A stretch of 64,000 bases of DNA, taken from a virus. Below the pieces are notes generated by a model, which worked only from the letters and a program-made list of their open reading frames with translations, did not search any database and had not been told where the DNA came from. Location of the stretch: positions 43,282 to 107,281 of IMG/VR virus record IMGVR_UViG_3300010413_000020. The stretch is one strand, 5' to 3'. Shown one piece after another: positions 1 to 64,000 of this stretch (positions are counted from its first letter, which is position 1; every line of letters starts with the position of its first letter). The position numbers and the translations under genes were made by a program.

Positions 1-234
1 GGTTCATATCGTACAGGAACACTTGTACCTTCGTTCAACTCTTTCTGTGCTGTCGCGAGTGCTAACTATACGACTTGGATCAACACAAAACAGGCACGAG
101 ACCAGAACGTAGCCACGCTTACAACCGAAAAAATAGCGTTATCCGCGGAGTTGGTTGCTGCACAGGAGGCCGAGGACGCAGCCCTGGCAGCCGTGCTAGC
201 CGTCTGCCCGGACTTCGACCCCGCCTCTGTGTGA
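1..234 (+). CDS. 3' end of a hypothetical protein (partial, runs off the window edge)
   Basis: Open frame 1 from base 1 (GSYRTGTLVP...CPDFDPASV) to TGA at 232-234; converges on the 236 ORF. Confidence 0.6.
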   Translation, partial: GSYRTGTLVPSFNSFCAVASANYTTWINTKQARDQNVATLTTEKIALSAELVAAQEAEDAALAAVLAVCPDFDPASV

Positions 235-235
235 T

Positions 236-1558
236 TTAATAAGAACGCCTACTTAATCGATGATGTGTGTGAGAAACCCAGTGGAAGTCTTCCCAGTGGT
301 GGTAAACATCTTCCAATGTTTTTGCTTCTGCGTTAAACCAAGCCGTACCTCTTCCATTACCCAACGAGAAGTTTAGCCGGAGTTCTTCTCGTGCGTAGTA
401 AGTGATTCCTAGAGCGTAGTATTGAGTACTCCGCCACTTTCCTCGGTGAGTGGGACTGGTCCGATGTCCCGCAAGTTCAATAAGTACCGCTTTCAATTCA
501 GGATTGACAGGAACTCCCTTATGGGAAGCCTCAATATCTTTTCCGTACTTTTCGATAAAGGTTTTGGCTTCCGCGAAATCAGCAAAGGTTTCTACTCCAT
601 TCCAGGGTTTGGTGTGTCGTACAATTCCGAATTTGAGTTCTTTGCTTTCTACTGCAAAAGTAGTCCAATACTTACAGGAGTTATAACGTTTGTTGAGCTC
701 ATAGGCATTGAGTAATAAGTAGTTCAATTCTGCATCGGTGAATGGAATATGAACTTTATTTAATATCTCAACTACAGCATCCCCCGAACTTATAGGATAC
801 GGGCCGGAACACCAACGTCTTGAATGTTTGTCTCGTTGTCTTAAACAGGTATCTGCTACAAAACATTGAGAGCATACTTCTTTCTCAAACTTGTTAAAAC
901 GTTTTCGTTCTTGAATGCCTTTCTGTATTTGCTGAGACTTGTAATCGATTACTGAAAAGTCATGGTCTTCTGGTAGCCTGAAAGTTTTTCCGAAGTCTTC
1001 AGCGAGCGTGAGTCGGGGGCTAATATAGGTGAATCCTGCAATACGTGAAACACGATTCTTAAGATTCTTGAACGCTTCTCCTATCGTTGCTTCTCCTTCA
1101 GTAAGAACTAATTTTTTGATAGCACAATCCCTGGGGTTATCTCCTGATTCGAAACAACCCTTACATCCAATAATGGATTTTTGGGGGAGGGTACAACTAT
1201 AATAGATATCATAAAGATTGTGTTCCTTGATACCTTCTTTAGGAGAATAAGCTAACACAACTTGTCCTTTCCGCGCTGATTCCAAATCGTGGGCCACACT
1301 AGACGCAATTTCACTAGCTATTTTCCAACAAAACCCGCCGCTATCTGCGCCAAGCCAGGTATCTCGATAGATTAGGGCTCCTCCTTTCAAAAGATTTTGA
1401 AGTTCCGGGTCGTTCATGATGAGATGCTGGGTTGCTGGTTCTTCAATTACCGGATCGTTGGAGAGAGAAGTAAATAACATAACGAGAGGGCTGTCTTCAT
1501 CGACATTGTAGGTATCGGAAGTTGCGATTGTGAATACCTTATCCGGCGTTTCAGGCAT
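236..1558 (-). CDS. Hypothetical Cys-rich protein, translationally coupled downstream of the RT (candidate RT partner/effector)
   Basis: ORF track 236..1573. Likely start is ATG 1558 after a GGAGG RBS, overlapping the RT stop. Cys clusters CTLPQKSIIGCKGC..DC and CSQCFVADTC..WC. Confidence 0.75.
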   Translation of the reverse strand: MPETPDKVFTIATSDTYNVDEDSPLVMLFTSLSNDPVIEEPATQHLIMNDPELQNLLKGGALIYRDTWLGADSGGFCWKIASEIASSVAHDLESARKGQVVLAYSPKEGIKEHNLYDIYYSCTLPQKSIIGCKGCFESGDNPRDCAIKKLVLTEGEATIGEAFKNLKNRVSRIAGFTYISPRLTLAEDFGKTFRLPEDHDFSVIDYKSQQIQKGIQERKRFNKFEKEVCSQCFVADTCLRQRDKHSRRWCSGPYPISSGDAVVEILNKVHIPFTDAELNYLLLNAYELNKRYNSCKYWTTFAVESKELKFGIVRHTKPWNGVETFADFAEAKTFIEKYGKDIEASHKGVPVNPELKAVLIELAGHRTSPTHRGKWRSTQYYALGITYYAREELRLNFSLGNGRGTAWFNAEAKTLEDVYHHWEDFHWVSHTHHRLSRRSY

Positions 1559-2723
1559 GACTCCTCCCCTCATATTGTTCTTTAGCTGCGGTAAACTCCG
1601 CTAGTAGTTGTGTTCCTTTCTGGGGATTTATCTGTCCCATGTAATTTATTTTTCCTCGAAGCCATGTGAGGAGTGCTCCGCCATTTTTCTGTCCCGCTTT
1701 AGCTGCTTGTGAATCAAACCCGTGGACTAGGCAATTGTGGGTGATCGCTCTTACTTTCCTATATTCCATTGCTGGGATATTCGGCCTTTGGTTGAAAACT
1801 GTTCCAAGAAGGAATCTACCGTAATAGCCGTGGGCAATCTTAGTTTTACCGGGATTGATACGGTAGCCTGTATTATGTACGATAGATTTGATGTCCTCGA
1901 TGAACTGAAGAGTTTCGTCTTTACTGAAAGTACGTCCACACGTGAATGATAGGTCATCACAATAACGGGTATACACCCACTTCTTTGTTCCCTCGAGCTT
2001 GTCCTTTTCGTTTCGCTTATTCAGGTAAGAAATTATCTTCCCATCGAATAAATCGTTTGCTACGAGATTGCATATTGCACCAGAAGCAGGTGAACCCTGG
2101 GGAACTCCGCTCAAGAATTTAGGTACCCAAGCATCCGGAGATAACTTACTTTTGTGGCGATATTGCGGATTGGGAAAATCTGTAACCGTGAGTAGGTTCG
2201 CCAGCAGGCTTGCGACTTCATGATTATATCCTATCTTCTTGAAGTAGTTACGTATCATGGCGCGACTGGTGGATGGAAAGAAATCCTTGAGGTCCATGTG
2301 CACATATAATCCCTTACGCGGACAGTCATGCGCTTTTGGGGTTTTGGTTCCGGCATCTTCGCAAATTTTACAAGGAGGAATGTGCTGAAGGACGGCGTGT
2401 CTACAGGAAAGACCCTTTCGATAGGCCGTTACGTGAGCCCCTAATTGGTCTTGTAAAGGAACCAAATATCGGATGTGAAGTTGATGGAGCAATAATTTCA
2501 TCATGTCATTTGGAGAATGTAAAATGCGATGTCCTTTCTTCTTTTTAGGTATCTTGAAGATTTCGTACATATCCTTCTTGTTCTCCAACATGTACCACAT
2601 TACCTTATTGCGAAATCCCAGACTGAAAGCCAACGAACAATCGTCAAACGCATAGGGCACTTCATCCGGAAGATCAGGAAGCTCAATTACAGCAATTTGT
2701 GTTTTATTAAATCCCACACTCAT
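1551..2723 (-). CDS. Retron-type reverse transcriptase
   Basis: IPKKKKGHRILHSP; AY; HAVLQH (NAxxH-like region X); DLKDFFPS; PQGSPASG; YTRYCDDLSF (YxDD); INPGKT; LLG at the VTG position; C-terminal LRGKINYMGQINPQKG typical of retron RT thumbs. Confidence 0.88.
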   Translation of the reverse strand: MSVGFNKTQIAVIELPDLPDEVPYAFDDCSLAFSLGFRNKVMWYMLENKKDMYEIFKIPKKKKGHRILHSPNDMMKLLLHQLHIRYLVPLQDQLGAHVTAYRKGLSCRHAVLQHIPPCKICEDAGTKTPKAHDCPRKGLYVHMDLKDFFPSTSRAMIRNYFKKIGYNHEVASLLANLLTVTDFPNPQYRHKSKLSPDAWVPKFLSGVPQGSPASGAICNLVANDLFDGKIISYLNKRNEKDKLEGTKKWVYTRYCDDLSFTCGRTFSKDETLQFIEDIKSIVHNTGYRINPGKTKIAHGYYGRFLLGTVFNQRPNIPAMEYRKVRAITHNCLVHGFDSQAAKAGQKNGGALLTWLRGKINYMGQINPQKGTQLLAEFTAAKEQYEGRSHA

Positions 2724-3373
2724 GCCTCACCTCCTGCTTCTTCTACTGAACGCTTAGAGTTGTTGTAAAACTCGTTGTCCAATGCCAGTTCAGATTCTGC
2801 CTTTGATTTGCAAGTGAAGGTACCTGGCGTACACTGATTTGAATGATATCCCGGTAGATTTTTGCAAACAGCGCAGAGTACTGGAATAGTCCTGGTCGGA
2901 GTATGAAACGCAATTTGCGGCATCATAACTTTTTCGTTATGCCCTCTTTGAATTGCCCGTGACATAAGATATCCGACTGAAGAGGCGTATGGGTTTTTGA
3001 ATTTCTTAGCATCTCCATACACCGTTCGTACATGAGTAGGCACAACCATTATCCAACCTCTGTGGTTTCGTATGAGTTTCTGGAAGTTGTCTTGGGATGT
3101 TCCGGGTGTTCCCTCTCTTCGCAAATCGTTGCGTTCCACAGATATTTCGCAGAGGTTATCTACGTGTAAGCTATTAAGTGCTTGAAGCAAATCTTTGTCT
3201 AACGGCATTGAGAGATAATAACGAAATGTCTTTCGAAAAACAGGTGCAAGTTTTTCACGTGCTAGGTACACGCGGTCATATGGAAAGTAATCATAGATAG
3301 GGGTCTTTTGGGAATGACGTAGTTTATGTTGTGCGATTTTCACACAAATAATCTTCTCTCGTCGTTGTGTCAT
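2720..3373 (-). CDS. Hypothetical protein with C-terminal Cys cluster, coupled upstream of the RT
   Basis: 217-aa ORF; ATGA overlap with RT start; CAVCKNLPGYHSNQCTPGTFTC. Confidence 0.75.
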   Translation of the reverse strand: MTQRREKIICVKIAQHKLRHSQKTPIYDYFPYDRVYLAREKLAPVFRKTFRYYLSMPLDKDLLQALNSLHVDNLCEISVERNDLRREGTPGTSQDNFQKLIRNHRGWIMVVPTHVRTVYGDAKKFKNPYASSVGYLMSRAIQRGHNEKVMMPQIAFHTPTRTIPVLCAVCKNLPGYHSNQCTPGTFTCKSKAESELALDNEFYNNSKRSVEEAGGEA

Positions 3374-3389
3374 TTGCTTCTCTCCCTGT

Positions 3390-5060
3390 TTAATCTTTGA
3401 TCTTTAAAACCCTTGGTTGCATGTATTCGTTTTCAGTTCCAGTAGATGTGAGTACCCAGATAAGCGGGCATGGAGGTAAATATTCAGGAATGGGTCCGTG
3501 TGGCGGGCCAACCGGAGCTTCCCCGTCCGTTAAGAGAATCGCTAAATCTGGGGGGTCCGTCATAGGATTTTCTTCTCGGTCAGCGTTGGGCATCCAGTCC
3601 CCTTCTTCGTCTCTTCCACACATGTATTTGAGGGGTGGCGTAAAGCTTGTGCCACCATAGCCGTAACGATTGATTAATTGATATCTGTCTCTGGCGAATT
3701 TTTCAGTATCATCGGGACCCAGAAGTTTCTCATACTGAATGGCATGGTCGAACATGATGAGACGTATTGTTACTTCGTCTTCCTGGTTCATAATGCCTCG
3801 AATTTCGGCCATGAAATCCAGAAATTCGGATTGACTGACACTGCCGGATGTATCGACCATACACGCGATGTTGAATGCAAAGTTCTTTTGGAATCCGGGA
3901 TAGGGTTCCATACCTTCGTCTTCCAGATGGAAGAAACAGGGATTGGGATACGCGGTGCTTTCATCCAATTTGGAAGAAACTTCTGATCGCATCATGTTTT
4001 GTAGAACAATCTGCCAGGGAATTGTAGGCTCCTCGAGTAAATCTTGGATAGCTTCCATGAATTTTCCTGGAACTTTTCCACAACTTTTCTTGGTTTGTTC
4101 TACTGCGTTTTTGGTTATCCTTTTGGCTTCTCTCTTTGCACTATCAATTGCTCGTTCAATCTCGGCGCTGGTCATCTCATCAAAATCTAAATTCCAGGGG
4201 ACGTTTTGAGGGTTCTGGCCGCGTACTAGATCTTTAAACCACTCTGGGTAATTATCGTCCAGGCCGTCTGCGGGGGATAATTCTTCTGAATTAGCTCCAC
4301 CACCTCCTTTGTTGTTATCCCCTTCTTTGTCACCCTGACCAGATCGATTATTATCCTCTGTATTCTGGGTGGAAGATTTTGAAGAACCATCAGGGGAATC
4401 TCCTCTTCCACCTTTGGAATTTCCCGATTGGCGGGAGGACCCACCTTGTTGATTGGATTGATTGGCATTACACCCTCCTATCATTGGTATGATTTGTAGA
4501 TTTGGATTAAATCCGTCTTTTTGCATATTTTTCATTAATTCATTAAAATAGAACTCGAAGGATTGCCCTGTTGGATAGTTGTATTTCGCTTCTTCCGGCC
4601 AAATAAATCTATCTCGATACTTCGCAAAATTGGTACGTGGAGTTTCCAGGATAGGACGAACAGCAATGTCGTTTGCTGCCATATCCGCTGCTACATTCAT
4701 TATGGGTTGTAAACGGGCATAACGAATATTATCGTTGAGTTTCAGACGGATGCGCAACATTTTTTCCAGGTGTTGAAGAGCCAAATGCGCGGCTTCATGA
4801 ACCACTACGAGTAATTGAAACGGTCCTTCTTGTTGTACAAACCAGACAGGATGCCAAACCAACATGTACCTGCCGTGATTATCGAGAGTTACTGCTGCCG
4901 TAGGTGGCCAAAGGTCTTTACGGGGGGCGCGACCACAACCATTAATCATGCGGGCATAGAAGTTACTGCCTCCTCGGGGACTACAGAGCCACTGTAGAGC
5001 TCGAGACATTGCTCGGTCTATCTCTTCTTCAGAAAACTCTTGTTGTTTTATCTCTTCCAT
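3390..5060 (-). CDS. VWA-domain protein with N-terminal HExxH metallopeptidase-like domain (DUF2201-like)
   Basis: HEAAH; low-complexity G/S/N linker; MIDAS motif DTSGS, then GGT and LTDG. Confidence 0.85.
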   Translation of the reverse strand: MEEIKQQEFSEEEIDRAMSRALQWLCSPRGGSNFYARMINGCGRAPRKDLWPPTAAVTLDNHGRYMLVWHPVWFVQQEGPFQLLVVVHEAAHLALQHLEKMLRIRLKLNDNIRYARLQPIMNVAADMAANDIAVRPILETPRTNFAKYRDRFIWPEEAKYNYPTGQSFEFYFNELMKNMQKDGFNPNLQIIPMIGGCNANQSNQQGGSSRQSGNSKGGRGDSPDGSSKSSTQNTEDNNRSGQGDKEGDNNKGGGGANSEELSPADGLDDNYPEWFKDLVRGQNPQNVPWNLDFDEMTSAEIERAIDSAKREAKRITKNAVEQTKKSCGKVPGKFMEAIQDLLEEPTIPWQIVLQNMMRSEVSSKLDESTAYPNPCFFHLEDEGMEPYPGFQKNFAFNIACMVDTSGSVSQSEFLDFMAEIRGIMNQEDEVTIRLIMFDHAIQYEKLLGPDDTEKFARDRYQLINRYGYGGTSFTPPLKYMCGRDEEGDWMPNADREENPMTDPPDLAILLTDGEAPVGPPHGPIPEYLPPCPLIWVLTSTGTENEYMQPRVLKIKD

Positions 5061-5134
5061 TTATCTTCTCCTCTGTCTATAATTCAATAGGCGTGAGACG
5101 AACGCCATAGATACAGGAACGTTGAGGTGTTTAT

Positions 5135-6148
5135 ATGACCCAGGTAATTGACCAGACAAATGACCCAGGTTTTTCTACTTTGAGGGTGATCGTGGACCGT
5201 TTTCCTCGATTGAGAGAAATGGCTAAAACTGCTAACCTCGATCCCTCTGAATTTTCAAATTTACCCGACGAAGCATTTGCATGGCCGGGACAGCGGCGGT
5301 TTCCTATACATAATGCGGAGCATACCGCACTGTCTATGGGTTACAGTAAAGTTGCTCAGAAATTACCATCGGATGTGGCAGAAACGATGGAGAAAGCCGC
5401 GTCTCTGCATGGGGTGGATACTGAGGCATTCGAGGAACCGGTTGCAATCGAAAAAGTAGCATCCGACGATGGGCATTATCTCATCCCTGACAAGCGTAGA
5501 TTTAAGATAGCATCTAAGGAAGATGTGCCTGTTGCGGAACGGATAATTCATGAAAAATACTCATCCCTCTCGGTCGGAGATAGAACTATTGCTTGTATGC
5601 AATTAGTTAAGGTCGCGGAGGAATACGGGGAGGAGTTACATCCTTCTACCATTAAACTCGCGGGTTTAACAATTACGAGTACTCGTACTATGCGAGATTG
5701 GATAGAGGCACGTAAAGAAGCTTCTCTAAGACTTGGATCTGCGATGGCTCAAGCATTTGAAACGTTAGCTAATCAATTTCAGGATGTAGAACCTTTTATT
5801 CATAATCGTGGCGACCAAATGAAACTGGCTAGTGCTTTACAGCGCATGGACGAGGCTGCGGGGTTAACTCAATTTTATGGCCGTAAGTTGTTAGACCCTA
5901 TAGAAACAGTCTTTAACACTCCTCATCGTTCCGATAATTTTGTTAAAGTGGGTTCCGCACTTCAGAATAAGGCACTCTTAGCTTCTCTCCCTCTCTCGTT
6001 TTGGGAAGACGCGTTAGGACCAGAAATTGCTGCCGAGATAGCCCCTAACGGTCAGGTGGATATAACTATGTTGGAGCAGATTCTTCCCACGCTGCCCGCC
6101 GATTTAAAATCGGCCTTGGAAACCCAACTCGCTGCGTATAATCGGTAG
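5135..6148 (+). CDS. Hypothetical protein, probable virion/head component
   Basis: 337-aa ORF with GAGGTG RBS, TATAAT at 5078 and several K-x-A motifs shared with late proteins. Confidence 0.7.
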   Translation: MTQVIDQTNDPGFSTLRVIVDRFPRLREMAKTANLDPSEFSNLPDEAFAWPGQRRFPIHNAEHTALSMGYSKVAQKLPSDVAETMEKAASLHGVDTEAFEEPVAIEKVASDDGHYLIPDKRRFKIASKEDVPVAERIIHEKYSSLSVGDRTIACMQLVKVAEEYGEELHPSTIKLAGLTITSTRTMRDWIEARKEASLRLGSAMAQAFETLANQFQDVEPFIHNRGDQMKLASALQRMDEAAGLTQFYGRKLLDPIETVFNTPHRSDNFVKVGSALQNKALLASLPLSFWEDALGPEIAAEIAPNGQVDITMLEQILPTLPADLKSALETQLAAYNR

Positions 6149-6151
6149 TTT

Positions 6152-6916
6152 ATGGAACAACTTCTGGAAAAATTTGCGGAGCATGTTTCCCATCTTACAA
6201 ATTACACTGTAAAGACCGCCCAGAGAGCAGACATAGCACGAAAGTACTTACGCGAAGGGGATGAACGCTCGGCTGCGGCTTTGTTGATGGCCCTGCGTAC
6301 TCTTCATGGAATTGAGTCATTCTATTGGGAACCTGAGACTATTTGGTTGACCCTCGAACGGGATGATCATTTAGACATGGAAGAATTGGGACGTAATAAA
6401 TTACAAGCGGCTATTACCCTTATTGTTAATCCTGCATTTTTTTGGGACAATCTCGTATTCCAACGAACGGTTCAGGCACTTAATGGAGAACCCTTTGACC
6501 CAGAAGCACTTCAGGAATGCCATCCAGGATATATGTCTTGGGCAGTTTACGAATCAGGATTGATTCGAGGATTAGACCCTGAGGAACCTGTATCTGCTGA
6601 ACTGGATGAAGATGTTCAACAATACGTAGCAGTCTGTTTGAAGCGTGCAGGTTATGTATATCCTCCTAATCAATTAATCGCTGTTGCTGACAATTTAGAA
6701 AAGATTCTTCCTAGAGAGACCAAGCCATTTATCGACCAAGTAAAAAAATCATGGGAGCACCTGGACAAGGGAGCCCTCTCGGAACGTACATTCCAAGAGG
6801 ACCCCCTCGATGTCCAGTTAGCGCAACTTGCTTCCTGTTACGAATATGTGCGAGAACGCGCCAATGAAATGGCGAGTGAGATTCTTTCGTTAGACCGAGA
6901 ACTCCTCAACTCCTGA
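6152..6916 (+). CDS. Hypothetical protein
   Basis: 254-aa ORF directly after the 5135 gene. Confidence 0.7.
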   Translation: MEQLLEKFAEHVSHLTNYTVKTAQRADIARKYLREGDERSAAALLMALRTLHGIESFYWEPETIWLTLERDDHLDMEELGRNKLQAAITLIVNPAFFWDNLVFQRTVQALNGEPFDPEALQECHPGYMSWAVYESGLIRGLDPEEPVSAELDEDVQQYVAVCLKRAGYVYPPNQLIAVADNLEKILPRETKPFIDQVKKSWEHLDKGALSERTFQEDPLDVQLAQLASCYEYVRERANEMASEILSLDRELLNS

Positions 6917-8126
6917 TTTTTTCTTCCATTCCGCGATAGTTGTTGTCTATTTCTAACTGAAGATTACACCAACTATCATAGTCTTGGAGTTCTCGCATCA
7001 GCGAATTGAGATATTCTTCCGATTTATTTTCCTCGGCAATAGACCGCATTTGAAAGAGCATTGCTCCGGCCATCTCCAGTGGGTGCAATTCTATGAACTT
7101 AAGAAAGTTCTTGGCGGTGTCTTCTACGTCTGGAGTTGTCGCAAACATCAAACGCAAAACGTTTTGGTCCAAATCAGCCAGGGGTTCATGCATGGCATTA
7201 TCGACCATTTTCTGTATGGCGTTTTTGACTTTACTGAATCTACGTAAAACGTCATCCGCACCAATTGTTAAAGAAGAATCTTTAAGATGTGCGGATAATT
7301 CCGAGGCCATGGTTACCCCTATGGATGCGGCGAATCGTTGCATAGCAAATTCGCTATTTAACGGAATACCCTTTGCTTCCATGTTGTAGGAATCTTCGCT
7401 GATGGTTTCGATGTTAGCAGGACAGTTATATTGTTTCTGTTCTTTCAGAGCCTTCCAGTCGTATATGTTGTTTGGTTTAGCTCTAAAGTAATCCAGAATA
7501 CCAGGATGACAGGCTTTATCTTTTGCTGCGCCTTGTCCGAAGAGATGGAATCGTTCAGTAGCAGCGTGTTTCATGAATCCTTTTAAATCCGGCAATACAT
7601 AAAAGAATTTAACGCGACGGCGTATCGCCGCTTCATTTTCAATCGAAGTTACATTATATTCCGCGGTTGAGGGATTCATCGTTCCTGCAACAAGACATTG
7701 TTTGGGCACCACATAGTTAAACATGCGCCCGTCTTCCATCATGGTAAAGAATTGATTAATGGCATGTTTGAGCCCGCGGTTGAGCTCATCAAAGAGAATG
7801 ATTTTCTTTTCATCTCCTTTAGGAAAGATTTCAGGAACGGCAACTTTGAAAAAGTCTTCAAGGGTACGCACTGGTATGCCGGAACCCATTAGGCCCCAGT
7901 GAGCAGTATGAATAGGAACGACGGTGTATCCTGTGTCATGCGCTATCTGTGACCAAATCTGTGTTTTGCCTATTCCCGAATCCCCTACCAGGACAATACA
8001 GCCCCGTCGTTGGTGAAATTCTAAGGACAAGCGAATTTGAGCCGCAGCTTCCGCAAGTGTGACCTGGGGAATGTCGCGCAATTCAGCATACTTAGGAACA
8101 ACTTTTTCTTCTTCTTTACTTGCCAT
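6906..8126 (-). CDS. MoxR-like AAA+ ATPase
   Basis: Walker A GDSGIGKT, Walker B ILFDELNR, sensor GTMNP, arginine finger AIRRR; AGGAGA RBS. Confidence 0.85.
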   Translation of the reverse strand: MASKEEEKVVPKYAELRDIPQVTLAEAAAQIRLSLEFHQRRGCIVLVGDSGIGKTQIWSQIAHDTGYTVVPIHTAHWGLMGSGIPVRTLEDFFKVAVPEIFPKGDEKKIILFDELNRGLKHAINQFFTMMEDGRMFNYVVPKQCLVAGTMNPSTAEYNVTSIENEAAIRRRVKFFYVLPDLKGFMKHAATERFHLFGQGAAKDKACHPGILDYFRAKPNNIYDWKALKEQKQYNCPANIETISEDSYNMEAKGIPLNSEFAMQRFAASIGVTMASELSAHLKDSSLTIGADDVLRRFSKVKNAIQKMVDNAMHEPLADLDQNVLRLMFATTPDVEDTAKNFLKFIELHPLEMAGAMLFQMRSIAEENKSEEYLNSLMRELQDYDSWCNLQLEIDNNYRGMEEKIRS

Positions 8127-9772
8127 GCTTCTCTCCTTGCTTTAACTTTTATATGATGAAAGGCAATTTACAGCACTTTCGAATGAGTAGTGTCGCACAG
8201 GCATGGCTGCGCCTGGACGGACAACCCTTTCGATTAGATGATTGGCCGATGCACAAAGAGTTCTACGATGGGAGATTCCGCCGTAGTCTTTTTAAAACAA
8301 GTCGTCAGGTGGGTAAGAGCGTCACCATGTGCAACTTCAGTATCATTGAGTGCTCTCTTATACCGCACTTTTCTACAATGTTTGTGGCTCCCACTAAAGA
8401 GCATACCGTTAGATTTTCGAACACACGTTTAGGAAAGATTCTTCGCTACTCACCGGTTATTAACAAAACTTTTTTACGTACTGAGCTCGCTGATCGTGTG
8501 TTTCATAAACAATATACTAACGGCTCTGAGATGCTGTTGACCTATGGGTCCGATAGTGAGGAGCGGGTTCGTGGACCTTCAACTGACAGAAACATGTACG
8601 ATGAGGTCCAGGACATGCTTTATGACCCGGTTATTACTGTTGGTAATGAAACAATGTCCAATTCTCCTCATGCTTTTGAGACTTATGCGGGCACTCCTAA
8701 GACTATGGAGAATACCATTCAGTATCTCTGGGAGATTTCGACGCAGACAGAATGGGTGATGAAATGTGATGCCTGTGGGTCATACCAATTTATAGATAAC
8801 GAAAAACACTTGGGGAAATTAGGGCCGGTCTGTTTGAAATGCAAGTCTTACTTGAATCCTTTCCATGGCACCTGGATTGATATGAATCCTATAGATTACG
8901 GTGCAGGGGAAGACGAAGACACAAAATTAAAAGGTTTCCACATATCTCAACCCATGATGCCTTTCAATGTTCCAAAGTCGATGGAAGGGCGTGGAGATAT
9001 GGAAGAAGTCGCTCTCCGGCGATGGAAACGTATTATTAATAAGTTCGAGGGTACACCTATCTCTGTATTCCGCAACGAGGTTCTCGGCGTTTCCGACGCT
9101 ATTGGTACCCGCGTTCTTTCTAAACAAGAGCTCCAGGCTCTTTGTACTCCCCGTGAAATGCAAGATTTCCCTAATGATAAAACACTTGAAGGAATCAGTC
9201 TTACCGTAGGTGGTGTGGATTGGTCTGGTGGGGGTACTACAGGCGTTTCTCGTACTGTAATATGGATATGGGGTTTTAGACCTACAGACCGAAAACTAGT
9301 CTGTCTTCTCTATAAAGTGCTTGCGGGAATCAATCCAGTGAATGTCATAGACGAAATTGCAAAAATATTTGATGCATATCGTGTACAACTTGTTATTGGA
9401 GATGCGGGTGAAGGCCATACGGCTAACAATCTTTTGCGAAGCAAAATTGGAATTCACCGAGTACAGCAAGTACAATATGGTGCCCAAAAAAAGGCTATTA
9501 ACTGGAATGGAGAAGACCGTTGGATGGCCGACCGTACAACTCTTATCGACAACTATTTCATGGGTTTGAAACGGCAAGAATTTGAATTTGCTACTCGCTC
9601 TGAGATGGAAGTTGCCATCACCGATATTCTTAACGAGTATGAGGAAATAACTACAGCAGGTCGTCGTGTTTGGCGTCATTCTCCTCAACGTCCAGATGAT
9701 TGTCTTCATGCAGGACTTTTTGGTTGGCTTGCCTTTAAAATGGTTATGGGGGATATGAGAATGTATCAGTAA
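8120..9772 (+). CDS. terL: Terminase large subunit (true start probably 8153-8183)
   Basis: Walker A KTSRQVGKS, Walker B MYDEVQD, GTP motif, CxxC..CxxC finger, nuclease acidic motifs GGVDWSGG and PDDCLHA. Confidence 0.85.
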   Translation: MPCFSPCFNFYMMKGNLQHFRMSSVAQAWLRLDGQPFRLDDWPMHKEFYDGRFRRSLFKTSRQVGKSVTMCNFSIIECSLIPHFSTMFVAPTKEHTVRFSNTRLGKILRYSPVINKTFLRTELADRVFHKQYTNGSEMLLTYGSDSEERVRGPSTDRNMYDEVQDMLYDPVITVGNETMSNSPHAFETYAGTPKTMENTIQYLWEISTQTEWVMKCDACGSYQFIDNEKHLGKLGPVCLKCKSYLNPFHGTWIDMNPIDYGAGEDEDTKLKGFHISQPMMPFNVPKSMEGRGDMEEVALRRWKRIINKFEGTPISVFRNEVLGVSDAIGTRVLSKQELQALCTPREMQDFPNDKTLEGISLTVGGVDWSGGGTTGVSRTVIWIWGFRPTDRKLVCLLYKVLAGINPVNVIDEIAKIFDAYRVQLVIGDAGEGHTANNLLRSKIGIHRVQQVQYGAQKKAINWNGEDRWMADRTTLIDNYFMGLKRQEFEFATRSEMEVAITDILNEYEEITTAGRRVWRHSPQRPDDCLHAGLFGWLAFKMVMGDMRMYQ

Positions 9773-9834
9773 CTTTTGTCGCTGTCCGCTTATTTTCCAA
9801 TGATTGCAGTGGAAAAGAAGTGTTGTCAGAGTCT

Positions 9835-9861
9835 TTTTGCGAATAATGCCTATTCGCAAAA
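9835..9861. repeat. Perfect 11-bp inverted repeat TTTTGCGAATA-atgcc-TATTCGCAAAA
   Basis: Read directly from the sequence; no U-tract follows it on either strand. Confidence 0.8.
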
Positions 9862-10005
9862 TAGCGCCCTAGCTTGATTGCAAAGAACGGAGCGTAACGC
9901 TCCAGCGTCTCTAACAGAGAGAAGCTCCGACAAAAGTCGCTGACCTTCTGGAGAGGGCCCTTTCAGGTCCTCCTGAAGACGGGACCTCGGCAAGAGGACA
10001 AACCC

Positions 10006-10831
10006 GGTACTGCTGTCATTAGATGGGGCTTTTATCCCCGGCCCGAGTGGCGTGGGCTTCCACGGGGCAGGCGGGCTCGGGGGTAAAAGAACCAGTAATG
10101 GCACTGCTGTCTTAACGTCCTGTTTAGGGTGCTCCTGATAGCCTGCGACTTGAAGAGGCGCGGCTCTCAGGGGCGTCCCTGAACAGGTGGTTCAGGCACT
10201 GCTGTCTTAACGGGCCGGAACTGGTCAGAACCGTGGGGTGAGCCGTGAGGCGAAACCCCGGTGAGGACCTAGTCCGGCTGTTCAGGCACTGCTGTCTTTA
10301 GAATCTAGTGGCCTGCCAAAGGAAAAGCGAAGCGATCCTTAGGCAGAGCAGACTAGAGACTAAGGCACTGCTGTCTTATTTTCTCAACGCGAAGCCGCCC
10401 GGCTGCAGCACACTACTGTGCGGAAGCCTGGTGCGGCTGAACGGGGAGAAAATAGGCACTGCTGTCTTATGGGGTCCACACCGCGCACTCCTCGGGGCTG
10501 CGGTGTGACGCCTAGGCACTGCTGTCCTATGCATTTGCCGCGGGCACTGCATGACATTTCCCGTCCAATTGAATGAAATGCCTGCGAGTGCCTCGCGTCG
10601 AATGATTGGGCACTGCTGTCTTGCATACGTTCCCCGTGCGAGGTGTAATGGTAGCCGAAGGGGCCATTATCACCTGCGGGGGAACATATACAGGCACCGT
10701 TGACTTTGCTCGGGCCCATGTGCCCAACGGCAGTGGGCTCCGTGCAAGGCACTGCTGTGATCTAGGAGACGAAAGCCACCACCCCGTGGTGAACAAAGTG
10801 AACCACTCAGGTGGTGGCGCGTTTCCTAATC
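10006..10831. repeat. Array of ten 12-nt direct repeats (GGCACTGCTGTC) separated by unique 43-83-nt stem-loop spacers
   Basis: Exact copies at 10100, 10195, 10285, 10364, 10455, 10515, 10609. Variants at 10006 (GGTACTGCTGTC), 10693 (GGCACCGTTGAC), 10748 (GGCACTGCTGTG). Every spacer is a long imperfect palindrome. Confidence 0.95.
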
Positions 10832-10908
10832 GCGACAATCAGTAATGGAGCGTATCGCTCCGACTCCGACAGCGCTCTGTTTTATAATACAGATGGAGTT
10901 CCAGTACC
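10006..10908 (-). ncRNA. Putative retron-like ncRNA: msr-like leader followed by ten msd-like hairpin/repeat units
   Basis: -10-like TATAAG at 10919-10914. Leader begins GGUACUG, complementary to the repeats, followed by G and two stem-loops (10863-10899, 10847-10861). No credible ORF. Confidence 0.55.
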
Positions 10909-10913
10909 AAAAG

Positions 10914-10921
10914 CTTATACC
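10914..10921 (-). promoter_or_regulatory. GGTATAAG promoter-like motif pointing into the array
   Basis: The same GGTATAAG core lies upstream of minus-strand units at 29086 and 63108. Confidence 0.5.
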
Positions 10922-10926
10922 GATAG

Positions 10927-13900
10927 TTAATCGATGTTTGTAAAATCGTAACGAATTTCTTCTTCAATAAAGTCGTAATCTTCTTGATTGAATTCTACAA
11001 CGGGATGTTCTGACAGGTAATGGTCAACAGATTGCAGTTCTCCATAAGAAGGGCCTACTTCTACATCCCAGGCAAAGGGTACAGGAAGCCATGGATATTG
11101 CTTAGCCACTCTGCGAACACCGTATTCTTTGAAGAAGTCCGGCATTTGTCCAATGTATTTTTTAGGCAGTTCGAAAACGATAGAATCATGTACAGTAATG
11201 AGCAGATGTCCTCCCATATCGCGAATAGGACCATCTACATCACAGAGAACACCCATCACAATATCTGAACTTGTACTTTGTATTTTGAAGTTAACCGCTT
11301 GACGTTCTGCTTTGGCAACCATATAGCGAGTCATTCCCTGTAGATCAAGACGTCGTCGGCGTCCGATAAACGTTTCAACTAACCCAAAGTTGTGTACCTG
11401 ATCTTTTGTAAGTTGAATATACTTCGGGATTGTGGGAAACATTCTAAAGAGAACATCGATAATTGCTTGTGCTTGGTCATTGGGAATTCCAACAATAACT
11501 GAGATTTTATTTTTACTGGCTCCATAAAGAATTCCAAAAACCACTCGTTTTACATTCTTACGAAGCTTATCGAGTTGTTTTCCATACCAAGGATCATCCT
11601 TCTCTATTTGTTCTCTATTTTGAAAGTCTTCGTAGGTCCAAGCGTGAACATCATCGATGCCTATTGTATCTAGAACTTTTTGTTTATCGCTTTCGCGTAC
11701 TCCCTGTAAGACGCTCTTAGGATTATAAACCATAGAGGAAAAGAAACTATGTGGGTCCATTCCATCATTTAAAGCTCGAATGAGGTTGGGGTCTTTACTG
11801 TACGCAGCGTAAACGCGCACTTCTGCGGCTTTGGCATCAGCGTTAACAATTAATTGAGTTTCGGGATTAGTGGGAATGAATATCTTTTTGATATTATGTG
11901 AACCGATTCGTTTAGGGATATTTTGCATATTTTCATCAGAGGATGATAGCCTTCCCGTTGCGGTTCCTGCTATATGAAAAGATGTGTGCATCTTTCCATC
12001 TTCTCGACTCAATGCTCTGATGTTTTCTACGAATGTGTTTCGTGCTTTGCTTACTCCTCGGTATTTAAGGAGAGCTTTGGCAAAGGGACAATCTTGTTGT
12101 GTTACAAGTCCTCTTAAAAATTTAGCGTCAGTTGAAATCTTGCCTGTAGGCGTGTAACTTAATTCTTCTTCAGTCAAATGATTATAAGATATTATCTCGT
12201 TAGTTTCGGGATGATAGAATCCCGCACCGAATAGAACTTTTCGAAGATGGGCAGTGCTATTAGGATTGAATTGCTCATCGAAGAGATTTGGTGGGATCAT
12301 TTTAAAGAGATCGATTTTAAGCATTATAATTGATTCATCCATATCGACGACTAAGTCTTCGATATATTTTTGGTCAACTGCCATACCGTAGAGTTCCATG
12401 TCTGCTAATATCTTAGAAGAAGGAATTAATCGCTCGAACATCAAATCTTTCAATGGGTCTTTGGAAGAACATTCAGGAGTAGCGATATTACGAAAATAAG
12501 GACTCTTACTTATCTCTCGACGTTGTTTTGCTAAGTGTTTATTCTCTTCTTCAATTCGAGCTCTTTGAATTGTGATAAGTTGTCGAGTAACATCGGCATC
12601 TACCGCGCCATATTCATTTAAGTCCTTTAAGGGAATATTAATAAAACCTTCGTCTTGCGCCAGTTTTTTAGCAGCGCCTTTTTCTTGAGCTGCTTCTTTC
12701 AATGCGTCTTTGGTTTCTAAACTATCCAAAATAGTTTTGAGTTGGTCTTCGTAACCTGAGTATTTTGGAATCATTAATTTAGTTAGGGCTTTCAGGCTAT
12801 AATAACCACGTTTATCCTCAGAAATTAAGTGCTCTCCCAACATCGTATCCCATGCAAATCTACGGACTTCCCAACCTTTACGTTGTAATACTTTGAGGTC
12901 GAACTTAGCGTTGTGAAATCCTTTGGGTTTAGGACATTGGAGTAACTGTGTAATATAAGGATGGACATCTGCCAGACTCCAAGGGGTTTCGGGGTGTTCA
13001 ATAGGGATAGACGCAGCTTTGCCTGGTGCCCAAGAAACTACAAGACTTAAGATTTTAAGTTTTTCACGATGAGGATATAGCGTATTGGTTTCAGTATCAA
13101 TTGCGATGACGTGGTTATCTGGGTTCTTTCCTGGAGGAGCGTATTCGACAACCATTTCTACGAGTTTACGCACGTCATCCAATTTCTTTGGAAAGATATA
13201 ATCTTTAATCAATTCACTTAAGGGCACTTCGGTATTAATAGTTTTTCCATGCTGTTGTTCGTAGACAGCATCCATAAACATTTCTACGTGCTGTTGGAAG
13301 ATTTTGTAGTATCCGGTTTTGACCAATAATGCACGTTTAGAAAACGTGGGAAATATAATTACAGGGCGATTACCTAATTTAGTCTCCAGGAATTTGCCTT
13401 GGACCGAAGCGTATTTTCCGATCTTAAGACCGAAAGACTGCACGACTGATGGCCCAAGGGCAAATACCATTATAGGTTGATCGTTATGTTTAGCGTGCTT
13501 GAATATTTCATCACGGAATTGAAGATAACAACATGAACGCATTCTTTTATTGGGTTTATCCACACTACATCTGACAGACGAAGTGTACCGACCAATAAGA
13601 TTAGCTGTGCGTTTGTGTGTGTCTTTATATTTTACGAAAGTATCCAGAATAACTTTTTCAACATCGTATCTCCAAGTAGTGTGATTTTTTACATCAGCTG
13701 ACGGCCCTGGAAGATAAGGCGATTCGGTAATGCAGAAATAATCGGCTCCAGTAGGGCCAATGCCCTCTGCATAATGTTCTTTGCGGTAAGCGGGACATTC
13801 CGAACACTTAGAACCTTTCCATGCATTAGGGCCACATAAATTACACTGTAAAAATTCAGTAGAGGTTTCGTTACCATTCGTGGTCACTTGCGTCTTTGGC

Positions 13901-13929
13901 CTGTTCGGTGGGTTTATCTTCGTCGGCAT
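10927..13929 (-). CDS. polA: Family A DNA polymerase with 3'-5' exonuclease and N-terminal UDG-like domain
   Basis: Exo motifs DTET, HNAKFD, YGAVDA; TGRLSS; motif A DAKAAEVR; motif B RKNVKRVVFGILYG; motif C VHDS. N-terminal CSECPAY..GIGPTGADYFCITESP resembles family-4 UDG. Confidence 0.92.
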   Translation of the reverse strand: MPTKINPPNRPKTQVTTNGNETSTEFLQCNLCGPNAWKGSKCSECPAYRKEHYAEGIGPTGADYFCITESPYLPGPSADVKNHTTWRYDVEKVILDTFVKYKDTHKRTANLIGRYTSSVRCSVDKPNKRMRSCCYLQFRDEIFKHAKHNDQPIMVFALGPSVVQSFGLKIGKYASVQGKFLETKLGNRPVIIFPTFSKRALLVKTGYYKIFQQHVEMFMDAVYEQQHGKTINTEVPLSELIKDYIFPKKLDDVRKLVEMVVEYAPPGKNPDNHVIAIDTETNTLYPHREKLKILSLVVSWAPGKAASIPIEHPETPWSLADVHPYITQLLQCPKPKGFHNAKFDLKVLQRKGWEVRRFAWDTMLGEHLISEDKRGYYSLKALTKLMIPKYSGYEDQLKTILDSLETKDALKEAAQEKGAAKKLAQDEGFINIPLKDLNEYGAVDADVTRQLITIQRARIEEENKHLAKQRREISKSPYFRNIATPECSSKDPLKDLMFERLIPSSKILADMELYGMAVDQKYIEDLVVDMDESIIMLKIDLFKMIPPNLFDEQFNPNSTAHLRKVLFGAGFYHPETNEIISYNHLTEEELSYTPTGKISTDAKFLRGLVTQQDCPFAKALLKYRGVSKARNTFVENIRALSREDGKMHTSFHIAGTATGRLSSSDENMQNIPKRIGSHNIKKIFIPTNPETQLIVNADAKAAEVRVYAAYSKDPNLIRALNDGMDPHSFFSSMVYNPKSVLQGVRESDKQKVLDTIGIDDVHAWTYEDFQNREQIEKDDPWYGKQLDKLRKNVKRVVFGILYGASKNKISVIVGIPNDQAQAIIDVLFRMFPTIPKYIQLTKDQVHNFGLVETFIGRRRRLDLQGMTRYMVAKAERQAVNFKIQSTSSDIVMGVLCDVDGPIRDMGGHLLITVHDSIVFELPKKYIGQMPDFFKEYGVRRVAKQYPWLPVPFAWDVEVGPSYGELQSVDHYLSEHPVVEFNQEDYDFIEEEIRYDFTNID

Positions 13930-16900
13930 GGGTTCCCTCGCTTACTGTTTCCGCATTTGTTGCCATTCCTTCCTGGGCGGCTTTAACGGTATCGTCGAGT
14001 GCTTCTTGGGCGGAATCTAACCATTCTTTTGCACGAAAAACGACAACGTCTTGTAGCTTAATACCTGCACCCAGATACGGTCCTACTTTCCGTAAAATAT
14101 TACTTTGTTGAACTTCTTTAGGAGATAGGGCGGCACGATGTCGTTCTAATGTATCTCGCAATCTAGAACCGGACATTCCGTAGGTCTTTAATTGAGAAGG
14201 GAGCAACCGCGGGACAGCTTGGTCGAGAAGCATTAAAAGCAATTCTTTCTCCTCATCAAAGTAGATTCCACAGGCGGAGGTATTTATTTCAGCTCGTTTT
14301 TCTGGGGATACTAATAGATTAGCTACAGAGACATTAATGTTGGTTTCTCTCTGATAAATTACTGGATTATACAACATTGAACCAAGGTAACTCTCGGATT
14401 CAGAAATAGTGGTTGCCCGAAGAATAGTACTCTCATTGCTGATAATATATTTACGAAAGAACGTCTTCCAATCGAGTCCCAACAATTTCATAACTGCAGC
14501 AGCACTAAATAATGAAGATGCATAACGCCACTCTACGGTAAATGGAAGAGTTGCTTGGAGTTCATGTGCTTCACGTCGAATTTCTTTTTCGTATTGAGCC
14601 AGAGTAATTGCGTGCGGGAACATCGCAGTTGTGACTTCGTGAGCCATCTCTTCAATGCGTGTTTGTCCAAACTCATGGAGAATGACATTTACGGGATTGT
14701 TCTTTCCCTTTATTTTTTTCATTTCAACCATGAGCATTCTATTGAGATCCTGCGGTCGTTCTGCTCCTTGAATTGCGGCAAAGATGATGGGCATGCGTAA
14801 TATCGATTCATAGTGAGTACCGTCAGGCCGTCCGCGAATACGACGAGTTTCTCCAGAGATAAGACCACGAACCATTTCGAGAATTTTTCTGACTTCTTCA
14901 CCGGTTCGAGTATTGTTGCTCTCAAACTCATCGAGAACTGCTAACCGAGAATCGCAATTACACATGCTCGCGACAGATGCTGCTGTGTAATTCTCTGTTC
15001 CTTGTGAGGCATACAACAATCTAATTCCCGCATAACCAAGACCTGAAAAAGTTGAGAGAAGACTAGTTTTTCCTGAATGGGTATCCCCACTAACAAACAG
15101 CATAAGCGGACGTTCAAATGCATCCATGATAGGAAAGACAAGCATAAGAGCAGCGAGCAGTTGTGTAGTTACTTCTTGATTCTTGAATTTGTATCCGATG
15201 TCATACAAATGAACCAGATCGTCATATAACTTCTTTAAATCTGCTTCTTTGCCATCATTAAGTTTTTTAATTGAGAGACCTCCTGGATACCAAGGTTCTT
15301 CAACATTGCCTTTAATTCCTACGTCGAAGATGATGCCGTTTTCAGATGGACCTTCCAACTGTTCATAGGTGACTTTAGGACCGTCTCTTCGGATAGCAAA
15401 GACATCAGCCCCGCAAACAAGATATTCAACCAAAGCTTTGGTTGGAAGTTCAATACAGTGATAACCTTGACGGTATTGGCGTGATGACATGAAATCGGGA
15501 GCTCCTCTCGCTAATGTTTGAATTGCTTCCCGTATGAAATAACCAAGTTGTTTATCCAATTTGTGTCTGACAAGTCCATCTGTCTGTTCGGGCAATTCTA
15601 GGAATGAAGGAAAACCTACTTTTTCAACAACGAAATCGAATAGAGTTCCTACAATCGGTGCTAGTTCTTGTTTAAGCGATTGTTCACTATCTAGTTTTAC
15701 ACGATTGAAACGTTTATTTCGTTTATCATATAAAACTAAATAGCGATTGCCTGCGTTAATTTCCGTTCCTACAACGAAGAGTAATTCTCTCAAAGCATCA
15801 GTACATCGCATGATGAATCCATTTTCACTTTCTTCACGCGATGCTATTTGTCGTCGTAGGATGTCGGGGTTTACATTGTATTTAGATGCAACGGCTTCAG
15901 AAAAAGCTTCGCATTCCAATCGGTCTTTCAAATACTTACCGTGCTCGGCGGCTTTTTCTATGAGATTGCGATAGTCATTTTCCGCTACTGCATCTAACTC
16001 TACAGATGCTCTCTCAAACGCCCAGTCCCATGCAGTAGTAAAGTTGTCGTTGAATTTATTCCAAATGAATTGAGAAACTTTAGGCTCACCTAATTTAACA
16101 ATAGCTTCATCTATGTCTTTACACCCAATCAGGTTATCCCAACCAACGAATACACGAGTTTCTAATTTAACAATTTTCTCTAACCAACTTTGTACGATTT
16201 CATTTCCTTTAGCAGATGGTGCGTCACCAATCAAATAAGCTTTGGAAATCCCCGAGGCTCTAAGAATTGGTTCAATATGCCCGGCTCCCCCCCGACCTCC
16301 AACCGAATATAGAGGATAACGAGCTCTGCCCGCTTGTGCAAAACGCGCCATTGTAGAGAGAACATCAATTTCTCCTTCAGTTAGATACGCATAATCTACT
16401 TCAGCTTTGGGGTCTACAAAACCACGGTATTGATCCCAACCTAAACCGAAAAGTCCAAGTAAATCTTCAAAGTCGTCGTCGGGAATTGATATTTGTTTGG
16501 GTTTGTTGTTATTGGGAGCCCTTAATTTGAGTCTTCCAATTTCCTTAGGATTAACGTGTAACGGAAATAAAACCGAACCAGCAAAATTGGCATCACGAAT
16601 ATAATTTTTCAAATATTCGAATGCTGGGTCTGCTAAGTTTTGTGGTTCAGATTTCTTATTCGTTTGATTTTCCCACTGCTTGTGTGCACGCCGGAAACGT
16701 TTAATCATTATTTCTTGAAGTCGTGTGAGTTCAGGCATAATCCCGACAGGTAGGGCATGGAGTACATCCTTGGGAATACTGCGTGCGTTTATTAACCAAT
16801 CTAATGCCTTTTTTGCTATTTGATTTTCTTTCTTATCAGGGTCGGCCAGCGCATCACACATGAAATCGTGTGTTACTCTATAAATTTCCTCCTTCATTTG

Positions 16901-17326
16901 TAGGTTTCTACGCTGTGCTTCCAGTTCTGCTAATGCCTTCTTAGGCAAGAAGTTCATTCCGAACTTTTCTCTGAGATGTTGAAATGCTTCTGCTTCAGAA
17001 GCGTCGAGAAAGAGACTAAGAAGCTCTAGGGGATTGGTAATATAATGACCGCACCCGAAACATTTAGCGTAACCCCTACCGGTATAGATGTAGAATGAAG
17101 GGTCTTTGTCATCGTGTTCGGGGTTAACGCAAAGTCCCTTCAGTATGTCTTTCCCCGCGGGAATAAAGTTATGTGAGCGTTTGTAGTTATTGGCTATGTC
17201 TAACCAGTTGTGTGTACCTACTTGCGCCCAAATCTTCCATAACTGATCCCTAGTCAGCCCTTTGTTCTTTTTCTTTGTTGCCATTGGTACCATCCGCATG
17301 TGCCGGACATATTCGTTGGTAGTCAC
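13871..17326 (-). CDS. DnaG-like primase fused to a C-terminal P-loop ATPase/helicase (start may be 17284)
   Basis: CHC2 finger CVNPEHDDKDPSF..KCFGCG; TOPRIM LTEGEID, IGDAP, KDIDE; Walker A GDTHSGKT, Walker B AVLDEFE. Confidence 0.8.
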   Translation of the reverse strand: MTTNEYVRHMRMVPMATKKKNKGLTRDQLWKIWAQVGTHNWLDIANNYKRSHNFIPAGKDILKGLCVNPEHDDKDPSFYIYTGRGYAKCFGCGHYITNPLELLSLFLDASEAEAFQHLREKFGMNFLPKKALAELEAQRRNLQMKEEIYRVTHDFMCDALADPDKKENQIAKKALDWLINARSIPKDVLHALPVGIMPELTRLQEIMIKRFRRAHKQWENQTNKKSEPQNLADPAFEYLKNYIRDANFAGSVLFPLHVNPKEIGRLKLRAPNNNKPKQISIPDDDFEDLLGLFGLGWDQYRGFVDPKAEVDYAYLTEGEIDVLSTMARFAQAGRARYPLYSVGGRGGAGHIEPILRASGISKAYLIGDAPSAKGNEIVQSWLEKIVKLETRVFVGWDNLIGCKDIDEAIVKLGEPKVSQFIWNKFNDNFTTAWDWAFERASVELDAVAENDYRNLIEKAAEHGKYLKDRLECEAFSEAVASKYNVNPDILRRQIASREESENGFIMRCTDALRELLFVVGTEINAGNRYLVLYDKRNKRFNRVKLDSEQSLKQELAPIVGTLFDFVVEKVGFPSFLELPEQTDGLVRHKLDKQLGYFIREAIQTLARGAPDFMSSRQYRQGYHCIELPTKALVEYLVCGADVFAIRRDGPKVTYEQLEGPSENGIIFDVGIKGNVEEPWYPGGLSIKKLNDGKEADLKKLYDDLVHLYDIGYKFKNQEVTTQLLAALMLVFPIMDAFERPLMLFVSGDTHSGKTSLLSTFSGLGYAGIRLLYASQGTENYTAASVASMCNCDSRLAVLDEFESNNTRTGEEVRKILEMVRGLISGETRRIRGRPDGTHYESILRMPIIFAAIQGAERPQDLNRMLMVEMKKIKGKNNPVNVILHEFGQTRIEEMAHEVTTAMFPHAITLAQYEKEIRREAHELQATLPFTVEWRYASSLFSAAAVMKLLGLDWKTFFRKYIISNESTILRATTISESESYLGSMLYNPVIYQRETNINVSVANLLVSPEKRAEINTSACGIYFDEEKELLLMLLDQAVPRLLPSQLKTYGMSGSRLRDTLERHRAALSPKEVQQSNILRKVGPYLGAGIKLQDVVVFRAKEWLDSAQEALDDTVKAAQEGMATNAETVSEGTHADEDKPTEQAKDASDHEW

Positions 17327-18068
17327 ACCAACCGCATAGAGGTCCTGGCCGCACCAAACTGTGTTTGTGAGCTTCGACAGTTGCTTCGTTAAGAAATTTT
17401 GTTATGTCTTCGAAGATAGGCTGAACGTCCCTCACGTCCTGCAACTTCTTAACGAATTCTATGGTATCTTCTTTCAAAAAATTAATACCCGTTTGAATGC
17501 GTTCCAATTCAGGCAAATGCGCCTTCAATAGAAGAGTATACGCATTGAACTGGGATTTAAAATAATTTAGAGCTCGGTACTTACCCGTTTTGTGGTCAAG
17601 GATTATTGCGTCATTTGTGCCTTTAAACGTCATATACAAATCAATAACTCCGCGCAAAAACCCATTGTTGTTAAAAAATTCAATAGGATTTCCATCAAAA
17701 TCTATTCCAAACCGTTGTTCCATCTTGGGCGCATTAGCATTATGCCGAGTACAATAAGCATTAAACTTCCGCAGGAAATTATAGGCGGCTGGTCTTAATG
17801 CCAGAGCTCTTTCTATTTCATTGGAAGTTAAATTGAATTCTTCAATTGCAAATTTAAACGCGGCGTCAACGGGGCGACCACAAAGAGCAAACTCTACCGC
17901 ACGGTGTACTGCTTGTCCTATGAGAGCATCAGCATTTGGAGGTAAATCCATCTTCTTTTTGGTGATATATTGAAGATAGAATTTGTGGGGGCACTGCTTG
18001 GCGGTATCAGCTTTACTGATTGACCAAGGAGCGTGTTCTTTGACAAATGTTGTGGGTTTAATTGTCAT
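17250..18068 (-). CDS. Cas4/RecB-like PD-(D/E)xK exonuclease
   Basis: N-terminal CPHKF, GVID, DHKTG, QxxxY, C-terminal CGWCDYQRIC (Fe-S type). Confidence 0.85.
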   Translation of the reverse strand: MTIKPTTFVKEHAPWSISKADTAKQCPHKFYLQYITKKKMDLPPNADALIGQAVHRAVEFALCGRPVDAAFKFAIEEFNLTSNEIERALALRPAAYNFLRKFNAYCTRHNANAPKMEQRFGIDFDGNPIEFFNNNGFLRGVIDLYMTFKGTNDAIILDHKTGKYRALNYFKSQFNAYTLLLKAHLPELERIQTGINFLKEDTIEFVKKLQDVRDVQPIFEDITKFLNEATVEAHKHSLVRPGPLCGWCDYQRICPAHADGTNGNKEKEQRAD

Positions 18069-18097
18069 TGGGTCACTCCTATATAGGGAGGAGAGAA

Positions 18098-18115
18098 AGG
18101 GGGATTATTCCCCCT
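18098..18115 (-). terminator. Putative intrinsic terminator after the 18138 gene
   Basis: AGGGGG-aataat-CCCCCT hairpin followed by a pyrimidine run on the minus strand. Confidence 0.45.
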
Positions 18116-18137
18116 AACTCCCTCGCTATTGTCTTAC

Positions 18138-19181
18138 TTAAACGTTGGCTTCGTCGTCTGGGGCATCTCCCATATCACCGTAATCAGGACCACCTTTTGC
18201 GTCGTCCTCGGTGATAAGGCCTGCCGAACCTCCGCCGTCACCTTCGTTTTTGGGACCACCATTATCATCCAGAGCTTCTTTAGCTTGGCGATAAACAGAG
18301 GCTATTCCCGGAATTACATGAGTATATTCCAGCATGGAACACATTAGATCACAGAAAGGATGCAGTTCTTCAGGAACAAGTTCTTCCTCGGGCTCAACTA
18401 CCATCACATACCATCTTCGATTTCTGTCGGCAGTGTTAGTCTTGGCTTCTGCAGTTATGCGGTACCATTTAGCCCAGTTATCTGTAGAACGTTTAACAAA
18501 TTTCAACAATTGCTTTCCTGCAGGTTCCGAAGTTTTCTGGAAACGCACTAGGACTATATCTTCCAGATTTTTGGAAAGCATGAATGCAACAACATCGTTT
18601 GCACACTTTTGTTTTTGTCCGTCTTTCCAAGGACGATGAGGACAACTTTCGCATTCACCATAAGTCGAACCCATTTTCCTATCCATGCTGTTGCAAATGG
18701 GCATGCGCACGCTATCACCGGCATCTGCATCTCCCCACATAGTTCGACCCGCCCAAAGTGCAACAACCGTACCTTCAAATTCGGGTCCAACATTTTCTTT
18801 TGTTGTTAGATAATAATGGCCAGGTATTTGATTTTCAGGACGATTCGGGTCATTTCCTGTTCCGTGATAAATACGCAATTCAGGAAAGTCCGGACGTCCA
18901 TCGGCATCGTAAACGCCTTTTCGTTTACCGGAAGCCCTTCTAATGATTTCGCTGATTCCATCCGCCATTTCATCGGGGAGATCATCTAAAACTTTTTGGA
19001 GGTCATGTGATGTTGGGAGAGCTGACGCTACACGTTCAACATCTTTAGCATAACGTTCCATAAAAAGTTCATTGTTGTATCCCAGCGTAGCTGCAAGAGA
19101 TGTTTCTTCGGGTTTATCTAATGCAGTTTCAGTGGATGTAGTTGTTTCTTCCGTATTGGATTTCTCTTTCTTTTGTCCCAT
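18138..19181 (-). CDS. Putative ssDNA-binding/recombination protein
   Basis: 347 aa inside the replication cluster; very acidic C-terminal tail; Cys cluster CNS..CESCP..C; GGAGG RBS. Confidence 0.45.
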   Translation of the reverse strand: MGQKKEKSNTEETTTSTETALDKPEETSLAATLGYNNELFMERYAKDVERVASALPTSHDLQKVLDDLPDEMADGISEIIRRASGKRKGVYDADGRPDFPELRIYHGTGNDPNRPENQIPGHYYLTTKENVGPEFEGTVVALWAGRTMWGDADAGDSVRMPICNSMDRKMGSTYGECESCPHRPWKDGQKQKCANDVVAFMLSKNLEDIVLVRFQKTSEPAGKQLLKFVKRSTDNWAKWYRITAEAKTNTADRNRRWYVMVVEPEEELVPEELHPFCDLMCSMLEYTHVIPGIASVYRQAKEALDDNGGPKNEGDGGGSAGLITEDDAKGGPDYGDMGDAPDDEANV

Positions 19182-19289
19182 AAAAGCCTCCTTTATTGTG
19201 TGGGTTTGGGGGGCAAGAGGAAATACTACGTCAAACTACTTGCGTTGTCCATGATTTTTATTTAAATGTAATATTAAAGGAGATTTACA

Positions 19290-20306
19290 ATGCAGGATTA
19301 TTTTACCGATAAAATTTACCAACTCTATTATGATGAAGTTGGAAAACATCCAATCCTATCACCTACCGAAGAACGGGACTTATTACTTCGCTATCACAAT
19401 TGTTCAGGTTGCAAACGGCGATTACCTTCCCGTATTGCAGTTAAGAACTGCCCCGCTTGCGGTACTGTTGTACCTTCCCATATTTCTGGCAAAGATTACA
19501 CCTGCGAAAATTGTGACCACAAGTTTGATACCCATATGGCTCCGCGAATATGCCCATATTGTGGATCTCCTAGAGATTTGGAGGCTCGACAAAAGCTTGT
19601 CGAATCTAATCTCCGTTTTGTCATTCGACGTGCCAAGAGTATCACAACTAAACCAGAACACTTAAGAAAGTTAGTATCTGCGGGCAATGTAGGATTAATG
19701 CTTGCAATAGATAAATTCAGTCTTGAACGTCAGACGCGATTTTTGACTTATGCTGAATGGTGGATACGTAAAGAAATGTTTGATGAAATACATTCATCTA
19801 GTTTCATTCACGTACCCACACATCGTCAAAAATCATTACGCCGAGAACAGAAAGAAGGAAAATACATTTGTAAACATTGTGGCCTACGTACTGATGATCC
19901 TGACTCACGAGAACATTGGACAGGTTGTACTGACATAGACCATGAATTTATTCTTCCATTAAATAATGATTCAGCGGTTTTAAATGATGCAGTTTCATTA
20001 GACGATGTTACCTTAGTTGATACTTCCAATGTAGAAAATCTTGCAATTGATTCTGACGCACAAGAACATTTACATGCGGCAATACAGGACATGACATTAA
20101 GTGAGCGTGATCGATTTATTATCATGGGATACTTTAATGTACCACTTCCTGATAGAAAATCGGAACCTAAAAGCTTACATCAATTAGCTGCATTGACTGG
20201 AATTACTCCAGAACGCGTCCGTCAAATCAAAGAAGAAACACTGAAAGTATTGCGAAAAGAATTAAAAAGGCGGGCAATAGAGGGGGTGGATGAAGTTTGT
20301 ATTTAA
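19290..20306 (+). CDS. Sigma-70-family sigma factor with zinc-ribbon insertions
   Basis: Region 1.2 HPILSPTEE; region 2 LVESNLRFV, GNVGLMLAIDKF, FLTYAEWWIR; region 4 TGITPERVRQI; five CxxC motifs. Confidence 0.9.
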   Translation: MQDYFTDKIYQLYYDEVGKHPILSPTEERDLLLRYHNCSGCKRRLPSRIAVKNCPACGTVVPSHISGKDYTCENCDHKFDTHMAPRICPYCGSPRDLEARQKLVESNLRFVIRRAKSITTKPEHLRKLVSAGNVGLMLAIDKFSLERQTRFLTYAEWWIRKEMFDEIHSSSFIHVPTHRQKSLRREQKEGKYICKHCGLRTDDPDSREHWTGCTDIDHEFILPLNNDSAVLNDAVSLDDVTLVDTSNVENLAIDSDAQEHLHAAIQDMTLSERDRFIIMGYFNVPLPDRKSEPKSLHQLAALTGITPERVRQIKEETLKVLRKELKRRAIEGVDEVCI

Positions 20307-21233
20307 CTACTCTTCGACAATAAGGCCGGATGCAATCTCGAAACCTTCGAGAACACCTTGATAGAATTCCCGCTTACGTGAGCTGCTGGTATTTTGAAGT
20401 TTTTCTCCATAATATTCCATCCACTCTAACGCCTTATCTTTGGAAATCATCTTAACCAGTTTTCGAACGTCTGGGTCAGCATAGTCAGTAATTTGAATTT
20501 TTGGTCCTGGTTTCTTTTTACTACCGCCGCCAGCTTTGGCTTCTTTCTTCTTACCTTTCTCTGCACTTCCTTTGCTGGCTCCTCCGGCGGTAGGTTTCGG
20601 TGCTGCTTTAGCTTTCCGGTCTACGAAGATATCTATTTTGTCTCCGATGTCTTGGGCAGTCATACCCTGTAGGGCGTATTCCACCATTTTATCGTAGAAG
20701 ACTTTATCCTCTTCGTAGTCCAAACGCGCAAAGTGGCGCACCATGGACAGAGGGATTTTACCGAGCTTCAACGCATTCTGTAATTTCTTGTGAATGCGTT
20801 GTGCCGCTAAGTGTTGGCTTACATAACCTTCGCTAACACCACACCCGTTGGCGATTTCTTTGACGGTTATCTTATTATCCACACACTTTTGAAACCCGCA
20901 AGAAATTTCCCAAGGGTTATTGTCCTCTCGAGCCAGATTGGCGATTAGGGATGTGAGAAATGCATCGCTATCATCTTTCTCCTCTGAGTAGGAGATAATA
21001 GCTTCTTTAACTCCCGCCTCTTGTAACGCAGCGTACCTGCGGCGACCATCAACGAGAATGACCTTGTTTGCATCTGTTGGATGGTTACGCACCGTTATTG
21101 CGACTTTTTGTCCTTTGGTTTTGATAGAAGAGACTAAGCCCTTGATGTCCCCAAGTTTCTCTCGGTTCCAATCCTCGGGCAACACAATGTTCTTGAGATC
21201 GATTGTTAGATTCTTGCTTTTTACTTCCGCCAT
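20307..21233 (-). CDS. ParB/Spo0J-like protein
   Basis: LVDGRRRYAA, ANLAREDNNP, HTH VKEIANGCGVSEGYVSQ, Lys-rich linker. Confidence 0.8.
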   Translation of the reverse strand: MAEVKSKNLTIDLKNIVLPEDWNREKLGDIKGLVSSIKTKGQKVAITVRNHPTDANKVILVDGRRRYAALQEAGVKEAIISYSEEKDDSDAFLTSLIANLAREDNNPWEISCGFQKCVDNKITVKEIANGCGVSEGYVSQHLAAQRIHKKLQNALKLGKIPLSMVRHFARLDYEEDKVFYDKMVEYALQGMTAQDIGDKIDIFVDRKAKAAPKPTAGGASKGSAEKGKKKEAKAGGGSKKKPGPKIQITDYADPDVRKLVKMISKDKALEWMEYYGEKLQNTSSSRKREFYQGVLEGFEIASGLIVEE

Positions 21234-21244
21234 AGGGTTTCCTT

Positions 21245-21556
21245 TCAGCTCATTTCTTCGTATTCACGAAGAAACTTTTCTTTGTTAATACGATGCAGAC
21301 TCAACTCTTCGGGTCTAGCACCTTCGAGAACTTCTCCATAAACATGAAATAATTCTGTGGTTAAGGGGATAATACTCTCTTCGTTGTTGTAAACCATAAT
21401 GTAGAGCGTACGCATTATACGCACTTTTTCTTCATCTGTAGTAGCTTCGCGTAAACGAGAGTTTACTCGTCTTCGAAGGGTTTTGTGCCGCACTGCGGAC
21501 AAATCGCTACTCCTGTTTCTTCTTGTGCTTGAAGTGGTGTTTTGCAATTCGGGCAC
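21245..21556 (-). CDS. Hypothetical protein (start uncertain)
   Basis: 103-aa ORF whose 5' part overlaps the zinc-ribbon ORF at 21463-21621. Confidence 0.5.
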   Translation of the reverse strand: MPELQNTTSSTRRNRSSDLSAVRHKTLRRRVNSRLREATTDEEKVRIMRTLYIMVYNNEESIIPLTTELFHVYGEVLEGARPEELSLHRINKEKFLREYEEMS

Positions 21557-21621
21557 TTTCCTGTCTCCTTTGCTTCAGCTACCTTTTCTTCTGTGTTTTC
21601 AACAACGCCATATTTTTCCAT
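21463..21621 (-). CDS. Small zinc-ribbon protein (52 aa, not in the ORF track)
   Basis: MEKYGVVENTEEKVAEAKETGKCPNCKTPLQAQEETGVAICPQCGTKPFEDE; strong GGAGGTG RBS. Confidence 0.75.
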   Translation of the reverse strand: MEKYGVVENTEEKVAEAKETGKCPNCKTPLQAQEETGVAICPQCGTKPFEDE

Positions 21622-21623
21622 TT

Positions 21624-22031
21624 TTACTGTTCACCTCCTTCACTGGTCTCTGCGCCCTTTTTACTCCCTTTATCTTTTTTATTATTCTTTTTCTTGGGTT
21701 GTGCAACTGGTCGAGGATTCTCCATGAAAATTTCTTTCATGAGAACTTCAACTCGTGCTTTGCACCCTTTACGTTTGGCTTCAGGATTATCACAGAGTTC
21801 ATTTAACATGCGAACTCTAAAATCCCCTTTATTCACTTGTTGAATGAGAACAAAATCGGGGGCCAAATCATGCATTTCCATCAGGAGATTAGCTAGATTT
21901 GTTTTTAGTGAATCTTGCGCGGTTTCTCGTTCTTTGTTAACCGCCTCCATTTCCTGTGCTTGCTCGAGAGAGACACGCACTTCTTCTTTTTTGAGACATC
22001 TACTGCATTGGGTTTCGACTGTTACTTCCAT
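21624..22031 (-). CDS. Hypothetical protein
   Basis: 135-aa ORF, GAGGAG RBS, CSRC and C..C motifs, Lys-rich tail. Confidence 0.7.
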   Translation of the reverse strand: MEVTVETQCSRCLKKEEVRVSLEQAQEMEAVNKERETAQDSLKTNLANLLMEMHDLAPDFVLIQQVNKGDFRVRMLNELCDNPEAKRKGCKARVEVLMKEIFMENPRPVAQPKKKNNKKDKGSKKGAETSEGGEQ

Positions 22032-22046
22032 TACTCACTCCTCTTT

Positions 22047-23234
22047 CTATTTTTGAAGTCTTTGGCAGGTAGCAGGACCTGCGATTCCATCTACTTTGAT
22101 TAGGTCAGAAGGATGCGTTTTATTCCAGTCTCTTTGGAACGAAGTTATGGCTTGGCGCGTCTGTGGCCCCATCTTTCCATCAACCTTTACATTGTAACCT
22201 TTTCGCGCCAATGCTTGTTGTACATCATCGGTATCAAAGAACCCGTCATCCTCAGCGTCAACATCATCATCGTGTGTGGGTGTTAAATTACCGTATTCAG
22301 GATTATTCGATTCATCGTGGGTATCCCAGCCATCTACTTCGTCCCAAATCGTACCTTCTTCATCAAGGAAATCTTCATATTGTTGGATGAAATCCATTTC
22401 AGGAAGGGGATCAAGAGAAAACATAGCTTCGTTAATATCATCGAAAGGCCAAATAGGACCCATGTCTGTCTTACCCCCACGCCAGTCACTGTGTTGACTC
22501 ATGCGCTCGGGAGCTAATCGCTCTCCAAGCGCTGCCAAAGAGACTCGCTTGAGGGTAAGGTTATTTAGAAGCTGTTCCTTTGTAAAAGGTTGCATTACTT
22601 TAACTCCCCTATATGCCTTATCCAGCATAACGGGTGGGAGTTCTTGTACCAGCGTAAGGGGTAATTGTTTGGCCCAATAATGCCAATTATCTCCTTCTCG
22701 GTGTAGCGCCCCGGCATTTACCATTTCGATGCTTATGGAATCTTTATTCCTGCGAGGTTCATGCCAAGCGCCATGCATTAATGGGATGATATAGAACGGA
22801 AGGTCATGGTACCCACATACGAAATGTGTGCTGGCACCATTGAATTTTTTCTTTCCATCTTTTCCTGTTTTGGTTTTATTTGCGCTAAACCAATTCAGAG
22901 TAGACCATTTTGAAATGCCTGCTGTAAAATGATCCGTCCACCAAAGATTTTCAAGTTTAGCTAACCTATTTTTAGTTAACTGTTTTGTAGGATAAAATTG
23001 CGCGAGGGATTTACTATGGTCCAAAATTCGTGCATGTGAATGAATAAACAGACAATTAAGAAGAAGAAATGCCTCGCTTTGAGTTAATTCTTCTTCTTGT
23101 GCTTTGGGCCAATACTCGTCGCAAATATCTTTAGCAGCGTCTCGGGCATCATTTACATATTCCCAAAACTTTTTATCTGACATTACGGTGAAGTCTTCGA
23201 GTTTTTTGAATAGCGCTTTGTCTATATCTTTCAT
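22047..23234 (-). CDS. Endolysin: N-acetylmuramoyl-L-alanine amidase with C-terminal peptidoglycan-binding domain
   Basis: DHFTAG, ASTHF, AWH, SISIEMVN, QHSD..KTDMG (Amidase_2); VQQAL..VDGKMGPQTRQAITSFQ and DGIAGPAT (PG-binding). Confidence 0.85.
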   Translation of the reverse strand: MKDIDKALFKKLEDFTVMSDKKFWEYVNDARDAAKDICDEYWPKAQEEELTQSEAFLLLNCLFIHSHARILDHSKSLAQFYPTKQLTKNRLAKLENLWWTDHFTAGISKWSTLNWFSANKTKTGKDGKKKFNGASTHFVCGYHDLPFYIIPLMHGAWHEPRRNKDSISIEMVNAGALHREGDNWHYWAKQLPLTLVQELPPVMLDKAYRGVKVMQPFTKEQLLNNLTLKRVSLAALGERLAPERMSQHSDWRGGKTDMGPIWPFDDINEAMFSLDPLPEMDFIQQYEDFLDEEGTIWDEVDGWDTHDESNNPEYGNLTPTHDDDVDAEDDGFFDTDDVQQALARKGYNVKVDGKMGPQTRQAITSFQRDWNKTHPSDLIKVDGIAGPATCQRLQK

Positions 23235-24097
23235 CTTGGTCCTCTACATTTCTGGTAATATCCGCAAAACTTTTCTGTGCACCCCCAAGAGGTTGGGTCG
23301 CACCGCGGAAAAATTCCCTTTTTGATGAGTTCCACTACTTCCACTAGGTCCTCAATCAGCACTTTCTTTTCGTTAACGCTTCTTAATGCCCTTTTAGCTT
23401 CATAACGGGAACCACTCTTCTGGTCAAGCAGGAAATCTACTCTTACTCGTTCTGTATTTTCAGCCAGAGCATAAAACGTGAGTTGTGGTTCTGTGTTTAA
23501 TTTTTGTGGAGGCCACAACCGTGTTGTGGTTTTCAAATCCGATACAACTTCTACAAGTGGCGGCGGCTTTTGTGGGTCATCCTTAAGTTCATATTCTCCG
23601 GGGACTTGATCAATAAGGTCAATAACTCCACGAACCGGAACTCCACCTAATTTGAGTGCAAAAGTCTTTTCGGCAGCCAGTGGGCGTATAAGCGGAACTG
23701 CTTGTTTGTAGTATACCCGGAAGTTAGCAATAGCACTCTGTTTAACTGAACCCTCTTCCGCGTCTTCCCAATCCTCAATTGTCTCCTTCTGGTGGTCAAA
23801 GGTATCAACTACTGCTTGAGTTGCCTCTTCCAGACTCAAAGGTTTTCCGGTTTTGATAGTATTTTTATGTACAACTTCTGCGCCTTTGTGTATCGCAGTA
23901 CCCTTAATCATTGCAACCGCAGGAGGTTTAATGAGTTCGAGAATATATCTGTAATAAAACTGCTTAGCACAGCGTCGATACATATTAAATTGCGAGGGGG
24001 AAATTACACCTTTAGGAATGTCATCATCAAAGAAATCTGGAGGATATTCAAAAACTAGTTTTTCGTCGGATTCTGTGGGTTTATCGTACTCATCCAT
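23231..24097 (-). CDS. Second Cas4/RecB-like PD-(D/E)xK nuclease
   Basis: SPSQFNMYRRC, GTAIH, GVIDL, DLKT, QLTFY, C-terminal C..C..C..C. Confidence 0.85.
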   Translation of the reverse strand: MDEYDKPTESDEKLVFEYPPDFFDDDIPKGVISPSQFNMYRRCAKQFYYRYILELIKPPAVAMIKGTAIHKGAEVVHKNTIKTGKPLSLEEATQAVVDTFDHQKETIEDWEDAEEGSVKQSAIANFRVYYKQAVPLIRPLAAEKTFALKLGGVPVRGVIDLIDQVPGEYELKDDPQKPPPLVEVVSDLKTTTRLWPPQKLNTEPQLTFYALAENTERVRVDFLLDQKSGSRYEAKRALRSVNEKKVLIEDLVEVVELIKKGIFPRCDPTSWGCTEKFCGYYQKCRGPR

Positions 24098-24099
24098 CG

Positions 24100-24510
24100 T
24101 TATCTACTCCTAGTTAGAGCACGAAGCTCTTTTTCCGAAATGGGAGGGGGCTCCTCCGTTTCTTCTGGGCCTAAAGGTCGGGTTAGCGGAGGGGTTCCTA
24201 CAGTGCGAGAATTATCTTGTCTAAGCATTTGGCTCGCATTAAGAACCTGCTCCATTGTCATGACTGCCGCAACCTCTGGAGAACTTTCTTCTTCAGGAAG
24301 GTCATCTAATAACTCTTCTGCTACATTTTCTTGGACATCTTCTGAGTCATCCGGAGGAGCTGCGCCTCGAGCAATTTCATCAACAGGAACACGTTTAATG
24401 CTGACTTCGAAAGGGTCGGGATTGACCGTCAAGTCGTCATCATCGATTTCGTATCCCAGTGATTTGCTTAATATGCGCAACAAGTCCGCACGTTCTAGAG
24501 TGATACGCAT
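24100..24510 (-). CDS. Hypothetical acidic protein
   Basis: 136-aa ORF with AGGAGA RBS. Confidence 0.65.
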   Translation of the reverse strand: MRITLERADLLRILSKSLGYEIDDDDLTVNPDPFEVSIKRVPVDEIARGAAPPDDSEDVQENVAEELLDDLPEEESSPEVAAVMTMEQVLNASQMLRQDNSRTVGTPPLTRPLGPEETEEPPPISEKELRALTRSR

Positions 24511-24519
24511 GTCTTCTCC

Positions 24520-26544
24520 TTAAACCGTTCGAACACTGGCTATTTTGCGAGAAGCCTTAGTGCTTAAAACACACGTGTCCGACCAGGGGTTTGTGCCGTC
24601 TTCCACACAGCGGCAGTATTCTCTACAAAGAGTGCAGTTAATTTTTTCTGTAAGAAGTTGTGAGACATCCTTTTTATTCTTTAACGCAATTAGCTGCTGA
24701 ATTTCAAGTGTTTTTGCTGCACAAATATCATAAACAACCGTTTTCTGATTCTGCCCAATTCTAAAAGCACGACCTAGAGACTGGTCACGATCATCCGCTT
24801 TCCAAGAACGACTGTAATAAATTGTGTATTTAGCCGCTGTTAGGGTTATGGCAATACCCGTACTAATTTGGCCTAAATAAAGGCGGCACTGACCGTCTTT
24901 CTGAAACCGCTCTTCCATCTGTTTTATCTTGTGGGTTGTGCTGCCGTCTACTCGTACGTATCCCCAATTGTTCTTTTTGAACAGTGTCTCTATATCGTCA
25001 AGCTCTGCAGTATAGTTGGCCCACACAATGGATTTAGCAGAAGGCACTATTCCTTCCAGTAAACTTTCGAGTGCTTGTAATTTTGGATTGGGCGAGTAAC
25101 GAAGTTCTTCTTTAGCCGTTTTGTCGATTAGGTGTCGAAGGTCACATTGGGAGTTTCCTGGTTGTATTCTTCGGCTTACGCAATACTCTACTTTATCGCA
25201 CGTATTACAAATCCCGGTGTCTTGGGGAACATAAATAAAGCCACTACAAAGTTGAAGTAATTTGTTTACCCGAATAGCGCCATTTTGAATCTCTAAAGCG
25301 GGGGCATCTGGGCGTTCAATTGCCCACTCCTTTACAACGTAATTATAATCTCGGCGCTGTGCGGGGGAGAGTTCAAATTCAATCGATTCAAACCGGCGTT
25401 CGGGTAAGTCAACACATTCTTCTAACTTCTTTTGACTGGATATCTCAGCTACACGTTTATTAAGCACGTGCAGATTTTTAAAACCTACAACAATGTGGTC
25501 ATTGTGCGGCGACATAACCAAAAAAGTGGACTTGAATGTCGTGAAGTTCTCTGGCGTCACATAGGGTGCCAGGAACTTCAATTGCGGGTAGAGATCTCGT
25601 GGGTCTCCCTGCGATAAAGTGCCTGTGAGAAGATACCTTCTGGTAGCTTTTCTTGAAAGTTGTAAACAAACTTTTGTACGGGCACTTTGGATACGCTTAA
25701 CTTTGTGAGATTCGTCTCCCACTATTGTGATATATGGAAAATCTGAAAGCCACTGGGGCTCTCCTCTTATTTTAGACTGCAAATATTTTGCAATTTCTTG
25801 TGGAGTAGCACGGTTTGCCACCCATTCTTGAACACAATGGATTTGTTCTTTTTCATCATTTATTGACTTAAGAATTTTTATGAACTTAGGATTAGGAACA
25901 CGATTATATTGTCTGAGAAACTCTATCACTTTGGGAAATAATTTAGGAATACCATATATCCTAGCAGTGTCATAAGAAGAAATTAAAACGTCGTAATCTT
26001 TAGACTCAGCCAATTGTTTTAATTTTGAAGCTCGAGATCCGGTTAATCGTGTGGCTGAGAGCAAACCTCCAGAGTGCAACTTGATTTCTTTTACCCAATT
26101 ATGTGTCGCAATTCGCGGACACAGAATTAATACCTTCCCTTCAAACTCTGGGATAGCGTCGATTATGACTTTACTTTTACCGGTACCCATTTCCCAGTTG
26201 AGAATCCATCGATAATTTTGAACCACTTCGGCGTATCCTTCTAGCTGGTGACTAAATGAGGGAGTAACGAAGTTACGCTGTTGTGCCTGTGCTAAAAGTT
26301 CACTATGACTTTTAAGGCTATTTACCCAGTTTTGGGCATTTTCGGTTAACGTAATGCTTTTATGGACTTTTGTAAGGTCATGTAGTACGTTTTCTATAAA
26401 AGGAGGAAACGCTGGAAAGAGATAGCGTTCGTTTTTGATGTCTTCGGTTGCACCATATACACGTGACCACCGTGAATCAAAACACGTAGGGTCATTCATT
26501 TGGAACACTGGGGTATGATTTATGAAGTCAAGTCCGATTTTCAT
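24520..26544 (-). CDS. SNF2-like superfamily 2 helicase
   Basis: EMGTGKS, DESH, LTGT, AITLTAA, QSLGRAFRIGQ; Cys-rich insertion and C-terminus. Confidence 0.88.
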   Translation of the reverse strand: MKIGLDFINHTPVFQMNDPTCFDSRWSRVYGATEDIKNERYLFPAFPPFIENVLHDLTKVHKSITLTENAQNWVNSLKSHSELLAQAQQRNFVTPSFSHQLEGYAEVVQNYRWILNWEMGTGKSKVIIDAIPEFEGKVLILCPRIATHNWVKEIKLHSGGLLSATRLTGSRASKLKQLAESKDYDVLISSYDTARIYGIPKLFPKVIEFLRQYNRVPNPKFIKILKSINDEKEQIHCVQEWVANRATPQEIAKYLQSKIRGEPQWLSDFPYITIVGDESHKVKRIQSARTKVCLQLSRKATRRYLLTGTLSQGDPRDLYPQLKFLAPYVTPENFTTFKSTFLVMSPHNDHIVVGFKNLHVLNKRVAEISSQKKLEECVDLPERRFESIEFELSPAQRRDYNYVVKEWAIERPDAPALEIQNGAIRVNKLLQLCSGFIYVPQDTGICNTCDKVEYCVSRRIQPGNSQCDLRHLIDKTAKEELRYSPNPKLQALESLLEGIVPSAKSIVWANYTAELDDIETLFKKNNWGYVRVDGSTTHKIKQMEERFQKDGQCRLYLGQISTGIAITLTAAKYTIYYSRSWKADDRDQSLGRAFRIGQNQKTVVYDICAAKTLEIQQLIALKNKKDVSQLLTEKINCTLCREYCRCVEDGTNPWSDTCVLSTKASRKIASVRTV

Positions 26545-26596
26545 AACGTCCTCCTTATCGTATTATTGAGTTGTCTAACAACTCAAGGAGAGCAGC

Positions 26597-28354
26597 ATGA
26601 CCTTTGAGCCTAGTTGTGGCGTAATGAGTCCTTTCGGGGGAGGCAAAAATGCCCAGTCTCACCCTAACCCATATTACAATTTTTCGCAGGTCTTTACTCC
26701 TCGTAGGTTAAAAGACTTGTTTAAGTGGTGTGAATTTATTTTTTATAATAGTCCACATATTTTTGCAGCTCTTCGTAAATTTGGAGAATACCCGATCACG
26801 GATATTACTTATGAAACTACGAATGAAGCATTGAAGGATAAGCACGAATATCTTTTAGAAAAAGTTGTTCGAGCAAGAGAGTTGTTGATCAAGGCCACCC
26901 TGGACAAATACGTTTATGGGAATGCCTTTATATCTATGTACCAACCCTTCATTCGCTTTTTGAAGTGTCCTAAATGCAGCACACTTGTTAATATTAGAAA
27001 TGTTTCCTACAAATTCAGTTTGCATAAATTGAAATTCAGTTATACGTGCCCCCACTGTAAAGCGGCCAACTCTATCGGTAAAGACCATATTATTGATAAA
27101 AAATTGATGTTAAGTCGTAAAGTCAATTTCATACGGTGGGACCCCAAGCTTATAGACATTGACCACAATCCAATGACGGGGGATTCAGAATACTACTACA
27201 CAATTCCGCAAGAGATAGTACAACGAGTAACTGGAGGACATAAAACTCTGATTGACACCCTTCCGATGGGTTTCTTAGAAGCTATAAAATCTAATAAGAA
27301 ATTTAAGTTTAATCGAGATGCTATTCTCCATATGAAAGTAGGAGGTCCTGCGGGTATTAGCCCTCAATGGGGTTTGCCGCCTCTTCTTTCTGTGATTAAC
27401 TCATTTCATTATACTGCAATACTTCGTAAAGCTAATGAAGCGATAGCTCTCGATCATCTTGTCCCATTCCGAATAATTCATCCAGCACAGGCGTCTGGAA
27501 CGGGCGATCCTTTAATGCAAATGAATTTAGTCAAGTGGCGCGACAGTTTGAAAATTAATATGAAACAGTGGCGCATGGACCCGCTACATATGATGATATC
27601 GCCTGTGCCTCTGGGGCTAACTCAAGTAGGAGGACAGGGACGTGCACTTTTAACACTGGGTGAAATACAGGAAGCAGAAAAGAATATTGTGGCAGCCTTG
27701 GGTATTCCGATTGAGTTTCTCTATGGAGGACTTACCGGCAAAGGTATGGAAGCTACGCTCCGTTTAATTGAAAATCAGTTAGAAACCCACATTAATGATT
27801 TGCTCGACTTACTTCAATGGGTAGATGATCGCTGCGCTGCTTTTTTGGGATGGGACAAGATAGAAGTTGGAATGACGAAATTTCGAATGATTGATGACGA
27901 CACTAATAAACAGATAATTTTCAATCTTTGGATGCAAGGCAAGACCGGACAATCTCTACCGGTAATTTCAGATGATACGATAATGACTATGTATGATATT
28001 GACCGTGAAAAAGAAGAGCGGAAGCTTAAACAACAACAACTTGATAGTATCCGTATGCAGATGGAGATGGAACAAGATACTGCTAAATTGCAAAATAGTC
28101 TTAAAAAACAAATTGAGATGGAAATGCAACAACAAGGTATGGGTGGTCCTGGCCCGATGGGATATAATCAACAACAAATCTTGGCAGAGGCAGACCGCAT
28201 CGTTCAAGAACAGTTGATGTCTGTAGATGAGGGAACTCGTAAGAGTATGTTGCATCAATTACAAATGGAAGACGCCGTGATGTACGCGGTAGTTGTCCAG
28301 CGCCTTGAGCAGGTGCAAACCGTTAATAAGCAACAGGCAACAGCCGGAATGTAA
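26597..28354 (+). CDS. Probable portal protein
   Basis: 585 aa heading the late region; YVYGNAFI, ILHMK..WGLPPL and AALGIPIEFL motifs resemble portals; CPKC/CPHC insertion; Gln-rich coiled C-terminus. Confidence 0.6.
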   Translation: MTFEPSCGVMSPFGGGKNAQSHPNPYYNFSQVFTPRRLKDLFKWCEFIFYNSPHIFAALRKFGEYPITDITYETTNEALKDKHEYLLEKVVRARELLIKATLDKYVYGNAFISMYQPFIRFLKCPKCSTLVNIRNVSYKFSLHKLKFSYTCPHCKAANSIGKDHIIDKKLMLSRKVNFIRWDPKLIDIDHNPMTGDSEYYYTIPQEIVQRVTGGHKTLIDTLPMGFLEAIKSNKKFKFNRDAILHMKVGGPAGISPQWGLPPLLSVINSFHYTAILRKANEAIALDHLVPFRIIHPAQASGTGDPLMQMNLVKWRDSLKINMKQWRMDPLHMMISPVPLGLTQVGGQGRALLTLGEIQEAEKNIVAALGIPIEFLYGGLTGKGMEATLRLIENQLETHINDLLDLLQWVDDRCAAFLGWDKIEVGMTKFRMIDDDTNKQIIFNLWMQGKTGQSLPVISDDTIMTMYDIDREKEERKLKQQQLDSIRMQMEMEQDTAKLQNSLKKQIEMEMQQQGMGGPGPMGYNQQQILAEADRIVQEQLMSVDEGTRKSMLHQLQMEDAVMYAVVVQRLEQVQTVNKQQATAGM

Positions 28355-28359
28355 AACCC

Positions 28360-28980
28360 ATGGCCGACAGTAATAGAGGAAACCTATCCGGATTCGATTT
28401 TCTCCAAATGATGGAAGATTCTCGGAGACTACCGGAAACCCCTACAGGCGGACCTAGTAAAGCAGTGGAATTACCTGCTGCATCGGAACAACCCAGTGAT
28501 GGTGTTAACCCATTTTTGGAACATGAAGTACCAACCGACAAAGTTTCGGTGCCTACCCATTTCCTTTCATTTTCTAGAGTGTTTGTGCTCTGGAAAAATT
28601 GGGAAGACTGTGCAAAATGTATCGAAGAAGTTACTACTGAACGTAATACTTTTGAGGCACGAAAAGCAGAGGCTGAGCGCAAAGGTGAAAAGTTCGAGGA
28701 AGAGTTGGACAACCGAGAGCGTGAATGCCCACACAATCATCGGAAAGAATATAAAGAAACAATTGACCGTTGTCTACGCGGTGACGGTGTTATTGTTCTT
28801 AGAGAAGCGTTTAATCTCAAGAACGGAACACGTTGTATGCACCTAGAATGGCTCGAAGCCGATCCTGAATTTGTTAAACAACAAAAAAAGATAGAAGAAG
28901 AACGTAGAGCCAACCAAGTTTATCCTCCAGACGTAGAAGCTGCTTTTAATAAAGGGAAAAAGAAGGCAACCCCTGAATAG
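28360..28980 (+). CDS. Hypothetical protein
   Basis: 206-aa ORF following the portal. Confidence 0.7.
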   Translation: MADSNRGNLSGFDFLQMMEDSRRLPETPTGGPSKAVELPAASEQPSDGVNPFLEHEVPTDKVSVPTHFLSFSRVFVLWKNWEDCAKCIEEVTTERNTFEARKAEAERKGEKFEEELDNRERECPHNHRKEYKETIDRCLRGDGVIVLREAFNLKNGTRCMHLEWLEADPEFVKQQKKIEEERRANQVYPPDVEAAFNKGKKKATPE

Positions 28981-28994
28981 AGAGGGTCACCTTC
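28958..28994 (-). terminator. Putative intrinsic terminator for the small minus-strand unit
   Basis: Minus strand GAAGGTGACCCTCT-ctattc-AGGGGTTGCCTTC followed by TTTTT. Confidence 0.55.
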
Positions 28995-29003
28995 AGTGTT
29001 CTG

Positions 29004-29039
29004 TTATATGAACACTAATTCGATGTAGATAATTGACAT
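29004..29039 (-). CDS. Putative 11-aa hydrophobic peptide MSIIYIELVFI
   Basis: Strong AAGGAGG RBS, upstream GGTATAAGA motif, downstream terminator. Confidence 0.35.
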   Translation of the reverse strand: MSIIYIELVFI

Positions 29040-29070
29040 CGTGACCCTCCTTTTCAGATGAGTTTTTTGC

Positions 29071-29086
29071 TTCATTATCTTATACC
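29071..29086 (-). promoter_or_regulatory. Promoter-like motif GGTATAAGATAATGAA
   Basis: Near-identical to GGTATAAGAAGATGAA at 63108-63093. Confidence 0.55.
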
Positions 29087-29154
29087 AATGATATATTTAG
29101 ATATATGAGCGCTGTGCTCTATACTTTTGTAGTATCTTTTTTGGAGGAATCGAC

Positions 29155-32100
29155 ATGGCGGAAGAATTAACGCCGGTATTGGTTAGCGCAGAAACTCGAC
29201 GGGATGATATACGAAACAAGGTATTATCCGGACTTCAAGAAGCTTTTCCGATTAAATCGCGAAGTAAAACTTTAGAATTAGCCGATCTCAAAATGGATAG
29301 TAAAGAATTTTCTCCGACAGAGCAAAAAATGGCTATTCTCCGAGGTGATACTCTTTCCGAGAGTGTAAGGGGTACTGTGCGGATGCGGGACAAGGACGGA
29401 AAATTAGTCGATGAAGTTAAAAATTTTACAGTTGCCCGAGTACCTTGGTTTACTCCTAGACATACTCTCATAGTAGGAGGTAACGAATATTCTGTATCGA
29501 ATCAGATACGCCCTAAACCGGGGGTGTATGCTCGCAAACGAGCCAACGGAATTTTAGAGGCTAGTTTTAATACTCGAGGAGGTAGCAACTTTAATGTGAG
29601 TATGGACCCGGCCCAAGGAGTGCCGCGGTTGGAATATGGTTCTACTAAAATTCCTCTCTACCCAATACTTCGACAAGCCGGTATACCCCATTCCCGAATA
29701 GCTGAAAAATGGGGACCACGATTAGCAGATAAGAATGCAGAACAATTAACTAAGCTCACAGACAAATCCGTTCAGACGCTCTATAAAAAAGTAGTTCCGG
29801 AGTATCAACAAAGTGGAGGAGCTTCAACTTCTCAGAAAACAAAAGAGATTTTTGAAAAATACTTACGATCTCATATGGACCCAGAAGTAAATCAACGAAC
29901 TCTTGGTAAACCTTATGCCAGTGTAACTCCAGACAGTCTACTTGATGCCTCACATAAAGTGCTAAAGATTTTCAAGAATCCTACAGATGTAGATGATAGA
30001 GATAATTTAGATTTTAAAGCGCTACATTCAATCGATGATTTTTTTAAAGAAGTGATAACTCTAAATGCTCGGGATGTAGCACGTAAGACTGCTATTAAAA
30101 TGGAGGTTTCACCGTCGTTACGAAAGGCACTTCCTTCGGGTCCTTTTACTCCGGGTCTCATTCGTTTTATAAATAGTTCACAACTTGTTGCTGTTCCAAC
30201 TCAGACTAATCCTATTGAATTAGTAGATTCAGCTATGCGCGTAACTGCTCTGGGGGAAGGAGGTATTTCATCTGATCGTGCAATTCCGATGGAAGCTAGA
30301 CAGGTTCATCCTACACAAATAGGGGCACTAGATCCCTTTCGTACTCCCGAGTCTTTTAGAGCAGGTATTGATGTTAGGGCTGCGATGGCCGTTAGACGCG
30401 ATAAGCAGGGCAATATTTTTGTTCCAGTTTATGATGCTAAAGCTAAACGTAAACGTTACGTGCGTGCTGGAGAAATGCAAACAGAAGTTGTGGCTTTTCC
30501 TAATCAGCCATTACGTGGGCAAGTGGATGCATTAGTTGGTGGTGAGTTGCGAAAAGTTCCTGCCAAGCAAGTGCGTTATCAGATACCACACCCTTCATTA
30601 ATGTATGGCCCAACTACTAACTTAGTTCCTTTTATGGAATCGCAACAGGGTAATCGTACAGTTATGGGTTCCAAAATGCAGGTACAGGCCCTACCTTTAA
30701 TTTATCGGGAAGCACCGTTAATACAAGTACAGAGTCCTCGCAAAGAATCTTTTGAACAGTTAATGGCTAGTATTGTTAATCCGACTACTCCTGTTGCTGG
30801 TACTGTAGCAAAAGTAGATGATGATTTTGTTTACATTCGACCTGATGAAGAAAAAACAAGTGCTCGAGGTGGTACTTTAATTAAAGTTCCTTACGAACAA
30901 AATTTTCCTCTGGCGGCTAAGACACACTTACATCACGAAGTTACTGTTAAAGAGGGTGACCGAGTTCGTTCAGGACAACAGGTAGCCCAATCTAATTTCA
31001 CGAAAGATGGAACCTTAGCCTTGGGTAAAAATCTTAGTGTCGCTTATATGCCTTATTACGGGGCTAATTCTAATGACGCCGTAGTTATTAGTGATGCTGC
31101 ATCTAAGAAACTGACTTCGGAACGAATGTATAAGATGGTTGTTCCGCGGGATAATGATTTGATATTTAACCGAACCAAACACAAGGTTTATTATGGGCAA
31201 AACTACGACAAGAAATTTTATGACACGTTAGACTCCGATGGAGTGATTCGTCCAGGAACTAAGCTAGAACCCGGTGATCCGCTTTTTTTAGGATTACGTA
31301 AATCTCAACTTACTTCCGATGATTTGCTTCTCGGACGTTTACATAAATCCCTAGCACGACCTTTTAGAGAAAATTCACACACATGGGATCATGACTATCC
31401 AGGGGAAGTAGTTGATGTTGTTAAGACACCCAAACGTATTGCCTTTACTGTTCGAACGCAGGAACCGATGGGTGTAGGGGATAAGCTAGCAGGACGTTAT
31501 GGAAATAAAGGTGTTGTTTCCATGGTGATTCCCGATGACCAAATGGTTCAGGACGAAGCCGGAAAACCTATAGATGTTATTATGACATCTGCCGGGGTAG
31601 TTTCTCGTGCAAATCCTGCACAAATTATCGAAACAGCAGTTGGCAAGGTTGCTGAAAAAACCGGAAAACCTATTTTAGTTGAAAGTCTTTCTGGTCGAAA
31701 TAATGTACAGTGGGCTAAAGACCTTCTGAAAAAACATAATTTAAAAGACAAAGAAACTGTTTTTGATCCAGTTGCAGGAAAGAAAATTCCTAATGTTTTT
31801 GTAGGACGACAATACATTCTGAAATTGATGAAATCCACAGATACTAATTACAGTGCTAGAGGACTTGGTAATTACGATGTAAATCAACAACCAACTAAAG
31901 GAGGAGTACACAGTGCTAAGGCTCTGGGTAAGATGGAGTTCGATGCTCTTATAGGGCACAATGCTCGGAATATTCTTAGAGAAGCGGCGACTTTAAAAAG
32001 CCAAAAAAATGATGAGTGGTGGAGAGCGCTTCAGTTAGGTTATCCTACTCCTCCTCCTAAAGCTTCTTTTGCCTATGATAAATTTTTGAACATGTTAACT

Positions 32101-33510
32101 GGAGCAGGAGTTAGGGTTCATCGAGAGAGTAACCGCCTTTCGTTAGCCCCGCTTACTGATAAAGACGTTGTTTCTATGTCTGCGGGAGAAATCGAAGAAC
32201 CTAAATTAATTAGAGCTAAAGATCTAAAGCCTGAAAGAGGGGGACTTTTCGATGTTGCCAAAACGGGAGGAATGACAGGAAAAAAATGGAGCCATGTAGA
32301 CCTTGCGGAACCTATCGTTAATCCGGTATTTCGTGAACCCGTTCGGCGCTTTTTGGGAATGACCAATCCGCAGCTAGACGAAACTTTAAAAACTAAAGGG
32401 GGAGTGTTTGTTAAACGTGAATTGTCCAAAATTGATTTGGATGCAAAAGAAAAAGCAATTCTTAAAGGTCTTCAAAAGAAAACAGGAGATAATCTCCAGG
32501 GAGATGTTAAACAAATAAAGTATATACGAGCGCTTAAAGCCCAAGGGCTTACGCCCGATAAAGCCTATATCGTTTCTAAAGTTCCAGTGTTACCTCCTGT
32601 TTTTCGTCCTATTCTCCCCGGTAAAGGAGGTCAGGAAATCATCTACGGAGATATTAATCCACTTTACCGGGATCTAATTTACGTGAATAACCAATTCAAA
32701 GAAGTAAAGAAAACAAAATTATTACCTGGCGAAGAAGAAAATTTGCGCCCAACACTCAACCAAGCTGTGGGAGCTGTTTATGGGGTTAATGATCCGGTAA
32801 CGGCTAAATCAAAAGCTCGAAGTCACAAAGGCTTTCTAACGTATATTTCTGGAACAAACTCTCCTAAAACAGGGTATTTTCACCAAAAGCTTATGCGGCG
32901 TACCCAAGACATGGCGGGCCGAGGAACTATCGTTCCGGATAGCACTTTAGGAATGGACGAAGTGGGTGTGCCTGAAGATATGCTCTGGACTATGTATGAA
33001 AAAACTCTCATCAGTAATTTAGTCCGGAATGGCTATTCGGCTCTGCAAGCCAACAAAATGGTGAAGGACCGGCATCCTGCTGCACAAATCCAGTTACAGA
33101 AAGAAGTTCAATCTCGTCCAGTAATTATCAATCGAGCTCCTACACTTCATAGATATAGTATGGTGGCCGCATATCCTAAGCCGGTGCCCGGTAAAACAAT
33201 CCGGGTTAACCCTTTTGTAGAAGAGGGTATGAACGCAGACTACGATGGAGACACCATGATGTTGCATGTGCCAGTAGGGTCAAGTGCGATTGAAGAAGCT
33301 CGAGGTATGACTCTTTCTAACCTTTTGTACAGTGATAAATCTAAACAAGATCTCTTGGTCTTTCCTCAACACGAGGCCATAATGGGAATTGCTCACGCTT
33401 CTTCTTTGGATGAGAAGAATAAACCAGTAAAATTTAAGAACTCGGGAGATGCAATGAAAGCATATCGTGAGGGTAAAATTAGTTTAGGAACACGAGTCCA
33501 AATTGGATAA
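29155..33510 (+). CDS. Multisubunit RNA polymerase: beta fused to the N-terminal, catalytic half of beta'
   Basis: Beta motifs RTPES, GSKMQVQA, GDKLAGRYGNKGVVS, GKMEFDAL. Beta' motifs GGLFD, SHVDLAEPIVNP, VPVLPPVFRP, NRAPTLHR, catalytic NADYDGD. Confidence 0.92.
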   Translation: MAEELTPVLVSAETRRDDIRNKVLSGLQEAFPIKSRSKTLELADLKMDSKEFSPTEQKMAILRGDTLSESVRGTVRMRDKDGKLVDEVKNFTVARVPWFTPRHTLIVGGNEYSVSNQIRPKPGVYARKRANGILEASFNTRGGSNFNVSMDPAQGVPRLEYGSTKIPLYPILRQAGIPHSRIAEKWGPRLADKNAEQLTKLTDKSVQTLYKKVVPEYQQSGGASTSQKTKEIFEKYLRSHMDPEVNQRTLGKPYASVTPDSLLDASHKVLKIFKNPTDVDDRDNLDFKALHSIDDFFKEVITLNARDVARKTAIKMEVSPSLRKALPSGPFTPGLIRFINSSQLVAVPTQTNPIELVDSAMRVTALGEGGISSDRAIPMEARQVHPTQIGALDPFRTPESFRAGIDVRAAMAVRRDKQGNIFVPVYDAKAKRKRYVRAGEMQTEVVAFPNQPLRGQVDALVGGELRKVPAKQVRYQIPHPSLMYGPTTNLVPFMESQQGNRTVMGSKMQVQALPLIYREAPLIQVQSPRKESFEQLMASIVNPTTPVAGTVAKVDDDFVYIRPDEEKTSARGGTLIKVPYEQNFPLAAKTHLHHEVTVKEGDRVRSGQQVAQSNFTKDGTLALGKNLSVAYMPYYGANSNDAVVISDAASKKLTSERMYKMVVPRDNDLIFNRTKHKVYYGQNYDKKFYDTLDSDGVIRPGTKLEPGDPLFLGLRKSQLTSDDLLLGRLHKSLARPFRENSHTWDHDYPGEVVDVVKTPKRIAFTVRTQEPMGVGDKLAGRYGNKGVVSMVIPDDQMVQDEAGKPIDVIMTSAGVVSRANPAQIIETAVGKVAEKTGKPILVESLSGRNNVQWAKDLLKKHNLKDKETVFDPVAGKKIPNVFVGRQYILKLMKSTDTNYSARGLGNYDVNQQPTKGGVHSAKALGKMEFDALIGHNARNILREAATLKSQKNDEWWRALQLGYPTPPPKASFAYDKFLNMLTGAGVRVHRESNRLSLAPLTDKDVVSMSAGEIEEPKLIRAKDLKPERGGLFDVAKTGGMTGKKWSHVDLAEPIVNPVFREPVRRFLGMTNPQLDETLKTKGGVFVKRELSKIDLDAKEKAILKGLQKKTGDNLQGDVKQIKYIRALKAQGLTPDKAYIVSKVPVLPPVFRPILPGKGGQEIIYGDINPLYRDLIYVNNQFKEVKKTKLLPGEEENLRPTLNQAVGAVYGVNDPVTAKSKARSHKGFLTYISGTNSPKTGYFHQKLMRRTQDMAGRGTIVPDSTLGMDEVGVPEDMLWTMYEKTLISNLVRNGYSALQANKMVKDRHPAAQIQLQKEVQSRPVIINRAPTLHRYSMVAAYPKPVPGKTIRVNPFVEEGMNADYDGDTMMLHVPVGSSAIEEARGMTLSNLLYSDKSKQDLLVFPQHEAIMGIAHASSLDEKNKPVKFKNSGDAMKAYREGKISLGTRVQIG

Positions 33511-33516
33511 TCGATT

Positions 33517-33864
33517 ATGAAAAAGACTGCACAAGAAATAGCAAGCGATGTTGTAAACAATCTAGAGAACACGTCACCGTTAGATGCTGCAACCAAAGAA
33601 CATAAACGCCAATATTTTGCTAAAATGGACCCGCACACTTATGCCGGACTGAGTTTAGGTGGCGCTTTGGGGATACTTCCACTCCTTTCTCAAAATGTCC
33701 GAAATACAGGAATATTGGCAGGAATATATCCTTTGGTTGGGGGTGGGTTAGGTGCATTGAGCGGTCGAGTTGTAGGGCGGCATTTGGTTGGTCCATATCA
33801 AAAACCTACACTAGAAGAACTACAGCAAATTATGTTGGCAAAAGAAAGAGAAAAAAATGATTAA
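33517..33864 (+). CDS. Small Gly-rich hydrophobic protein, probable virion component
   Basis: N-terminal KKTAQ; two glycine-zipper-like hydrophobic segments. Confidence 0.6.
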   Translation: MKKTAQEIASDVVNNLENTSPLDAATKEHKRQYFAKMDPHTYAGLSLGGALGILPLLSQNVRNTGILAGIYPLVGGGLGALSGRVVGRHLVGPYQKPTLEELQQIMLAKEREKND

Positions 33865-34216
33865 AACAGCAGCCCAGCCAGCATATCAACGATGGCAACA
33901 AAAATGTGCGATGGACGTTGACGAAGAAAGAGAACATATTCGAAATTTATTAACCGGAGGTCTTGCTGGCGCAGTAGACCCCTTAGTTGCCGGTATTGCC
34001 GCTTCAGCTTCTAAACCTACGGGTGATCCAACTCAACAATTTTGGGGAACACTTGGAGGGTCACTTGGAGGTAAGATAGTAGGTGGCGGAATTGGACGTT
34101 TAGCTGGAAAACCAGGAACGATTCTTGGACTTCTTTTGGGAGGAGGTGGAGGCGGTTATGCCGCACAGCGGTTAATGGCACATCACCGAAAAGAAATGGA
34201 ACCTGAAGAAGATTAA
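33857..34216 (+). CDS. Small Gly-rich hydrophobic protein, probable virion component
   Basis: N-terminal IKTAA; GxxxG-rich segments. Confidence 0.6.
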   Translation: MIKTAAQPAYQRWQQKCAMDVDEEREHIRNLLTGGLAGAVDPLVAGIAASASKPTGDPTQQFWGTLGGSLGGKIVGGGIGRLAGKPGTILGLLLGGGGGGYAAQRLMAHHRKEMEPEED

Positions 34217-34231
34217 GGTTTGTCTTAACGT

Positions 34232-35770
34232 ATGCCATATTCATCTCCAGCACAACGCGCTGCTATTTGGGCCAATCGCAAACGTCAAGAGGTTCAACCA
34301 TCTCGACATGACATAGCTGAATATTATACCGACCCTCAAGTACGACAAGAAATACTTTCGCAACTTCGAAATCGTCCCGTAATGGCAATACAGTCTCTTC
34401 CGTCTGGTCAAAAAATAGTTCGAAGAAATCTTTCAACAGGTGACCCCATACAAATAACTAAAGCGGATTTCAGCGGGGGCGAATCCGATTTAGGCTGGTA
34501 TACTGATAGGCGTTTTGCGGAATTCCACCCAGTTATAGGTACTCGAACGGATAAAGTTTGGGTAGATATTGATCCTGGGCCTAATCGAAGTACTGAAAGT
34601 TTAAAACCATTAGTACGAAAAGTTGTAGACTCCGTTAATCAAATGTCTAATGTACAGGATGTACAGCTTGCTTATTCTGGAGGACGCGGATTTCACGTCC
34701 GAGGTATACTCAAAAAACCAGAAGATACTGATTCTATGCGAGTACGTTTGACTGAGCAGCTCAAAAGAGATTTTCCCGAGGAGGATGTTGTCTTTCAAAA
34801 GCCAAAGGGAAAACAAGTGCGTTTAGATACGTCTACGCTGAAACGTATGGGATCTATCCGGGCACTTCGGTCCATTAACGTAGATACTGGACGCGTGGCG
34901 CTACCTCTTTCATTACAAGAGTTGGATTCATTTAATCCTTCTGATGCTGCTTTAAAGACAATTTTAAAATCTCGGGAGATAGCTCCAGGAATTCCTCAAT
35001 CTCAACGAATTCACGCACTTCCCGATAAACCCAAGAAGCCGCAATGGACGCTAGCAATCCAAGAACACGATGCTAAACGTGCAGGTAAACACTGGGATTT
35101 GCGTTTAGTGGACCCACATACTGGATTTGCACATTCTTGGGCAGTACCAAAAGCACAGTTTCCTACCGCTAAACCATTGTTGGCTATTCAAACTCCCACA
35201 CATACTTCTGACTATGCGTTGAATTTTGGAGGGAAAGGGCCACAGGAAATTGGTGAAGGTTATGGCAAAGGAACTGTAGAGATTAAATATAAAGAACCAG
35301 TAAAGGTGGTTTCTTCTAGTCCTGACAAGATAAAATTCCAGCGTATAATTAATGGGGATGCGCAAGAGTATATGCTCTTCAGAACAAAAGATAATTCATG
35401 GCTTATTAGGAATATAAAGGGACAGGAAAAGAAAGGTGCGGCTATACCCATGAACCATATTTTTAAATTTGGATATTTTGATACATTAGTCAAATTGGGG
35501 ATAGCTAAGGGTAAAATGCCGGAACCTTCTATTAGTGAAATGCAACAACCTCTTGATAATACTGACATGAATACTCCTGTAGGAATGTTAGCGGACCTTA
35601 TGCAGCAATTGCCGGATGATAATTTCGATTCACGTTCACGAAAACCACAACACCAGAGTGCCGAAGATAGGCTTAATAGGGACGTTTCATGGAGCAGTCC
35701 AACGGATATACCATATAGCCAAATGGATGGTCCCACTCCCTGGGTTACATTACCCGGAGGCACACCCTGA
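34232..35770 (+). CDS. LigD-like primase-polymerase domain fused to a LigD-like 3'-phosphoesterase domain (no ligase domain)
   Basis: AEP/PolDom: EFHP, VDIDPG, YSGGRGFHV, SIR. PE: IQEHDAKRAGKHWDLRL, SWAVPK, LAIQTPTH, YGKGTV. Confidence 0.82.
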   Translation: MPYSSPAQRAAIWANRKRQEVQPSRHDIAEYYTDPQVRQEILSQLRNRPVMAIQSLPSGQKIVRRNLSTGDPIQITKADFSGGESDLGWYTDRRFAEFHPVIGTRTDKVWVDIDPGPNRSTESLKPLVRKVVDSVNQMSNVQDVQLAYSGGRGFHVRGILKKPEDTDSMRVRLTEQLKRDFPEEDVVFQKPKGKQVRLDTSTLKRMGSIRALRSINVDTGRVALPLSLQELDSFNPSDAALKTILKSREIAPGIPQSQRIHALPDKPKKPQWTLAIQEHDAKRAGKHWDLRLVDPHTGFAHSWAVPKAQFPTAKPLLAIQTPTHTSDYALNFGGKGPQEIGEGYGKGTVEIKYKEPVKVVSSSPDKIKFQRIINGDAQEYMLFRTKDNSWLIRNIKGQEKKGAAIPMNHIFKFGYFDTLVKLGIAKGKMPEPSISEMQQPLDNTDMNTPVGMLADLMQQLPDDNFDSRSRKPQHQSAEDRLNRDVSWSSPTDIPYSQMDGPTPWVTLPGGTP

Positions 35771-37572
35771 TGGCGGGAACACAAACATTTGGCAAATATT
35801 TGATAAATCAAAATTTGCCTTCCAATTATTCTGTTCAAGAAGAAATGGGTAAACAAAATTTTAAAGAACAGATGAATAGACTGGCTAGAGAAAATCCTAA
35901 TCAGTATGTAGAAACAATTTCGAAATTAAAAAGATTGGGAGATGAGTTAGCAACTACTGAAGGTCTCTCAATTGGCTTAGATGATATTGCACCGAATTAT
36001 AAAGAGCGAGATAAGATTTTAGCGCCTCTCCAGAAAAAATTTAATTTAGCGGGTTCGGATGACCGTAAACGTGCAATTGTAGAGGAAGCTCAAGAAAAAT
36101 TAGTAAATCATGCAATGCAGCACAAGGGTTCCTTAACACTTCAGGTTAAAAGTGGAGCTCGAGGTAAGCCAGTGCAATATGGAATGATTGTTAGTGGTTT
36201 AGGTTATGCTCGAGATCCTATGAATGGAAAATCGGTTCCGTGGTTGATTGGTAAGTCATTTGCAGAAGGTTTGAAACCGTCAGACTACTGGGCGCAAACC
36301 GGGCAATCTGTCATGGATGTCGTTCGAACATACACTGCAATTTCAGAACCCGGAGAGTTGTCTAAGAAACTTATAAGCTCTATGACGGACCTTGTTGTCA
36401 CAGAAGATGATTGTGGAACATCGAATGGTATTTTAATGGATGCTACTTCACCAGATGCAGTGGACAGATACTTGGCTAAAGATGTAGGTCCATTTAAAAG
36501 AAATCTTCTTATTACTCCAACAATACAACCTAAATTAGCGAGAACAGCCAAACAGATATTGGTACGTTCACCAATGACTTGTGAAGCAGCTGATGGTGTT
36601 TGTCAAAAATGCCAAGGACTGGACGAAAAAGGTTCTCCCCATCCTTTAGGTGTCAATGTAGGGGTGCGTGCGGCTCAGGCCATGGCCGAACCGCTGACAC
36701 AATTTGCCCTCAATGCAAAACACGGCGGAAGAACATTAAAATCCGATAAGTTTCAAGTTCATGGAATTTCAGGTTTTCGACAAATCATTGAGACTCCGCG
36801 GCAGTTTGTTAATAAAGCTACACTTGCGAATCGCACAGGTAAAGTAACAAAGATAGAGGAAGCTCCGCAAGGGGGTTACAATGTAAATATCGAAAATGAT
36901 GTGCATTATATTCCTCCTAATTTGGGGCTTAAAGTCAAACGAGGACAGACCGTTGAAACAGGAGATGTTTTAAGCGAAGGAATTCCTAAGCCTGATGAAG
37001 TTGTTCGTTACCGAGGACTTGGAGCAGGACGTTTATATATGGTAGACGTTCTCAAGAATCTATATAAAGGGCAAGGCAAAGATTTAGACCAACGACATTT
37101 TGAACTCTTGGCGAAAAGTGGGATGAATCATGTACGTATTATGAATGACCCTTCTCATAGATTTATTAAGGGCGATATTGTGAATTACAATACTCTTCGT
37201 GCAGAGTTAAGTAGAGAAGCTAGAGAGAAAGATTTAAAAGAAGCTCTCGGAGATACCCTTGGAAAAGAATATTATCAATTTGCCGTAGGTACTCGAATTA
37301 CTCCTCGAATAGCAAATGAGTTGAATAAACAAAATGTTAAAAAAGTTATGGTTGCTCCTAGGGCTCCTGAAGTAACTTTTGTTATGAAGCCTGCTACAAC
37401 AATTCCTAAATTGAATCCTGATTGGATGGCAAGATTGTCACACCAAGGATTGAAGTCTTCAATTCTTCAAGCGGCACACACAGGTGAAATTGCCAATATT
37501 CATGGAGTTCATCCTGTTCCTGCGTATGTATATGGAGTAGAATTTGGACAAGGTACTAAGGGACGTTACTAA
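35770..37572 (+). CDS. RNA polymerase beta' C-terminal half
   Basis: SGARG, GLKPSDYW, EPGELSKKL, VTEDDCGT, VRSPMTC..GVCQKCQG, GVRAAQAMAEPLTQ, DQRHFELL. Confidence 0.9.
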   Translation: MAGTQTFGKYLINQNLPSNYSVQEEMGKQNFKEQMNRLARENPNQYVETISKLKRLGDELATTEGLSIGLDDIAPNYKERDKILAPLQKKFNLAGSDDRKRAIVEEAQEKLVNHAMQHKGSLTLQVKSGARGKPVQYGMIVSGLGYARDPMNGKSVPWLIGKSFAEGLKPSDYWAQTGQSVMDVVRTYTAISEPGELSKKLISSMTDLVVTEDDCGTSNGILMDATSPDAVDRYLAKDVGPFKRNLLITPTIQPKLARTAKQILVRSPMTCEAADGVCQKCQGLDEKGSPHPLGVNVGVRAAQAMAEPLTQFALNAKHGGRTLKSDKFQVHGISGFRQIIETPRQFVNKATLANRTGKVTKIEEAPQGGYNVNIENDVHYIPPNLGLKVKRGQTVETGDVLSEGIPKPDEVVRYRGLGAGRLYMVDVLKNLYKGQGKDLDQRHFELLAKSGMNHVRIMNDPSHRFIKGDIVNYNTLRAELSREAREKDLKEALGDTLGKEYYQFAVGTRITPRIANELNKQNVKKVMVAPRAPEVTFVMKPATTIPKLNPDWMARLSHQGLKSSILQAAHTGEIANIHGVHPVPAYVYGVEFGQGTKGRY

Positions 37573-37574
37573 TT

Positions 37575-38144
37575 ATGCCCAACTTGTTTGAACAAGGTCA
37601 TTTTGAAATGTTGCAAGCCTTAGGTTTAACTAAGACTGCTGCTCCTATTATTTACAAAGCTCCCTTTCTTCGAAGGGCAGGATGGTGGCTTGGTAAAAAA
37701 TTGCCTCAATGGGGAAAAGCTCTTAAGGAAACAGCTATAGGAGAACCGAGAAAATTTTTAAGAGAGTTGGAACAGGGAAAAGCGTTTTCTAAAGGCAGCC
37801 TTATAAGAGAAAGTTATAAAGCTCCCGGTATTCTCAATAAAGTTTTTTGGTATGGTTTCCCCGCTTATGAAGGTTTGGAAATTTTGAGAGATCAAGACCC
37901 GAATAAGGCAGAACGCTTGGGAGGATTAATTGGTGGAACAGCATTAGGAATGGGGGCGTTTAAGCCTCTAGGAATGTTGGGATACATGGGTGCAGATTGG
38001 TTAGGTCATCGGTTAGGTTCGGGACTGGCCCGTACGGCTAAACATTTGGCAGGACCCGAAGTAAACCCACAAGGTCGTTGGGAATACCCGATACCTGAGG
38101 CACCACAATATTTCCAACCTCCAATGTATCCACCCTATGCATAA
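37575..38144 (+). CDS. Hypothetical virion protein
   Basis: N-terminal FEQGHFEMLQALGLTKTAA motif; Gly-rich hydrophobic C-half. Confidence 0.65.
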   Translation: MPNLFEQGHFEMLQALGLTKTAAPIIYKAPFLRRAGWWLGKKLPQWGKALKETAIGEPRKFLRELEQGKAFSKGSLIRESYKAPGILNKVFWYGFPAYEGLEILRDQDPNKAERLGGLIGGTALGMGAFKPLGMLGYMGADWLGHRLGSGLARTAKHLAGPEVNPQGRWEYPIPEAPQYFQPPMYPPYA

Positions 38145-38232
38145 AGGTATTAAAATAGGTCTTGGGTAAATGAATAAAGCGTCTTATACTTGCGGGTGAT
38201 ACTTGGAAAGGTGAAGTGGAGGTAAAAATATA

Positions 38233-38724
38233 ATGCATCCTACAATGTTGAAAGAGGCATATGCTTTTGGTGCTAAAACTGCTTTGCAGGAATTAGGATA
38301 TGATATGTCTTCGGCCAACGCCTTTTCCATTAAGTTAGCAGACGAAGGTATGAATCCAGTTTTAAAAGCGATTCTTGGAACTGGTTTAGGTTTAGCGGGA
38401 GGCGCGGCGTTAGGTGGTGGATTGGGTGCGGGAGCAACTGCTTTAGCTAAACAATTAGGTAAAAAGATTCCTAATCTATCTGCGTTGTCTTTAAAGACTC
38501 CCAACAGAATTAAGATACCGAAATTGAATATGACGGGAAGACAACAACGGAATCTTGGAACCCTTGTTCGCAATGCTACATCGGGTGCTGCTCTTGGAGG
38601 TCTTCCTGCGGAAGCCGAAAGAGCAGTTTTAAATAATGCATTATGGGGTAACGTTAACATAGGTGCCCGTGCTCTTGGAGGCATGGGGGCGCTTGCTGGT
38701 GGTGTTGGAGCATTAACTGATTAG
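38233..38724 (+). CDS. Gly/Ala-rich hypothetical virion protein
   Basis: GGAGG RBS; AYAFGAKTALQELGY; glycine-zipper segments. Confidence 0.65.
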   Translation: MHPTMLKEAYAFGAKTALQELGYDMSSANAFSIKLADEGMNPVLKAILGTGLGLAGGAALGGGLGAGATALAKQLGKKIPNLSALSLKTPNRIKIPKLNMTGRQQRNLGTLVRNATSGAALGGLPAEAERAVLNNALWGNVNIGARALGGMGALAGGVGALTD

Positions 38725-38761
38725 AAACTAACGTCGTTAGACGAAGGACACGGAGGAAATA

Positions 38762-39814
38762 ATGGGACTCTTCAAAAGAGCACATATTCGCGGAATGGCT
38801 CACGAACTGACTCGACAAGGTATAGTTACTTGGCCGAGTAAAACAGCAGAAGAAGAAGCAGCAGATGGTTTAGCCGACGCCTTGGAAGAGGAAGAGGTAC
38901 CTGAAGTGACAGGAGAGGAAGGCTTAGACCCTGAGACAGCACAAGCAGCTCTCGACAAATTGGTGGAAGTAGCCGAGGAAATAGCAGCAAAAACAGGTAG
39001 CTATGACCCAAGCCTTACTAAAACCGCAGCTTCGACCTCTTATGAAGATGCTGCCAGCGATGCCGCTTGGTCCCTTATGGAAAAAGCTGCAGAAGAGACT
39101 GCGGTCGATTCCGGTCCTGATATGCCCGGACAATCTGCACCTACTCCGGATTTAGGTGCTACGGCGGAAGCCGAACAGGATGCTCGAAATGTTCCTTCGG
39201 CTGATTTGGTAGGACCACAAGGTACTTCCGATGTTGATACCTCTCCGGGCGCTGTTGGAGCGGAAGAGAAACAACCCGAACAACCCGGAGCTGAAGAAAG
39301 TCCTCCAACCGGCGAAGTAGCTAAAACCAGTAGTTTAGAATCGCTTCAATCCATGCTGCGAAAATTGGCTCGTGAAGAGTTCAATAAAGTTGCAGCAGAC
39401 GGCGCATCTCTTTCTGGGGGGTCTACACAAGGAAGTCCTCCTGTACCAAGACAAGATCTCAACGATAACCTCGTGATTCCCGGTGCTGTAGCTCCTTCTC
39501 AGGGACAAACGGGACAAAATGTTCCTGGAGCTGCTAATGTTGGTGTTACGATGAAACAACCAGCAGGAACTCCCGGACCAACGGCCCCGACCCCAAATAA
39601 ACCTGCGCAAGATGCGATGAAACAAGCTATGGCTATTCTTTCATCCACTCCAACAGGACGTTCTTTCTTGAAAAAGCTTTCCGAAGAGGCTGAAGCGGAA
39701 GAGGAAGAGGAGATGAGCGAGGAAGAGAAGGCCGAAAAGAAAGAGAAAGAGGAAAAGAAAGAAGCCCATGTAGCGTCTGTCCTCCAGGCTCTTGCACAAG
39801 CTGTAGCTCTTTAA
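38762..39814 (+). CDS. Acidic, Pro-rich head protein (scaffold/internal protein-like)
   Basis: 350 aa, low complexity, many K-x-A sites, GGAGG RBS. Confidence 0.6.
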   Translation: MGLFKRAHIRGMAHELTRQGIVTWPSKTAEEEAADGLADALEEEEVPEVTGEEGLDPETAQAALDKLVEVAEEIAAKTGSYDPSLTKTAASTSYEDAASDAAWSLMEKAAEETAVDSGPDMPGQSAPTPDLGATAEAEQDARNVPSADLVGPQGTSDVDTSPGAVGAEEKQPEQPGAEESPPTGEVAKTSSLESLQSMLRKLAREEFNKVAADGASLSGGSTQGSPPVPRQDLNDNLVIPGAVAPSQGQTGQNVPGAANVGVTMKQPAGTPGPTAPTPNKPAQDAMKQAMAILSSTPTGRSFLKKLSEEAEAEEEEEMSEEEKAEKKEKEEKKEAHVASVLQALAQAVAL

Positions 39815-39901
39815 TCTTCTTAGAAACAGTCTTTCCTCTAACATAACTCCACAGTATAATTAGAATCGACTACCCTAGCGTAAAAAAGGGAGGATATTAT
39901 T

Positions 39902-42589
39902 ATGCCCGATGGATTTGCTATGTCGCCTCAAGTTCAGTCATTCGGAAATCCGCAAGGTGGACCCGAACAAGAAGAGCAAATGTTCAAGGAACGCTTTAAT
40001 CAGATGGCGTACCAAGTTCTTTTTTCTAAGTTTTCGGAACTTGCTCCGGATGTAATAACTTTTAAAATCCTCGAAGTTGATGTTGAGGAAGGAAGTGGTA
40101 TAGGGGTTTTTGTTATCAATTATCAACAACGGCCTATATACATTCCGGTAATTATGGTGGATAGCCGTTTGAAGCCAATGGAGATGTTCTATTTCAAAGA
40201 ATTGAATATCTTTTTGCCTTTGTCGATTCAATGGCTCGAGGAAATTTCTAAGATGACATTGGACGAACAAGGAGAGGGGGCGAAGTTACCTAAAGATGTT
40301 CCTCAAGATGTCAATATCCGAGATCTTGTTCTTCCCCCAATGACTACAACGGGGCGCATAGGTTATGCAAGTTTTGACCCGGATATTGATGCGAAACTTC
40401 TTTTTAAAGAAGCAGAAGATCATAGTCTGGAAATTCATCCCCAGTTTTTGAATGTTCTTCGTACTGCGCCCAAGGTTGTTTTGGATGGAGTTAAATTAGC
40501 TTTTCACCGAAATCCAAATCTCCTTCAAAAATTCGCATCAAACTACGGCACTCAACCACTAATTCAGGCAATGTCCGAAGGGTACGAGAATGCCAAAACT
40601 TTTGAAAAGACGGCGGCGTTAAATCCTGGCTGTGTACGCGTGTTGACTAAAGCAGCTAGTTCAGAGGAATTTTTAAAAGTATTTGGAAAAACTGCAGGTA
40701 TTGCGTTCACCGAAGCTCTTAGGAATGGGTTTGTTGCTAAAGATACGCGTCCAGGAATCACAAAGGTTGCAGTAAAAATGGAAGCACCCGCATTCCTAGA
40801 AGCACCGGGTCCTGAACCGGGTTGGCATAAAGTTTGGTTTGTAGATGGCAAGCCGGGTATTTACTTTGTAATTCCGTTTCCTAAAGATCCCGATGGTTAT
40901 GAAGTTAATCGCCCTGTTTGCGGGTCTGGATACGGTGGAAATCGACACCTAGACATGAGTTATTTACTAATCAGTAAAGATGGTAAAGAAGCGTGGACCA
41001 CTGACCAAGTAGTTGGACAACGTATCTACGATTTTGAAAATGACGATGCAGGCGTGGGTATTAAAGGATCGAAAATTTTCAATCTTCTTAATACCAATGC
41101 TAAAGGGGATAATCCTACTGCGCGGAGTTATGGATATTTCATCAATGTTTCAGGCCGTGGGATTGAAGCAACTAAACCTTTCCGTATTGAAACCATTACC
41201 CAAGATGGGGAAATAACAAGGATAGTGGGAGAATACGGTGATCCTAAGGTCGTCATTGATGGCGATCCTTCTCGGAAACGGATTAACGTATCAATGGGTG
41301 GCGGCATGATGTTCATGCCCAATACTGCTAAGTACGTTGAGATTATGAAAGTTCCCGCGCCTTCAGCAGACGGCAATGACCATCAAGCATGGCAAAAAGT
41401 TAGAGATTATCAACGAGAACGTAAGAGTTCGGTTGTGAAAGACCCCAAATTATTATTCCGTTGGATGAATCACATTTTACAAAAAGCCAAAGGGCTCCCT
41501 GTAAATGTTAAAAGTGCAGGTCTGAACCAGTGGTGGATAGCCGGAAATGACCGCGCTTTATACGTTGGAGAAGCTCTTGAAAAGGTAGCGAATCTTTACA
41601 ATATTTCTACTGAAGATGCTGCTGGAGTTCTTATTGACGCGCAGCGACACGGAATTTCTTCGGCACATATTTTGGATACGCAATCGGGAAGTTTGTTAAA
41701 GCAAGCTTTTGAAAAAATTGCTCAACCCATGCCGGAAGAAGGTCCGATGCAATATCAATCTCAACCCGGACAGCAAGAAGGCCTACCTCCTATGGGACAA
41801 GCCCCAATGCAACCAATGCAACAAGGTGAAATGCCTATGGGACAGGGAGCTCCTCCGTTTGATCCAATGCAGGGAGCTCCACCTCCTCAGTCTCCGATGA
41901 GTGCTACAGACTTAGCTATTGGAGAAGCTATACAGGGGCTGCAGCAACAGAATCAAACTATGCAGCAAGAAAACCAAGCACAGATGGCGCAGCTCCAACA
42001 GAAAATGGATATGGAGATGCAGCAGAACGAGCAACTTGTTGGAGTACTGCAAGGGATTCAGCAGAGATCTAATGAGCTTGAAGCAGCTACTAACGGTCAA
42101 ATCCCGATGGGAGCAGAACAGTCACCGGGTATCGCGGCACAGATGATTGCACCTACTCCGCCTCCTCCTCCTGAGCCGCCACCAACTCCTATGATGGACC
42201 AGGAGGGGTTGTCTCCGGAATTAATAGCAGACCAAATAAATCCTGCAATGGTTGATCAGGCAGCAAGTTTTCAAGACCAGGGAATGTTTGATACTGCGGC
42301 TATAGCAATGCTCGCCGCTGCGCCTGTGCTTCAGGATATCGTTGCTTCTTACGTTCCTAATATGGAAAAAGCTGTCGATAATTTAGGACGTGTTTTATTA
42401 ACTCTTTGGATGAAAGAAAATGAAACTAGAGAGGCATTAGGAGATGAAGAATTCATAAGTTTAGAAGATAAACTTCGAACAGTCTTTAAGAATATGGGTG
42501 ATGTGGTTTTATCTCTGAGTCATAATGCAATGGCAGTTCAAAGCGATGCAGATAAAGCTCAGATGATGATGCAGAACAGTCGTGGATGA
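39902..42589 (+). CDS. Large hypothetical virion protein (895 aa)
   Basis: GGAGG RBS, TATAAT at 39855, Gln/Pro/Met-rich region, K-x-A sites. Confidence 0.7.
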   Translation: MPDGFAMSPQVQSFGNPQGGPEQEEQMFKERFNQMAYQVLFSKFSELAPDVITFKILEVDVEEGSGIGVFVINYQQRPIYIPVIMVDSRLKPMEMFYFKELNIFLPLSIQWLEEISKMTLDEQGEGAKLPKDVPQDVNIRDLVLPPMTTTGRIGYASFDPDIDAKLLFKEAEDHSLEIHPQFLNVLRTAPKVVLDGVKLAFHRNPNLLQKFASNYGTQPLIQAMSEGYENAKTFEKTAALNPGCVRVLTKAASSEEFLKVFGKTAGIAFTEALRNGFVAKDTRPGITKVAVKMEAPAFLEAPGPEPGWHKVWFVDGKPGIYFVIPFPKDPDGYEVNRPVCGSGYGGNRHLDMSYLLISKDGKEAWTTDQVVGQRIYDFENDDAGVGIKGSKIFNLLNTNAKGDNPTARSYGYFINVSGRGIEATKPFRIETITQDGEITRIVGEYGDPKVVIDGDPSRKRINVSMGGGMMFMPNTAKYVEIMKVPAPSADGNDHQAWQKVRDYQRERKSSVVKDPKLLFRWMNHILQKAKGLPVNVKSAGLNQWWIAGNDRALYVGEALEKVANLYNISTEDAAGVLIDAQRHGISSAHILDTQSGSLLKQAFEKIAQPMPEEGPMQYQSQPGQQEGLPPMGQAPMQPMQQGEMPMGQGAPPFDPMQGAPPPQSPMSATDLAIGEAIQGLQQQNQTMQQENQAQMAQLQQKMDMEMQQNEQLVGVLQGIQQRSNELEAATNGQIPMGAEQSPGIAAQMIAPTPPPPPEPPPTPMMDQEGLSPELIADQINPAMVDQAASFQDQGMFDTAAIAMLAAAPVLQDIVASYVPNMEKAVDNLGRVLLTLWMKENETREALGDEEFISLEDKLRTVFKNMGDVVLSLSHNAMAVQSDADKAQMMMQNSRG

Positions 42590-43284
42590 GAAATGATGAC
42601 CCAGCTAGGCTATGGAATGAAGTCCGTGAAGCCTTAGAACAAGAGAAAGCTCCCAAGGAGCCCTTTTTAAAAGCTGTTTACGATGTAATGACGGGTAAAA
42701 TTAAAAATGAAGATATTGAAGAAGCTTTGGAGCTCATTAAAGTTGCGGAATACCGAGAACCAATAATGGCATATTTTTTGAGTGGGGCTACTATTAAAGA
42801 GATGGCTCAAAATCTTCATATGAGTGAAAAAGTATTACGTCACTTTGAAAAACTCATGATGGATCGAAGTGCATTTAAGCATAAGTTACACTGGCGGCGT
42901 TACGCTAAACAATATGCTGAAGCATGTGAAACAAAAGAGGGAAAAGCATTAGTCGAATCTGGAATGTTAATGGGACCTGTAGCTATATCTTTTCATTTAC
43001 AACATGGAAATGAGACACTTACAACAAGTGATAAAGAATTAGCGGAAAAATTAGCACAGACTTCTTTCTTTAAAGGATTAGTTGCTAGAGGTACAAATAT
43101 AACTTCCTTGGAAGCTCGAGAAGCACTTCGTTGGGCACAGTTGCACATGAAACAAGTAGCTGCTAAAGCTAATATTGACGACAGTGACGAATTAGAACAA
43201 GATGCGATGGCTGCAATCGAGCGTTTTGTTTCTACTAAAACACCAGAAGAACTGGGTGTAAAACCTGGAGAAATTTTGCATTAA
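42586..43284 (+). CDS. Hypothetical protein
   Basis: 232-aa ORF coupled by an ATGA overlap. Confidence 0.7.
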   Translation: MRNDDPARLWNEVREALEQEKAPKEPFLKAVYDVMTGKIKNEDIEEALELIKVAEYREPIMAYFLSGATIKEMAQNLHMSEKVLRHFEKLMMDRSAFKHKLHWRRYAKQYAEACETKEGKALVESGMLMGPVAISFHLQHGNETLTTSDKELAEKLAQTSFFKGLVARGTNITSLEAREALRWAQLHMKQVAAKANIDDSDELEQDAMAAIERFVSTKTPEELGVKPGEILH

Positions 43285-43295
43285 AGGGGTAGAGT

Positions 43296-44147
43296 ATGTG
43301 GACAAAATTACAATTTGAGAAGGCCGCAGAAAAAATTGGAGAACAATTTGTTGTTTCTTCCGGTGCTGAAAGTATCGATGACATGGCCGCTAAAGTTGCT
43401 GCAACTGAAGGGCTCAACCCTGATGGAATAAGAACAATGGTTCGTTTAGCTAACGTAAATGCTTTTGAGAAGTTATTTGCGAAAAGAGCTAAAGATGGGG
43501 CGGAAGACCGAATGATTGAATTTGATTTGGGAGATCCCGAAAAAGTTATCAATCGGCTTTATAAAGATGCCCAAGAAAAAGAAGAAAAACAACAACAAGA
43601 AAAGACTGCATCATATAATCATCAATTGGATTTCTTTGGAGATATTCCTAAAGAAACCATTCCTTTGGAAAAAATAGCGAGTGCCGTTCCTGGAGTAGAA
43701 ATTCAACCGAAAAAAGAACGAACCCTTCAGCCACATGAAGTTAAGTATGCTTTTTTACGTGCAGAGGATCGAATACGGGAACAATCACAACAAGCGACTT
43801 TTCGATGGGTAGACCAATTGGAAAAAGCAGCGCGATGCATTGTTGCTAAGGATAGTAATCCTGCTTATCGTACTCATTTTGAGAAAACAGCAGTTGCTCT
43901 TTTAGGAGAAAAGATAATTCCTGAATTAATGGCAATACAATTTTTGACAAATCCTACTGGAATGCAACCTAATGTTTTTAACGGGGAAAAAGTAGCTTCT
44001 GTTCTTGAACACCACGTAGCTAACCCTTCTCATGATGAGAAACCTATAATAGATATGATGAAGAAAGCTCAAGAAGCACGGGTCGAAGTTGAACGATGTG
44101 ATGCTGGGATTAAATGGATTGCAGATAATATGCCAGGAGGGCATTAA
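43296..44147 (+). CDS. Hypothetical head protein
   Basis: 283 aa; EKAAE, EKTAS, EKIAS, EKVAS motifs. Confidence 0.7.
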   Translation: MWTKLQFEKAAEKIGEQFVVSSGAESIDDMAAKVAATEGLNPDGIRTMVRLANVNAFEKLFAKRAKDGAEDRMIEFDLGDPEKVINRLYKDAQEKEEKQQQEKTASYNHQLDFFGDIPKETIPLEKIASAVPGVEIQPKKERTLQPHEVKYAFLRAEDRIREQSQQATFRWVDQLEKAARCIVAKDSNPAYRTHFEKTAVALLGEKIIPELMAIQFLTNPTGMQPNVFNGEKVASVLEHHVANPSHDEKPIIDMMKKAQEARVEVERCDAGIKWIADNMPGGH

Positions 44148-44830
44148 TGCCTGCTAAACCTCCACTGATTGTTAGATTAGCAGATCTCTTAGGAGAACGC
44201 TTGCCTGCTTTTCTTGCGAAACATCCTTCTTTAACCGCGGCGGGTGCGGGAATGGGATTAGGAGCATTAAGTATGCGTGGACCAGTACACCAAATGGAAG
44301 GACAATTAACGATGGAAAGGATGGGGCATCCTCAAGCGAAATACTCATCAGCTACATTGGCTGATTTCTCTAAGAAAAAAACGATTCTTGCTACCAAATT
44401 GGCGTTTACTAAATATGCCGATTTTGGAGAGGATATTTCAGGTGGATTTAGTGGTGGAGTAGGAAAAGGAATTGCAGCAGAGGGAATTGGCGCTATACGA
44501 AGACTCATAGGTATGACTGCTCAAGCTATAAAGGAAAAAACAATAAATGAACCGCAACGACAAACTATTGTTCAGAATATTATTGAGCAAGACCCTATTG
44601 TAAGTGGTTACGAACAACAACAACCGGGCATGTCTGCACAGGCCTTTCAAACAATGCGGCGTTTTGCCCCAGAATTAAGTACTGACCCCAATATTGTTCA
44701 AGCATTTTTGCGAAATGCTGCGATGACGGGGGGTGTTATGGATTATGCTACTATAAAAGGTCTCGCTGATGCAGAAGCGGCAGTACATAAGGCACAGAAC
44801 GAAGGCCAATGGTTGAAGGGAGGGTTCTAA
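44147..44830 (+). CDS. Hypothetical virion protein
   Basis: 227-aa coupled ORF. Confidence 0.7.
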   Translation: MPAKPPLIVRLADLLGERLPAFLAKHPSLTAAGAGMGLGALSMRGPVHQMEGQLTMERMGHPQAKYSSATLADFSKKKTILATKLAFTKYADFGEDISGGFSGGVGKGIAAEGIGAIRRLIGMTAQAIKEKTINEPQRQTIVQNIIEQDPIVSGYEQQQPGMSAQAFQTMRRFAPELSTDPNIVQAFLRNAAMTGGVMDYATIKGLADAEAAVHKAQNEGQWLKGGF

Positions 44831-44831
44831 A

Positions 44832-45050
44832 ATGGATAAAGAAGAACTCAAAATTATAAACGAATATCTTCCCGCTTCCGTCAAAGAAGCTGTTGCTAAT
44901 CACCAAACAGATAAGATAGTGATGGCAATGACGGGACTCCCTGATTTATCAATAGATAAAATAGCGGGATATTTTGGCGGACGCATGGCTGCACGGAGAT
45001 TAAAGTGGCGTCCTGTGTTCGAGGGACTAAATGCTCTGAAAAACCTGTAG
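44832..45050 (+). CDS. Hypothetical protein
   Basis: 72-aa ORF in operon, GGAGG RBS. Confidence 0.6.
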   Translation: MDKEELKIINEYLPASVKEAVANHQTDKIVMAMTGLPDLSIDKIAGYFGGRMAARRLKWRPVFEGLNALKNL

Positions 45051-45059
45051 GAGAATATT

Positions 45060-45458
45060 ATGTTGAGTTTCGCGACAGAGGTTTCTCAGCTTGTCCATTC
45101 TTTGGGGGAAATGGATAATCTAGCTGTGAAAATAGCCGCAGCAGAATCTGCACAAGCACAACACACTGTAGCAAAGGGTTCGGTAGCTCTTTACGATGTA
45201 ATTGTCAAAAAAGCGCAGGATTTGTCTAAAAAAGAGTTACCGGGGCATTTTAAGGTTGCATGGTGTATAAACCAGATGGCGGCGGCGTTAGGAAAGCCTC
45301 CGCTTACGGCAGATACAAACCTTAAAATTGCATCCGTTGTGGCAGTAGACGAAACACTTACCTCAATGCTGTCTGCTTATCCTAATGACCTTAAGTATGC
45401 AGAAGCTCGAGCATATGGTAGAGAATACCTAATGGAAATTTTACGGGGAGTCATTTAG
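45060..45458 (+). CDS. Hypothetical protein
   Basis: 132-aa ORF, AGGAG RBS. Confidence 0.65.
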   Translation: MLSFATEVSQLVHSLGEMDNLAVKIAAAESAQAQHTVAKGSVALYDVIVKKAQDLSKKELPGHFKVAWCINQMAAALGKPPLTADTNLKIASVVAVDETLTSMLSAYPNDLKYAEARAYGREYLMEILRGVI

Positions 45459-45459
45459 G

Positions 45460-47541
45460 TTGCTCAAGATAACCCATTTAGAACCATATTTTCCTACTGG
45501 TGAAGCCACCATACAGCCCGTAGTTTTATGGGCTAATGGCAAACCGTGTTACGAAGGAATCTCTAAACACGCAAGTGTTGGTTCTGATTACTTTAAAAAC
45601 ATTGTGCCTGTGCCGGGGCATTCAATTGTTTATGTACTAGCGATGGGCGCATGGGAATCTTATGGCGAAAATAGAAATGGAGACAGTTTTCCTGAGTTCC
45701 CGTATAAGGAAAATGAAGACCCTCCGTGGATAGCACCTAGTGATGTTCTAACGCAACATTACAAGTCATTTGAAACGCATGCACACAACTATCGGCACCA
45801 TGTAAATAAAGACCCTAAAAAAGCTGTTGGTAAGGTAATGAAAGCGTTCTGGAATCCCTTGATGCATAGGGTTGAACTCCTTATTGACCTGGATGATGAA
45901 AAGGCCCCAGACCTTGCTAAACGAATTGCTGCAGGAGAATTTCCCCCTGTGAGCATGGGAACCCGCGTCAAATACGATGTATGTTCTATTTGTGGAAATA
46001 GAGCACCTACACGAGCACAGTATTGCAAGCACTTAAAATTCCAAATGCGGGATGTCATTAATGGGATGAAAGTGTCTGCTCTTAATCCAAGCCCTAAATT
46101 TTTTGATATCTCATGGGTTTATCGCCCCGCAGACCAGACTGCATTCATGATGAAGAAAGTAGCAGAAGAGGCATATGATATGATCTCAGGAAGTGCTGCC
46201 GGGGAATATATTGAAGATATGGAACAACAGAAGTTAGCAGCTAAAAAATTAGCTGTTATTGATAAGATTGTTCAAGGTGTTCCTGTAGATGCTAAAACAG
46301 AAGGCATCGACCCCGGTGAATTATCGAATCTTTACAAAATGCGTAATTTAGTTCTGGAAGCAGGACGAAATACGCCAGATTTACCGGATGATTTACTTCG
46401 AAACTTATCCCGTTTTTCATTACCTAAAATTTTTTCCTCTACTTTAGCATCTGGAGGGATGCTACTTAGTACCCCCGAAGTTACTAAAATAATAATCTAC
46501 AAATCCCGTCCCCAAATGGCTATTCCAAGGGACATCTTGGACAAATCTGTTGCCCTTCAAGGGAGTGTTCTTGATTTGTTCCATGATGTCCCGAATCTTT
46601 TAGACCTATTGAAAAAAACTGGTTCATTAGATTTGGGTCCAGAGCATGTGGACGAACAAATAATGAATGCAGTATCCCCTTTTATGGAAAAACGTTCGGG
46701 TATTGCTCAATATTTGAAACGGAGATTTGTTCCCCAAAATTGGAGAGAAGAAACTCCTTATACTACTCCATTAACATTAACAGACCCGTCGTCAGGAAAT
46801 ATTTATGGAACCACTCGCGGTGCAGCAATTCAGGCACACGACGAAATAGCTAAACGAAATCTTTATAAGGTTTTGGGAGGAACCGCATTATTAGGGGGAG
46901 CGTATAAATTAATTGGTAGTGGTTTAGACTATAAAGGATTTGGTAAGTATAAACCCCTTGCTGCTTTAGCTTTAGGCGCATTAGGAATTTCTCAATGGCC
47001 TGGAATGGGGCAGCACTATATGACAGATCAGGGGATACCTATACCAACAATTACAGAATTGTCCAAAGTATCTCAAGTACATCCATCTTCTTTATCAACT
47101 TTAGCTCTTCCTATTTTTGGGACCTTAGGTTTAATGGCGGCTTTAGCGCATGATTATCAGTCACGTTTAAAATCAGGAATTCCTATTGGATATGAAGGAC
47201 AACCGTTATCACGCCGTGTTCTTGACCAAATTGAACAATTTTCACAAGAGCATCCCCTGATTACAGGGGCAGCGGGGATTGTTGCAGGTCGTAGGATTGG
47301 AAAAACCGCCCCGGTACAATTTCTTACACGAAAAGGACAACAAATTTTTTCTCCTATCAAAGAAACAGTTACTGGGGCAGGTAGAGCGGCTAGTGATACT
47401 CTTCGTGATTTAACCCAGGGCGTTAAAATCTCTTCCTATTTGGAAAATGAGTTGCGATCTGAGAAAAGTACAGTACTTCTCCCAGAACTAAATTTGGATA
47501 AATTGGCTGAATGGCTGGGATGGTTAATTGTAGAAGGTTGA
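45460..47541 (+). CDS. Probable prohead protease with long C-terminal extension
   Basis: NRNGDSF, YRHH, VSMGT..CSICGN..C.HL, FFDISWV..PAD motif set typical of large-phage prohead proteases; upstream of the capsid genes. Confidence 0.65.
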   Translation: MLKITHLEPYFPTGEATIQPVVLWANGKPCYEGISKHASVGSDYFKNIVPVPGHSIVYVLAMGAWESYGENRNGDSFPEFPYKENEDPPWIAPSDVLTQHYKSFETHAHNYRHHVNKDPKKAVGKVMKAFWNPLMHRVELLIDLDDEKAPDLAKRIAAGEFPPVSMGTRVKYDVCSICGNRAPTRAQYCKHLKFQMRDVINGMKVSALNPSPKFFDISWVYRPADQTAFMMKKVAEEAYDMISGSAAGEYIEDMEQQKLAAKKLAVIDKIVQGVPVDAKTEGIDPGELSNLYKMRNLVLEAGRNTPDLPDDLLRNLSRFSLPKIFSSTLASGGMLLSTPEVTKIIIYKSRPQMAIPRDILDKSVALQGSVLDLFHDVPNLLDLLKKTGSLDLGPEHVDEQIMNAVSPFMEKRSGIAQYLKRRFVPQNWREETPYTTPLTLTDPSSGNIYGTTRGAAIQAHDEIAKRNLYKVLGGTALLGGAYKLIGSGLDYKGFGKYKPLAALALGALGISQWPGMGQHYMTDQGIPIPTITELSKVSQVHPSSLSTLALPIFGTLGLMAALAHDYQSRLKSGIPIGYEGQPLSRRVLDQIEQFSQEHPLITGAAGIVAGRRIGKTAPVQFLTRKGQQIFSPIKETVTGAGRAASDTLRDLTQGVKISSYLENELRSEKSTVLLPELNLDKLAEWLGWLIVEG

Positions 47542-47608
47542 ATTCTACTTGTGAAAGATAAATCTGCAACCTATGATTGGTTGCGTAACACAAATGTGAG
47601 GCAAGACC

Positions 47609-48391
47609 ATGGATTTGAAAGAAGTTTTGAAGCAAATGGAAGAAGGACAGGAAAAAGTGGCTGCAGCACAGCGAGGAACCCCCGCTGTTGTTCCGCAAGA
47701 AGCCAATGCTTTGGCTGCTGCTCTAGAAAAAGCAGCTGCGGCAATAACTCCAGAGGAAAAGGGTGCAACGGATGCTGTGAACGCGCTTCAAGTAGTAGCT
47801 GAAAAACTCGCTGCTCAAGAGCGAGAGGCGGATTTAGCCCATGCAAATCTTTGTGGCCAAGCGTTCGCGGATGGAGCAATCAATAAGTTTGCTGCTTGGG
47901 ACGCTGTGACTAAGATGGCTATGGCTCAGCAGACTTTTGCAACTCCAATTCCAGGACAGGTTGCTCAATATCAATCGCAGTCCAAATTAGCTACTGATCA
48001 AACTGTGCCCATGGAAAAATGGGCATCAAGTGATCCTGTCCTTATGGAAAAAGTTGCAGTACAACGATACCTCGGAAGTTTAACCCAGGCTGATTTACAG
48101 CGGGCAACTCCACAGGAACTTCAAAAACTGGCGGAAATCCAAAAGGCTGCTCAGTTTACTCGTGAAGACCTCATGAAGATAGCTGCCGAAGAAGGGGATC
48201 AGGAAACGCTCTACAAGTTGGCAGCCGAGCAGGGGTATGCTGATACAATGGAAAAAGCAGCTGCTGATTACGAGGCGGGAGCACAGCAGGCGCTTCAGGA
48301 AGTCCACTCGTTGGCTACTGGAGAGTTCCTTAAGGGAGCGGCGGAAGCTGAGATATTGATTAATCATTATCGTCAGCAAGCAGGGCAATAG
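47609..48391 (+). CDS. Probable scaffold protein
   Basis: Ala/Glu/Gln-rich helical sequence with more than ten K-x-A sites; lies between protease and capsid. Confidence 0.55.
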   Translation: MDLKEVLKQMEEGQEKVAAAQRGTPAVVPQEANALAAALEKAAAAITPEEKGATDAVNALQVVAEKLAAQEREADLAHANLCGQAFADGAINKFAAWDAVTKMAMAQQTFATPIPGQVAQYQSQSKLATDQTVPMEKWASSDPVLMEKVAVQRYLGSLTQADLQRATPQELQKLAEIQKAAQFTREDLMKIAAEEGDQETLYKLAAEQGYADTMEKAAADYEAGAQQALQEVHSLATGEFLKGAAEAEILINHYRQQAGQ

Positions 48392-48392
48392 C

Positions 48393-48542
48393 ATGTACTC
48401 AACAGGAGCTAAAACCGCGTATGCAAAATTGCTTAAAGTAGCAATGCAAAAATTAGCTTCAACATATGGTGTTGTACTGCAATCGGATACGGGCAAGATG
48501 CCTCGACAAGGAGCGAAGAATGCGTCGTCTCCCAAACGTTAA
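48393..48542 (+). CDS. Small basic protein (49 aa, not in the ORF track)
   Basis: MYSTGAKTAYAKLLKVAMQKLASTYG...; shares the GAKTA motif with the 38233 gene. Confidence 0.45.
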   Translation: MYSTGAKTAYAKLLKVAMQKLASTYGVVLQSDTGKMPRQGAKNASSPKR

Positions 48543-48750
48543 TGAAGTTGTTGCTCAGGTTCTAAAACAGGCGGATGATATTCGCCAACAGGAAACTGAA
48601 AAAACAGCGGAAAGTTTACTTCCTTCCTTTACTATTCCGGTAGCTGAAGGAATGTATAAATTGGCGACGGTATTACGTTCAATCGATCCAGAGAAAGTGA
48701 CTTTGGAAGACGTTAATTCTTTCGCTAACCGTCTAATGGAGCAAGCATGA
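48520..48750 (+). CDS. Hypothetical protein (76 aa)
   Basis: Within ORF 48466..48750; likely start ATG 48520 after AAGGAG. Confidence 0.6.
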   Translation: MRRLPNVNEVVAQVLKQADDIRQQETEKTAESLLPSFTIPVAEGMYKLATVLRSIDPEKVTLEDVNSFANRLMEQA

Positions 48751-48923
48751 GTAATAATACCTCACCTAATGTCGTGCTCGCCCAAGGTTTACGGGTAATT
48801 GCCACTTCTTTACGGAAAGAAGCTGCAGTTATTCGACGAAAAAAAGCCGTGAAGTGTGCTCAAGTTCTCACGGCTGCGAAAGGGCTTAATCAGCTCACTC
48901 GTATCCTGAGAGGAGAACAATAA
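48747..48923 (+). CDS. Small basic protein (58 aa, not in the ORF track)
   Basis: MSNNTSPNVVLAQGLRV...RILRGEQ; coupled to both neighbours. Confidence 0.55.
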   Translation: MSNNTSPNVVLAQGLRVIATSLRKEAAVIRRKKAVKCAQVLTAAKGLNQLTRILRGEQ

Positions 48924-49276
48924 TGAGCGCAGCGGAAAAACTTATGGAACTCGTAGCGGATGTATTAGAGAAGAATGCTGAATACTACGAAAGTTTAGAA
49001 TCCGAGCGCGTGAATAAAGAGAAAGAAGCGCAACACACAAAAGCTTCGTCTCTAGCTGCTCGTATTTCTGAAACCGTTGGTGAACCCCTCGATGAAGAAT
49101 TGATTGCCAAACTTTCCACTATAGACCCCGACATTCATGGTCTGTTGGAGCGTACAGTAGGAAGTATGGAAACCGTGGATTCTCTGGGTGGGGTTGAAGA
49201 CAACGAAAAGGTCGCCGGACTCGATGGGTTGCCCCCTGAAGATGTCCGTTTTCTTTCATTCATAAACAACAGTTAG
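48923..49276 (+). CDS. Hypothetical head protein
   Basis: 117 aa, GAGGAG RBS. Confidence 0.65.
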   Translation: MSAAEKLMELVADVLEKNAEYYESLESERVNKEKEAQHTKASSLAARISETVGEPLDEELIAKLSTIDPDIHGLLERTVGSMETVDSLGGVEDNEKVAGLDGLPPEDVRFLSFINNS

Positions 49277-49285
49277 GAGGATGCA

Positions 49286-49813
49286 ATGACACTTCTGAAT
49301 TCGCAGTTCGACGTCATTAGCCATGACCCGCATCCTAATGCGCGTGCAGGGCTTTTGGTCGTACTGCCGGTGCATGGGGCTCCGTCACCCTACAGTTCAC
49401 TGCCTGCGAGTGGAACTCCTGTAGCGGGTGACATTGACCCCGGAATGTGCATCGCGATGAACAATGTCGGAGAAGCGATTCCTGCAGATCAGGATTTGAT
49501 TACTCCCCCGGCTATTCTGTTCATCACGGTGGACGGTGACAAGGATTACGATGGCGCTTTTGTGCACAAAATTACGTGCATACAGGGCGGCGGGGAATTT
49601 CGCCTCGATACCAACAATTTCGCGGTGGATACCTACGCTCCTGGAGACGTTCTGACTGCACAAGGAACAAGCGATCCAGGGACTCCTGGTAAGTGGCGTA
49701 AAGCTGCTGCTGGCGAGGCCATGTACGCCATCGTGGGCCCTGGTGGCGCGGACGGAACCAAAGGAACACTGGATATTCTCATCCCTCAGGGATGGGCACC
49801 AGTGCATCCATAG
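49286..49813 (+). CDS. Probable capsid decoration/cement protein
   Basis: 175 aa, Gly/Pro-rich beta-type sequence directly upstream of the putative MCP. Confidence 0.45.
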   Translation: MTLLNSQFDVISHDPHPNARAGLLVVLPVHGAPSPYSSLPASGTPVAGDIDPGMCIAMNNVGEAIPADQDLITPPAILFITVDGDKDYDGAFVHKITCIQGGGEFRLDTNNFAVDTYAPGDVLTAQGTSDPGTPGKWRKAAAGEAMYAIVGPGGADGTKGTLDILIPQGWAPVHP

Positions 49814-49828
49814 GAAAGGAGGACGAGA

Positions 49829-50737
49829 ATGTACGCAATGCAAACACCAGAAACCTCGGCTTCCTTTGTTAACTCCAACTTTGTAAGAAAGTTGGATGAA
49901 GGCCGCGTCAAAGAGGCCGCAGAGGAGAGCTCAGCTTTTATCCGTGAAAAACTTCGTCAAGAAGCGGCTGTTAGGGAACTTATTGTTCCCGAGGGCATTA
50001 CGGAGGAAGAGATTGACCGAGATGAGCACACCGATCAACCGAAGAAAATCATCGACAAGGAGCCGGACTCCGTAGCGACCTTCGTCCAGTTTCAAGGTAC
50101 CGGTCGTAGAACTTGGTTCCGCGGCAAAAGGTATGCGATTTACTTCGGTAAGGTTGAATCAGAGCGATTCACCAAGTCGAAATTCGAGTTGATGACTTAC
50201 ACCTCGGATATTCGCAAGATTCTTTCGGACAACTCCGTGAAGGATATGGCGGATCAAGAGGACCAAAAGTTCATCGACCTTGTTGCTGCCATCATCGCGC
50301 TCAATCCCGCACAGCAATCGGGTGGTCCGTTCCAGAGTGGAACATTCAAACAGGCTATGCAAGCGATGCTCAATCGTAAGATCCCAGTTGGGAAGATGCT
50401 GATGACCAAATCGCAGTATCTCAATGCTTTAGATTTACCGGCCACCACGGTTGGCGATGATATTGCTAAGAGACACTTCGATGAGGGTATCGAAGCTTCT
50501 CAAAAGCTCTGGGGTATCCCAGTGGTGACTACGATAAAGAGTGACATTTACGACCCAACAAAGGCGTGGGTGTTCGCTCCTCAAGCGCCGAATAACTTCC
50601 TCGGTAACTTCTATCTGCTCCAGGATGCTACTCTGTACATCCGTCAAGAAGCAGATATTATCGAGTTTTGGAGCTACGAAGCGCTTGGTCTGGGTATCGG
50701 TAATAGACTGTCGATCCAGCAGATTCAGTTCGTCTAG
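49829..50737 (+). CDS. Probable major capsid protein
   Basis: 302 aa, AGGAGG RBS, codon choice suggesting high expression, located after protease/scaffold/decoration genes; LWGIPVV motif as in HK97-fold capsids. Confidence 0.65.
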   Translation: MYAMQTPETSASFVNSNFVRKLDEGRVKEAAEESSAFIREKLRQEAAVRELIVPEGITEEEIDRDEHTDQPKKIIDKEPDSVATFVQFQGTGRRTWFRGKRYAIYFGKVESERFTKSKFELMTYTSDIRKILSDNSVKDMADQEDQKFIDLVAAIIALNPAQQSGGPFQSGTFKQAMQAMLNRKIPVGKMLMTKSQYLNALDLPATTVGDDIAKRHFDEGIEASQKLWGIPVVTTIKSDIYDPTKAWVFAPQAPNNFLGNFYLLQDATLYIRQEADIIEFWSYEALGLGIGNRLSIQQIQFV

Positions 50738-50761
50738 AGCTCTCTGCGAGGAGGTTGAGCT

Positions 50762-51265
50762 ATGAAGATGGTAGAGCTTAAAAATGTAGGGAACTCCAGA
50801 ATTTCTATTCGCCAGGTTCGAGGCCTTGCTCTCGATCCGGGTGAATCAAAGAAGGTACCTCCGGCAACAGCTGCGCATCCGGCTGTAAAACGTTACATCG
50901 GGCGCGGATTAGAGCTAGTAGGTGCCCCGAAGGCGGAGCCCAAAGCCCCCGCACCGCCCGCTTCTAAACCTTCGCCGGTACCTCCTAAGGTTACTGAGCC
51001 CAAGCCAGAACCTAAGGTAGAACCGGAGACTGGGGAATCAGAAGCCCCGGACGATGAAGGAGAGAATGCGACGGTCGGAGACCTTCGAGAGAGTTTTCTC
51101 TCTGCACCCGGTATCACAGAAGCAAATGTAGATGAGATTCTGGATATCTATCCAAGCATGGAAGCATTAGCGGATGCGTCTAAGGAAGACCTTTGCGACC
51201 TTGGTGTTTCGAAGTCCTACGCTAATCGCCTCATAAGCTGGGCCAACGACAAGCTCAACGACTAA
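50762..51265 (+). CDS. Protein with Pro-rich linker and C-terminal helix-hairpin-helix-like domain
   Basis: APGITEANVDEIL..ADASKEDLCDLGVSKSYANRL. Confidence 0.6.
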   Translation: MKMVELKNVGNSRISIRQVRGLALDPGESKKVPPATAAHPAVKRYIGRGLELVGAPKAEPKAPAPPASKPSPVPPKVTEPKPEPKVEPETGESEAPDDEGENATVGDLRESFLSAPGITEANVDEILDIYPSMEALADASKEDLCDLGVSKSYANRLISWANDKLND

Positions 51266-51345
51266 TTCGATACTCTTCCCTTTCCCTTACAGCCTAAATC
51301 TACTAAAATTACCACGATATCTCTATGTGTTGGAGGTAAGACTAA

Positions 51346-51618
51346 ATGTCTACTGTTATGGTCAATCACAACTATCCGAACGACGACGAAATGACTGTTG
51401 TTGATGAGCAAGATATACCTATCGAGGGTGTTGAAATTCGTATTTTTGAATTAACCGCTTTTCAAGCTGGAGTAGTGGATAGTTGGGTAGGGTCAACTCT
51501 AACTGACATAGACGGACACTGGATAGACCCCATTGGTCTTGAATCAGGAAATACCTGGGTGGTACACTTTGAAAAACCCACAGTCTACGGTCCAGAGCAC
51601 GTAGAAATAACGACGTAG
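51346..51618 (+). CDS. Hypothetical protein
   Basis: 90 aa, GGAGG RBS. Confidence 0.65.
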   Translation: MSTVMVNHNYPNDDEMTVVDEQDIPIEGVEIRIFELTAFQAGVVDSWVGSTLTDIDGHWIDPIGLESGNTWVVHFEKPTVYGPEHVEITT

Positions 51619-51627
51619 GAGGATACT

Positions 51628-52341
51628 ATGTACATGGTTGGTAAAACACCCGCAGGGTTACGACAGAAGAGCGCATCAGCTTTTGGTGGATTCATCCCTA
51701 AAAATGCTGCTGGTGTTATTTTTGAACCTTTTGTTTCTAATGGAATGCTAACCTACGTCAATCCGAATAACCAGGTCGAAACCGCACTAGCACAAGGTGG
51801 CTTATTCTATTTTGGTTCCGAACAAACGGTTAAAGTACATGAGATTAGGGCATTAGCTGCTTTAGGAAATATTTCAGCAGTAGTAGGAGATCTTCAGGAT
51901 ATCAAATCCGCTAAATTTACTGTGGGAGGGGCTACACCTGCGATAGACCTCACCGCTTTAGCAGTAATTCCTAAAGACAAAGTTATAGTTACTTCTCCCG
52001 CGGGTGTTGAAACATACACTGTAAAAACGGTTATTTCCGCTACTGAACTCGAACTGGAAGAAATAGTAACAGATCGTGCCTTAGCGGTAGGAGATGTTTT
52101 TACAATTACGAGCGCAGACGGCGTTACCACGCGCTATACTCACACCTTAGCTGGAGTAGATACTTTAGATGTTGATACCTCTACAATTCATGATGTTCCA
52201 GTTGGTACACCTGCTGCGAGCCGTATTGTATTTTTTCCTCCAGTGATACTTCTTCCTACTCAAGTTCTTAAAGTGAGTACGGCAGCAGCAAATGCGGCAG
52301 GGTGGTTAGATATTTACGTTGTAAAGGGTGATTGGATTTAA
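51628..52341 (+). CDS. Hypothetical structural protein
   Basis: 237 aa, Thr/Val-rich beta-type sequence. Confidence 0.65.
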   Translation: MYMVGKTPAGLRQKSASAFGGFIPKNAAGVIFEPFVSNGMLTYVNPNNQVETALAQGGLFYFGSEQTVKVHEIRALAALGNISAVVGDLQDIKSAKFTVGGATPAIDLTALAVIPKDKVIVTSPAGVETYTVKTVISATELELEEIVTDRALAVGDVFTITSADGVTTRYTHTLAGVDTLDVDTSTIHDVPVGTPAASRIVFFPPVILLPTQVLKVSTAAANAAGWLDIYVVKGDWI

Positions 52342-52829
52342 TGCCAGTTCAACTTACAAAGGATGCGCTTCCGCTGGACGTAGAAGAAATCAGAATGTTT
52401 CTTCGGGATCAGCCCGACTATAACATCCTGATGGATGACATTGAATTTTCGAATAACGATATTCAAAGAGCTATGCGTCTCACTGTAGCAAAGTGGAATG
52501 CAATAACACCTATCTCTAATTTGACGAGCCCCGCACAACTCAACGAATATATTCTCCTGTGTGGAGTTTGTTGTATTCTCCTTAGGTCGGAAGGATTGCG
52601 TCAAGTTCGAAATCAGTTAACCGTGCAAGATGGTAATATTGCTCCAGTAGGTTTGGACGAGAAAGAAGCTATTTATCTTAAATGGGCTCTTCATTTTTGT
52701 GAAGAATTTGAACGAATGTCTCAAGCCATGAAAGTACAAGAAAATATGGAATCATTGCTTGACGACCGATGTGGAGGAGCAAGTGGATTTGGGTCTGGAT
52801 ATAGGTGGATTGGAAGGTATTCGTCATGA
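52332..52829 (+). CDS. Probable head-tail adaptor (neck) protein
   Basis: 165 aa; position after capsid; IRMFLRD..FSNNDI N-terminus resembles adaptors. Confidence 0.45.
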   Translation: MDLMPVQLTKDALPLDVEEIRMFLRDQPDYNILMDDIEFSNNDIQRAMRLTVAKWNAITPISNLTSPAQLNEYILLCGVCCILLRSEGLRQVRNQLTVQDGNIAPVGLDEKEAIYLKWALHFCEEFERMSQAMKVQENMESLLDDRCGGASGFGSGYRWIGRYSS

Positions 52830-53434
52830 GGTTTTCCGCTAATGATTTACACCGGTTCGGAATGCAGAAATTAGCTCAATTAGAGGGTGTGGCTCTCCCA
52901 TATTCTACCGACTCCTTTTCTGCGGAATCGTCTTATCCTACACAGTCTCCAGTAACGGTAATAATCGCTTCGCCTCCCGCTCCCCCTGAAAAAACAGAAA
53001 GTCCTAAACCCCAAAAAACGATGCTTCCATTTGCTCCTACAGCCGGGATTACAAGAGCACCTACACCTTTAGAAGCTCACGAAATGGATTCCTATTCTAA
53101 AGCTGGACTTTTAGGGTTACTTGGAGGTTCCGCTGCAGGTTTGCTAGCAGGTATGGTTCTTCCTGGCAAACAAATGATACGGCATGGTCTTTTAGGTGCG
53201 GGAGCTGGCTTATTAGGAGGAATTGGACGGCACTATGAACAAAGCTCGGAACCCCCAGGACTTTCTCCTGTATATACAATTCCTGGAGGCATTAGGACTG
53301 GAGGAGCTTTGGGTGCAATTGGTGGTGGATTGGGAGCTCATTTTCTACCTATGGGAATGAAATTAGTACCAGGGATACTGAGCGGAGCGGCCTCTGGAGC
53401 TATAGGTGGTGCGCTCGCTAGTCAGATGATTTAA
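52826..53434 (+). CDS. Gly-rich hydrophobic virion protein
   Basis: ORF 52805..53434, likely start ATG 52826; glycine-zipper segments; QKLAQ. Confidence 0.6.
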   Translation: MRFSANDLHRFGMQKLAQLEGVALPYSTDSFSAESSYPTQSPVTVIIASPPAPPEKTESPKPQKTMLPFAPTAGITRAPTPLEAHEMDSYSKAGLLGLLGGSAAGLLAGMVLPGKQMIRHGLLGAGAGLLGGIGRHYEQSSEPPGLSPVYTIPGGIRTGGALGAIGGGLGAHFLPMGMKLVPGILSGAASGAIGGALASQMI

Positions 53435-54303
53435 TGCCAGTGCCAACTTCAGAGACTGTTTGGAAACAAAAAACTCCTCCAAAAAAGGGAATCTTTAGAG
53501 TTGTAATTAATCGCATTACCGGGTTGTGGCCAAGAAAGGTTTTGATTCAGTGGATTATTAGAGAACCGACGCAAGCCACTGATTATTTTTTTAATGTTTA
53601 TCGCTCAGGAAGTGCCGAAGGGCCTTGGGAAGAATTAGCCACAGATTTAGATAACTACTATTTTTTGGATGATAACTTTCCTGCTCCAAACGATAGAAGC
53701 GAACCGGGTCTTTTTTCTATGCGACGAACTCTTTATTACCGAGTTGTGGCAACTCATCCAATAGATGGCACTGTAGACGTGGTTCAAAAATTAGAAGCAA
53801 GTCTTGATCGAAGACGTGCCGGTATTGTTCGTAAATTGCGTAGGGATGCTGCCGTAGCTTTAAAAAAAGGATCGGGAACACAAGTCGCGATTCTCAAAAG
53901 AAAGTGGTGGGGTGAACCTTGTGAAATCTGTAGAGCCGCAACAGGACAAACAACAAGAGGGCATTGTAAAGAGTGTAACGGAACCGGTATTATCCATGGG
54001 TACTGGGGCCCGGTCTACGGTTATGCTACTCGGTCTGCTACACCTACTAATGTCGGAACAGAAAACCAAGGAAACGTTGAAGTACACCAAGTACAGATAA
54101 AAATGTTGGATATTCCAGAAGTGGAACGCTATGATATTCTTGTATTTTTACGGGACAACAAACGATACATTGTAAATCAAGTTCTACCCACGGAAATTCA
54201 TACAGTAAATGTTCATCAAGAATTAAATGTTTCAGAGTTATCACGTTCTTCTCGTGAATATTCACTTGAAGTAGACCCTTGGCACGACCCAAAATGGTTT
54301 TAA
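53434..54303 (+). CDS. Probable neck/head-closure protein with Zn finger
   Basis: CEIC..CKECNGTG; position in the neck region. Confidence 0.45.
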   Translation: MPVPTSETVWKQKTPPKKGIFRVVINRITGLWPRKVLIQWIIREPTQATDYFFNVYRSGSAEGPWEELATDLDNYYFLDDNFPAPNDRSEPGLFSMRRTLYYRVVATHPIDGTVDVVQKLEASLDRRRAGIVRKLRRDAAVALKKGSGTQVAILKRKWWGEPCEICRAATGQTTRGHCKECNGTGIIHGYWGPVYGYATRSATPTNVGTENQGNVEVHQVQIKMLDIPEVERYDILVFLRDNKRYIVNQVLPTEIHTVNVHQELNVSELSRSSREYSLEVDPWHDPKWF

Positions 54304-55044
54304 ATGCCACTACGAACTAATAAAAACTGGAGAAATGAAGCACTTCCTAGGTTAGAAAACGAGGGGGTAGATGTTTTTCCAGGAAGTCCACTTGCTGTAA
54401 TTGGCCTTTGGGTTTTCGCTTTACGGGAACGATTTAAGTACAACGAAGCTTATCCACTTCCTTGGATGTGGGATCGCCCATTACGCCCCGCTGACGAAGA
54501 AGATGGAAGCCCAGGACCTGAAGGGTCGCCTAGACGAGTACATATTGAATCAGCATACAATGTTGAAAAATCAGTGCGCAATTATCGTCCTTATATTGTG
54601 GTTGGTAGGGGTGGAGGAAATACTACAGCAGACAAGGTAAGTATTAATAATTTTGTAGGACTTAATCCTAAAAATCAATTCAAGGCATATCACTGTTATG
54701 CTACAATGCCTATAGTGCTTGAATGTGGAGCGGAAGCTTCAGGAGAATCTAGTACTATTGGGGAGTTGGTTTGGGCATTTATTCTTAGTACTCGTGAAAT
54801 TTTTAGAAAGGATTTTGGTTTCCATGAAATTACCGAACCCGTAATGTCGGACACAAAACCTAAAGAAGACGACAAGGAAATTTGGATAACTAATGTCATG
54901 TATCAAATCCAGTACGATATGCGATGGGGTACTGAACCAATTGCGCCGGTTTTAAGAGAGATAGGATTGAGGATACAAGCCCAAAAAGATTACAATAATA
55001 TGTTTCTCGAACTTGCCCTTCGGGGTGAAGCGGAAAATAGTTAA
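54304..55044 (+). CDS. Probable tail completion/terminator protein
   Basis: 246 aa directly upstream of the sheath. Confidence 0.4.
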   Translation: MPLRTNKNWRNEALPRLENEGVDVFPGSPLAVIGLWVFALRERFKYNEAYPLPWMWDRPLRPADEEDGSPGPEGSPRRVHIESAYNVEKSVRNYRPYIVVGRGGGNTTADKVSINNFVGLNPKNQFKAYHCYATMPIVLECGAEASGESSTIGELVWAFILSTREIFRKDFGFHEITEPVMSDTKPKEDDKEIWITNVMYQIQYDMRWGTEPIAPVLREIGLRIQAQKDYNNMFLELALRGEAENS

Positions 55045-55121
55045 TGTTTTTCCTACGTGTTTCACTAACGAGATACTATAATTGACCCAGCAGAATATGA
55101 AACGTACCAAGGAGACGACAG

Positions 55122-57836
55122 ATGGCAGCACAACGACCAAATGTCATAGTTTATCAGGAGTATGAGACCCTTACAGTTTCCCCCGACATTCCGGATTTAC
55201 ATGTCCTGATTGTTGGTCCATGTAATCAAATTCTCGACTACCTGGATGACAAAGACGACTGTTATGCGGATGAGTATGGCGAATTAGATGCCAACTCTCC
55301 GCTGGTTTCCCCATCCGCGGTAATACTTTCGGACCCTCCCAATGTTATGCCCGGTGGAGAATTAATAGCGAGTTCTGTCGATATTTATTTTGACGAAGCT
55401 CGTGCGGTGTTGCTTGAATCTACCGCAGGACTTGGAACTCCTGATAAAGGTCAATATTCTCTAGGAGATAATCTCTTTATCGCGCATACAACTGCGGGTG
55501 GAGCGCATTTTGGTTCCGAAGGTGTGGCTCCCGGAGATATCCTCATAGTGAATCCAGCCGCAGGCACGGCAGACTATATTATGACCGTCAACAGTGTCAT
55601 TTATGCATTAAATGATTTTGGCGGAACTCTCGACTTTCAGACCAATGGTGTGCAAGCGGGAGATATAGTTATTCTGACCAATGATAATCCTCCGGGAGGA
55701 GGACCTCGAAACGGTACCTACGAAGTAGTGCGAGTACGAGATGATGAAACTCTCGAATTTACCGGATTAAATTGGGTAGGACATGCTGAAGATTCATTCG
55801 GCGGAGCAAACACAGTAACGATCACTATTACTGATCCTAATGGTGCAGTTCGTTCGGGATATCCTGCCACGGTAGAACTTGCCGATTACTCTGATCTCCG
55901 GATGACCTCTGATTTCAGTGCTAACAGCATTGCTAATAGAGACTGGAGAGTAGAGCGGGATGCTTCGGATCTTGAATTGGATTCAGGCGATTTTTCTGTC
56001 TCTGGAAACGAGATTACGATTAACGGTGGGATTACTGTAGACTTGAGTTCCGTTCTTACTGGCAAAAAGATTTCTTACGCCAAAATCTACGTCCAATATA
56101 TGGCAAAGCGGTCGGATCTCCAGATAGTAAACACTTTTAGTAATTATTCAGAGATGGTTTCGTCTCTGGGTAAATACGATTCGCGAAATCCACTATTCAC
56201 AGGTTGTGTTGTTGCTAAAGCCAATACAACGACTGCAATTAAAGCCTATGCGGTTACTGACGACACCTTAACTGCATATCTGGATTTTATCGACCGTATC
56301 AGTACGGTGCGGGATGTCTATGCGATTGTTCCCCTTACATATGACACTTCTATTTTGGCTGCGCTAAACAGCATGGCTGAACAATTAGCCGATCCTAATG
56401 AAGTTTTGACTCGAGGAATAAAACAAAAGTTCAGGGTCATTTTAGGGGCGGTGGATCTCATTACTCAAAAGTACATGGTGAATGAGTCCAATGGCGGATA
56501 TACCTCTCAAAAGAGTGCAACTGCGCCTTCTGGCGTTAAAACTCTGACGTTTTCTCAAGTAGGAGGCACTAATCCCAACTTTAGTACTGCAGGAATTGTT
56601 CCTGGAGATATCGTTGAAGTTTTTGACAGTGGAGGGGCTACTACAACCTATTACACTGTCGCTCATTTAAACGATTTGTTAGTCCTCGAAACGGATGAGG
56701 TTTTAACAACGGTCACGCTGAATACTGCAACGGACCATTTTAAAATTTGGCCCGCCGCAGAACAGGGAACATGGACTCCAGGTCAAGAAAAGGTTGATAT
56801 GGAAGTAGGCGTTGGTGGAGTAACCAGCTTTACAGTCACAGGTTCCGCTCTGGATAATCTCTATCTGATTTTTGAAGCTGCAGGAGCAAACTTCATTGTC
56901 AATGGGGTTATTCCTGGAGATATAATTGAAATTCCGGAAGATCCTACGGTGGATAGTTGGAGCACAGGAGTTCAGTCCTGGGTTATCACAGATGTCATTA
57001 GTAATGAACGCGTGGCAATTGTAAACAATGGAACCAATACTTCCACGCTGGCCAATGAGCTTCCTCACTTATACAAACGTGAAGATGGCGCTGCTCTGAC
57101 GGGTGGATTGATTTGGTTCCGAGTACTCCGCAATTTGACTAAAGCTCAGCAAGTCGATGAAGTTGTGGCTGTTGCTGAAAGTTTTGCCAGTAAGCGTCTC
57201 ATCTTGGCTTTCCCGGATGAAGTAGATGTAGCGGGACTTGTAGACGGAAGCAAAGAACGTACAGATTCTACAATTCCTGAATTGGCTGATGCACAACCGG
57301 GTTATTACTTAGCTTGCGCTATAGGTGGGTTGACTGCGGGACAACCTCCGCAACAAGGCTTTACCAACATGGGTATCGCAGGAATCTCTCGGATTTACAA
57401 TTCGAGCGATTATTTCAGTGAAGAGCAACTTACTGATTTGTCAAATGGAGGAATCTATACGTTCATCCAAGACAACCCTAGTGCACTGCCCTACTCCATT
57501 CACGAAGTCACAACCGATGTGTCTGCATTAGAATTCAGTGAATATATGGTCGTGAAAGATTTCGACTTTGTAGCTTGGACCTTCCTTGATACCCTGTTGC
57601 CTTTCATTGGTCCATATAATGTTAACCGTGAAACAATTGAGTTCATCCGGCAAGCACTGTTCACAACGGGAGATACATTGAAGAGTCGCTATGTTGCGAA
57701 GATTGGAGCTCCATTAGATTCCTACACTTTAGATGGTGTAGAAACATCTTCGTTGAGCCCAGATCGCATCGAGGCCTACATTGATGTAAACCTCCCCATG
57801 ACTCTAAATACGATTGGATTACACCTGGTGGCGTAA
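55122..57836 (+). CDS. Tail sheath protein
   Basis: 904 aa; N-terminal RPNVIVYQE; C-terminal sheath-like core (GYYLACAIGG, QGFTN, LSNGGIY, IEAYIDVNLPMTLNTIGLHL). Confidence 0.75.
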   Translation: MAAQRPNVIVYQEYETLTVSPDIPDLHVLIVGPCNQILDYLDDKDDCYADEYGELDANSPLVSPSAVILSDPPNVMPGGELIASSVDIYFDEARAVLLESTAGLGTPDKGQYSLGDNLFIAHTTAGGAHFGSEGVAPGDILIVNPAAGTADYIMTVNSVIYALNDFGGTLDFQTNGVQAGDIVILTNDNPPGGGPRNGTYEVVRVRDDETLEFTGLNWVGHAEDSFGGANTVTITITDPNGAVRSGYPATVELADYSDLRMTSDFSANSIANRDWRVERDASDLELDSGDFSVSGNEITINGGITVDLSSVLTGKKISYAKIYVQYMAKRSDLQIVNTFSNYSEMVSSLGKYDSRNPLFTGCVVAKANTTTAIKAYAVTDDTLTAYLDFIDRISTVRDVYAIVPLTYDTSILAALNSMAEQLADPNEVLTRGIKQKFRVILGAVDLITQKYMVNESNGGYTSQKSATAPSGVKTLTFSQVGGTNPNFSTAGIVPGDIVEVFDSGGATTTYYTVAHLNDLLVLETDEVLTTVTLNTATDHFKIWPAAEQGTWTPGQEKVDMEVGVGGVTSFTVTGSALDNLYLIFEAAGANFIVNGVIPGDIIEIPEDPTVDSWSTGVQSWVITDVISNERVAIVNNGTNTSTLANELPHLYKREDGAALTGGLIWFRVLRNLTKAQQVDEVVAVAESFASKRLILAFPDEVDVAGLVDGSKERTDSTIPELADAQPGYYLACAIGGLTAGQPPQQGFTNMGIAGISRIYNSSDYFSEEQLTDLSNGGIYTFIQDNPSALPYSIHEVTTDVSALEFSEYMVVKDFDFVAWTFLDTLLPFIGPYNVNRETIEFIRQALFTTGDTLKSRYVAKIGAPLDSYTLDGVETSSLSPDRIEAYIDVNLPMTLNTIGLHLVA

Positions 57837-58454
57837 ATGCAGACAGTCTCTTCAGAAGATATTATCAAACTCGGATATTGTATTGGACAAACCAATGCTA
57901 TGTCTGAGCTTGGCTATCCTGAAGAGATAATTAAAGAAGCACAAGGACCTATAGCTTGGATTGCTTCTAAGCTTCCCGCTGCCGGTAGGTGGTTGGCAAG
58001 GGGAGGGGTAACTTTAGCTCGAGCAGGGGCCGAACGGGCTGCAGCCGGTGGCGCAGGCTATACTGCGAAAGGCCTAGGAAGTCTCCAAGGATTTTTTGGA
58101 CGGGGTGCTGCAGGCGTTGGAAGAAATCTTTCATCTGCTGGTTATGCTTTTGGAAGGAATCCTTGGGGTACAGTAGGTCGTGGACTTTTAAATTATGGCA
58201 AAGGTGCGATTTTTATGGGAGGGCGGGGAATCGGTGGTAAACTAGGTAAAGCTACTTTTGCCGGACAAATGGGAAAAATGATGTTCGGCCCCGGAGAAGC
58301 TGCGGCAGGAAGAATGGTTGGAGGCCCTGCAATGGGAGGTTACGGAGGTATGGGAGGCGGTTACATGGGTATGGGAGGTTATGCCGGAGCTGGAAATTAT
58401 ATGGGAACACCCGGTACTAATTTGTGGACAAATCCCCATCCGTGGGGATATTAG
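57837..58454 (+). CDS. Gly-rich basic hypothetical protein between sheath and tube
   Basis: 205 aa; N-terminal YCIGQTNAMSELGY..KEA motif. Confidence 0.6.
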   Translation: MQTVSSEDIIKLGYCIGQTNAMSELGYPEEIIKEAQGPIAWIASKLPAAGRWLARGGVTLARAGAERAAAGGAGYTAKGLGSLQGFFGRGAAGVGRNLSSAGYAFGRNPWGTVGRGLLNYGKGAIFMGGRGIGGKLGKATFAGQMGKMMFGPGEAAAGRMVGGPAMGGYGGMGGGYMGMGGYAGAGNYMGTPGTNLWTNPHPWGY

Positions 58455-58475
58455 TAAAGAGAACGGAGGGTAAAG

Positions 58476-59246
58476 ATGCCCCTGGGAATTACAAAAGGAA
58501 TTCAGTTTTGGAAAACTCAATCGCAAACGGTTGAGCGTTTTACTGACGATGCCGCGTATACATCGGCGCATCCAGACGATACCCTAGTATTGGCGGGACC
58601 TCCGCGTCAACTTGACGTAGCTCAAGGTGGTGGAGCAACGTCTGGTTTTGGTAGTCTCATTGCTATTGGAATGATTCAGGGATTCCAATTCAACAGTCAA
58701 AAGCCGACACAACCAATGCAGGCCATAGGCTCTGGACGAACTTATTTCGTCTCAGGGAAAAGCCAAACTACATGGCGTATTGGGAGACTGTTTTGTAATG
58801 GTCGCAATCTGTTGCGAGTTCTTTACCACAATGCGGTGTCCATGAACTTGCCGGTACAGGATTTCGACGATAGGCCAGTAGGTCAAAGTTTCCAGGATAC
58901 CTATTACATCAACCTGGATTCAGAGCTCTATTACATTCCCTTTGGAATAGCCGCAATGTTCCGAGATAAAGCCAAAGACTTCCTGGGAGCTGTCTATTTG
59001 GAGTTATCCATGATTCAAAGCTATGGAGTAGGTTTCAATGCGGGGCAGGCCATGATAATGGAAGATGTTAATGGTATGTGCGACCGTGTACTCCCCTGGA
59101 GGCCTACTGGAATATCTGCTGATCCTGAAGTCTCTCGGGATACTATTGATGAAGTTATCGGGTTTATTAATGGTACGGGACTTCCTACTGACGGTACAGG
59201 TCTTCAAGACGATTTAGCGCCACAGCCTCCTTCACAATCTCTTTAA
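58476..59246 (+). CDS. Probable tail tube protein
   Basis: 256 aa near the sheath; IGMIQGFQ..QPMQAIGS pattern resembles tube proteins. Confidence 0.55.
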   Translation: MPLGITKGIQFWKTQSQTVERFTDDAAYTSAHPDDTLVLAGPPRQLDVAQGGGATSGFGSLIAIGMIQGFQFNSQKPTQPMQAIGSGRTYFVSGKSQTTWRIGRLFCNGRNLLRVLYHNAVSMNLPVQDFDDRPVGQSFQDTYYINLDSELYYIPFGIAAMFRDKAKDFLGAVYLELSMIQSYGVGFNAGQAMIMEDVNGMCDRVLPWRPTGISADPEVSRDTIDEVIGFINGTGLPTDGTGLQDDLAPQPPSQSL

Positions 59247-59267
59247 CTTTATGCTATAGTTTTCTAG

Positions 59268-60827
59268 ATGGCACCTAAAGTTAAACATCTAGGAGACAAT
59301 CCCGAAGCTACTCGAAAACTAGCTCTTGGAGAATACCCTGTCGGGGAAAGTCCACAGCCCCATAAAAGCGAATTAGCTGAGGTGATGGCGTTTAACCCAT
59401 CATTAAATTCTTACATTGTAGTTACTAGAGGAAGTGGGGGAAACGCTAAACAACCTGGACGACGACAATTAAGAGGAATCCCGCGAATGGTTGACCGTCC
59501 AGGACGTGTTTCTCCTTTGTCCACCGGCACGGTAGTTGTAATTAATTGGGAACTCGGTTTTCCGTATATTGCTGGAGTTCTCAATGTTAATACAGTCAAA
59601 GCTGACGTTGAAGGTGGAGTTCAAGAACCTATGACTGTTGGAGAGGGAGTTTCTGCTTCAGTTAATAAATCATTAAGTGAAACGGATTCCAGTGACCCAG
59701 GATACTATCGTTTTCCAGGAACTCCCGAAGATGTGGTAGGTGGCGACTGGATGGAAATAACTCCGGATGGAAATTATGTAGGAGCATTCCGGAGAAATTA
59801 CAATGTAATGAGTGCAGGTAAGGGGCATAAAGCAAAATTTGAGCAATTCGGAGAGAAAGATCTAACCCGTCTAACTACTGGAGATCATGAGCTAATTACC
59901 GATTTTGGTGTTCTAGAAATATATAATGAAGAGGGCCGATGCGGTCTTTCTTTTAGGGCAGCGGCAGACCAACTAAACGAAAGTGGAGGTAAAGAACAGC
60001 AATGGACTTTCAAATTAGATATTGGAGATCAAGGTGACTTTTTCAATATGGAAGTTTTAGACACAGCACAAAAAACTAAAGCTAAATTTCATATATCCGC
60101 AGATGGTCGTGTTACACTCATTGGGGTTAATGGATTAGATTTAATAAATGGCGGCACTACGCCTAAACATGAAGAAACTGCGGGTCCTGTAATCCAACGA
60201 TTTTTAGATAAATTTACTTCTTATATTGAGGGTGCTTTTACCCAAGAAATAAAAAGTTCGAGAACTATAGAAGTTTCCGAAATAGATAAAAAAATAGTCG
60301 GAGGGATTAAAAGTCTCTCTGTTAATTCAAATGAATTTATTAATGTCGGAGGAAACAGACAAGAAGTTGTTACAGGGGGGTCTCCTCTTTTAGCTTCGCC
60401 TCTTAATGTCGCCATTGAAAGCCAGATACTTAATGGAAGTTATCATTTAGAAGTAGGGAATCCTTCCTTAGGATCTAATCCTTTGGCACAGGCTGGAATG
60501 ACTTTTGCGGTTAATAATGGCGATATCGTCTTAGGTCAAAATCCTAAAGCCATTGTTCCTGCTGTAAAAGCTCGTGTGAGTTTAAATTCATTTCTTTCAA
60601 ATTCAATTGCCTTAGGCGGACTTGCTGAGCGAATATCTAATAACCCAGCTCTTTTTCATGCAGTTTTATATGAGGTTCTTCAGCCCGTTCTTTCGGGGAT
60701 GATGGCTATGTTTGATTCTCATGTTCATGTTCCCCCTGGAAACACCCCGCCTACTGTTTTGATGACCCCTTTGTATACTTTATCGCTCTTAAATATGCAA
60801 AGCCAAAGAGTTCTTATAGGACTTTAA
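59268..60827 (+). CDS. Probable baseplate hub/spike protein
   Basis: N-terminal OB-like region (GTVVVI..FPYIAG), beta-repeat-like middle, C-terminal HxH (DSHVH) typical of spike tips. Confidence 0.6.
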   Translation: MAPKVKHLGDNPEATRKLALGEYPVGESPQPHKSELAEVMAFNPSLNSYIVVTRGSGGNAKQPGRRQLRGIPRMVDRPGRVSPLSTGTVVVINWELGFPYIAGVLNVNTVKADVEGGVQEPMTVGEGVSASVNKSLSETDSSDPGYYRFPGTPEDVVGGDWMEITPDGNYVGAFRRNYNVMSAGKGHKAKFEQFGEKDLTRLTTGDHELITDFGVLEIYNEEGRCGLSFRAAADQLNESGGKEQQWTFKLDIGDQGDFFNMEVLDTAQKTKAKFHISADGRVTLIGVNGLDLINGGTTPKHEETAGPVIQRFLDKFTSYIEGAFTQEIKSSRTIEVSEIDKKIVGGIKSLSVNSNEFINVGGNRQEVVTGGSPLLASPLNVAIESQILNGSYHLEVGNPSLGSNPLAQAGMTFAVNNGDIVLGQNPKAIVPAVKARVSLNSFLSNSIALGGLAERISNNPALFHAVLYEVLQPVLSGMMAMFDSHVHVPPGNTPPTVLMTPLYTLSLLNMQSQRVLIGL

Positions 60828-60906
60828 GATTTGGTTGTTGAAGGAGAATAAACAGACTATACTTCTAACGAATTCGGAAAAAGGTAACCGAACGGAGGAA
60901 TAGAAA

Positions 60907-61773
60907 ATGTTAAAAGTCACCATTACGGCAAATGACAGTCCTATTACTGTTCAGGACCCGCGACCTACCAACAACTATGGCGAAGAGCAAGCGGCTTATT
61001 CGCTCGAACCCGGTGAAACCAAATCAGTCAATGTCAGCTGGCAATACATTGAACGAATCGCTGCCCAGCTGGAAGCACTGGCGGCATTAGACCCTCCGCT
61101 GTGCTCTTTTACGATTGAGCCTTCGGATGCTCCGATGTTTGTACAACAAAGTGATGCTCCCGATGTTCCAATCATAGATTACATCGACAAGAATGCTCCA
61201 GTGCAAGCAGGAGATACGCTTGTTGCTACCGGTCCAAACCTGGCCGGTGGTGCAATGGCATATGCTGAAATCGTCGGTGATGGTGCTGTTGGTAAATGTG
61301 AACTCTATGCAATGCCTGGTAGTGATGGCAATCTCTACGATATAGAAGTAGTGGATACCGGTGGAGGAGGACTTTCAGTAGCGATTAATACTGTCGGAAG
61401 TCGAGAAGTTATCACTATCGACCTGGGCGGTTCTGCTGCAGAAACCGTGACTACTCTCGCAGCTCTTATCAACAACTCGGGAAGTGCTACTTATGGTCTG
61501 GTATTTGCTAGAGCAACGGGTACAGGTACCGACCCTGTTACTACCGCTCGAGATTTGGTAGCTTTCAGTGGAGGAACCGGTGTTGGTCTCAGCGTTACAC
61601 TAGCCGGTGTTGCCTGTGTGGTGACTGACATCGACGATTCAACGCCAACAGCAGTTGTACTTACGATAGCTACAGGAGACTACTCTACGCTCGGTTTAGC
61701 GTCAGGTGCCCCTATCACGCTCCAAATACGCGCTAACGGCAAGCTCACCTTTGCTACTCTGGTTGCCGCCTAG
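60907..61773 (+). CDS. Hypothetical structural protein
   Basis: 288 aa, Thr/Gly/Ala-rich, GGAGG RBS. Confidence 0.65.
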   Translation: MLKVTITANDSPITVQDPRPTNNYGEEQAAYSLEPGETKSVNVSWQYIERIAAQLEALAALDPPLCSFTIEPSDAPMFVQQSDAPDVPIIDYIDKNAPVQAGDTLVATGPNLAGGAMAYAEIVGDGAVGKCELYAMPGSDGNLYDIEVVDTGGGGLSVAINTVGSREVITIDLGGSAAETVTTLAALINNSGSATYGLVFARATGTGTDPVTTARDLVAFSGGTGVGLSVTLAGVACVVTDIDDSTPTAVVLTIATGDYSTLGLASGAPITLQIRANGKLTFATLVAA

Positions 61774-61775
61774 CC

Positions 61776-61880
61776 AAAAAAAGGGATGGCCGAAGTTGTG
61801 GGTTTCCTCAGCCATCCCGGTCGAGTGCCCCTCGACCACTTTGAGCCCCCTACTAGCCGCTCTGGTGGGGGGCTCGATTT
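61776..61880. terminator. Hairpin cluster between convergent genes (probable terminators for both strands)
   Basis: GGGATGGC/GCCATCCC with A7 upstream (minus-strand U-tract); GGTCGAG/CTCGACC; GAGCCCCC/GGGGGCTC followed by GATTTT. Confidence 0.65.
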
Positions 61881-61881
61881 T

Positions 61882-62577
61882 CTAGATCAATCCGCGGTCA
61901 CTAGCTTCTTCTCTGAACTCCTCTAATTTTTCTCCTGCCATTTTAGCTCCAACATTAAGTTCTTCTTCGGGATATTCATATAACATGATCGGTCTAAGTA
62001 ATTCTTTAGTCCACAACACTCGTTTGGTTACTCTTGAAAAATTGATTCGTATTATCGCTTGGACTGCCGATATAAATTCGTCGTTATGTAGATTTGCGAT
62101 TCTAACAATGTTTCCTTCGGTGTTCATCCATTTGTCAATATTTTCAATCCAGGTCCAATATTCAGGAGCTTTGACCGTACTTGAGCGTATTGCGGCTTTC
62201 TCCTGTTTTTTAATTTTATTAGGTTGAACTACACTCCTTTCAGATACTTCTTTTTCCAGTTCTTTTAGATAAGTAATCCACTGGGAATATTTACACTTAA
62301 GATTCTGATGACCGGCTGGTTGAAAAAAGAGTTCCTCAAGTTCTAAACGATTTTCATCTACCAGTTTTTGTGGAGTATACATACCGCTAAGTAAATCTAG
62401 CTTATTTTTTTCACATAAAATTACGTGGTCTTTTTCGGAACAAGATGCCAGAAAAAATATGGTACCATCACCCATTCTTGCTACCACTTCTTTAACCGCA
62501 TCTTGTCCACATTTCGGACAACTACAAATCTGGAATTTATCAAGTTGTTCTCGTATATAAAGTGGTAAATGCACCAT
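61882..62577 (-). CDS. Hypothetical protein with N-terminal zinc ribbon
   Basis: 231 aa; CSCPKCG..C..H; AAGGAG RBS. Confidence 0.7.
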   Translation of the reverse strand: MVHLPLYIREQLDKFQICSCPKCGQDAVKEVVARMGDGTIFFLASCSEKDHVILCEKNKLDLLSGMYTPQKLVDENRLELEELFFQPAGHQNLKCKYSQWITYLKELEKEVSERSVVQPNKIKKQEKAAIRSSTVKAPEYWTWIENIDKWMNTEGNIVRIANLHNDEFISAVQAIIRINFSRVTKRVLWTKELLRPIMLYEYPEEELNVGAKMAGEKLEEFREEASDRGLI

Positions 62578-62591
62578 GAATTTCTCCTTCT

Positions 62592-62654
62592 AAAAAAATC
62601 GTTCGGAGCCTTATAGGGTGCCCCAGAGTTTTATCTCTGGGACACCCTCGGCTC
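62592..62654 (-). terminator. Putative terminator after the 62661 gene
   Basis: Long hairpin GAGCC..AGGGTG..CCCAGAG/CTCTGGG..CACCCT..GGCTC with a T7 run shortly downstream on the minus strand. Confidence 0.55.
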
Positions 62655-62660
62655 TTCCGT

Positions 62661-63035
62661 CTACGCGGCCCTCTTGTCCTTCTTGGACTTTTTGTCCGAG
62701 CCCTTCTCCTCGTCTTCGTCCTCGTCCTCGTCGTCCTTCTCCTCCTTCTCCATCTCCTTCACCGCCTCGGCCACTTTCTTGGCCTGCTCCTTGTTCAGGA
62801 TGATGGTTGCTTTTCTGGACTTGATTTTGACGGTGCCTTTCTTCTCGTCGCCTTCGACGTTTTTGCCCTCGATGAGGCGCTCGGCACCTTTCATGCCGAG
62901 ACCCACGATGAGGGTTCCCACCGCTGCGGCTCCGGACATCTTTAGCAAGTCACCGAAGGACAGCCCACCGGCCTCGCTCGCCTCGCCCAGGGATATTCCA
63001 TCCTCTCGGGCATTCTGCTGGATCAAAGTTTTCAT
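62661..63035 (-). CDS. Small early-type protein with hydrophobic segment and charged tail
   Basis: 124 aa, AAGGAGG RBS, own promoter motif and terminator, GC-rich codons. Confidence 0.7.
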   Translation of the reverse strand: MKTLIQQNAREDGISLGEASEAGGLSFGDLLKMSGAAAVGTLIVGLGMKGAERLIEGKNVEGDEKKGTVKIKSRKATIILNKEQAKKVAEAVKEMEKEEKDDEDEDEDEEKGSDKKSKKDKRAA

Positions 63036-63092
63036 GAAATTTCCTCCTTGAAAAATGTTTACGCCTAGGTCGTGTCACTAAACCCAGGTCTG

Positions 63093-63108
63093 TTCATCTT
63101 CTTATACC
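63093..63108 (-). promoter_or_regulatory. Promoter-like motif GGTATAAGAAGATGAA
   Basis: Matches the motif at 29071-29086; about 60 nt upstream of the 63035 start. Confidence 0.55.
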
Positions 63109-63344
63109 TTTAAATAGAGGGTGTTTTTGCTTCGTATTTCTTGCTTCGTTTTTATCACTACTGCCACTACCGCTATTTGTTAAGAAACGATTTTGATTTC
63201 TAAATCTTCTACTTCGGTGAAATCAATCTCCTGGTTTCCGATTAACATATTCGAGATTTCCTCCTCATTTTTCCCGAACTGTGCTATTGTACCTTTTACG
63301 ACTCCGTAACAGTTTCTCTATCTTTCATTGCGATACCCTCCTGG

Positions 63345-63617
63345 TTGGTGTATTTTTGTTGTATGGTGTGGCAGCGGAGAGCTAATAATTTAGATAAGCT
63401 AGAAACTCTCAGTTCTCTAGTTGTACGACTATTGCGTTTAAGTATGTTTCAAAAACTAAGTAGGGGCGAACAACAATTGCGGGTTTATGGTATTTCTCCG
63501 GGTTTGACAGATGAGTATGCAAAATACGCACAGGAAGAAACCCGCGTATTGATAAAACAGTCGAAAAAAGAATCTGAATTATTACGAATTAAAACGCCTA
63601 AAGAAAGTGCTTTTTAA
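63345..63617 (+). CDS. Hypothetical protein (start uncertain)
   Basis: 90-aa ORF coupled to the next gene by TAATG. Confidence 0.45.
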   Translation: MVYFCCMVWQRRANNLDKLETLSSLVVRLLRLSMFQKLSRGEQQLRVYGISPGLTDEYAKYAQEETRVLIKQSKKESELLRIKTPKESAF

Positions 63618-64000
63618 TGACAATTACTATAGAGAACGGTAAACGGTCAGCACAACAAATCGCGTCTTTAAGTACCGCTTTATACCTGAAAGCTAACGCT
63701 AAATATAAAAAATTGATAATAGATTATCTTGGACATTTTCCTTTAGCGTTAGCTATTGGACATCTTCTCAGAGTCAATCCTAGACTTGAAGATTCCCCAG
63801 ACGTCACCAAAGATGGACGCCGAGGTTTTATGTTTGCTCGACGTAGATATGCGATTCAAGCAGACATAGATTGGGATAAATTAGATACCCCGAGAACTGG
63901 GGCATATATTTGGGGTAGAGACATAAACGATACTTCATTAACTTTTTATACCTCAAATTCTTCTCTCTTTTCACAGCCAGATGTTGACTTTTGGCGCACG
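63617..64000 (+). CDS. Hypothetical protein (partial, runs off the window edge)
   Basis: ATG 63617, open to 64000: MTITIENGKRSAQQ...DVDFWRT. Confidence 0.6.
   Translation, partial: MTITIENGKRSAQQIASLSTALYLKANAKYKKLIIDYLGHFPLALAIGHLLRVNPRLEDSPDVTKDGRRGFMFARRRYAIQADIDWDKLDTPRTGAYIWGRDINDTSLTFYTSNSSLFSQPDVDFWRT

Follow-up and report, generated by a model that had tools for sequence, protein, structure and literature searches.

Putative retron-type msr-msd modules, one expanded into a ten-unit hairpin array, in the terminase-polymerase spacer of a large uncultured marine-sediment phage

The non-coding spacer that separates the terminase and DNA polymerase genes of this phage appears to consist of two retron-type non-coding RNA (ncRNA) genes on the minus strand, whose hairpins we propose are copied into plus-sense single-stranded DNA (ssDNA) by a phage-encoded reverse transcriptase (RT); we hold this reading to be slightly better than an even bet (probability about 0.55). 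What the sequence comparisons support is a variant of the retron kind rather than a proven retron, and we infer the use of the module RNAs by the phage RT, the production of ssDNA and the role of that ssDNA. A preliminary description of the locus had proposed that the functional folded molecule is a plus-sense cDNA copy of a minus-strand RNA. This proposal is supported rather than proven, each of its premises having held in indirect tests: the plus-sense optimisation of the hairpins replicates, the transcript is most likely minus-sense, and the genome also carries, on that same strand, a conserved retron-type RT gene whose product retains the YxDD motif.

The window, that is, the whole stretch of 64,000 nucleotides analysed here, belongs to a viral record of 107 kb that came from marine sediment and has a completeness of about 60%. 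The large terminase gene (terL, plus strand) and a family A DNA polymerase gene (minus strand) converge on a non-coding spacer of 1154 nt, the G+C content of which is 56% as against 43% for the genome; GC skew here is positive when measured on the plus strand. The features on which the argument relies are as follows:

1551-2723, minus strand: retron-type reverse transcriptase of 390 aa, the candidate enzyme acting in trans (Pfam RVT_1, 8e-14)
8120-9772, plus strand: large terminase gene, terL (Pfam GpA_ATPase, 3e-15; PHROG 675)
9766-9943, minus strand: module 1, a complete retron-like msr-msd unit (16-bp inverted repeat I2)
9944-10005, no strand assigned: two extra hairpins between module 1 and the array (fold)
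10006-10846, minus strand: array of about ten msd-like units (repeat family D1/D2; per-unit folds)
10847-10908, minus strand: msr-like head of the array, present once (descriptor match and alignment)
10914-10921, minus strand: GGTATAAG box conserved in relatives, between the polymerase stop codon and the first pairing strand (a1) of the array; possible start signal of a minus-strand RNA
10927-13929, minus strand: family A DNA polymerase gene (Pfam DNA_pol_A, 2e-73)

General searches did not place the spacer in a described family. BLAST of the spacer against annotated phages gave no match, the tRNA and tmRNA search found none, and Rfam 15, searched over positions 9000-12000 with E-values up to 10, returned no family, just two chance matches above E=2. 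Sigma-70 promoter and terminator predictions at the window locus were no better than in shuffled sequences. The genome record contains the heptamer GGTATAA 13 times on the minus strand, one copy lying at 10914-10921, versus once on the plus strand. Most copies stand 0-14 nt ahead of a start codon, and the heptamer may be a phage promoter or translation signal. A suspected extra module near the end of the window (around 63686) was examined and is not a module.

On the minus strand, each module begins with a pairing strand (a1) and a G that is invariant and unpaired; two conserved small hairpins come next, then one or more long hairpins of variable sequence, the dinucleotide AG and a second pairing strand (a2). 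On the plus strand the same unit reads as the 5' strand followed by CU, the long variable hairpin(s), the small hairpins H1 and H2, an unpaired C and the complementary 3' strand; H1 has 5-7 bp and an apex of the form G-U-(A/U)-N-C. The window holds two such retron-type msr-msd modules, module 1 and the array (module 2), with the following parts:

9943-9928, minus strand: a1 of module 1, outer helix strand
complement of C9927, minus strand: unpaired G of module 1, after a1
9926-9904, minus strand: H2 of module 1, msr-like small hairpin
9903-9889, minus strand: H1 of module 1, msr-like small hairpin with apex G-UUA-C
9888-9784, minus strand: variable hairpins of module 1, then AG
9781-9766, minus strand: a2 of module 1, outer helix strand
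10908-10902, minus strand: a1 of the array head, GGUACUG, complementary to all 7-mers of the array
complement of C10901, minus strand: unpaired G of the array head, after a1
10900-10862, minus strand: H2 of the array head (descriptor match and alignment)
10861-10847, minus strand: H1 of the array head (descriptor match and alignment)

The fold of module 1 is closed by its 16-bp outer helix (z -5.3), which covaries at seven related loci (L128, L129, L130, L134, L137, L138 and L139) and inside which lies the terL stop codon, an overlap common to all relatives. H1 displays compensatory changes at 5 of its 6 pairs, and none of 13 sequences breaks a pair. Across 63 modules the a1/a2 helices measure 6-17 bp, often 10-17 bp, and differ in sequence in every module; nonetheless, almost all of their positions are Watson-Crick pairs (237 of 247 and 322 of 329 in two sets of modules). 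A search that left the junction nucleotides free nevertheless returned them in true modules: CU and (U)C on the plus strand, corresponding to AG and G on the minus strand. The unpaired G that follows a1 is invariant on the minus strand, and its context, G-A, differs from the TAGC, CAGC or GAGC usual in bacterial retrons. The same genome carries at least four further modules outside the window, at genome coordinates 5077-5451 and around 8176-8321 (locus L156). Three of these are in tandem and a fourth follows a small Zn-ribbon ORF; the flanking genes are on the minus strand.

In the array, each unit opens on the plus strand with the 7-mer GGYACTG, the complement of an a2 copy, followed by CT and a unique long hairpin. 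Units start at 10006, 10100, 10195, 10285, 10364, 10455, 10515, 10609, 10693 (degenerate) and 10748. A 14-nt linker, GGCACTGCTGTCTT, occurs in nine to ten copies between 10006 and about 10760, all of them on the plus strand (9 copies of the motif versus 0.39 expected by chance), and each copy precedes a long imperfect hairpin of its own. Since the distances between copies (60-95 nt) are not divisible by 3, the repeats are not coding. The a1 strand of the head matches one of the 7-mers perfectly and eight with a single position that pairs as G.U in the minus sense only, giving a helix of 7 bp as against the 16 bp of module 1. Since hairpin, AG and a2 are repeated about ten times behind a single a1-G-msr, the head can pair with any of ten a2 copies.

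Several other classes of repeats were considered for the array. A CRISPR array was rejected, as the constant part is 14 nt long and the "spacers" are hairpins of 45-110 nt; among the genes scanned, none matched a cas-like family. A type III toxin-antitoxin RNA (ToxI-like) was likewise rejected, the units having the 14-nt linker alone in common and the neighbours being terL and the polymerase gene. Interpretations of the 14-mer as a boxA/Nus sponge, a Chi-site array, a primase site, a relaxase nic site, an attC-like site or a REP/MITE element were dropped, because none of them explains a covarying long-range helix, conserved small hairpins and unique hairpin sequences. A search for the exact linker in viral contigs yielded single chance matches only. 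A two-copy linker pattern was seen in only two contigs, within 48-nt tandem repeats (L126:5850-6060 and L127:2780-2990) that contain the word GGCACTGCTGT, are probably coding and look unrelated. A source for the array hairpins was sought elsewhere in the phage genome, with no match.

The candidate enzyme is a 390-aa RT with its strongest match to the PADLOC model RT_XIII (4e-49), the remaining best matches all being retron RT models. NCBIfam models for retron St85 (8e-37) and Ec67 (5e-30) also matched, both below their curated cut-offs, as did the group II model (3e-11). Eight homologues all keep the YxDD motif and a CxxC..HxC insert unchanged. Retrons are compact bacterial defence cassettes made of one RT and one adjacent ncRNA, and we know of no retron in which the RT acts in trans on many loci. 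In this phage the ncRNA and the RT gene are not contiguous: the RT gene overlaps both of its neighbours, leaving no room for an adjacent ncRNA, the nearest module lies 7 kb away and others more than 40 kb away. The gene is part of an overlapping four-gene block on the minus strand (window 236-5060) encoding a DUF2201 metallopeptidase/VWA protein, a 217-aa protein, the RT and a 445-aa protein. The 217-aa and 445-aa proteins matched no Pfam, PADLOC or NCBIfam family, an Atlas search with the latter returned nothing usable, and no SWIM or HEAT-repeat partner of the RT was recognised. A MoxR-type AAA ATPase is encoded at 6906-8126.

A link between modules of this kind and RTs is found in bacteria. 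The nearest cellular homologues of the phage RT (26-31% identity) have an ncRNA directly upstream of the RT ORF and on the same strand, laid out as a1|G|ACC.., a hairpin with a GCGUUACGC core, a long hairpin and ..AAG|a2. This signature was found at nine loci (L280, L283, L296, L305, L313, L320, L330, L343 and L345) in Planctomycetota, Ca. Kuenenia, Desulfomonilaceae and Myxococcales metagenome-assembled genomes (MAGs). At six of them (L305, L330, L343, L345, L320 and L313; Planctomycetota, Ca. Kuenenia and Desulfomonilaceae MAGs) a near-identical stretch of about 40 nt, ..UAAGACCAUCUUGCUGCGGCGUUACGCCGUGG.., heads the ncRNA some 0.8-1.0 kb before the RT domain. The bacterial ncRNAs, which match no Rfam family, thus resemble the phage modules in their junctions a1|G|A.. 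and ..AG|a2 and in having a GCGUUACGC-core hairpin, followed by a long hairpin; the core is that of H1 in the window when read on the minus strand. Unlike the phage modules, they occur as one unit per RT, in cis, right before the RT ORF.

Among phages, relatives found through terL keep the gene order RT ... AAA ATPase, terL, spacer and polymerase. In many of them the spacer is homologous and contains three to five units; in some it is almost absent. The array hairpins evolve very fast, with ten units here versus three in a phage with an 81% identical terL. Related genomes carry several modules each. Descriptor matches number 63 in 0.94 Mb around 50 phage RT genes versus 11 in 1.0 Mb of unrelated viral loci, and nearly all of those near phage RT genes have their RNA sense on the RT strand. 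Strict modules numbered 4, 2, 1, 0, 5, 2 and 0 in seven RT-positive genomes (the two without any being G003 and G006), and 0, 0 and 0 in three RT-negative relatives, which are also the most distant ones. In L258, where the phage RT is 33% identical, two clusters of modules on the reverse strand (14670-15370 and 19689-20911) hold three and five copies of the a2 pairing strand, respectively, and look like an independent array expansion. In a more distant RT-positive phage, the terL-polymerase spacer (L149:8200-9000) contains three tandem repeats of about 195 nt with paired hairpins, a different architecture at the same position. A public MAG labelled "Archaeoglobales archaeon" includes a 78.7-kb contig with an RT of this phage type (L266/L228); the contig probably comes from a phage and was binned together with the MAG, and therefore provides no reliable host assignment.

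Which strand is optimised for folding can be judged from the hairpins themselves. The preliminary description had claimed that those at 10018-10831 fold best in the plus sense, and a comparison of the energies of both strands agrees under either parameter set: the ten units sum to -395.4 kcal/mol on the plus strand versus -354.1 on the minus strand with RNA parameters (7 of 10 units favouring plus), and to -202.1 versus -186.8 with DNA parameters. All ten fold better than their own shuffles (z -2 to -6.8). It had further noted G.T rather than A.C at non-Watson-Crick stem positions; each of the four stem pairs quoted does hold one G.T on the plus strand, and in folds restricted to Watson-Crick pairs single stem mismatches amount to 6 G.T versus 0 A.C in the window and to 20 versus 5 in ten related phages (binomial p=0.004). 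The three loop caps it listed were also located:

10242-10251, plus strand: GCC-GTGA-GGC cap, a GNRA-type tetraloop in the plus sense (sequence and fold)
10327-10333, plus strand: GCGAAGC cap, a C-GAA-G triloop (sequence and fold)
10655-10661, plus strand: CCGAAGG cap, a C-GAA-G triloop (sequence and fold)

Mini-hairpins of the d(GCGAAGC) and C(GNA)G types are extra-stable in DNA; the DNA parameter set used carries no triloop bonus, and the computed energies omit this stability. The exact GCGAAGC heptamer recurs in one of the L156 modules.

The preference extends beyond the window. Of a first set of 26 modules, 20 have variable hairpins that fold better in the plus (cDNA) sense (Wilcoxon p=9e-5; summed energies -1540 versus -1352 kcal/mol; 100 versus 53 G.U-type pairs), and of a second set of 37, from more distant phages with an RT just 32-51% identical, 24 do so (p=0.002; -1723 versus -1526 kcal/mol; 132 versus 62 pairs). 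G-N-A triloops account for 7 of 11 plus-sense triloops in the first set and 7 of 20 in the second (14 of 31 in total), as against 0 of 11 and 0 of 16 (0 of 27) in the opposite sense, with 0.8 predicted by shuffles. Most of them are closed by a C-G pair, and C(GNA)G loops make up 5 of the 52 plus-sense loops of the first set. The asymmetry is moderate, not absolute: about 12% in energy, and 9% versus 5% in the share of G.U/G.T pairs. The a1/a2 and H1/H2 helices are near-perfect and strand-neutral; a minus-sense preference seen there in the first set (Fisher p=0.002) failed to replicate in the second, and the notion that minus-sense wobble in these helices mirrors the plus-sense hairpins was rejected for that reason.

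A plus-sense optimum could also arise without any DNA stage, if the hairpins belonged to a structured plus-strand RNA produced by read-through from terL and serving, for example, to stabilise a 3' UTR, to act as a sponge for proteins or to be processed into small RNAs. The G.U pairs and three GNRA tetraloops fit that sense, the energy advantage of the plus strand is greater with RNA than with DNA parameters, and the overlap of the outer helix of module 1 with the terL stop codon in all relatives would suit such a transcript. The special loops, however, are mainly G-N-A triloops, not GNRA or UNCG tetraloops, and the genomic surroundings point the other way. Among the 24 clusters with a flanking ORF, 22 have a gene on the module RNA sense (minus at the window) ending right before a1, often within 1-25 nt; at the window locus the polymerase gene ends 18 nt before the a1 strand of the array, so that its read-through would yield a minus-strand RNA. 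The terL locus is the only one with an opposite-strand gene upstream of the element: at least nine sister clusters are flanked by genes all on the module RNA sense, with no plus-sense gene upstream, and these are left unexplained by read-through from terL, which the preliminary description had put forward as its alternative. Strict terminators (a hairpin plus U-run) follow the last a2 on the RNA sense in 4 clusters versus 1 on the other sense, and two further RNA-sense terminators were seen by eye at sister clusters. Finally, the homologous bacterial ncRNAs, oriented by their own RT gene, have the orientation of the minus reading of the modules. From flanking genes, sister-locus terminators and bacterial homologues, the module transcript is most likely minus-sense. 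The retron-type reading is the best-supported one and ranks ahead of a plus-strand structured RNA, which we regard as unlikely.

Rather less probable still is that minus-strand RNAs, retron-type or other, carry hairpins that act as RNA, the plus-sense bias arising incidentally from composition, from biased mutation or because A.C mismatches are tolerated. The positive GC skew of the region and the strand neutrality of the a1/a2 and H1/H2 helices are compatible with this, as is the finding that the long hairpin has no cDNA-sense bias in the three bacterial cis ncRNAs measured, which means that such bias is not a general retron property. Yet coding controls from the same window lean in the opposite direction (22 G.T versus 35 A.C), and in several genomes the bias tracks the orientation of the module, whichever strand it lies on; regional mutation bias is therefore not the cause. 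Deamination of the non-template strand would be expected to generate the opposite bias, and the 14 G-N-A triloops all fall in one sense. That the hairpins instead operate within phage genomic ssDNA during replication or packaging, for example as G4/phiX174-type priming or origin signals, is very improbable: the locus adjoins replication and packaging genes (polymerase, primase-helicase) and GCGAAGC-type mini-hairpins are known from ssDNA phage origins, but such signals would leave unexplained the covarying a1/a2 helix and conserved msr-like hairpins, the sister loci dispersed behind unrelated genes, the homology to RT-linked bacterial ncRNAs and the several relatives that possess the same genes and no spacer at all.

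Under the retron-type reading, a minus-strand RNA would be made in one of two ways, by transcription running on from the polymerase gene or by a start at the GGTATAAG box at 10914-10921. It would fold such that a1 pairs with one of the a2 copies, and the RT (1551-2723) would use the 2'-OH of the unpaired G as primer and copy inward from the AG. The product would be a plus-sense ssDNA starting with CT and containing one hairpin, or several when a distal a2 copy is used, and these ssDNAs would fold into stable hairpins capped by G-N-A triloops. One RT would thereby serve at least six modules in trans, at distances from 7 kb to tens of kb.

The order proposed for the module RNA, namely a1, G, short hairpins, long hairpin and a2, is that given for the msr-msd RNA of retrons (PMC6868368, PMC7736814). 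Among bacterial retrons, the phage RT scores best on the model of clade 10/type XIII (Mx162, Mx65, Sa163; Mestre et al. 2020, PMC7736814). The phage ncRNA resembles those of bacterial retrons in that its two ends can pair, as they do over about 8-30 nt in retrons, and in that short msr-type hairpins, of which retrons have one to three, precede a long msd-type one; the G that follows its 5' strand, in a G-A context, is a candidate for the priming G of retrons. A retron-clade RT is present in the same element, and the hairpin order holds on the presumed minus transcript, whereas the curated RNA families of Rfam contain no match. The phage system departs from bacterial retrons in that RT and ncRNA are separate, each genome has several ncRNA loci, one msr can be followed by as many as ten msd+a2 units, and the setting is a conserved syntenic gene set of 170-195 kb phages, not a bacterial defence island. 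The likeness to extra-stable DNA mini-hairpins concerns a structural motif and not a genetic system: the exact GCGAAGC occurs at 10327-10333 and in a sister module, and C(GNA)G is over-represented in the plus sense, for which single-strandedness is predicted.

The closest parallel to the array is man-made. In engineered arrayed-msd multitrons, one msr and an msd array on a single transcript yield several reverse-transcribed DNAs (bioRxiv 10.1101/2023.07.17.549397). Multitron and phage array alike have one msr, with each msd bringing its own copy of the pairing strand. The multitron was built from retron Eco1 and its msds carry editing donors, whereas the phage array occurs in nature, and nothing else in the phage genome matches its hairpins. 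Given that the one-msr multitron works with the Eco1 RT, the design of the phage array would be workable in principle.

G.T pairs and G-N-A triloops may be taken as a signature of selection on the DNA product, not on the RNA template, and this strand signature offers a purely computational way of telling the functional strand of a retron-like element. If the retron-type reading is true, nature preceded the engineered "one msr, many msds" array used for multiplex genome editing, and these phages would be a source of new RT/ncRNA pairs for ssDNA production tools. It would also raise the question of what use a phage makes of a panel of ssDNA hairpins, for which our guess, of low confidence, is that they are decoys or sensors binding host or phage proteins. 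More broadly, a retron-type RT would have been kept as a conserved syntenic gene across a clade of 170-195 kb phages, with its ncRNA genes uncoupled from it and multiplied across the genome. As a tentative proposal, which we consider somewhat short of even, this clade would possess a trans-acting retron RT, dispersed msr-msd genes and natural multitron arrays, and would use the resulting library of ultra-stable ssDNA hairpins, shaped by selection at the DNA level, for instance, as decoys against ssDNA-sensing or retron-type defences of the host.
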